Positions 1-64,000 of a stretch of DNA of 64,000 nt are shown here, piece by piece. Both the position numbers and the translations under genes were made by a program. Position 1 is the stretch's first letter. Each line of letters opens with the position of its first letter. Source of the DNA: Octopus vulgaris (lineage: Eukaryota); contig OX597832.1 of the NCBI GenBank assembly GCA_951406725.2, positions 47,430,001-47,494,000 of the forward strand. Reading direction: 5' to 3'. The notes below the pieces were generated by a model, which saw only the letters and a program-made list of their open reading frames with translations, was not told where the DNA came from and did no database searches.

Positions 1-256
1 ACACACACATACACACATATACACACACACACACTCACATACACACATACACACACACACATACAAATATACTGAAACAATTATTTCAACATTATTTTGC
101 ATTGTGGTGGTGGCAGCGGTGGTGGCGGTGGTGGTGAGCGAATAGTGGAAAGTGTTTATTTTTTTCAATTGAACTAAGTTTTTTATACCACCTATCACTT
201 AGCACATGCGCATAAGTGCAATTCCGTGTAATATTCAGGCTTATTTATAGGGCAGA

Positions 257-490
257 TGGCGAGCTGGCAGAAACGTTAGCACACCGGGCGAAATGCTTAG
301 CAGTATTTCGTCTGTCGTTGCGTTCTGAGTTCAAATTCCGCCGAGGTCGACTTTGCCTTTCATCCTTTCGGGGTCGATAAATTAAGTACCATTTACGCAC
401 TGGGGTCGATGTACTCGACTTAATCCGATTGTCTGTCCTTGTTTGTCCCCTCTATGTTTAGCCCTTTGTGGGCAATAAAGAAACAGGTAT
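257..490 (+). mobile_element. SINE family A (tRNA-like head, GCCTTTCATCCTTTCGGGGTCGAT core), monomer
   Basis: Head GGCGAGCTGGCAGAAACGTTAGC, B-box-like GAGTTCAAATTCC and tail TAAAGAAA; more than 10 near-identical copies in the window. Confidence 0.9.
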
Positions 491-850
491 ATTCAGTTTA
501 ACTAAAGGTTGTATCATATGTACGGGATATTTTTTTTGTTTGTTTGTGGGGGAAATGGTAAAATGAGTGTGAATGTTTATTTTATGAGTGCTGTGCATTA
601 ACTCTATAAAATTGGTTGCATAAAGTATATACAGTGCCTTAAGTAATCATCGTATTCCAATTTCTTCCCCTTTTCAATGAATAGCAGATGAGCGACTATC
701 TTTCTATACATACACAACACAGGCTACGCCGTAAGGCTTTGGGGACAAAGTTTTCAGAGGTAACCCAATGGATTTAGCCTTTAATTCCGTGAAATATTTA
801 CAGGTTCTGCAAGCATATATAAATACGCGCGCGGGCGCACGCACACATAC

Positions 851-1031
<181 letters not shown>

Positions 1032-1244
1032 ACTGCATGACCGCAGCTCTTGAGCTGAAACTAATTAAAGAGTTATCTCTATATATGTATATCCTACATA
1101 GGTAGACGTTTTTATTTTTCAATCACTTTCGGAATTACAACAATTGGTGGCTTAACTGCTCTTCCTAGCGAGTCAGATATCCTATTCTTCGGGTATCTCT
1201 TTTATGTTATATATATACATGCATAAATGCATACATATTTAATG

Positions 1245-1600
1245 TTTCTTTTTAAGTATTTTCATGGACATTGTTCAGCTGAGCTCTCTTCACTGACTCC
1301 TCCTTATCAGAGAACTTATCAGAGATCAACTAGACTTGCATCCAGTTCTCATCAATATACTGTACAGCCTTCTAAGTGTCGCAAAGCACTTTACAGTACC
1401 AGTTTCTTCCCTCACACCTCTGAACTTTGGAATTCCCTTCTACAGTCTTGATTTCATCTTCAATATGGCCTCCTCCAGTCTTTTAAGTCTAATGTACATC
1501 GTCACCTATTCACTTCTGTCTAGCGTCCATTTTATTCTAGTAGTTCCTACGTTTTCAGTGGTCTAAGGACCTTGTAAAAAAGCGAATGCTTTATACAACT
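1245..1600 (+). mobile_element. CR1/L2-group LINE, 3' end of RT ORF (fragment)
   Basis: Translation KYFHGHCSAELSSLTPP...RSTRLA...SFFPHTSELWNSL matches the typical C-terminal SFFPRT..LWNSLP motif. Confidence 0.75.
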
Positions 1601-1718
1601 ATTTGACATTAAACCGATGGTTTACAAAATACTTTTCCATAGAGTACATATTCGTTAAACATTTCATACAAACAAACATGAATACATACATACTTACATA
1701 CATGTATATATACATTAT

Positions 1719-2026
1719 GTGGAGGCGCAATGGCCCAGTGGTTAGGGCAGCGGACTCGCGGTCGTACGATCGCGGTTTCGATTCCCGGACGGGGCGTTGT
1801 GAGTGTTTATTGAGCGAAAACACCTAAAAGGTCCACGAAGCTCCGGCAGGGGATGATGGTGACCCCTTGCTGTACTCTTTCGCCACAACTTTCTCTCACT
1901 TTTTCTTCTGTTGGCCTGCTCGCTTAGCCAGTGGGGTGGCATCACTTGAAGGCTAAAAAACAATGCAAAGCGCATTGTGACCAGCGATGTGTAGCAACAT
2001 CTGATAGCCTAATCGGTCACGGTGAT
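1719..2026 (+). mobile_element. SINE family C, tail type i
   Basis: tRNA-like head TGGCCCAGTGGTTAGG...GGTTTCGATTCCC; flanking direct repeat TATATACATTAT; homolog at 44107-44376. Confidence 0.85.
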
Positions 2027-2242
2027 ATATACATTATATTCGTGCGCGTTCACACACACACGAGCGTGCTGGCATATTCACATATTTCGTGTTTTTCCAT
2101 TCGTCATTTGTTTACTCTTAGGGTGGCAAATAGGCGCTTTCTTTATTCCTAACTTTACCTTAACTTATTCACTCAATATCACTTAATGCTTCTATCAGTA
2201 ACTTGTCCTTATCAGTTTCATACATTTCCCAAATTATGAGAT

Positions 2243-2405
2243 AGGTGCAGGAGTGGCTGTGTGGTAAGTAGCTTGCTAACTAACCACATGGTTCCGGGTT
2301 CAGTCCCACTGCGTGGCACCTTGGGCAAGTGTCTTCTGCTATAGCCCCGGGCCGACCAATGCCTTGTGGGTGGATTTGGTAGGCGGAAACTGAAAGAAGC
2401 CCGTC

Positions 2406-2487
<82 letters not shown>

Positions 2488-2720
2488 ATGTTTGTGTGTC
2501 TGTGTTTGTCCCCCTGGCATTGCTTGACAACCGATGCTGGTGTGTTTACGTCCCTGTAACCTAGCGGTTCGGCAAAAAGAGACCGATAGAATAAGTACTG
2601 GGCTTACAAAAGAATAAGTCCCGGGGTCGAGTTGCTCGATTAAAGGCGGTGCTCCAGCATGGCCGCAGTCAAATGACTGAAACAAGTAAAAGAGTAAAAG
2701 AGTAAATGAGAGTAAAGAGA
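2243..2720 (+). mobile_element. SINE family B (CORE-like CACCTTGGGCAAGT) with internal (TA)n(TG)n
   Basis: Head AGGAGTGGCTGTGTGGTAAG, internal microsatellite, 3' stem-loop CATGGCCGCAGTCAAATGACTGAAAC and (GTAAAAGA)n tail; about 10 copies. Confidence 0.9.
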
Positions 2721-3051
2721 GATAATAACCGTATTTTAACGTGTATACGAAACCCAATTTTTGGTCAAAAATTAGTTTTAAAAAAGATGGGAGTTTCTTA
2801 TAGATCGATATTATTATAATCACTTACAAACCCTTTTTACAAATTTTAAGCCCAAATAGTTTGTGGTTCCTTACACTCGAGAGGTCTTTATAACCGTTAA
2901 AATACGGTTCTAAAATATATAATACGGTAAGTATAAAAATTAGCGAAAGCGTGTAAGGGAAGTAACTCTAATTATTTCCCTTTACGTTAAAGCTTCGCTG
3001 ATGTTATTTACTTTTAAAGTGTTCAGTACATGTATATACAGATGTATATAG

Positions 3052-3128
<77 letters not shown>

Positions 3129-3251
3129 ATATTTTCGATTAATGGATATATGTTTGGGCTACTTGGTTTCATGCGTAGTCGGGGTATAAAAAATTTAGTA
3201 CCAAATCCATTTTTTGGTTACTTAATAAATTATCATTATATATATATATAT

Positions 3252-3598
3252 TGGTCGAAAGACTCCTGTTGTTACGTCCTATTATTATTATTATTATTAT
3301 TGTTATTATTATTATTATTATTATTATTTGTATTTATATTCGTATTATTATTATTTTTTTTTTTTTTTAGTATTTATATTCGTGTAACATCGTCCGTTTT
3401 TCGGTCCTTGTTTCGTATACATTCGATCCTTTTTCCGTAGCTTAGTTTTTCCATGGGGCTGGCCGGATCGGAGCGATCTCAAGATTAATCAGCCGAAATT
3501 GCGAGGATGATCCGGTTCTTGACTGAAGATTAGAGGCTTCGAATGACCCGTCCGTGTTTTTTGTATCGTCTATTTGAATGTTTTGCGTTCTTGTCCCA
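3252..3598 (+). mobile_element. (TA)n-embedded element with scrambled hammerhead-like core, copy 1
   Basis: Flanked by (TA)n; homologous in reverse to 43382-44100; contains CCGAAA and CTTGACTGAAGA boxes with complementary helices. Confidence 0.7.
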
Positions 3599-3895
3599 TT
3601 TTATATATATATATATATACACAGTTTGGTTCTTTTACATTTTATTTGTTTCATTCATTACGCTGCGGCCGTGCTGGGGCACCGCTTTGAAGAAGTTTTA
3701 GTCAAACAGATCGACCCCAGTACTTTTGTTTTTTTTTTTTTTTAAGCTTGGTACTTATCCTAGAGGAATTCTTTTGTCGAACCGCTAAGTTACGGTGTCG
3801 TAAATACACCAATACTAGTTGTTAAGCAGTGATAGGAACAAACACACACACACACATACACACATATGTACAAATGTGTGTGTGTGTGTGTGTGT

Positions 3896-3968
<73 letters not shown>

Positions 3969-4198
3969 GCAGGCAGACAGACAGACAGGCAGAAAGGCAG
4001 ACAGACAGACATGCAGAAAGACAGACAGATACATACGTACATACTTACATACATACACACACATACATACATACATACATCCCCACATAAACATACATAC
4101 ATACACACATACATTCATACATACATACATACATACATACATACATACATACATACATACATACATACATACATACATACATACATACATACATACAT
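3896..4198. repeat. Compound (GATA)n/(GACA)n/(CATA)n microsatellite
   Basis: Directly visible. Confidence 0.95.
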
Positions 4199-4496
4199 CG
4201 AACCCTGACTCATCCTTTCTTTATGAAGAACTGTATTGTTCAATTTTGCATACATTTAAGGGTGTGGCTTGTGAAAACATTGGCCGCTATTTTTAAGTAA
4301 TTCGAGTGACAGCCGAACTGTCTGACCCGGCCAAACCTTGTCATGTCTGATAGCCGAATATTAAGATGTGTGGTTTTATGTTAAGAAACCACAACATGCA
4401 TGCTCTTTTGTTTATGCATACGTATAGATGTCAGGAGAAGCTAAAACATTTAAAACAACTGTATAAATTGAATACAACAAATCCACAATATATTTA

Positions 4497-4795
4497 GTGG
4501 AGGCACATGGCCTAGTGGTTAAAGCAGCAGACTTGCGGTCGAGGGATCGCGGGTTTGAATCTTAGACCGGGCGATGTGTGTGTTTATGAGCGAAACACCT
4601 AAGCTCCACGCGACTCCGGCAGAAGGTAATGGTGAAACTTCTGCTGACTCTTTCGCCACAACTTTCTTTCACTCTTTCCTCTTGCAGCTCACCGGCGATG
4701 GACCGGCGTCCCGTCCAGGTGGGGAACCTATATGCCAAGGAACCGGGAAACCGGCCCTTATGAGCCAGGCGTGGCTCGAGAAGGAACAAACAACA
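4497..4795 (+). mobile_element. SINE family C, tail type ii
   Basis: Same head type as 1719, followed by GCGATGGACCGGCGTCCCGTCCAGG; flanking repeat ACAATATATTTA; homolog at 54888-55196. Confidence 0.85.
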
Positions 4796-5148
4796 ATATA
4801 TTTAAGAACTTTGAAATTTAAGTGTAATTCGTTTGGATTATGTTAGTAAAATATTTTGCATTTCAGTAAAGTAAAATTATATACCTAACAATGTTCCTAT
4901 TATTTGTAGTTATTCGAAGCAGCCAAATAGGAAAATGTTTGACTGAAAATCTTAAGTCAATATTTCAGTTCTAGGTTTTGCTATGTTTACGATGGCCTCT
5001 ATTGTTCTTTGAAGTATTATCCGTCGAAATTCTAATAGCTTGACTTGCTTAGTGATAGAAGAGGTTTCCGCCACACATACACACATCGCTACATAATCAT
5101 CACTATGATAAGAATTTATACGAATCTACTACACGCACATGTGTGTGT

Positions 5149-5509
5149 GTGGAGGCACAATGGCCCAGTGGTTAGGGCAGCGGACTCGCGGTTTCGATTC
5201 CCAGACCGGGCATTGTGAGTGTTTATTGAGCGAAAACGCCTGAAGCTCCACGAGGCTCCGGCAGGGATTGGTGGCGAACCCTTCTGTACTCTTTCACCAC
5301 AACTTTCTCTCACTCTTACTTCCTGTTTCTGTTGTACCTGTATTTCAAAGGGCCAGCCTTGTCACACTCTATGTCACACTTAATCTCTCCGAGAACTACG
5401 TTAAGGGTACACATGTCTGTGGAGTGCTCAGCAGCTTGCACGTTAATTTCACGAGCAAGCTGTTCCGTTGATCGAATTAAGTGGAACCGTCGTCGTCGTA
5501 ACCGACGGG

Positions 5510-5512
<3 letters not shown>
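5149..5512 (+). mobile_element. SINE family C, tail type iii
   Basis: Same head; tail GAGAACTACGTTAAGGG...CGTAACCGACGG also occurs at about 16320-16510 behind a different head. Confidence 0.8.
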
Positions 5513-5560
<48 letters not shown>

Positions 5561-5570
5561 TATTATATAT

Positions 5571-5725
5571 AGGGCATTACTATACATAAATGCCACACGC
5601 TAGGAGGGACTCTTAAAGTCAAAACTACCAAAATGAATAAACACCTACTGTGTGTTTATTCATTTTGGTAGTGTTGACTTTAAGAGTCCCTCCTAGCGTG
5701 TGACATTTATGTATAGTAATGCCCT
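5571..5725. repeat. Near-perfect inverted repeat (arms about 74 bp, 7-nt spacer) inside (TA)n
   Basis: 5571-5644 is the reverse complement of 5652-5725; a single-arm relative lies at about 37818-37885. Confidence 0.9.
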
Positions 5726-6388
5726 CTATATAATATTATATATATATATTTAAAAGAAAAATTGATGGATTTTTTTCTTATGAGGTTTTTCACGCAAACT
5801 ACTTGATAAATTCTTATAAAGATTTTATCCTATGTTTAAATATATATATATATATACAGAATGAATGAGCGTGGACATCAAATAGAGCGTATCACACATT
5901 CGAATTTGCTGCTTCGTCACACATTTTCTTCCGTTAATTCTGCTTAAGGTTTACGTCAAGGATACAAATGCGTCTTATTACAGTTATTAGAGCTCAAAGA
6001 GTAGGTAGTTCAATTAATTAGACAAAGGCAACAGTCATCGTCAACACTGACTGTCGTTCTGTGCTTTCTGTATGTATATGCTTATTCGTAAGAACCAGTT
6101 TGCGCATTCTGTGGGCGTATGATATATGTCAGTTCATGTGTGTGTGTGTACATTTAGTATTGATTATAGTAACAAAGTGTACTCGGTACCATGGTAGAGA
6201 TTAGAGATTAATATCTTATTTATTATTATTATTATCCTGGTTGACTCAGTCTCGTATTTCTCTGAGTTTCGTTTGTGGTACACAGAACCCATGCCATTTA
6301 TACGTTGTAGATTACCTGAAGGCTCTGAGCACATACAGGCGAAACTGAGAGTAGCAAGAGATTAATTCGACCCAAAAAATATATATGT

Positions 6389-6553
6389 AAGCACAGGAGT
6401 GGCTGTGTGGTAAGTAGCTTACTTAACAACCACATGGTTCCGGGTTCAGTCCCAGTGCGTGGCATCTTGGACAAGTGTCTTCTACTATAGCCTCGAGCCG
6501 ACCAATGCCGTGTGAGTGGATTTGGTAGACGAAAACTGAAATAAGCCCGACGT
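6389..6553 (+). mobile_element. SINE family B, 5' half
   Basis: Head matches other B copies and ends in its internal (TA)n. Confidence 0.85.
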
Positions 6554-6671
6554 ATATGTATATATATATATATGTATATATATAGGGAGAATTCACAAAA
6601 AAACAAAAGAAGAAGACAGGTGGTTTAGACAACAAGCAGATGTATTAGTATAACGCTCGGGAAGTGAAAAA

Positions 6672-6713
6672 GTCTTTAACGTTTCGAGCCTACGTTCTTC
6701 CACAGAAAGGGAC
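6672..6713 (-). ncRNA. Minimal type I hammerhead-like motif (core variant CUGUGGA), PLE-type
   Basis: Minus strand reads CTTT-CTGTGGA-A-GAAC-GTAG-GCTC-GAA-ACGT-T-AAAG. Confidence 0.55.
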
Positions 6714-7356
6714 TCAGAAAGAAACAACGAGAGAAAAGAATGTGTAGTGGCTAGTGATCTATCATGGCGAATGCCGATACATCATGGCGAATTCCGGACA
6801 TATACACAACACACTTCAAATATCGGTGTGTATGTGTTTATAATTTGTATGCAAACATGTAACATTTTGTGTCTAAGAGATTTCTCAAAGATATTTTTTG
6901 TGTTAAGATCACAGGGCTTTGCTGAGAATGTCAGTGATCGCCAGGACCGGTGTTCCAAATAAATTTCAGTCAATCTTGACTAGCTTTCTCACTAATTAGA
7001 AAATGTTTGAAATTTCTCTGTGGAAACTATTTTCAGCTTGACTCAGAATGTTGGGAGTATTCGTCATTGAGGAGACGAAATAAATTCGAAACACTGCGTT
7101 TGATGATCTACTCGCGTTCTGAGCAGAGCCTAATGTTTTACAACACACAAATCTCTTTGGGAGGCTTTTCTGAGGCAAAATTTTACACTTAATGTTATTC
7201 AATGTTTCTTTATACATACCGATATATGTTTATATACATACATGTGTGTGTATATATATGTATGACAGAAAGAGAGAGTGATAGGGAGTGAGATACATAA
7301 GCATACGCATACACATATGCAAATATATGTGTATAAGTGTATGTATGTAATACATA

Positions 7357-7550
7357 TACTCTTTTACTTGTTTCAGTCATTTGACTGCGGCCATGCTAGA
7401 GCACCACCTTTAGTCGAGGAAATCGACCCCAGGACTTATTCTTTGTGAGCCTAGTACTTATTCTGAAGGTCTCTTTTGCCGAACCGCTAAGTTACGGTGA
7501 TGTAAACACACCAGCATCGGTTGTCAAGCGATGTTGGAGGACAAACACAG

Positions 7551-7605
<55 letters not shown>

Positions 7606-7794
7606 TTAGAGACAAAACCACTATTTTGCAAATCAAACAAGGAAAGACTTAATCAATACATAAAAAAATTTTAATATAAAGTAAATAAGTGGTTTTGTCT
7701 CTAATTAATATTATATAATATTTTACTATAAAATTGGATTCAATCCTAAATCTGATTTTTCCCTGTAAATTTGGATTTATTCCCTAATATTTAT

Positions 7795-7833
<39 letters not shown>

Positions 7834-8004
7834 GATATACGACGGGCTTCTTTCAGTTTCCGTCTACCAAATCCACTTACAAGGCTTTGGTCGGCCCGCG
7901 GCTATAAGTAGAAGACACTTGCCCATGGTGCCACGCAGTGGGACTGAACCCGTAACCATGTGGTTGGTAAGCAAGCTACTTACCACACAGCCACTCCTAC
8001 GCCT
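7357..8004 (-). mobile_element. SINE family B with a hairpin insert (7601-7798) in its internal (TA)n
   Basis: Complete B head and tail; inverted repeat 7599-7622/7688-7711 within the TA tract. Confidence 0.9.
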
Positions 8005-8169
8005 GTATCTATATGCGTATTATGCATATGTTTGAGGGTATATATGTGTGCGTGTGTGTGTGTATGTGTGTATGTGTGTGTATATGAGGGAGAGAGAAAG
8101 TAATGCACTACGTCTAGCTGTCACATATCTTTCAGCTGACGACAGTTACGCCCCAAAATAGAAAAGTGT

Positions 8170-8435
8170 ATCTCTATCTCTCTCTCTCTCTCCTTCTTCT
8201 CCTTCACTCTTAGTCCATCTCTCTCTTTCTCTCTCTCTCCTTCCTCTCCTTCACTCTAAGTCCATCTCTGTCTTTCTCTCTCTCTCTTTCTTTCTCTGTC
8301 TCTCTCTTTCTTTCTCTGTCTCTCTCTTTCTTTCTCTCTCTCTCTCTCTTTCTTTCTCTCTCTCCTTCCTCTCCTTCACTCTTAGTCCATCTCTCTCTTT
8401 CTCTCTCTCTCTCTCTCTGTCTCTCTCACTCTCTG

Positions 8436-8468
<33 letters not shown>

Positions 8469-8560
8469 GTCTCTCTTATTTTTCCTATTTCTCATAACCA
8501 TATATCCTCTCTCACTCTCTCCAAGTCTCTCACTCTCTCTGTCTCTCGCTCTCCCTTTCC
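8170..8560. repeat. (CT)n-rich tract with a recurring CTCCTTCACTCTTAGTCCATC unit
   Basis: Directly visible, three interspersed units. Confidence 0.85.
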
Positions 8561-8933
8561 CCTCATTATTAATCTAATAAGCCGTTTTAATCTGATCAAT
8601 ACGATTAACCAGGAAACAGAACAGATATTAATGAAACGTTTTTAAGCGTTGCTCATCAAATTATTTATGTTTTGTTTTATTTTTTTTACTTATTACTATT
8701 TATTTTTATCTGTATCTATTTACTGACACCTCGGTGTTTAGATGTGAATCTGTTGTTGAACATATGCATATGTACGTGTGTGTGTGTGTGTGTTTCTGTG
8801 TGTGTGCACGTGTAAATATATGCGTGTGTATGTGTGTAAGTATATTTATACATCAGTCATGTAGGTTACCCAGTTTTTAACCTGGCTTCCCCATTTCTTT
8901 CTCTCTCTTTATATATTTATATGTGTGTGTTTG

Positions 8934-9021
<88 letters not shown>

Positions 9022-9070
9022 TATATACGTATATATATATATATATGTGTGTATCACACATACACATACA

Positions 9071-9145
<75 letters not shown>

Positions 9146-9187
9146 AATATATGCATATATACATACATATATGTACATACCTACATA

Positions 9188-9235
<48 letters not shown>

Positions 9236-9383
9236 AGACATCCAAAAAACGTTGAACCCAATGAGAAACGAGATATGCAACATAAAGAGTATTCCCCTTC
9301 ATCAGTTGTCCCTGTTTCGTCTACTCCGAGTATATTCACACACCAGTCTTCGTCTTTTTGCAAATCCTCACTATATATATATG

Positions 9384-9501
<118 letters not shown>

Positions 9502-9544
9502 TATATGTATACATATATATATATATGTATACATATATATATAA

Positions 9545-9578
<34 letters not shown>

Positions 9579-10199
9579 GCACGTATGTATGTATGTATGT
9601 ATACATATATGTATATATATATATATAAGGTCTTTTTAATTGCCAATGCACGAAACTCTCGGACGTTGAGTCCCTCTTGCTTCTGCTAAATATTAATAAA
9701 TATATGTATGTGTGTGTGTGTGTGTGTGTGCACATGCAGAAACATACACACAGCCACAAACATACATACATACATACATACATACATACAAGTGCGTGCA
9801 TACGTGCGTGATTGGTTGCCTATATCCGCATATATCAAATTTCGAGTTTGCATGGACGTATAATAATTGTTATTAATCCAATGTATATGAATGTTCATAA
9901 AAGCATTACGCATATCCCTATCCTTACCAATCTACGCGATTATATATTTATATACATCCGTATAGGTACGTTGCAGCTCTATGTGGAAATAAGGCTACGT
10001 GCGTTTCGTTGCGAAACTGCCAGTCTGATTGTGTATCGATTATAAATTAGCGAATTACTGTAAACAAGAAATAAAAATCTACTTATTAGTCTGGATGATG
10101 CACAGAACTGAGGCGTAATTGAAGATACAAATGTATATATGTGTGTATATGTGTGTGTGCGTGCATGTGTTTGTATGTACATATACATATGTATATATG

Positions 10200-10235
<36 letters not shown>

Positions 10236-10287
10236 CATACATATACACACATACACATACACACACACACACACATATATATATACA

Positions 10288-10368
<81 letters not shown>

Positions 10369-10455
10369 GGAGAGTTTACGAAAAAAACAAAAGACGAAGA
10401 CAGGTGGTGTACAAAACAAACAGATGTATTAGTATAACGCTCAGGAATAGAAAAA

Positions 10456-10497
10456 GTCATTTACGTTTCGAGCCTACGCTCTTCTACAGAAAGGGAC
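10456..10497 (-). ncRNA. Minimal type I hammerhead-like motif (core variant CUGUAGA), same family as 6672
   Basis: Minus strand reads TTT-CTGTAGA-A-GAGC-GTAG-GCTC-GAA-ACGT-A-AA; host insert 10367-10505 lies in (TA)n. Confidence 0.55.
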
Positions 10498-10504
10498 AAA
10501 GAAA

Positions 10505-10537
<33 letters not shown>

Positions 10538-10544
10538 TATATGA

Positions 10545-10852
10545 TACCTTAGATAACTTGGATATGTTTTGACCAAAGATTGGTCCAGGTCATGTCTAAC
10601 TCAATGTCTAACTTAATAACGCCACCTGATGGGATTAGCTAAATCCTTTTTAAGTCGAGTTTTGTTGTAGCATGGTTCATTGGAGTAGGGAGTTCTTGTT
10701 GAGTGAGTTTTATCCAGCGATAGGTGGCTTCTCTGGTATTCCTCGAAGAAATTTGACCATATTCCGTTTAAAGGTGATGGGATCCTTTTCCTCTCTGATC
10801 TATTTCGGGAAAAAATTGCGTAATTATGTGTTGTGATCCTGAATTTTGTAGG

Positions 10853-10855
<3 letters not shown>
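10545..10855 (-). mobile_element. CR1-like LINE 3' end in (TA)n
   Basis: Reverse homolog of 18040-18416, including the 3' hairpin GACCAATC-TTTGGTC. Confidence 0.8.
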
Positions 10856-10904
<49 letters not shown>

Positions 10905-10906
10905 CT

Positions 10907-10968
<62 letters not shown>

Positions 10969-11729
10969 CGAGATATCTATATATTAAACGAAAGATAGAT
11001 CTATTTTTAAGATTTGAGGTTGATTCGGTTCTCTTGAGATAAATAAGCCAGTTGCATGCATGCGCACACAAACACACTCACACACATGCAAAACACAACT
11101 CATACACATGCACACACAGCTGCCGAGATTCAATTTACCAAAGCAACAATGTTATCAGGAAGTTTAGAATCTTGTACACTTAAGTTTAACTGACAGCTTT
11201 TGTTTTAAGATTTCATAAAAATTTACGTCATATTTCTTAGTAGCTGACGTCACATATTTGTTACAAGTGACGTCATATACTTATTCTCTTTTCTTTTGTT
11301 TTTTTTTTATTTTGTAGGTTTATCAAAATCAAAATTTTGTAGGTTTATCAAAATCAAAATGAAAATCAATAATTGCAAATTCGAAACTTAGTTTAATTTC
11401 AGGAACAAGAAAACTTTATTTACTAAGAAACACTTTAAAAAGATGTAAACAAAAACATTTCAGCAACGTTACGAGATGGTAGGATCAGACGTGGCATGCA
11501 AATCCCCATATAACTTGTTATATTCCTCTCTTCAGTTTTATTTTGACATGCGCATTGCGTGTTCATGCCTGTCTTTTCCTACTCAAAACCGTTTACAGAT
11601 AACAGCCATCTCACGAAACTGCGTTGTAAAAAAAAAGAGCAAAAAGGAAGAGCAGTGGAAGATGGAGGTGGAGGGATGATGCGCCACATATCCTAGAACA
11701 AGAGGGGCACGTTCAGCCGCGCTCTGCCG

Positions 11730-12200
11730 TAAAGATGCGATGGTGTTGCCGCGGAAAATGGCCAGCGACACTCGCTGTAGTAGCCATTCCGCCTCACGGG
11801 ACTCATTTCTCCGACAGGCCACCGCTGTCCTTATTTTGCGGAGGAAATCGGTTGTACAGGGCCCTAGAACATTTGACGTCTGGGCGGTGACCAACACAAA
11901 CAGATGGCAGCCAGCCAGTCACCTGTACTTACCGATTGTTCTCTTCTCTGCATTACGAGGTTTGCAGGTGATGGAACCGGAGAACGTGTCACTGCACGTC
12001 GGGTACCAGACTAGGGATCTGCCTCCCTCGAAAGGGAAGAGGGTTATCACGTAGGGATGCTTACCGTATTCGCGGTCGAGACCTGCAGGGTGGAGTTGAG
12101 ATGGGAAGCCAGCCGCGTCAAGGCCTCTTCAGGTTAGGCCATTCGGAGCGGCGTGTCGAGGAAATCGATTTATTGCAAGAACCACAGCGAATTCCATAAA
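11730..12200 (-). pseudogene. Restriction-like endonuclease domain of a CRE-like non-LTR retrotransposon, degenerate
   Basis: Minus translation ...AAGFPSQLHPAGLDREYGKHPYVITLFPFEGGRSLVWYPTCSDT...AEKRTIGKY*...WLLQRVSLAIFRGN resembles the DGKRPDG..WD.TC.DT..QR.S.AI.RGN pattern; contains stops. Confidence 0.75.
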
Positions 12201-12314
12201 TTTGGCGAACGCAATTCCCAAAATTTGGTCTTAACTCCGAGTTGGGGTCATTTCACTTTCTTTTAAACCCTGAATTCTCTCGAAAGTAAAACAAAATGGG
12301 TCGCCTTTCATCAT

Positions 12315-26331: not shown

Positions 26332-26557
26332 ATATGTTTGTGTGTCTGTGTTTGTCCCCCTAGCATTGCTTGACAACCGATGCTGGTGTGTTTACGTCCC
26401 CGTCACTTAGCGGTTGGGCAAAAGAGACCGATAGAATAAGTACTGGGCTTACAAAAAGAATAAGTCCCGGGGTCGATTTGCTCGACTAAAGGCGGTGCTC
26501 CAGCATGGCCGCAGTCAAATGACTGAAACATGTAAAAGAGTAAAAGAGTAAAGAGTA
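25912..26557 (+). mobile_element. SINE family B with a duplicated head
   Basis: Head 25912-26078, then (TA)n, then a full copy 26119-26557. Confidence 0.9.
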
Positions 26558-26864
26558 CACGTAAAGCGGGAGAAAGAACAAGACAACGGCCTTAATAAAA
26601 GAGAAGTGATTTCTATGTGTGTTGTATTTATTTCGCAATATTTTCCATGAAACGGATAGCATTTTGGGAGAGTCATTCTCTCCGTAAAGGACATGCGCAC
26701 TGGCTATGGTTCAGTCGTTTACCGATTGACTGATTTGTGAAAGGCTTTTGTCACACATGTGTCACCTTTTGTAAAAAATTCTCCCCACTATTTGTTTATT
26801 TATTGGGTGCGTGTGCCAGTGACTTCGAAGTTACGGCCAGCTAAGCCATCATTGGAGTGACTAA

Positions 26865-27398
<534 letters not shown>

Positions 27399-28264
27399 AA
27401 GGTGACTCGATGGAAAGTAGTATGATTTACAAATCTGGTAATATTTTTGTCTATTCTAGGCACAAGGCCCGAAATGTTGGGGTATGGAGGAGGGCCAGTC
27501 GATTAGATCGACCCCAGTACGCAAATGGTACTTAATTCATCGACCCCGAAAGAATGAAAGGCAAAGTCGACCCCCGGCGGAATTTACAAATCTGGCAATA
27601 TCATTACAAAAAATGGCGATAAAACTGAAAAACCAACCGCGCACGGAATAACACTATGATACTTCTAACTATGACAAAATACCATTGGCATAAACGACAT
27701 CTTAATCCTCTGACTTACTTCCGCTACTTATAGAACCATTCTTGTTACTGACCATCTCCTCACACGAAACAGCACCGCACACACCTTCCATAGAGTCACA
27801 TCTTTTACTCCTTGACTTTTCCCCAAGTATTCTACGCTGTCATACTTCGTTTCTTTGACATTTATGTTTCGCTTCTTGTTTTCTTGTTTTTGTATTTTTT
27901 TTCTTTCTTAAACCTTTGTATGCTTTGCGTGTGTCCCTTCTTTTTCAGTCTATAACGTGTATACTTTCTTTCTTTCTTTCTTTCATTTTTCTTTTAACAT
28001 TTCATTATATGTAAATCCCACACACACACTTTATGTCTGTCTTTGTATTGTCCCCCTTATTCTTCGCCATTGTGGCAAATAAATGAAATCATTATTATCA
28101 TTATTGTTATTGTTGTTGTTGTCATCGTCGTCGTGGTTGTCGTCATCATCCATCTTCGTCGTCGTCGTCGTTGCCGTCACCTCATCCTTCGCCCTGGGGG
28201 CAAATAAATGAAATCATATCATTATTATTATTATTATTGTTGCTGTCGTTGCTATTGTTGTTAC

Positions 28265-28321
<57 letters not shown>

Positions 28322-28322
<1 letters not shown>

Positions 28323-28640
28323 GAGTGAGCGAGCAGAGCATGCCATCAAAGTGACACTGGGGTAAAATATACGAAGCCCAGTATACCCATCATGACTACC
28401 CGTCTGATAAGGGTACACCAGGCACATGCACCACAACCATATGTGCGCGACATGGTGATCTCATATCAAGATAAACAGCACATGACCTTGCAGGTGGAGC
28501 CCAGTTAGAATTTTCTTCAGATCGAGTAACCCATCCCGCTCAAAAGGTCCCTGAATAAGGGTTGTTTAAGGACGTTGAACGAAACACCCATGTTTCCAGA
28601 GGTGAATTATTCAAACCCCAAAGAATCCTTCTCAACACAT
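28322..28640 (-). mobile_element. Unclassified insert of about 320 bp embedded in (TTA)n
   Basis: GC-richer unique block with sharp edges and (TTA)n on both sides; orientation inferred from a presumed (TAA)n tail. Confidence 0.5.
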
Positions 28641-28661
28641 GGCTATGATGCTCCCCCACTA

Positions 28662-28728
<67 letters not shown>

Positions 28729-28739
28729 ATTATTATTAC

Positions 28740-28805
<66 letters not shown>

Positions 28806-28820
28806 TATTATTATTATTAC

Positions 28821-28881
<61 letters not shown>

Positions 28882-28952
28882 GAACACTGGGGTCGATGTA
28901 ATCGACTCATCCCCTCTCAAAAATTGCTGCCCTTGTGTCAAAATTTGCTGGG

Positions 28953-29012
<60 letters not shown>

Positions 29013-29303
29013 TTGTTTTTTATCTTTTCCCATCTGTTTTGTTTTGTTGTTTTTATTTATTTTTTTTACTTTTGCTTGTTTTTGTTGTTGTTGTTTTTCT
29101 CCTTTCTTTATCTTATGTCTTTATTTGTTATCTCATATGTGCTCCTGTATATGCTTGATGTTATAGTTCTGTCAAGAGCATACGTGTTCACATGCACGCA
29201 CGTGCACTCATTCGCCCCTATTCATCCATTCCCCATCTATATATATATACGCGGACACACACACACACACGAAGTGCAGCTGAATGTCAATGAGTGCGCG
29301 TGA

Positions 29304-29342
<39 letters not shown>

Positions 29343-29421
29343 TGTCTGTGCCTGTGTGTATGTGTGTGTAAGAAATTAAATGAGTAATAAAGGAACAAGA
29401 AATTACTTTATGAACTTCACC

Positions 29422-29502
29422 AGCTTACAACTGTTTCTGCTATGAGACGCAATGCACTCATAATTGAGTTCTTGTGTATCACCCTACAGCTTCATCAGAG
29501 CT
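29422..29502 (-). ncRNA. Type I hammerhead motif, PLE-type
   Basis: AGCT-CTGATGA-A-GCTGT...ATAGC-A-GAA-ACAGTTGT-A-AGCT on the minus strand. Confidence 0.65.
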
Positions 29503-29822
29503 TCATCCTTTGTCGTTTATTTAATTTATTATTTTTGCTCTGTACTTGACTGAGGTTTTGTTCTGAAGCGTATGTCTAATGAGTTCTAACACCAGGTTAT
29601 TAATATCGCAATAACTCGCATATCCACATTATGTTATACATTTGCTAGCTATTCCCGGTGGCTTCTCGCCGCTGGCGCCACCAAAAGTGAACAATATCAT
29701 CGTGAAAGGCACGAAATTGTTGTGATATTTTGGACGATTACTGATGAGGAATAAGCAATGTCTTGTATGTGAATTTTCCGTTTGTTGTGTTTATGTTAAA
29801 TTTTTGGAACATAATATTGACG

Positions 29823-30283
<461 letters not shown>

Positions 30284-30527
30284 GGGGGGAGCGTGTGTAT
30301 ATGTCGTTTTAAATGAATGTATGTATGATTATATCTACATATTTTCATATGCGCAATATTCATATTGTATAATATTCAAACATGTCTGTTGATGCTTGTA
30401 AGTGGGTTGTGTGAGTGAATACACTTATCTGTGTATTTTTTATGTATGTGAGTTCTTTGTGTATCGTTTCTGCTTAAGAAATTGCTATACTTGAAGAAAA
30501 TGAGGTATGATTCTAGAAACAGTGTTT

Positions 30528-30567
<40 letters not shown>

Positions 30568-30942
30568 ACGCGCTTGCGTTCGTGTGTGTGTGTGTCTGTG
30601 TGTGTCTGTGCATGTGTATGTGTGTGTGTGTGTGTCATAGTAATCACAGACACAGACAGACGGAGATGGAAAGAATGCTTGCGAACCATTAAAATTTGAA
30701 TCGTATAAGTATACGCAATTTACAATCATTTTACACTTGTACATAGGTGTGTATGTGCGTATATGTGTGTGCCTGTGTATGTGTATGTGAGAGTATGGTT
30801 GAGGACCCATGTATGTATCTATGTATATAATTATATATATATACACACACACATAAATACATATACAGATAGATAGATACGGTACACGCACGCACTCGCG
30901 CACACATGCACTCGCACACACATGCACTCAGACCACACACAC

Positions 30943-31017
<75 letters not shown>

Positions 31018-31479
31018 GTTACATATATATAGATATAAATATACATGTATATATATATACATATATATATATACATATATATACATATATATATATATAT
31101 AATGTGCGTTCATCATTTACGAAAACGTATAAATGTGAGTAAATATGTGTGTCTGTGTGTGTGTGGTCTGTGCGCATTGAAATAATTAAAATACTTCTTA
31201 CGATATTGTGGCCATTGACATTAAGGGTTAGAGTTCCAATGTACTTACATGTAGACATTGCTAGTGACGTAGATATCTACGTAATATGACATACACGGGC
31301 GGGAACATTACTTTTAAAAGACGAAAGATAGTTCAAACTGTCAACAATTGTTATAGCAAACGGCACAAGACCATTTGAAACAGACGAAGTCACTGATTCA
31401 GACATTGAGAATGGACAAGATTTTGTAACAACCTAAGACAGAGACTAGTTCAAACAGCACACAACAAATGTGCATCAAT

Positions 31480-31737
31480 GAAATTTGCAGACGATACGCA
31501 CAAGTCCATCGAAACTGCAGACGATACGCACAAATCCATCGAAATTGCAGACGATAAGCACAAGTCCATCGAAATTGCAGACGATAAGCACAAGTCCATC
31601 GAAATTGCAGACGATAACCCGATTCAGTAGATTTTCAAGACAGCAACAAATATTCATCAATTAAATTTGCAGACGATAAGCACAAGTCCATCGAAACTGC
31701 AGACGATAACATGATTCAGTAGATTTTCAAGACAGTC
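31480..31737 (+). repeat. 30-bp minisatellite GAAATTGCAGACGATAAGCACAAGTCCATC
   Basis: About 4.5 tandem units plus a second partial block; one frame reads (ADDxHKSIEx)n. Confidence 0.9.
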
Positions 31738-32778
31738 GGAAGAATACTGTTTAAAATGACAGAATTACTTGAAAGAGTGGTCGTTAAAGTCACTGAATCA
31801 TCAAATAAAGAAACCGTAGGAAACGGATGTATTAAAGACGTATGACAAAAAAAAAGACCATATTGAAAGAGAAAAGAAAAACCACAATTTGTAGAAGCCA
31901 AATTTTAAAAGGCCAGTCATCCAAAGAACTGTGAAAATAAAAGAGATAATTACGATGTAGACATATAGAAGAGCAGAAGATAAAATCGTTGGAGAATCAT
32001 AAATCGTATTGAGACTAAAGAATTTTTAAGCCGTCGTGAAAAGGAAACTTCGATTACGTTACATCAGCATTTACTACACTAATGACAAAATCTGGCTCCA
32101 TATTGTTATAAATTCTAACAGCCTCAAGACATTGCGAGAAACTATTACCATTTCACTTTTCGTATCTACGTCCCACTTATATTGGTTTTAATGTTGTATA
32201 TCTCTTCACGCTTCGACTTCCATATTTAATTCTCTCAATTACATTTCAATCTCTTTATCTTGTTCTTTATTTATTTGTTTTGTCGTTATTGTCAATTAAC
32301 CCTTCCATTCCGACACAACAAAATGGAAGACAATATACTGTTTTAGCGATGCAAATATTTCGGATTTAACATAAAAAGATACTTTGACGTACCAATCGTA
32401 ACTGAGAAATTTCCAGGTAAGTAGCATGAATTTCTAATTAAATTTTAACTCCCAAAGCGAATATTATATTCATTATTGTTATGGCGATCAAAACAATCTA
32501 ATCTAATATTGTAAGCCACAAATCCGAATCATCATGATTTCAACATAGTTGGATGTTATCAGTCATTTGTACACAACCTGTATATAAATATATTATCTCA
32601 TTCGCAGCCTGGTATATTACGTAAATTATTGTCCTTTACGGATATTCAAATTTTATAGCAAGAGAATGGTAAAGTGAGTAAAACTATGGTAAAATACCAA
32701 ATATTACTGATTGTAGATTCGGTATACATATTCTATGTAATTACACCATTCATTTACTATCACTCATTCATTAGAAAA

Positions 32779-33172
32779 TCTTTATATATAAAAAAGAAAG
32801 GTTGTGTGTCTGTCTCCTACGATTTAGATTCCTAACTACTCCCACATTTTGCGGTGCAGTTTAACCAAAACCAGGTATCTTATAGTCGTGATTCATATCA
32901 AGCCCTTCTGGGTATTAGGGCGCGTTTACGATGAGTCTACGATTTTAAAAATAATTTACCATCATTTTTTGCCATTTTAATGCATATTTTTTTAATATAA
33001 GGGAAGTAACTCTCTAAAAGTGTCTACGATGACTCAACGATTTAAAAAAAATTTACCATATTTTTTTTTCCATTTTTAGCGCATTTTTTGCTATTTTTTG
33101 GCTATAACTCTCTAAACATGCTTTATAGTTATTTCCCTTACAAACCCGAGCAACGCCGGGCGATACTGCTAG
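32779..33172 (+). mobile_element. Non-autonomous Helitron
   Basis: A|TC start, 3' hairpin CCCGAGCAACGCCGGG and CTAG|T end; homolog at 56616. Confidence 0.85.
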
Positions 33173-33329
33173 TGCTACGTATATAAGCACGAACGCATGT
33201 AGTTAGGTCGCTATATTCATGTACGTCGCGATTGTTTCCATTTTCTCCGCTTACGAGACTATAAATGACATGACTACCATTCCCTACCACAGCCACTGAC
33301 ATCATCAATACGGATCACCTTCATCTCGT

Positions 33330-33376
<47 letters not shown>

Positions 33377-33454
33377 GATCCTATCTCTCTCTAACTTTCT
33401 CTCTCTCTCTCTCTCTCTGACTCTCTCTCCCTCTGTGCGCGTGCGCGTATTATG

Positions 33455-33580
33455 TACGCATGTGGCTGTGTAGTAAGAAGCTTACTTCCCAACCACCTGG
33501 TTCCGGGTTCAGTTCCACAGCGTGGCACCTTGTGGCAAATGTCTTCAACTATAGCCCCAGGCCGACCAAAGCCTTATTGG
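33455..33580 (+). mobile_element. SINE family B head fragment
   Basis: TGTGGCTGTGTAGTAAG...GGGTTCAGTTCCAC...CTATAGCCCCAGGCCGACC. Confidence 0.7.
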
Positions 33581-33681
33581 GGTCTCGATAACTTATAAGC
33601 CATGGAAATCGGATAACCGGCTCTACTATGAATCCTAGGACTAGAGAGAGTAATGTCCGGAGACTGACGATAACAATCCCG

Positions 33682-33979
33682 GCGACGACGATGATGATGA
33701 TGATGATGATGATAACGACGACGACGAGAGTGGTGATGATGATGGCGACGACGACAACGATGATGATGATGATGGCGGCGACGACGATGACGAGGGTGAT
33801 GATGATGACGACGATGATGATGACGTTGAGAGAGATAATGATAATGACGACGATGATGATGATGATAGCGACGACGACGACCATGACGAAGTTGATGATG
33901 AAGATGATGATGATGATGATGATGATGATGAGACGGTGATGATGATGACGATGACGATGATGATGACGATGACGATGAC

Positions 33980-34015
<36 letters not shown>

Positions 34016-34099
34016 AATAATGATGATGATGATGACGATGATGATGATGATAATAATGATGATGATGATGATGATGACGATGATGATGATGATGACGAC

Positions 34100-34152
<53 letters not shown>

Positions 34153-34159
34153 CGATGAC

Positions 34160-34200
<41 letters not shown>
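33682..34200. repeat. (GAT)n/(GAC)n array
   Basis: Directly visible. Confidence 0.95.
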
Positions 34201-34202
<2 letters not shown>

Positions 34203-34830
34203 CATTATTTTGCTAAAGTGAATGTTGATTTCTAGACGCATCTTCAGTCAAGTTTCGAGTGTCTCCAGAAATGTCTCGGGTACATCTATCTTATAGAGAG
34301 AAAAACAAAAAAACACCACTGTGCTGTCTTCTGAAGAAGTCCCTACAGCTCTCCACAATGAAAACTAGGGAGTGGTAAGTTGAGAAGAGCCTAAGAGACG
34401 TCAAGAGAGCGGAGAGAGAGAGAGAGAAGGAGAGGAAACGGGGGTACTTTAAGTGATACCTATGTAGTTTGTTTTGTTTGGTTGTTTGGTTCATTCATAT
34501 TTGTGGCAACGTTAGTGAGTCGAGTGCCTTTGTGTGAGAACCTACTTCGGTATATGCTTCGCGTGTGTTCGTACGTATCCGTGTTCGTACGTATCCGTGT
34601 TCGCAGCGATTGTCATTGGTTGTTAGCGCATGTATGCAAGAGTTAATAACCTAACGTCAATGGCGCTCAGTCTCTGATTCACGTTGTATGGTATTTTGTA
34701 TTTATGTGTGCGTGTGTGTGTGTCTGTCTGTCTCTCTCTCTCTAAACAATAATAACTATAATAATAATAATAATAATAACATTATGACGACTCAAAAGTG
34801 ATGAGCTAAGCCTAGCCAGAATCGAACCCA

Positions 34831-35301
34831 CATTTTTCAATCAATTTGTTTATATATAAGTGTCGCTTTAAATCGGAGAATATATATTATTATTATGATA
34901 TATTATTATAGTTATTGTTGTACTAATAAACTTCCATAGTTGCTTTCTGTCCATTACTTACAAAGCCTTCGGGTTTGTTTATAAATATATGTAGTATTAG
35001 ACTGTTTGAGTATATATACGTAAAATGTGACTGAAATTGATGGGTAGCCACACGGCTACAGCCACGTCCGATTGCGCCAAGCGCTCACCCATCAATTTCC
35101 GTCACATTTTACGTATATATACTCAAACAGTCTAATACTACATATATTTATAAACAAACCAGAAGGCTTTGTAAGTTATGGACAGAAAGCAACTATGGAA
35201 GTTTATTAGTACAACAATAACTATAATAATATATAATAATAATAATATATATTCTCCGATTTAAAGCGACACTTATATATAAACAAATTGACTGAAAAAT
35301 G
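34831..35301. mobile_element. Foldback element with about 215-bp TIRs and an 11-bp TSD (Mutator-like)
   Basis: Arms 34831-35045 and 35087-35301; flanks AATCGAACCCA and AATCGAACTCA. Confidence 0.85.
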
Positions 35302-35552
35302 AATCGAACTCACATGTCAACGCTTACATGGCTACACGCGCTTTACTCTGTAACTTACAAAGTCTTCTGGCTTGTTTATAAGTATGATATATATATATGT
35401 ATATCTTATGTATGAATATATTTACATACACAAACACACATACATACACACATCCATCCATCCATCCATCCATACATACATACATACATACATACATACA
35501 TACATACATACATACATACATACATACATTCATACATACATACATACATACA

Positions 35553-35583
<31 letters not shown>

Positions 35584-35838
35584 GCGTGTGTTTGTTTTTA
35601 TGTTCAGTTATAGTAAAAGCAATCTAACATTAACCTGATGGGTTACTCTATACTTTTGTTATTGGGTTTAAAAAAAAATTATTTCTATCCAAAGGTTATT
35701 TTTAACCCAATGTTTACCCGCTCTTAAGGTGGTTTTAGTTTTGGGTAAACATGTTTACCCGCTCTTAAGGTGGTTTTAGCGTCAGATCACGGCTGCTGTT
35801 TTCAGCATGGCGGTATCTCGTAGATACCCTAAGTTATA

Positions 35839-35876
<38 letters not shown>

Positions 35877-35881
<5 letters not shown>

Positions 35882-36036
35882 ATATTTCAGAATGGTCATA
35901 TTGCCAGTTTAGCCAATAAAAAAACACACGCACTATATATTTGGCTAAACTGGCAATATGACCATTCCGAAATATAACAATATCTGTTTCAACACACGAC
36001 TTCACATAAAAAATCTTGCACAACAAATATTTAAAC

Positions 36037-36037
<1 letters not shown>
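35877..36037. repeat. (TA)n-embedded insert with a 40-bp inverted repeat
   Basis: 35877-35916 pairs with 35941-35980; the distal part is a reverse relative of 18463-18515. Confidence 0.85.
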
Positions 36038-36107
<70 letters not shown>

Positions 36108-36342
36108 TATATATATATGCATGCATGTATGTATCTGCATATATGTGTATAAACATGTATTATAGTTGATCTTATGTGAACAATAAAACGTTCATAAACA
36201 TCTTATTTCATTTTAATTATAGCTAATATCTTCAATTTTAATTTAGTATCACCTTTTATGATCAGCTTTTTGTCCTTTGTCTTTTATGTAGATGACAATG
36301 AGTAGGGGTTTCCTGCTGTTTGGTGGTAAGGAGGAAACCTTA

Positions 36343-36758
36343 GGGCGGGGAGCTGGCAGAATCGTTAACACGTCGGTCGAAATGCTTAGCGGTATTTCGT
36401 CTGCCGTTACGTTCTGAGTTCAAATTCCGCCGAGGTCGACTTTGCCTTTCATCCTTTCGGGGTCGATTAAATAAGTACCAGTTACGCACTGGGGTCGATA
36501 TAATCGACTTAATCCGTTTGTCTGTCCTTGTTTGTCCCCTCTATGTTTAGCCCCTTGTGGGTAATAAAGAAATAGGTATTTCGTCTGCCGTTACGTTCTG
36601 AGTTCAAATTCCGCCGAGGTCGACTTAACCTTTCATCCTTTCGGGGTCGATTAAATAAGTACCAGTTACGCACAGGGGTCGATGTAATCGACTTAATACC
36701 TATGTCTGTCCTTGTTTGTCCTCTCTGTGTTTAGCCCCTTGTAGGTAGTAAAGAAATA
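36343..36758 (+). mobile_element. SINE family A, dimeric
   Basis: Flanking repeat GGTAAGGAG(G/A)AAACCTT. Confidence 0.92.
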
Positions 36759-36965
36759 GGTAAGGAGAAAACCTTCAAGGTGGAACATTATGAGTATTCC
36801 GAAGTAAATTCTAGGATTTTAGTAAGATTTATTCCCTCTGAGCTCCGTAACATTTTTCCTCATTTCCATATATATCCTTCTCGTTGAGGCTGGCGTATAA
36901 TTTTGGTAAGCCACGAACTTACACAATGTTTGTGTGTAACAGTTTGTGTGTGTGTGTGTGTGTGT

Positions 36966-37187
36966 GAGCTGGCAGAAACGTTAGTACGCCGGGCGAAATG
37001 CTAAACGGTATTTCGTCTGCCGTTACGTTCTGAGTTCAAATTCCGCCGAGGTCGACTTAACCTTTCATCCTTTCGGGGTCGATTAAATAAGTACCAGTTA
37101 CGCACTGGGGTCGATATAATCGACTTAATCCTTTGTCTGTCCTTGTTTGTCCCCTCTGTGTTTAGCCCCTTGTGGGTAGTAAAGAAA

Positions 37188-37190
<3 letters not shown>
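36966..37190 (+). mobile_element. SINE family A, monomer in (TG)n
   Basis: Sequence identity to other A copies. Confidence 0.9.
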
Positions 37191-37225
<35 letters not shown>

Positions 37226-37453
37226 CGGCGTAAGATTACTTATTTACAGCTGAGCAGCAGGACTGAAGCAATGTGTGCGATGACTCTTTTTTGCTCAAAA
37301 AAACACAACGCGTGGGGCTGCCCAGGAATCGAAACCGCGAACTCGTGATCGTGAGTGAAACACCCTGACCACTCGGCCACGCGCTTTCAAAATGTTTCTG
37401 CATAGGAGCGTGTATATGTGTGTATGTATTTGCGTGCGTGTATTTGTGCATGA

Positions 37454-37506
<53 letters not shown>

Positions 37507-37515
37507 ACTACTCAT

Positions 37516-37720
37516 TACTCTTTTTACTCTTTTACTTGTTTCAGTCATTTGACTACGGCCATGCTGGAGCACCGCCTTTAGTCGAGCAAATCGACCCCAG
37601 GACTTAGTCTTTGTAAGCCTAGTACTTATACTATCGGTCTCTTTTACCGAACCGCTAAGTTACGGGGACGTAAACACACCAGCATCTGTTGTCAAGCGAT
37701 GTTGGTGGGAGGCACAAACA

Positions 37721-37818
<98 letters not shown>

Positions 37819-38253
37819 GAGGGCATTATTATACATACATGCCACACGCTAAGAGGGACAAAATTAGTCATTTCTACCAAAAATTTTACTAATCCTACCG
37901 AATGCAATTTTTCAAAGTAAGTTGTCCTTAATTGCTATATATATATATATATATATAGGTGGTGCTATAAGTTAGTGGTGGTGCTATTAAGTTAGACATG
38001 GCCTGGACCAATCTCTGGTCGAAACATATCTAAGTTTTTATCTAAGTTTTATATATATATACAAATATATACATATACATATATACGACGGGCTTCTTTC
38101 AGTTTCCGTCAAGTAAATCCACTCACAAGGCTTTTGGTCGGTCCGAGGCTATAGTAGAAGACACTCTTGCCCAAGGTGCTACACGGTGGGACTGAACCCG
38201 GAACCATGTGGCTGGTAAGCAAGCTGCTTAACCACACAGCCACACCTGCGCCT
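37516..38253 (-). mobile_element. SINE family B carrying two nested inserts in its (TA)n
   Basis: Inserts at about 37818-37935 (relative of the 5571 arm) and 37958-38050 (LINE 3' tail). Confidence 0.88.
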
Positions 38254-38461
38254 GTGAGATAATTTTGCGCTATTTCCTTTAATCATGCGTATATTTCTAA
38301 TTAACCACAATCATATATACATCCGTTTCAACGCCGGTGTCGCCAAGGAATCTCTAACATTCAATGTGTTCTCTCTTCAACCAGGATATTCTGATACAAA
38401 AACTTGAAGGTCAATTGTTTACGGCCCATTTTTAATTCTTCTTTGCTTGTTTCGTAAAACA

Positions 38462-39127
38462 CTTCTTCCTTTCTTTCTTTCTTTCCTTCTTTCTTTCTTT
38501 CTTTCTTTCTTTCTTTCCTTCTTTATTTTATTCCTTTCTTTCTTTCTTCCTTCTTCCTTTCTTTCTTTCTTTCCTTCTTTCTTTCCTTTTTCTTTCTTTC
38601 CTTCTTTCTTTCTCTTCTTTCCTTCTTTCTTTCTTTCCTTCTTTCTTTCTTTCTTTCCTTTCTTCTTTCCTTCCTTTCTTTCTTTCCTTCTTTCCTTTCT
38701 TTCTTTCTTTCCTTCTTCCTTTCTTTCCTTCTTTCTTTCTTTCCTTCTCCCTTTCTTTCTTTCTTTCTTTCTTTCCTTCTTTCTTTCTTTCTTTCTTTCC
38801 TTCTCCCTTTCTTTCTTTCTTTCTTTCTTTCCATCTTTCTTTCTTTCTTTCTTTCCTTCTTCCTTTCTTTCTTTCTTTCCTTCTTCCTTTCTTTCCTTCT
38901 TTCCTTTTCCCTTTCTTTCTTTCTTTCTTTCTTTCCTTCTTCCTTTCTTTCTTTCCTTCTTTCTTTCCATCTTTCTTTCTTTCTTTCCTTCTTTCTTTCT
39001 TTCTTTCCTTCTTCCTTTCTTTCTTCCCTTCTTCCTTTCTTTCTTTCTTTCTTTCCTTCCTTCTTCCTTTCTTTCTTTCCTTCTTCCTTTCTTTCTTTCC
39101 TTCTTTCTTTCTTTCTTTCTTTCTTTC
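38462..39127. repeat. (CTTT)n/(CCTT)n polypyrimidine array
   Basis: Directly visible. Confidence 0.95.
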
Positions 39128-39416
39128 ATACAACCGCCCATGTTTCTTTGATTTCATTCCTGTTGGGTTTTCTTCTGTTTTAAATAGAATTCAAGGTTAA
39201 AATTAAAATAACCAGTGACACACTGACGGCATTGTTTCTGCAGCTAGAATGCCGTGTGAAGTAAACTCCACCTGTTTCAGGTTTCCCTACACGAATTAAT
39301 GAATATATCTCTGTGTATCCGTGTGTACGTATGTGAGGGATGTGTCTACGTATGTATGTATGTATGTGCGTGTGCGTAGGAGTTGGAGCGCAAGTGTGTG
39401 TGTGTCTCTGTGTGTT

Positions 39417-39467
<51 letters not shown>

Positions 39468-39603
39468 GACAGCTAAATAATAGACCCAATACAGGTGCTG
39501 GGCTGAGTGGATACGTTTAATAGTTGCAAAAGATCCTACGAAAAGCCAATCTGTTTTACAGGTCCAATAATTATTTATTAATAATCGTTGGACCTCTGTG
39601 TGC

Positions 39604-39666
<63 letters not shown>

Positions 39667-39700
39667 TATTATATTATATATTATAATAAATTAAATTATA

Positions 39701-39937
39701 AATTTAAAATAGCAGTCAAGAGATATAGCTATTCCTTCTACTAAAAGAGGGATCTCAGTAAAAACACAGCACTCTAAAGGCAAACACAGACAGGTAAGAA
39801 AGAAAGAATGAAATGACGGCAATCCATCATGCAATTTCTTACCTGTCTGTGTTTGCCTTTAGAGTGCTGTGTTTTTACTGAGATCCCTCTTTTAGTAGAA
39901 GGAATAGCTATATCTCTTTGACTGCTATTTCTAAATT
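39701..39937. repeat. Inverted repeat (arms about 100 bp) within a TA-flanked insert ending near 40085
   Basis: 39701-39801 is the reverse complement of 39835-39937. Confidence 0.92.
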
Positions 39938-40074
39938 CGGTGTGTTGGTGAAGCAATTCGTTGCTAAACCCTTAATTACTTAGTATTACTTAAATTTTCC
40001 TCGAATGGGGCTTTTACATGCCGAAATCTACTTGGTGTAATTGATAATTATCCCTAATTAATTAATTTCACCCT

Positions 40075-40105
<31 letters not shown>

Positions 40106-40112
40106 TATATTC

Positions 40113-40635
40113 ATTTATGCGCCCTTTTTCTAACCTAGCCAGGTTCATGGGCCCGGTTTCCCGTTTTCTGTGGCGTATGTGTTGCCCCCAGCTGGACAGG
40201 ACGCCAGTCCATCGCAGCATTGCTCAAGAAACAGGAAGAAAGAGTGAACGAAAGTTGGGGCGAAAGAGTACAACAGGGGTCGCCACCACCCCCTACCGGA
40301 GCCTTGTGGAGCTTTTAGGTGCTTTCGCTCAATGAACACACACAACGCCCGGTCTGGGAATCGAAACCGCGATCCTCCGACCGCGAGTCCGCTGCCCTTG
40401 TTGTGTGTGTTTATTGAGCGAAAATACCTAAAAGCTCCACGAGGTTCCGGCAGGGGGTGGTGGCGACCCCTGTTGTACTCTTTCGCCCCAATTTTCTCTC
40501 ACCCTTTCTTCCTGTTTCTTGAGTAACGCTGCGATGGACTGGCTTCCCGTCCAGCTGGGGGGGGGGACACATGCGCCATAGAAACCGGGAAACCGGGCCC
40601 GTGAGCCTGGCTAGGCTTGAAAAGGGCGCATAAAT
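40113..40635. mobile_element. Head-to-head pair of family C SINEs
   Basis: Minus copy 40113-40398 directly abuts plus copy 40399-40635. Confidence 0.88.
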
Positions 40636-41621
40636 AAAAATAAAATAAACCCTTGGAGGCGGTGCTCCAGCATTGCCGCAATACAATGAATGAAGCACGT
40701 AAGAGATAAAAGATATAGATAATTGAGTTGTTTATATTTTCAGATTTACGAAACATTTATTTAAATGTCGTCTCTTGAACAAAAGAAGTTTCACTATTCC
40801 TTTCTCTTTCGAGTTATCTAAACGTATTTTCGAAACAAAACCAAAAAAAGGCCTTTTCATGGCTTATAACATTTGTGGTATTACAATTCTCTTTATATAT
40901 ATTTCTTACGGTTGTTTGTTAAATCTCGTCTGTTTATTTGCTTATATGGTTTTTACTTCTTCTTCTTTTATGAGATAAGGCGTTTTCACAGAACGTTCAC
41001 AAACGATTGAGTATATTGACCTTACAGAATAAATATTTGTGTTTGCCTCATTTTGCTTTTTTATTTTACACTTTAGCAAAAAAGATTCAGTTTTTATGAT
41101 TGAAGCCACAACACACGAAAATCGTTTCCAAAATGATATTTAATTTTTTTAAATTTCATTGTTCATTTTTCAGTAGTTTTATTCTCATTTTCCCGTTTTC
41201 AATGCTTTACAGAATACATCTCAATAGGTCTTCTATTTTCTCCTGCATTGAACCTAATCTATATGTATGCGTTGTACACTGTCTAATTGCGCTATTTTCT
41301 GTTTGTTGTGCATATTTGCACTCCTGAGATTTCCGCAATTTCTTTATTGGCATATTTTCGGGAGGATTTGTTTTTTGTTATTGTTTTTGTTTAGTTTTTT
41401 GTTTGTTTTCTTTTTAACCATTCCCAAAGCGTCTATTATTAGAGGGATCCACAAAAGCCTTTGAACGGAACCTAACAACAAGTTTTTTTACATGTAATAA
41501 AAGATCGTTATTTGCACAGTGCACAGCGAGATATGAAGCAATGTTTTGCATAATCATTCTAAATACGTTCCGACAGATTCAAATGCAAATACGCTAATCG
41601 TTGCTGTGTACATCATATCAG

Positions 41622-42062
41622 AGATCTTTTCGGTTTGACCGGCAGTTTTTTTAAATAATTTCCACGTAACTAAACACTTTTAAACTTCGTATACTGGTAG
41701 AATGTGTTTATAAAACATATTTTTTCTCTTGGCTTTATTGGGAAAGTTCTATAGTTTGTAAGATATTTGTTGTTGTTTTTTTTCTTCAATTTCTGCAATT
41801 TCAACCAATCAATGACGTCTATTGAGGTGAAAACATTCTGTGCCGTATGAAAATGTCCCTCGTTTAAGAAACAGATTGGGTTTATTTACATTTCTGAAGA
41901 AAAAAAAGATACCATTCCCCCCACCCCTAACCCTAACCCTAACTCTAACCCTAACCCTAAAACAGATTGAAATGCAATAAATCGATACTAGGGTCATAAT
42001 TATGGGTGACAATTTCATATGACACCGCTAGAAAAAAACTGCCGGTCAAACCGAAAAGATCC
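41622..42062 (-). mobile_element. MITE with about 28-bp TIRs, 8-bp TSD and internal (TTAGGG)n
   Basis: TIR (G/A)GATCTTTTCGGTTTGACCGGCAGTTTT; TSD CATATCAG; second copy at 61922-62360. Confidence 0.9.
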
Positions 42063-42322
42063 CATATCAGTACAACTTCTCCCTTTTACAACGACAATGT
42101 TTTCATAACGCAAGGGATTCTGGGACGCCAGTATTCTGATACGCTGTTTCTCGTCAGCCAGAAATAGCCTGACCGTTGAGCTTAAACAAACAACTTTGCT
42201 TTCTATTTCTTTGCTGGATAAATTCTTTGCTGATCAGTGCTTATTTCTATCAAAAGATGAAAAAAAAAAATTCTTACATTATTTACATTTGACGGATATT
42301 TGTTCTCATCTTCTTTGTTGTT

Positions 42323-42368
42323 GACACAACGTTTCGGCTGATATACCCTCCAGCCTTCATCAGGTGTC
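42323..42368 (-). ncRNA. Minimal type I hammerhead ribozyme motif, PLE-type
   Basis: GACAC-CTGATGA-A-GGCTG-(10 nt)-CAGCC-GAA-ACGT-T-GTGTC: intact core, perfect stems I and II, palindromic stem III. Confidence 0.8.
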
Positions 42369-42407
42369 TTAGGGAAATTTCGAACCTGGGTTCTCATTAC
42401 TGTTGCT

Positions 42408-42804
<397 letters not shown>

Positions 42805-43201
42805 TTAATTGCGCTTTTTAAAGGAAAGAAAACCAGATGTTATACGTATAAGCGAAAATGTCATCACTGTCTTAGAAACGAAACAACTCGTAAAATGTTC
42901 GTCGTTAAATACTTTTGCCTTTCGCCTTCTAAATATTTGAAATCTGTCGAACAACTAATCCATTAGTTCTGTAGTTATTCCTAATTGTTTATGCCCGTAG
43001 GGACACAAATAATCTCCTTTAAACCAACACGTCACGTAATGTTTATCAACATATCTCTCACTATATACGTATGAGTCTGAATGTATACGCATACACACAC
43101 ACACACATGTATGTATGTATATATGTATTTATGTATGTATGTATGTATGTATATATATACATATATATATACATATATAAGCAAAAGTACATCAGATAAA
43201 A

Positions 43202-43250
<49 letters not shown>

Positions 43251-43285
43251 CATATATAAAGCAAAAGTACATCAGATAAAAATAA

Positions 43286-43376
<91 letters not shown>

Positions 43377-43381
43377 TATAT

Positions 43382-44100
43382 AGAACAAAAAAAACACAAT
43401 AGAGGTCATTAAAACGTTCAGACAGACGACACAAAGGCGGACAAGAGAAACAACAATTAGAAGGATGGGCAAAAAGAAAGTCGGGTCATTCTTGGCTTTC
43501 TTTCATCAGTCAAGTACCAGAAGTCACGACCATTTCGGACAGTTACACATGAGATTGTTCGATTTGGTTTTTCCCGAAAATAGTCTAAGCTAAGAGCATT
43601 GGACCCCTTTGTAAGAAAGCTAGCGAATGTGTACGGCAACAAAGACGAAAAAAAACCAAAATACGGAGAACATGGTACACAATTGCGAATACATATATAT
43701 TTATATAAATAAAAAAAAATCGGAATAAGAATGTAACGGACGACAATAAAAGCATAAGGACAGGTGGACGATACAAAGACGGACAGCAAAACCAGGTCGC
43801 ACCATTCGTGGCTTTCTATTCATCAGTCAAGCTTCAAATCATCACTACAGTTTCGGCCTGTTACACTTAAGATTGTTCAAAATTGGTAGGCCACAAAAAT
43901 CTAAGCTAAGGGCATTATATTTTTGGAAGAAAGCGAGCGAATAAGTGCGACAGCAGGGACAAAAAGGTGAGAAAACGGAGAAAATGTTACACGATTAAAA
44001 ATACAAACAGCAAGAATAACAACAGGTGTCTTTCGACTAAAAGGACAAGTTAGGTTAAGCTGGCGTGTGAAGCGGAAGCCATACGGCAACAAACATAGAT
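43382..44100 (-). mobile_element. Two diverged tandem copies of the scrambled-hammerhead element
   Basis: 43382-43692 and about 43715-44100, TA-flanked; both keep CCGAAA...CTTGACTGATGA on the minus strand. Confidence 0.7.
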
Positions 44101-44106
44101 GAAAGT

Positions 44107-44376
44107 CAGTGGTTAGGGCGGTCGTAGGATCGCGGTTTCGATTCCCAGACCGGGCGTTATGAGTGTTTATTGAGCGAAAACACCTAAAAGCTCCACGACG
44201 CTCCGGCAGGGGGTGCTGATCCATGCTGTACTCTTTCACCACTCTTTCTCTCACTCTTTCTTCTGTTGGCCTGCTCGCTTAGCCAGCGGGGTGGCGTCAT
44301 TCGAAGGCTAAAACAATGCGAACGCATTGTGACCAGCGATGTGTAACAACATCTGATGGTCTGGTCGGTCACGTGA
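44107..44376 (+). mobile_element. SINE family C, tail type i
   Basis: Homolog of 1719-2026. Confidence 0.85.
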
Positions 44377-44402
44377 TATGTATATATATATGAATATGTG
44401 TT

Positions 44403-44439
<37 letters not shown>

Positions 44440-44522
44440 GTATGTGTATAGTTATATATATATATAGTTGTCTACACCACCTGTCTTTGTCTATTGTTTT
44501 TTGTGAATTCTCCCTACGTATG

Positions 44523-44570
<48 letters not shown>

Positions 44571-45803
44571 AATATACAAATATATATCCAAATATACGTA
44601 TATACATATATTAAAAAATAAGATAAGGCACCATTTAAATGCTTTATTTAAACCCCATAATTATATATAATATTATCCAAAATATGACAAACGTTTGAAA
44701 CACGTGGTATGCGCTCATATATAAATATATATAAATGTGTGTATGTGCGCGTGTGTTCGTTTATCTGTGTGTGTTTGTGCCTCTGTGTGCGTGTGCGTAT
44801 GCGTGTGTTTGTGTGTGCTTATATGTCTGTTTGTGTGTTGGATTAAGCTGACATTGGATTAAATCAAGAAACTTTTATTTTTGTGCTACGTTTCAGATGT
44901 TTTGTGTTTTCCCACCACCATAAAAATTGGCCCACTAACACATTATATTATTTTCCATAGGTTACAGGCTGTGTGCTTCGAGGTACCGTTGGTTGTTAGA
45001 CGACGTGTAAAAGCTTTGCCTGGTTTGAAATATAGGACTGAACAGAGAGAAGGGTAGCAGGGAAGGCGTATTAGTTTTTACCGCTAATCCGACTACTTAT
45101 CAGATTTGTGTGAAATTAAGATCAATGTTAAATATTTCCTTGAGTGATTACAATTAAATATAACTGCGTATGGATGGAAAAATTGCTGTGTTGGCGCGCG
45201 TGCGCTCGTGTGTACGCGTGTGTGTTTATCTGTATGTTACCTGTGTGAGTGCGTGTGTGTGTGTATGAGTGTTTTATCGTGTGGCTATTTGAATGATCTG
45301 TTTGTGTGGTGCATGCAATGTGTTCATGAATGTAGTTGTAGTTTTATGCCTAATAATTGCGCCTAGGAGCTATGTACATTTATGTGTGTGTGTCTGTTGT
45401 TAATGTGCATAGATTCGTTTCATCAAGTTGTATGTAACTATATGTATGTATGGTTGTGTGTGTGCGCGCGTGTTAGTGTTTGTGTGCGTGCATGTGTGGA
45501 GTGTGTGTATATGTGTGTATATGTGTGTGTGCGATTGCATGTGTGTAGATATAGATAAGTGTGTTTGTGTGTGTGTATTTGTATATATATATGTACGAGT
45601 ATTTATGTATCTATGTACATATATATATACAAATATATGTGTATATATATAAATATATATGTATGAGTGTGTTTAAGTATTTACGTATCTATGTACATGT
45701 ATATAGAAATATATGTGTATATATATAAATATATATGTATGAGTATATATATGTATGTATGTAGGTAGGTATGTACGTATATATGCATGTTTAAATGTAT
45801 GTA

Positions 45804-45892
<89 letters not shown>

Positions 45893-46297
45893 AAGATCTA
45901 TATAAACATATAGTTATGCATATATGTACATGTAAATGTGTTTGCGTGTGTATGCGTGTGTAAATGGAAACAGCGTTCCTTTCAAAAGTGTTATATTAAA
46001 AATACAACAATGATCAAACATGGCCTTTTTTTTATTAATGATCTTTTCATATTTCTTTATTAATATTTTCTAATTGCTCTGGACAAAACATTCCTATATC
46101 TAATTAGTATAACGGATCGAGTCTTTAGCAATCGCATTCTCATAATAAATTGTTGTAAATGTTGTACTATTCATGTATTTTGCAGTAAGTTGCAAAGGGT
46201 ACTTGGAATAGTTATACAACTGATAAAATTATCAATGCCGGACTAAAACCTATACGACAAAAAATCCTAGTAAACTTTCATATCATGCTGTACATAT

Positions 46298-46720
46298 AGG
46301 CGCAGGAGTGGCTGTGTGGTAAGTAGCTTGCTAACCAACCACATGGTTCCGGGTTCAGTCCCATTGCGTGGCATCTTGGGCAAGTGTCTTCTGCTATAGC
46401 TCCGGTCGACCAATGCCTTGTGAGTGGATTTGGTAGACGGAAACTGAAAGAAGCATGTCGTATATATGTATGTATATATATATATATATGTGTGTATGTG
46501 TTTGTGTGTCTGTGTTTGTCCCCCCTAGCATTGCTTGACAAACGATGCTGGTGTGTTTACGTCCCCGTCACTTAGCGGTTCGGCAAAAGAGACCGATAGA
46601 ATAAGTACTGGGCTTACAAAAAATAAGTCTCGGGGTCGATTTGCCCGACTAAAGGCGGTGCTCCAGCATGGCCGCAGTCAAATGACTGAAACAAGTAAAA
46701 GAGTAAAAGAGAAAAGAGTA
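46298..46720 (+). mobile_element. SINE family B
   Basis: Full-length copy. Confidence 0.92.
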
Positions 46721-46724
46721 TATG

Positions 46725-47308
46725 TCTATCTCAGTCGATCGACTTATCCGGACGAACCTAACTTTTTTACGCCAGACTTCTCGATTGAGGGATCAGGCAT
46801 GAGTGTCTAGCCTGAGTTTTAGTCACATCAGTCTATCCCCTAGCTACGGATGAAAGCAACTGTTTGCTTACTGAAACGGTTGATCCTGGCCGTTGACTTT
46901 GTTCAACTACCCAGCTTCTGGTGAAATAGTTCACATCCATCATGCTGTATCACATGATTTTATGCCGGAGTTATCCCAGTTACCTGAGTTACCTTCTCCT
47001 AGAAGGATGCCCTAACAAAGGCTAGGAGTCCTTCACTCCCAATGGTTTAACCGCGCGATCGGGTATTCAGTCCGATTATTTCTATGTCCCCGCGCATGAT
47101 ACATCCTTAAGACATTTATTGGATGGCCGTTGACTCTCAAGAGTTCCTCCACCCTTTGACGGGTTTTGTTTTTCATCCGGCAGGGTGTCCAATATACACC
47201 CTCCTCACCAAGCAAGCTTGGTGGGGTTGCCGGTTTAGCCGCCGCCGACCCGACCATGCAACAGGTTGTACTGGGTTACATGTTACGAGTAGCACTCGAA
47301 AGTGACCT
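46725..47308 (-). mobile_element. Probable non-autonomous RTE-derived element
   Basis: Contains GGGCATCCTTCTAGGAGAAGGTAACTC, resembling the conserved RTE 5' UTR motif; no long ORF. Confidence 0.5.
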
Positions 47309-47309
47309 G

Positions 47310-47326
47310 ACATATACATACATACA

Positions 47327-47357
<31 letters not shown>

Positions 47358-48066
47358 CATACATACATACATAACATACATACATTACATACATACATAC
47401 ATACATACATACATGCATGCATACATACATACATATATGCATACATACATACATAAATACATACACACATACATACATACATACATACATACATGCATAC
47501 ATACATACTTTAATACATACATACATACATACATACATACATGCATGCATACATACATACATACATACATACATACATACATACATACATACGTACGTAC
47601 GTACGTACATACATACATACATAACATACATACATTACATACATACATACATACATACATACATGCATACATACATACATACATACATACATACATACAT
47701 ACATACATACATACATACATACATACATAAATACATACATACATACATACACACACACATACATACATACATACATACATACATACATACATACATACAT
47801 ACATACATACATACATACATACATACATACATGGATACATACATACATACATACATACATACATACATACATACATACATACATACATACATACATACAT
47901 ACATACATACATGGATACATACATACATACATAAATACATACATACATACATACATACATACATACATACATACATACATACATACATGGATACATACAT
48001 ACATACATAAATACATACATACATACATACATACATACATACATACATACATACATACATACATAC
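47310..48066. repeat. (CATA)n array
   Basis: Directly visible. Confidence 0.95.
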
Positions 48067-48411
48067 TTTAATACATACGATCTTTAATTTGCGATTAATA
48101 AAGATTTCATAGTTATTCACTTTCCTTATATTTTTGGTTTTCCTTTCGTTCTGAAATTCTTCATAACACTTAAGTCTTCAAGCCTTTGCGTTGTCGTTGT
48201 TGTTGTTGTTGTTGTTATAGGTGTTGTATTTGTTGTTTTTTCTTATTCTTGTTCTTGTTCTTCTTTGCGACAACAGCTGTGCTGGTGTTTGGGGTGAATG
48301 GAAGCTCTGTTACGGCCATGAAGCCGCTACCACTGTGTTGCCTATGTTGCTTATATGTTGACGGTGGCAGGGATGTTGGCACTGATGGGCATTACGATGG
48401 TGATGGAGATG

Positions 48412-49090
48412 CTGGTGGTGGTGGTGGTGGCGGCGGCGGTGGTGGTGGTGGTGGTGGTGGTGGCGGCGGCGGTGGTGGTGGCGGTGATAGCGGTAGTCGT
48501 GGTGGTAGTGATGTGGTGGTGATGGTTTTGGGGATGGTGGTGGGGATAGTTCTAGGGATGGTGGTAGTGGTGGTGGTGGTGGTGTTGGTGGTGGTGTTGG
48601 CGATGATAGCGTTAGTCGTGGTGGTAGTGATGTGGTGGTGATGGTTTTGGGGATGGTGGTGGGGATAGTTCTAGGGATGGTGGTAGTGGTGGTGGTGGTG
48701 GTGGTGGTGGTGGTGGTGGTGGTGGTGGTGGTGTTGGCGATGATAGCGGTAGTCGTGGTGGTAGTGATGTGGTGGTGATGGTTTTGGGGATGGTGGTGGG
48801 GATAGTTCTAGGGATGGTGGTAGTGGTGGTGGTGGTGGTGGTGGTGTTGGTGGTGTTGGCGGTGATAGCGGTAGTCGTGGTGATAGTGATGTGGTGGGGA
48901 TGGTGGTGGGGATAGTTCTAGGGATGGTGGTGATGGTGGTGGTGGTGGTGGTGGTTGTGGTGATAGCGACGGCAGTAGTGGCGGCTGCGGCAACGGCAGT
49001 GGTGGAGGTAATAATGTGGTGGTGATGGTTTTAGTGATGGTGGTGGTGGTGGTGGTGATGTTTGTGATAATGGTGGTGGTAGTGGTGCGT
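48412..49090. repeat. (GGT)n array with a higher-order unit of about 120-140 bp
   Basis: GATAGCGGTAGTCGTGG...GGGGATAGTTCTAGGGATGG recurs four times. Confidence 0.85.
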
Positions 49091-49291
49091 GTGCTGATGA
49101 TGTTGACGTGGAGGTCATGATGATGAGGAAAGATGCTGGCAACAGCGGCGTTCATGGTGATGGCGATGGTGTTGATTGTGTAGGTGGGGATTTGGTGGGG
49201 TGGAGATGATGGTGATTGCATTCGGGAAGTTACTTTTGAATCTCGACTAATATTAGATGTGATGATGCTGACTGAGAGACATTGACTATAT

Positions 49292-49337
49292 TGATGATGA
49301 TGATGATGATGGCGGCGGCGGCGGTGGTGGTGACGAA

Positions 49338-49393
<56 letters not shown>

Positions 49394-49442
49394 CGACGAC
49401 GACGATGATGATGATGATGATGACGACGACGACGATGACGAA

Positions 49443-49474
<32 letters not shown>

Positions 49475-49542
49475 CGATGATGATGGCGGTGGTGATGACG
49501 ATGATGATGATGATGATAATGATGATGATAATAATGATGATT

Positions 49543-49623
<81 letters not shown>

Positions 49624-49666
49624 GTGATGATGACGAAGATGATGATGGTGATGATGATGATGATGA
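49292..49666. repeat. (GAT)n array
   Basis: Directly visible. Confidence 0.95.
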
Positions 49667-49990
49667 AAGGTGGTAGTGATGGTGGTGGAGACGACAATGA
49701 TGACGACAATGATGATGAGGAGAAGAGGAGGAGAAAGAAGAGAGGGAGGGGGCGGAGCGGTACAACAACGACAACGATGACGACGACGATAACAGTAACG
49801 ATTAACAAGGATAATTACAACGTTGGTTAATTAGTAGACATGAAAAGTAAATCATTCATAATAAACTTCAATCATATCAGTTGACTTCACTGCGATTATT
49901 AGAGATCTGTGTTCGCGCGTGCGCGCGTGTTTGGGGAGGAAACGGTGCTACGTATAATAGTATTTACTTATCGATTCATATGCGCACACT

Positions 49991-50035
<45 letters not shown>

Positions 50036-50293
50036 GCATATATACATGTATGTATGTATATATAAATGTATATGCATATTCATGTATATTTGTTCATTTG
50101 AGTCTTTGTGTGTGTGTGAGTGCGTGTGTGTGTGTGTGTGTGTGTGTGTTAGTGTGTGTTAATGTGTGTGTCGACAGATTACTCCTAATTATGCTCATAT
50201 ACGTAAATATATTTACACACCTACAGTTCATTTCACGAGCAGACACGGAGAAACAGTACTTCAGTACAAACGCACGCACGCACACACACACAC

Positions 50294-50348
<55 letters not shown>

Positions 50349-50409
50349 TAAATATATACATATATATATAGATAAATATATATATATGTATACACACATG
50401 TTTAAATAA

Positions 50410-50446
<37 letters not shown>

Positions 50447-50567
50447 TACACGTATATATGTATATATGATATAGGTATGCATGTATGTGTATGTGTGTAT
50501 ATACATCCACGTATATATATATGGACACGCACACAAACTCATTCATAACACACATGCACATACATAC

Positions 50568-50600
<33 letters not shown>

Positions 50601-50889
50601 TAATTACCCAACACAGTACACAGCACACAGCGTTCGCGTACTAAATCATCCACACTAATTAATAATATCAACAGATTAGTATTAATTGTCTTTCGGACGG
50701 ATGAAAACAACTTCGCGCCTAAATGAAGAGTTTATGCTTTGGTTTGCTGTAATTACCTGCGCGTTTCCTCTCCGTCGTAGCTGGCATGCGGGCTTTGCTC
50801 TTCGCTGTTTGTCGTTGTTGCTATCGTCATTAAGCGCAAGCAGTGAGGTTGTAACGGTTGTTCTGTTGTGGTTGTTATCCTTATTAGTA

Positions 50890-50990
50890 GGGCGGCGAGC
50901 TGGCAGAATCGTTAGCACGCCGGTCGAAATGCTTAGCAGTATTTCGTCTGCTGCTACGTTCTGAGTTCAAATTCCACCGAGGTCGACTTA
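50890..50990 (+). mobile_element. SINE family A, 5' fragment
   Basis: Head through GAGGTCGACTT. Confidence 0.8.
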
Positions 50991-50991
50991 A

Positions 50992-51540
50992 TGAAGAGGC
51001 AGGAGGCTGAGCTGGATGCTAGAATTTCAGGTACTGGCACTGCAATGAGCACGGCAATGCGCCAGTTTTAGCAATCTATCCTCGGGAGATTACGTTGATA
51101 AAATAGTCAAAGTTATGACTTATGGTAATTAATGCCAATAACCTGAAAAGTATGATCGCAAAAACAAGCGACAGAAGTGGAGTTCCTCGGAAGGATCTCT
51201 AGAATAACGTTACCCTACAGGGTATGTAGCTCACAGGTCAGGGTGTCTCTGTAGGTTGAGCCGATACATCCGCCGCATTGAAAGGTTGTAGGTCCGGCAC
51301 TGCGGACACATGGTTAGAATATCACAATAAATCGCAAGACATATTCTTTAAGTCAAGTCAACCTGCAGACCAAGAACGAAATGGTTGGGTAATATCGATA
51401 CTTTACTTGGTCACGCTTGGGAATCCAGCAGGAACGTTGCTTTTAATTGGACCCTATGGAGGAGATACCTGAAGATTCAATCCCCAAGGATCCGTCCAAG
51501 AATAGCGGGCGGTGAAAATGGATGGATGGATGAATGGATA
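50992..51540 (+). pseudogene. RTE-clade (Rex3/Expander-like) LINE 3' end
   Basis: QATEVEFLGRISRITL..RV.SS..R..L*VEP, RIER..RHCGHMVR, RPRTKW, WSRLGI; (GATG)n tail. Confidence 0.8.
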
Positions 51541-53012
51541 AAGGAAGATTATAGGGAAGTAGAAGAGAAAGGAGTTGCGAAATTCTGTTGAGACTGCTGC
51601 AATATTTTCTATGAATTGGTCTTTGTAGTCGTCGATTTTCTAGCTCTTATCTTTAGCAACTTTGTATCTCCTTAGAAGTCAATTAAAATAAATACCATGA
51701 ATGAAATAAGCGTCATGATATATTTCAGGAGTACGATTCTATTTCTAAGGTCTTGGGATTCAAAATCCTATATGGACCCCCTACAGGTCCATTTTTTTGT
51801 TGTTAAAATTTGTGTAATAAATTGCTTACATTTCTACAATCTACAAAATATTTTATTAATTATTTTTATACATTTTAAAAAATATTTTTTAATATTTTTA
51901 TATTTTTAAACAGCGGTGCATCAGCATGGCCGCAGCTTTGAGCTGAAACTACAGCAAAAAAAAATTCCTATTAATGATTATAAATTACAAATACATTAGG
52001 ATAATTTTTTATACATATCGAATAGCTATGGAGGTCCAGCAGCGTAAAATAAGAATCAAAGGGGCCCATAGGCAAACACAAAAAAAAAGAAGAAGAATAG
52101 TTGAGAATCACTGGCGTAGATTTTGCTTCAATGACTCGCAAATCCCCCATTTTGATTGTTGGTTTTGTTGTAATTTTAGTGACATTTTCGTTGGAGTTCT
52201 TGTGGTTATTGTTGCTATGGTGACGGTGGTGGTGATGGTGGTGGTGCGTGCTATTCTGTATACTGCTACTATTACTACTACTACAATCCCAATTTATTAT
52301 ACATTTGCAGTCATTTGTGTTCATTAATCCTCTTGTGGTTTTATCCTTTCGTATTTTCTCTTCTCTGACGGCGCAGATGTTTTAATTGTTCGCTTTTTTC
52401 ACTGTTTTTCTTTTTAACTAATAGTGTATCTCCCGTCGTCGTCGTCGTATTCGTTATTATTTGAGCTGTTGTTGTTGTTGGTGTTGGTGTTACCTGTGAT
52501 GACGAGGCTGTTGTACTTATTTCTGCTTATATATACACAGATATATATGTTCTACTCTGATCAATCTGATATGTTTTCCTCCTGGTGGCAGGATGGCGAC
52601 TAAATGGAGAACTGACCGGCAAAGCTCCATTTTTAACCGACATCAGTGGATTTATAGATATTGACGAGGCAGGGTTTACATTTATATACACACTTCCGCA
52701 TTGTTTACACATACTCATACACATATACATACGTGCAATACATGCACATACATTACATACATATAAACATATATATACACACATATAAACATATATATTA
52801 TATATATATATATCTGATATTTATACATATACATTACATACATACAAACATATATATATATATATCTAATATTTATACATATACATTTCATATATGCACA
52901 CATACATATATATGCATCCATAACATATGAATATACATATACACATTAATTATAGACACGTAAAACTACATATATACATATAAGATACATTTATATATAT
53001 ATACATACATTT

Positions 53013-53077
<65 letters not shown>

Positions 53078-54033
53078 ATACATACATACAACATACATAC
53101 ATACATACATACATACATACATACATACATACATACATACATACATACATACATACACACACACTTCACATATATAAATATATATACAATTTATATCGAA
53201 ATATATATACATCTACACAACATACATACATGTGCATTACATATATACTACAAAAATATACATACGTACAAATGAACTCAAGATATAAATAGTCCTATAT
53301 ACATACAAAAACACGCACAAACACATACAAATATGCATACACATACACTCATACATAGCTAAGTTGCATACATAAATACATAAACACATACATTGTGTAA
53401 GTATATATGTATATATATATACACATATACACACACACAAACGTACATATACACACACACACACACATGTAAAGAAGAAAAGATGTGGCTAAAGAAAGAG
53501 TGTGAAAGGAATGAAATGCGCCATATTGTCTAAAATATAGCCAGTTTTTCATATCCTAAAAGCGAAACATAAAAACACATAAAAAAAACACTAAATGCTA
53601 ATTTTTTAAATTTTAAATGGCCGCGCGGCCTCCCGTTTTTATCAGGATCCTGACTTCGTTAAATGATGGGAAAATACGAAACAGTGCCATATCTACGGAA
53701 TAATTCTTGACCAATTCTTGAGACATATATACCAACTGTTCAGCGAGATCAATCATGCTGTTTGAGCCTTTTGGTTGTTTCGTGGGGGGTGGTCACATTA
53801 TTTATAATAATAACATGTGCAATGATATAAGTTTTAATATAATTTTCTGCATATTTTCCCACTGAGTTGAGACTTAATATATTTTATAAGTGTTCGTTTT
53901 TTTTTTATAATTCAGTATTTCTTTTGCCCATGATCTAACTTGAATTTGCGTCCTAAATACATATACACATACACACAAATCAACACACATAAGTACACAC
54001 ACACACACACACACATTTTCATAAAGCTTCCTG

Positions 54034-54071
<38 letters not shown>

Positions 54072-54571
54072 TTTTATATATATATATATACATACATATA
54101 TATATACATACATACATATTTACACACACACTCAAACACACACACACGTAAGCCCGTGTGTATATGCTTATATATTTTTGAAAACACGCACGTGACATAT
54201 ATGGATGTGCGTGTGTAAACGTTCTGGATTAATACTTTTGGAGTACAATTTTTCTATGAAACGAAGCATCACTGGAGAGAACCCACTGACAATGACACAA
54301 CACGTAAGTTACGGTTATATATATATATATATATGAATATCAGGGGGGGGGGGTATATTCCGGGTGCCGCGGCACACCGCTTGTGGAGGACTGTCCTAGA
54401 CATCCATGCTTGTTTTCAGACTTTTAGTTAACATTAGTCTCATACGTTGAGTTATGTAAGGCCTTCCATTCATATGTTCCAAGTTACTCTGGTGGTTGAA
54501 AAAATTGTGAATGCATATCAGATATGATGCATTGAAGTTAGAGAAATATGTCCTGAATATCACATGGAATA

Positions 54572-54802
54572 AGGCGGCGAGCTGGCAGAAACGTTAGCAC
54601 GCTGGGCGAAATGCGTAGCCGTATTTCGTTTGTCGTTACGTTCTGAGTTCAAATTCCGCCGAGGTCGACTTTGCCTTTCATCCTTTCGGGGTCGATAAAT
54701 AAAGTACCAGTTACGCACTGGGGTCGATGTAATCGACTTAATCCGTTTGTCTGTCCTTGTTTGTCCCCTCTATGTTTAACCCCTTGTGGGCAATAAAGAA
54801 AT
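54572..54802 (+). mobile_element. SINE family A, monomer
   Basis: Sequence identity to other A copies. Confidence 0.92.
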
Positions 54803-54887
54803 ATATATACAGGACAGGCAACGGGTTAAGCTCATAAAGACTACCATAATAAATATTTTCTTTAAGCTGCTCCGAAATCTCAAAGTA

Positions 54888-55196
54888 GTGGAGACACATG
54901 GCCTAGTGGTTAGTATAGCGGACTCGCGATCGAGGGATCGCAGGTTCGAGTCTCAGACCGAGCGATGCGTATGTTTATGAGCGAAACACCTAAGCTTCAC
55001 GCGGCTCCAGCTGAAGATAATGGCAAACTTCTGCTGACTCTTTCACCACAGCTTTCTCTCACTCTTTCCTCTTGCATCTAGCAGCTCACCTGTGACGGAC
55101 CAGCATTCCGTCCAAATGGGGAACCTATACGCCAACGAAACCGGGAAACCGGCCCTCAATGAGCCAGGCATGGCTCGAGAAGTAACAAACAAGAAC
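54888..55196 (+). mobile_element. SINE family C, tail type ii
   Basis: Homolog of 4497-4795. Confidence 0.85.
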
Positions 55197-55315
55197 ATAT
55201 TCCGGGTATGCTGGGTGTGTGCTGCACACCCATCAAAAATGGCAAATTTAATATTAATATTAACCTTATTCATTAATCTAATTACAAATCATAATGGAAA
55301 ACTTTCGTTATACCT

Positions 55316-55547
55316 ATTTCTTTACTACCCACAAGGGGCTAAGCACAGAGGGGACAAACAAGGACAGAAAAACGGATTAAGTCGATTACATCGACCCCAG
55401 TGCGAAACTGGTACTTTATTTATCGACTCCGGAAGGATGAAAGGCAAAGTCGACCTCGGCGGAATTTGAACTCAGAACGTAACGGCAGACGAAATACGGC
55501 TACGCATTTCGCCCGGCGCGCTAACGATTCTGCCAGCTCACCGCCTT
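55316..55547 (-). mobile_element. SINE family A, monomer
   Basis: 15-bp TSD ACTTTCGTTATACCT. Confidence 0.92.
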
Positions 55548-55922
55548 GACTTTCGTTATACCTCTGCTTGGAACATGGTGGCGGGTGTCCTGATATAACA
55601 CTGCACACCTCACAACACATTGTATCATAATGTGGTTCCGGGCGTATCGTAGGATAATGGGAGAATGGGAAAAAATTAACGTTGAAAGGGGTGCCACAGC
55701 TTTGACTGTATGGTCGCATGTTCATTTTCGCGGCGAGAAGTTGTACGTTTAAGGTAATTTAAAATTCTTAATCCAAAAGTAATGTTAGTCACAGTATGGT
55801 CAGTGTCGCAGCACACCCAATAACAACAGCTACCGCACGCCACTGAGGTATATATATTTATTCCACATCATATAATGTGTATATAATGTAACAATGTATA
55901 GCCTGCGTCTATAAATACATAT

Positions 55923-56152
55923 TACTCTTTACTCTTTTACTTGTTTCAGTCATTTAACTGCGGCCATGCTGGAGCACCGCCTTTAGTCGAACAAATCGAC
56001 CCCGGGACTTATTCTTTGTAAGCCTAGTACTTATTCTATCGGTCTCTTTTGTCAAACCGCAAAGTTACGGGAACGTAAACACACCAGTATCGGTTGTCAA
56101 GCAATGCTAGGGGGACAAACACAGACACACACACACAAACAAACACACACAT

Positions 56153-56201
<49 letters not shown>

Positions 56202-56366
56202 TACGACAGGCTTCTTTCAGTTTCCGTCTACCAAATCCACTCACAAGGCATTGGTTGGCCCGGGGCTATAGCAGAAGACACTTGCCCAAGATGCCACGCA
56301 GTGAGACTGAACTCGGAACCATGTGGTTGGTTAGCAAGCTACTTACCACACAGCCACTCCTGCGCC
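55923..56366 (-). mobile_element. SINE family B
   Basis: Full-length copy. Confidence 0.92.
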
Positions 56367-56524
56367 ATATATACTATACATTTTTTTTTATATTAACGGA
56401 TATAATATGTATTTTATAAACAAACATTCTTGGATTTTAGTGACATACAGACACGTTTGTCCTGTTTCGCGTTCTTGTTTTAATGTTCTTTTCTTCTGGT
56501 TTATTGCGGGCCATAATCGATTAC

Positions 56525-56600
<76 letters not shown>

Positions 56601-56615
56601 GTTCCATATGTTACA

Positions 56616-57022
56616 TCTTTATATATAAAAGTGAGGTTGTGTGAGTGTCTGTCTCCTACGATTTAGATTCCTAACTACTCCCACATTTTGCGGTGCAGTT
56701 TAACCAAAACCGGGTATCTTATAGTCGTGATTCATATCGAGCCCTTCTGGGTATTAGCGCGCGTCTACGATGAGTCTACGGTTTAAAAAAAAATTTACCA
56801 TCAATTTTTCCCATTTTTAATGCATTTTTGGCATATATAAGGGAAGTAACTCTCTAAAAATCTATTATCAAATCTCAGAACGTAAAAAGCTACAGTAACA
56901 CCCCACCTCTTTGTGGTTAGCCATATTGAGATGGGTAGATGGGTATTATACTTTACATCTCTAAAAATGCTTATATAGTTATTTCCCTTACAAACCCGAG
57001 CAACGCCGGGCGATACTGCTAG
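56616..57022 (+). mobile_element. Non-autonomous Helitron
   Basis: A|TC...hairpin...CTAG|T. Confidence 0.85.
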
Positions 57023-57278
57023 TAGAATATAACATATAATGCAATATCATTACCATTCTAAATATACCTGAGGCACGTTGGAACTGAGCAACGAGTCATT
57101 CCTGTTGTTATTTCATTCAATGGCTTTTACCTCGGTTCGAACATGCCTCAAGCATATTGACACTGATAATAACATTGCATTTATGCTTATCACATATGAC
57201 TGCTACTTTATTTATCGACCCCGTAGAAGACCAAAATTAAATTAGAGCTCAGAACGGAGAGGAAGGTAGCCATATACC

Positions 57279-57696
57279 TATTTCTTTATTACCCACAAGG
57301 AGCTACACAGTGAGGGGGACAAACAAGGACAGACAGACGGATCAAGTCGATTACATCGACCCCAGTGCGTAACTGGTACTTAATTTATCGACCCCGAAAG
57401 GATGAAAAGCAAAGTCGACCTCGGCGTAATTTGAACTCAGAACGTAAAGACAGACGAAATACCTATTTCTTTATTACCCACAAGGGGCTAAACACAGAGG
57501 GGACAAACAAGGACAGACATAGGTATTAAGTCAATTACATTGACCCCAGTGCGTAACTGGTACTTAATTTATCGACCCCCGAAAGGATGAAAGGCAAAGT
57601 CGACCTCGGCGGTATTTGAACTCACAACGTAACGCAGACGAAATACCGTTAGGCATTTCGCCCGGCGTGCTAACGTTTCTGCCAGCTCGCCGCCTT
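57279..57696 (-). mobile_element. SINE family A, dimeric
   Basis: Flanking repeat AAGGTAGCCA(T/A)ATACC. Confidence 0.9.
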
Positions 57697-57944
57697 AAGG
57701 TAGCCAAATACCACAAGTTATTTCATCAGACGCTCAATCGATTTCTGTCATCCACTATCCGCATCTATTTATATGCATGTATTTGTGTGCGTCTGCTCGC
57801 GCGTATGTGTACGCCTATGGATGTGTTTTGGGTTTATGAGCTCCACTGATTAACTTTTGATAATTTGCCCGTAAAAATCTCTTATTGTTTGTCATTGTTT
57901 TGTTTCGTTTGTTATTGCTGTTGTTGCTGTTGCTGCTGCTGCTA

Positions 57945-57977
<33 letters not shown>

Positions 57978-58061
57978 CTGCTGCTGCTGCTGTTATTTTT
58001 ATTTCATTCAATGGGTCTTCGTTGAAATCAAAGAACGTCCATCGATAAATAGCTGACCATG

Positions 58062-58292
58062 AGGCGGCGAGCTGGCAGAACCGTTAGCACGCGGGGCGAA
58101 ATGCTCAGCAGTATTTCGTCTGCCGCTACGTTCTTAGTTCAAATTCCGCCGAGGTCAATTTTGCCTTTCATCCTGTCGGGGTCGATTAAATAAGTACCAG
58201 TTACGCACTGGGGTCGATATAATCGACTTAATCCGTTTGTCTGTCCTTGTTAGTCCCTTCTGTATTTAGCCCCTTGTGGGTAGTAAAGAAAT
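58062..58292 (+). mobile_element. SINE family A, monomer
   Basis: 17-bp TSD GATAAATAGCTGACCAT. Confidence 0.93.
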
Positions 58293-58585
58293 TGATAAAT
58301 AGCTGACCATACATTTGCACGTGTATGTGCACGCCTGCGTAAAATTTTTTCAGGAAGACTTACTGTTGCTTGGCCATGCATGCAGGTCTCCTCTTTTCCA
58401 CGCCAAATTAGGCCGATACAGACTGGTACGCAGATGTTGCTGTCCGAGCGCAAAGAACCCTAGATCTATAGTTCCCAACCATTGCTTAACCTATGGGCCC
58501 CTTTGATTTCTATTTTACTCAGGTAGACCCTCATAGACATTCGATGTTTTAAGAAATCCCATTATATTTTTATTATTAAATATTA

Positions 58586-58980
58586 CTAGCAGTATAGCCC
58601 GGCGTTGCTCGGGTTTATTTTCTTTTCGACCCTTTACAATTGGAATTTTTTAAAAGTAAACTTTTGCATTATGTAGCTTGTTATTCTCTTTAAGTGAACA
58701 TTTTTCTGGTTGAAATACACCAAAAAATGGCGACACAGCAGTAAAAATATCGTAAAAAATAGGGATTTTCATAGTAAAAAACCACCTATTTGATGTAAAT
58801 AATTTTTGATCTTAACATGGTCCGATTTGAATTTATCTTCAACGAAATGAAGAGCAAGTCTTCTTCTATCATACTCTCAATTTTGGTTAACTTGCGCCGC
58901 AGGGTCTCGGAGGATATAGTGTTAGTTGAAGGCTTCCAAAACTGCCTCACACACACAGACTTCAGCTTTATATATAAAGA
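58586..58980 (-). mobile_element. Non-autonomous Helitron, same termini but different interior
   Basis: Reverse of TCTTTATATATAAA...CCCGAGCAACGCCGGG..TACTGCTAG. Confidence 0.8.
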
Positions 58981-59388
58981 TTAGGAATTGTATTTAAAAA
59001 AAACTTATTAAAATGTTTCGTGTATTGTAGAAGTATAACCAAATTATTACACATAAATTTTAACAACAAAATCTTTTATGGACTCCTCATCCCAAAGAGC
59101 CATATAGAGCTCTATTTAATATTTCTTAGCAACGACGAAAGGAAGAAGAACAAAAGCTGACCTCGGCAGGATTCGAACTCAGAGCGCAGATGTTCGGAAC
59201 AAATACCACGATGCATTCTCTTCAACATTCTAAGGTCGGCTGCCACGCGTCTTCACTATACTTATGAAATAAGTGAGCAAATGAGTAAGCTCCTCATCGA
59301 TCACTGTCCCGCTAGAAATAGCAACCGAATCTCCCTTGAATTACACATCATTTTCTCCTATTAATTACTACAATGTAGGCCTAGATAT

Positions 59389-59800
59389 CTATTTCTTTAC
59401 TACCCACAAGGGGCTAAACACAGAGAGGACAAACAAGGACAGACAGATTAAGTCGATTACATCGACCCCAGTGCGAAACTGGTACTTTATTTATCGGCCC
59501 CGAAAGGATGAAAGGCAAAGTCGACCTCGCGGGATTTGAACTTAGAACGTAGCGGCAGACGAAATACCTATTTATTTACTACCCACAAGGGGCTAAACAC
59601 AGAGAAGACAAACAAGGACAGACAAACGGATTAAGTCGATTATATCGACTCCAGTGCGTAACTGGTACCTATTTTATCGACCCCGAAAGGATAAAAGGCA
59701 AAGTCGACCTCGGCAGAATTTGAACTCGGAACGTAACGGCAGACGAAATACGGCTACACATTTCGCCCGGCGTGCTAACGTTTCTGCCAGCTCGCCGCCC
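59389..59800 (-). mobile_element. SINE family A, dimeric
   Basis: Flanking repeat ATGTAG(G/A)CCTAGATAT. Confidence 0.9.
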
Positions 59801-60495
59801 TATGTAGACCTAGATATACTAGGTCGAAAAGTGCTAACCTGGGACTAACAACAACAACAAAAGACAATTGTTTCAATAACTTTATTGCAGTTGTTGATTT
59901 TAGCCCTAGGTCAAGGCTGATCAAGCAGACTCACCTTAAGCATATACATTCCGGCCTTGACCATCCCTTGTTTTTCCAATATGCAGGAAAACTAGAAGCA
60001 CATTAATCGGTGTCCTTCCTTTCCTAAGATATGTCCAACGTCAGAAATATTTGCATTACAACCACTCCTACTATCGTAGAAAGCGAAGGACGTTGGTTAA
60101 CGTGCTTCGAGTTTTCCTGCGTGTTGGAGAAATCACGGAGGGCCCGTTGGTCTTGGATCACCACTCAAAAGCACAAGATATTTTTGAGAAAGACTAGCAG
60201 CTGCCCATGCATACCAGTCTTCTCTCTCTCCATGCCACCAATGTCTATCCAAAGGAAAAATCACTATCGATACGGTCCAAATCAGCTTGGGACCTGTGTC
60301 GTTGCAAGTGTTACTATGAGAACGCAAAAAGCCGGATAAGTAACCCAGATTGCATTTTGCTCGACTCTCGAAACCAGTTCCACTAATCCAACGCCCCATG
60401 CTGGTACATTTTTATCGGCCAGCAAAGGATACAAAGCTTACCTTGTCTAATCAAATATATATGTGCATGTCTTTTATTGTTATGATTTAACTATA

Positions 60496-60832
60496 GTGAA
60501 GGCGCATAGCTCAGTTAGAGCGTCGAGCTTACGATCGTGAGATTGTGAGCTCGAATCCCAGACCCGGGATTCGAGTTGTTGTGTTCTTGAGCAAGACACT
60601 TTATTTCACGTTGATCCAGTTCACTCAGCTGTAGAAATGAGTTACAGCGTCACAGGTGCCAAGCTGTATCGGCCATTGCCTTTCCCTTGGATAACACTGG
60701 TGGCGCGGAGAGGGGAGGACGGTGTGCATGGGTGACTGCCGGTCTTCCATAAACAACCTTGCCCGGACTTGTGCCTGGGAGGGTAAATTTCTAGATGTAA
60801 TCCCATGGTCAGTCATGACCGAAGGGGGGTCT
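60496..60832 (+). mobile_element. SINE family D
   Basis: Flanking repeat ATTTAACTATA. Confidence 0.87.
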
Positions 60833-60851
60833 CAGCATTTAACTATAAAAA

Positions 60852-61250
60852 GTCGGCGAGCAGGCAGAATAGTTACGACGCCAGACAAAACACTTAGCGG
60901 TATTTCGTCTGCCTTTAAGTTCTGAGTTCAAGTTCCGCCGAGGTCGACTTTGCCTTTCATCCTTTCGGGGTTGATAAAATAAATACCAGTTACGCACTGG
61001 GGTCTATATAATCGACTTAATCCATTTGTCTGTCCTTGTTTGTCCTCTCTGTGTTTAGCCCCTTGTGGGTAGTAAAGACATAAATATTTCGTCCACCTTT
61101 AAGTTCTGAATTCAAGTTCCGCCGAGGTCGACTTTGCCTTTCATCTGTTAGGGGTCGACAAAATAAGTACTAGTGGAACACCGGGGTTGATGTAATCAAC
61201 TAACCCCCTCTCCTAAAATTGCTGGCTTTGTGTCAAAATTTGAAACCATT
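60852..61250 (+). mobile_element. SINE family A, dimeric, second unit with an alternative tail
   Basis: Tail CCCCTCTCCTAAAATTGCTG...TGTGTCAAAATTTG also seen at about 28885-28948. Confidence 0.8.
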
Positions 61251-61921
61251 ATTTATCTGTGAAATACGATTGCCCCATTTGGAGTAATCTACGAACAAAA
61301 GAGTACTTGCCATGTCCGTCGCGTCTATTGTATTTCGACATTGTGTATTTAATAATATATTCCCTCAGGTAACTTTAAATATCACCGTCAAGAGAGTTAT
61401 TGTTGCTATTTCTAGCAGGTGGCACGAGTACTAGTAACAGGGCTCATGAATTATTCGCCCGCGGCATAATTCAGCGAGTTAATTATATTCTCTAAATATC
61501 CGTATTAAAAAAATTATTAAGCTTCAAGACGAAAACAATAACTTAATGTAAATTACCATACGACAGAGATATTTAAAGGATTATGTGCATCCAGTTAATT
61601 AATGCATTATAATACCCATCATCGTCAACCCGTGGTCTGCAGACCCCTGAGGTGTCTTCAAAAGTTATCGTCATTAGGGATCTAAGAGCTAAGATCAAAA
61701 TTTAAAGACGCTTAATGAAAAGTAAAATGTAACTCACGCACGATAAACTTTCGAAATTTTTAATTAGTTTCCACATCTACGGGAATATCCTAATTTAAAA
61801 AAAAAATGCAATTTTTCAAAATGTGATCTACACTTAAAACTCTTTGACATTGAACTTGAAATTTGGAGCATAACAGTGCAACATCAGCTTCCATAAGTAA
61901 GTGTTCTTTAGTTTAATATTA

Positions 61922-62360
61922 GGATCGTTTCAGTTTGACCGGCAGTTTTTTCTAGCGGTGTCATATGAAATTGTCACCCATAATTATGACCCTAGTATCG
62001 ATCTATTGCATTTCAATCTGTTTTAGGGTTAGGGTTAGAGTTAGGGTTAGGATTTGGGGTGGGGGGAAGGGTATCTTTTTTTCTTCACAAATGTAAATAA
62101 ACCCAATCTGTTTCTTAAACGAGGGACATTCATACGGCACAGAATGTTTTCACCTAAAATAGACGTCGTTGATTGGTTAAAATTGCAGAAATTGAAGAAA
62201 AAAAACAACAAATATCTTACAAACTATAGAATTTTCTCAATAAAGCCAAGAGAAAAAAATGTTTTATAAACACATTCTACCAGTATACGAAGTTTAAAAG
62301 TGTTTAGTTACGTGGAAATTATTTTTAAAAAAAAAACTGCCGGTCAAACCGAAAAGATCC
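61922..62360 (+). mobile_element. MITE with internal (TTAGGG)n, second copy
   Basis: Reverse-complement homolog of 41622-42062. Confidence 0.9.
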
Positions 62361-63129
62361 GATAATTTATATTTCAATTCGTGTTTCTGAAATCTTCATA
62401 CGAATGTATTAGCTACTAATGATGTTGACTCTGCTGTTGTTTTCATTATTGTTGTTCTAGTTGCTATTTTCGTGCCGATGGTTTGTTGCTATTGTTTGTT
62501 GTTATTTTTGTTGTTGCTGTTCGTGGTGAGGATGAGGTTGCTGTTGTTGTTGCTGTCGTCGTTGTTGTTGTTTCCGCCGCAGTTGTCATGTGTGTATATA
62601 TGTGCATGTGTTTATGTGCGCGTGTGTGTCTGTGTGTGAGGGAGTGTGTGTGAGAGAGTGTGTGTATGCGAGAGAGAGTGCGTGTGTGTGTGTGTGTGGG
62701 TGTGAGAGAGAGAGAGAGAGTGTGTGTGTGTGTGTGACGCATGCATTTTTGAACGGTTAAGAAACTCGTTTTCCAACAGTGAGTTTTCGCGTTAGGTCAA
62801 GCTGTCTGACATCTTGAGCAAGTACCTTCACCATAGCCTCCAGTCGCCACAAACCAAAGCCTTCTGATCGATATTGCGTAGATGAAAGCTGTGTGGAAAC
62901 CTGTAATAACACTGTTAATCAAAAGTCCAGCTTATCACACACACACACACATTGTGTCAGGCTAATTTCTACCTAAGAATTACATTACTGGTACACGTGT
63001 TTGCGAAGTATTCAACCGCAGAATCCGGGAAACCAGCTTTGATCAATACTTTGATTGCTATTTTGTTATCGATCCTGAAACGGTAAAAGGCAGTTTACAT
63101 AACCTGGATTTGAACTCAGAACGCCTTAT

Positions 63130-63445
<316 letters not shown>

Positions 63446-63555
63446 AAGGCAGTACGGACAGACTTGAAATATGCGCACACAAAAGCACACAGAAACACAA
63501 GAACATACACGCACACACAAGCACACCATGTATATGCACACATATATATGCAGAG

Positions 63556-63619
<64 letters not shown>

Positions 63620-63840
63620 GCACAAGGCATGCACATACCGTGCATACACATACAGACATATATAGGCCCACATGCATACAAAACAGGCACACGTGCACAA
63701 ACACACATACTTCTACGGAAACGGAAGCAGTAGATACACACGCACACCACACAAATATACATACACAAACACACAAGCACGCACACACGGACACAGGAAT
63801 ACACAGACGCAGAATACATACATACATACATACATACAGA

Positions 63841-63871
<31 letters not shown>

Positions 63872-64000
63872 TTACGCACGCAAGCACACGAGCCCACTGG
63901 CATGCACACACACGCACACAACAAGATCTCAGGCAGACTAACGCGGCCTCTGTAACGGACTAAGAGAAATGTAATTAAAAAGTTGCAAACAGCAAAGAAA

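Follow-up and report, generated by a model that had tools for sequence, protein, structure and literature searches.

Hammerhead ribozymes have been treated as assemblies of three blocks, C, G and S, none of them assumed to be interruptible, which gives six possible orders (Eckert 2023, PMC10085705). According to the available parts of that study, the permuted orders SGC, CSG and, weakly, GCS were validated; they came from metatranscriptomes of viroid-like RNAs, the genomes of known organisms yielding only one weak GCS candidate, and SGC forms cleave slowly, at 0.007–0.19 per min. The SGC-1 oligonucleotides in its supplement run IIIa-UC-Ia, IIb-GAAA-IIIb, interaction strand, Ib-CUGAUGA-U-IIa, interaction strand. 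For hammerheads generally, the accessible text of Perreault 2011 lists only small core insertions (PMC3088659), and the hammerheads of Penelope-like elements (PLEs) also conserve a single bulged nucleotide after A9 (PMC4209133). One group of PLEs, the Naiads, has been reported to be without canonical hammerheads, some members carrying core strings that match no descriptor (Craig 2021, PMC8557442). In the sections available, this lack serves as an argument that hammerheads may be mere passengers which PLEs can do without; consensus notes mark 'HHR_core' and 'HHR_half_core' in Naiads, and a fold of the type described below is not proposed there.

We analysed a 64-kb stretch of microsatellite-rich, non-coding, animal-type DNA (the window; no N, GC about 24–47% per 2 kb) and found four copies of a hammerhead-like domain, copies 2 and 3 in tandem on the minus strand and copies 1 and 4 on the plus strand. 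In all four, the strands follow one another from 5′ to 3′ as P0a, P5, IIa, P4a, IIIa-UH, Ia, IIb-GAAA-IIIb, P4b, Ib-CUGANGA and P0b. P4 is a fourth helix that links the far ends of helices I and II, and P5 is a hairpin between P0 and IIa that folds intact in copies 2, 3 and 4. P0 begins 0–2 nt after A9, and P5, where intact, stops 0–2 nt before G10.1. The core elements CUGANGA, GAAA and U16.1-H17 and the A15.1-U16.1 and G10.1-C11.1 pairs are kept in 4/4 copies. Spacings are identical or 1 nt apart across copies (21 nt from G10.1 to H17, 17 nt from H17 to G12 and 27–28 nt from G12 to C3), and MAFFT aligns the four domains with one single 1-nt gap. Helices I, II and III together hold 15/15 pairs in copy 1, 14/15 in copy 2, 12/15 in copy 3 and 13/15 in copy 4. 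The strand directly 3′ of CUGANGA makes at best 2, 1, 3 and 2 of 5 pairs with IIb in copies 1 to 4; it therefore cannot be IIa and forms P0 instead.

The earlier note had described copies 2 and 3 as decayed tandem copies with a scrambled hammerhead core, and all the helices that it quoted are found at their minus-strand places. Copy 2 (43800..43945) forms 23/26 scored pairs. Its P0 5′ arm (43942–43928) is followed by the P5 hairpin (43925–43894), and the P0 3′ arm (43817–43804) begins 2 nt past CTGATGA, with 5/5 pairs. Helix II (IIa 43892–43888, IIb 43859–43855; GGCCT/AGGCC) is complete at 5/5 and leads into GAAA (43854–43851). Helix III (IIIa 43876–43872, IIIb 43851–43847; ACAAT/ACTGT) has 4/5 pairs, an A·C mismatch at 16.2-15.2 adjoining the core. 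The predicted cut falls after C17 at 43871, and helix I (Ia 43870–43866, Ib 43831–43827; TTAAG/CTTGA) is again 5/5, Ib running into CUGAUGA at 43826–43820. P4 (P4a 43886–43880, P4b 43840–43834) is the weak helix that the note had seen in one of the copies, with 4/6 pairs.

The same domain in copy 3 (43487..43630, minus strand) forms 21/26 pairs, with one mismatch each in helices I, II and III, in keeping with the decay and single mismatches proposed for the pair. Here the P0 arms (43620–43614 and 43501–43495) form 7/7 pairs, starting 1 nt past CTGATGA, so that the outer helix lies within the 1–2 nt given by the note in both copies; P5 occupies 43605–43582. Helices II (IIa 43574–43570, IIb 43541–43537; GGAAA/TGTCC), III (IIIa 43558–43554; ACAAT/ATGGT) and I (Ia 43552–43548, Ib 43514–43510) each have 4/5 pairs, around GAAA at 43536–43533, C17 at 43553 and CUGAUGA at 43509–43503. 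P4 (P4a 43568–43562, P4b about 43522–43516) contains the ACCA/TGGT that the note had read, with 4/6 pairs in register.

Copy 1, already copy 1 of the earlier note, forms 26/26 pairs (domain 3420..3545, plus strand; IIa-to-CUGAAGA span 3457–3529). It comprises IIa 3457–3461, P4a 3462–3469, IIIa 3473–3477, C17 3478, Ia 3479–3483, IIb 3490–3494, GAAA 3495–3498, P4b 3509–3516, Ib 3518–3522 and CUGAAGA 3523–3529, and is enclosed by P0 (3428–3432 with 3532–3536). Loose contig ends at 3436–3438 and the alignment indicate that it is without about 18–19 nt of the P5 5′ arm present in other family members. Copy 4 (domain 29638..29762, plus strand; IIa-to-CUGAUGA span 29675–29747), located by a descriptor written from copies 1–3, forms 24/26 pairs: P0 29650–29655 with 29748–29753 and no spacer after A9, P5 29656–29674, IIa 29675–29679, P4a 29681–29686, A17 29696, GAAA 29713–29716, P4b 29728–29733 and CUGAUGA 29741–29747. 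It is a distant relative, its domain 68–70% identical to copies 2 and 3 and 51% to copy 1, with unrelated flanks (46–54%). One further feature of P5 is that AGCTTAG, at its top and 3′ arm, is unchanged in copies 1–3 despite diverging flanks (3439–3446, 43908–43900 and 43594–43585); on the loop side of P5, it may make a protein or tertiary contact.

As read from the sequence, the motif is the non-circular SGC/CSG/GCS cycle opened between A9 and G10.1, that is, started at IIa. With type SGC (HRIMA-1 and variants, in the available parts of PMC10085705) it shares the cyclic strand order, the double-pseudoknot core, the I/II helix made by the strand after IIa and the strand between IIIb and Ib, and a short Ia–IIb linker. 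The order of site, GAAA and CUGANGA, together with an I/II helix, is that of SGC, and the stem II 5′ strand, which in SGC lies within 0–2 nt of CUGANGA and leaves block C unbroken, does not do so here. The extra nucleotide after A9 is a 1-nt bulge in the validated SGC-1; P0 and P5 fill that place in the window motif. Unlike type SGC, the window motif places IIa and P4a first and CUGANGA last and carries P0 and P5 in addition, and it is a high-copy animal genomic repeat, whereas SGC is described in that source only from metatranscriptomes of viroid-like RNAs. Type CSG, represented there by two sequences, has the same cycle and I/II helix and is opened between IIIb and P4b with block C intact.

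Other described forms are further removed. Hammerhead types I, II and III are three-way junctions in the order C-G-S, whereas here GAAA precedes CUGANGA and the helices cross. The PK hammerhead (Zhan 2024, PMC11300833) resembles the window motif in having a hammerhead core in unusual pseudoknotted connectivity and an extra helix; according to the sections available, however, its connectivity is pistol-like, its strand order is another one, and A9 continues into a short G10.1-C11.1 stem whose loop forms the pseudoknot, which sets it aside. Minimal PLE hammerheads share the PLE-type repeat context, the extra nucleotide after A9 and the tandem or dispersed copies, but they are C-G-S three-way junctions whose helix III, a very short palindrome, depends on dimer formation, whereas the window motif has a full helix III and a pseudoknotted core. 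An Rfam scan of 42200–44200 returned no hammerhead among 38 matches at E ≤ 10; across the whole window, the 150 of 392 matches listed were miRNA-like microsatellite matches and one viral-UTR model, all below the gathering score. The accessible text of PMC13725137, PMC10162972 and PMC10886601 contains nothing on this strand order. A literature search, with most subscription papers beyond its reach, found no description of it or of a permuted hammerhead in Naiads, and no tested natural hammerhead with a full A9/G10.1 break was found in the literature surveyed.

We asked how far such a pattern could arise by chance in repetitive AT-rich DNA, given that the helices are short, that G-U pairs are permitted and that some chance loci do pass a lenient descriptor. 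Over helices I, II, III, P4 and P0, the four copies keep 94/104 pairs, against 28–53/104 when partners are slid by 1–2 nt, and both sides have changed in 12/26 columns including P0. The anchors of this count were set by hand, so a partner scan and a shuffle test on the MAFFT alignment serve as less biased checks. In that alignment 86.9% of cells pair, compared with 72.3% when shuffled and 23–47% when slid. The apparent compensatory changes of the earlier note were upheld: both sides have changed at 9/21 pairs, in each core helix, and 0/500 shuffles reach any of five measures, a result that is not a p-value because only four related sequences enter it. In the unguided scan, IIb paired best (18/20, the runner-up 12/20) with a strand lying 38 nt upstream of G12, and Ib and IIIb likewise had their top partners (18/20 each, elsewhere at most 12–14/20) where the fold predicts them.

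A strict topology descriptor matched the window three times, at copies 1, 3 and 4, copy 2 being missed because its P4 is weak; in shuffled windows it gave one match in 2/300 global and 6/300 block shuffles and never more than one. GAAA-N14–30-CUGANGA occurs 8 times in the window against 1.2 expected (0/100 shuffles). Among 78 control loci chosen by the family pattern (8 viral and 70 metagenome), 11 pass the lenient descriptor's helix I/III filter and none passes the strict descriptor; we took these loci as chance matches. Against the ribozyme reading, the nested minimum-energy folds of copies 2 and 3 form neither helix III nor P4. The folding z-scores do not stand out either (−0.06, −0.81, −1.68 and −2.56, pseudoknots not counted), although nested z-scores are uninformative for a pseudoknotted RNA. 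On the shuffle, descriptor, partner-scan and covariation controls we reject chance, to which we assign next to no probability.

The family extends well beyond the window. In four public sequencing runs (three organism labels), 6,799, 3,257, 1,899 and 909 contigs map to copy 1, from which we take the copy 1 family to be highly repeated, contig counts not being copy numbers. Mapping requires 80% likeness, so that conserved copies are favoured in the variant table. The 17 variant rows at ≥5% on copy 1 leave the core boxes and helices I and II untouched. The variant at the cleavage nucleotide (3478 C>A) still satisfies the UH rule of hammerheads. The variant 3475 G>A turns a G·U of helix III into A-U, and in P4 two pairs have variant rows on each side; 3465 G>A and 3513 C>T, seen as separate rows, face each other in one of these pairs. 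A further variant, 3501 G>A (3–18% of depth, four runs), would disrupt pairing in helix III, and the table shows no matching change at the partner position.

The same architecture recurs in Naiads. We searched the Naiad file in the supplement of PMC8557442 for four CUGANGA variants; the matches listed (55/62, 27/43, 15/25 and 23/23) take in the whole Naiad section, strings broken by a line end escape such a search, and some record names were assigned from record order. At least 11/54 Naiad consensi show the window strand order with P0 and P5, in differing sequences, as judged by eye with no computed control: Naiad_Bfor, -3_Chem, _Amil, _Aacu, _Anas, -2_Movir, _Plae, _EuTe, _Obim, _Ovul and _Esco. 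By the same inspection, the motif sits near the 3′ end (3′ UTR), after the RT frame where the record was inspected, and helix I of Naiad_Bfor is only 2 bp. Type CSG with the I/II helix was seen by eye in at least six more Naiad 3′ ends, Nbra-1 to -3 among them, from the stretch of the file given to nematodes, compared with the two sequences of the published CSG class. Among the matches listed, the other Naiad consensi, all bivalve records included, show by eye no such motif. The 3′ UTRs of Naiad-1 to -3_Chem share a GC-rich motif a short way past the RT stop, and another conserved block, hairpin-like, occurs in two of the three; neither contains a hammerhead core.

Two short motifs of the window family have no match in the Naiad consensus file, so the link to Naiads is by architecture and not by sequence. 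By eye, several Naiads resemble the window copies in their spacings and in the way P4 starts, with NCC...GGN. Naiads are also described as preferring (TA)n targets (PMC8557442), and the window copies, besides the 3′ architecture found by eye in at least 11/54 consensi, may resemble them in TA bias and partial tandems. Copies 1, 2 and 3 (3/4) end in TA-rich runs, which are (TA)n in copies 1 and 3, in a window full of microsatellites. A 28-nt AT-only, (TA)n-like run at 43693..43720, between the copy 2 and copy 3 units, is a possible insertion target or unit end, and a (TA)n microsatellite at 43210..43374 marks the 3′ end of copy 3, 135 nt after C3. Within the 5′ flank of copy 2 (43946..44040, minus strand), 44017–44040 matches 3251–3274 upstream of copy 1 at 22/24 positions; this block has no counterpart before copy 3, which therefore looks more 5′-truncated. 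Just upstream of copy 2, at about 44360–44105 on the minus strand, lies a dispersed repeat with a tRNA B-box-like stretch that we take to be probably a SINE.

We consider it probable, with reasonable confidence, that copies 2 and 3 are decayed members of a repeat present at high copy, which likely represents the 3′ end of a Naiad-type PLE, and that this repeat carries a hammerhead fold of undescribed order, its intact members being predicted to cut their own RNA. Unlike the Naiad consensi, the window copies lack an ORF, and no match between the two sets was detected at the sequence level. The PLE RT or GIY-YIG ORFs that the earlier note thought might lie adjacent are absent from the window: its 87 ORFs of ≥120 aa include no recognisable protein, Pfam gave 0 relevant matches in the 145 longest of 235 complex (non-repetitive) frames and one weak DUF6556 match below the cut-off, and ARAGORN predicted 0 genes. 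Together with the two unmatched motifs, the missing ORF leaves room for an unlikely but serious alternative, in which the ribozyme reading is right and the family stems from another PLE clade, or from a SINE-like, non-autonomous family that gained the motif on its own. Cephalopod Naiads are moreover described, in the accessible text of PMC8557442, as old remnants, whereas the window family is very abundant. Against such an origin stand the identical architecture, similar spacings and similar P4 start in several Naiads (by eye), the TA-run flanks and the copy that looks 5′-truncated. On mechanism, this alternative overlaps with the Naiad reading that we prefer.

The earlier note also compared the tandem to retrozymes or PLE pseudo-LTRs and suggested that it could yield monomeric or circular RNA. 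Its head-to-tail units of about 320 bp are present, with a core-to-core period of 317 nt (CUGAUGA at 43826 and 43509) and a cut-to-cut distance of 318 nt. Units of about 318 nt fall within the size range of retrozymes. Animal non-LTR retrozymes are described, in the available part of a preprint (10.64898/2026.07.22.740005), as carrying type I hammerheads in tandem units, as more than 80% identical within a family and as derived from PLE pseudo-LTRs. The tandem differs in strand order, which is not that of a type I hammerhead, and its units are not near-identical: copies 2 and 3 share 72% identity over 210 nt (E 2e-23), or 68% in a three-way alignment, and are separated by an AT-only spacer. 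The PLE part of the comparison is thus sustained by the order seen by eye in at least 11/54 Naiads, and the retrozyme part lacks its type I hammerhead. By the features tested, we conclude that copies 1–4 form a real feature that appears from its sequence to be built like a hammerhead and that lies outside types I–III, strict SGC, the PK hammerhead and retrozymes.

Pairing between the units bears on the same point. The 5′ halves pair best with their own 3′ halves (21, 18, 17 and 20 of 21), and the hybrid of copy 3 5′ half and copy 2 3′ half, which is needed to close a copy 2-to-copy 3 circle, keeps 2/5 helix II pairs and 16/21 overall; with helix II thus failing to pair across the units, it is doubtful that a retrozyme producing circles works here. 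It is accordingly improbable that the tandem is a working retrozyme-like unit in which both ribozymes cut to release a 318-nt monomer that then becomes a circular RNA. The head-to-tail arrangement, the 318-nt length, the derivation of animal retrozymes from PLE pseudo-LTRs and a fold that would keep the products paired and so favour re-ligation speak for it, but the 68–72% identity, the AT-only run, the failing hybrid, the mismatches adjacent to the core in both copies and the solo state of copies 1 and 4 speak against. The monomeric or circular RNA of the earlier note thus appears weakly supported from the sequence. The four public runs are contig sets, which say nothing on expression, cut ends or circles; no ends shared by many molecules and no joint indicative of a circle were listed for them. 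Copies 2 and 3 most likely go back to members of diverged subfamilies that inserted separately at a TA-rich site, or to an old duplication there, and either origin fits them better than a working retrozyme does.

A tandem or circular RNA would also make it topologically possible for CUGANGA to use the IIa of the next unit, which would be an ordinary type SGC with an insert of about 230 nt after A9. Covariation, however, ties IIa to the IIb strand within the same copy and not to that of the neighbour, the solo copies 1 and 4 are complete, and P0 and P5 close the break locally, which makes such pairing across units very improbable.

Our preferred reading, a split hammerhead closed within each copy, suggests the following mechanism. 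The A9 and G10.1 ends would be held adjacent by the outer helix P0 and the hairpin P5, so that the ribozyme would hang as a side branch on a P0/P5 rod. An intact copy would fold a standard hammerhead core, P4 taking the role of the loop I/II contact, and is predicted to cut in cis after H17 of AUC/AUA, at 43871, 43553, 3478 and 29696 in copies 2, 3, 1 and 4. Because helix III is a full 5–6 bp, a single copy would fold and cut without the dimer required by minimal PLE hammerheads. Cutting would await transcription of the 3′ end with CUGANGA and P0, and pairing in P0, II, P4 and III would keep the two products together. Within the parental PLE, the cut may trim long tandem transcripts to unit-length templates for retrotransposition, much as processing of tandem transcripts into templates has been proposed for other PLE hammerheads (PMC4209133, in part). 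Copies 2 and 3 themselves probably cut slowly or not at all today.

A different function is conceivable, with little probability in our estimate: the fold may be real and selected yet cleave inefficiently, the A9/G10.1 break disabling or slowing catalysis, and may serve as a binding or priming structure for a PLE protein or cut only with the help of protein. Minimal metazoan PLE hammerheads do cleave poorly in vitro (available text of PMC4209133), and SGC forms are slow, at the rates given above (PMC10085705). Copies and phyla alike, however, keep all catalytic nucleotides, the G10.1-C11.1 pair and a UH site that is always C or A, features for which a purely structural role has no obvious need.

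We lean, with less confidence than we place in the Naiad-type reading of copies 2 and 3, towards a broader proposal drawn from these patterns: that the motif is a seventh natural hammerhead arrangement, in which a split CUGANGA–stem II block is re-closed by two helices, that it is active, that it extends from ctenophores to cephalopods and that it is the missing ribozyme of Naiads. If so, non-circularly permuted hammerheads, instead of being rare forms from viroid-like RNAs, would rank among the most abundant ribozymes of some animal genomes, and type CSG, as seen in nematode Naiads, would have come from the same ancestral motif by circular permutation. Cleavage by the motif would overturn two positions taken in the available parts of the literature, the limit of six permutations that follows from an uninterruptible CUGANGA block (Eckert 2023) and the premise of hammerhead-free Naiads (Craig 2021). 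It would also mean that high-copy permuted ribozymes in animal chromosomes are missed by the Rfam scan used here and by published descriptors, and would offer RNA engineering a naturally split, self-closing ribozyme scaffold.

Two other features were seen in the window. A canonical-order minimal PLE-type hammerhead (CUGAUGA, bulged A, 5-bp stem II, GAAA and a short palindrome) lies at 42371–42320 on the minus strand, 1.1 kb from the tandem; it is the sole canonical-order match of the window scan and is absent from the local Rfam matches. A dispersed repeat of about 270 nt, 86–92% identical between copies, occurs at 36341–36760, 57317–57590, 59500–59800, 15751–16060, 54680–54880 and 60854–61122. 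It is probably a SINE-like family, and it often forms partial tandems with a 184-nt period, visible as paired CCGAAA matches.
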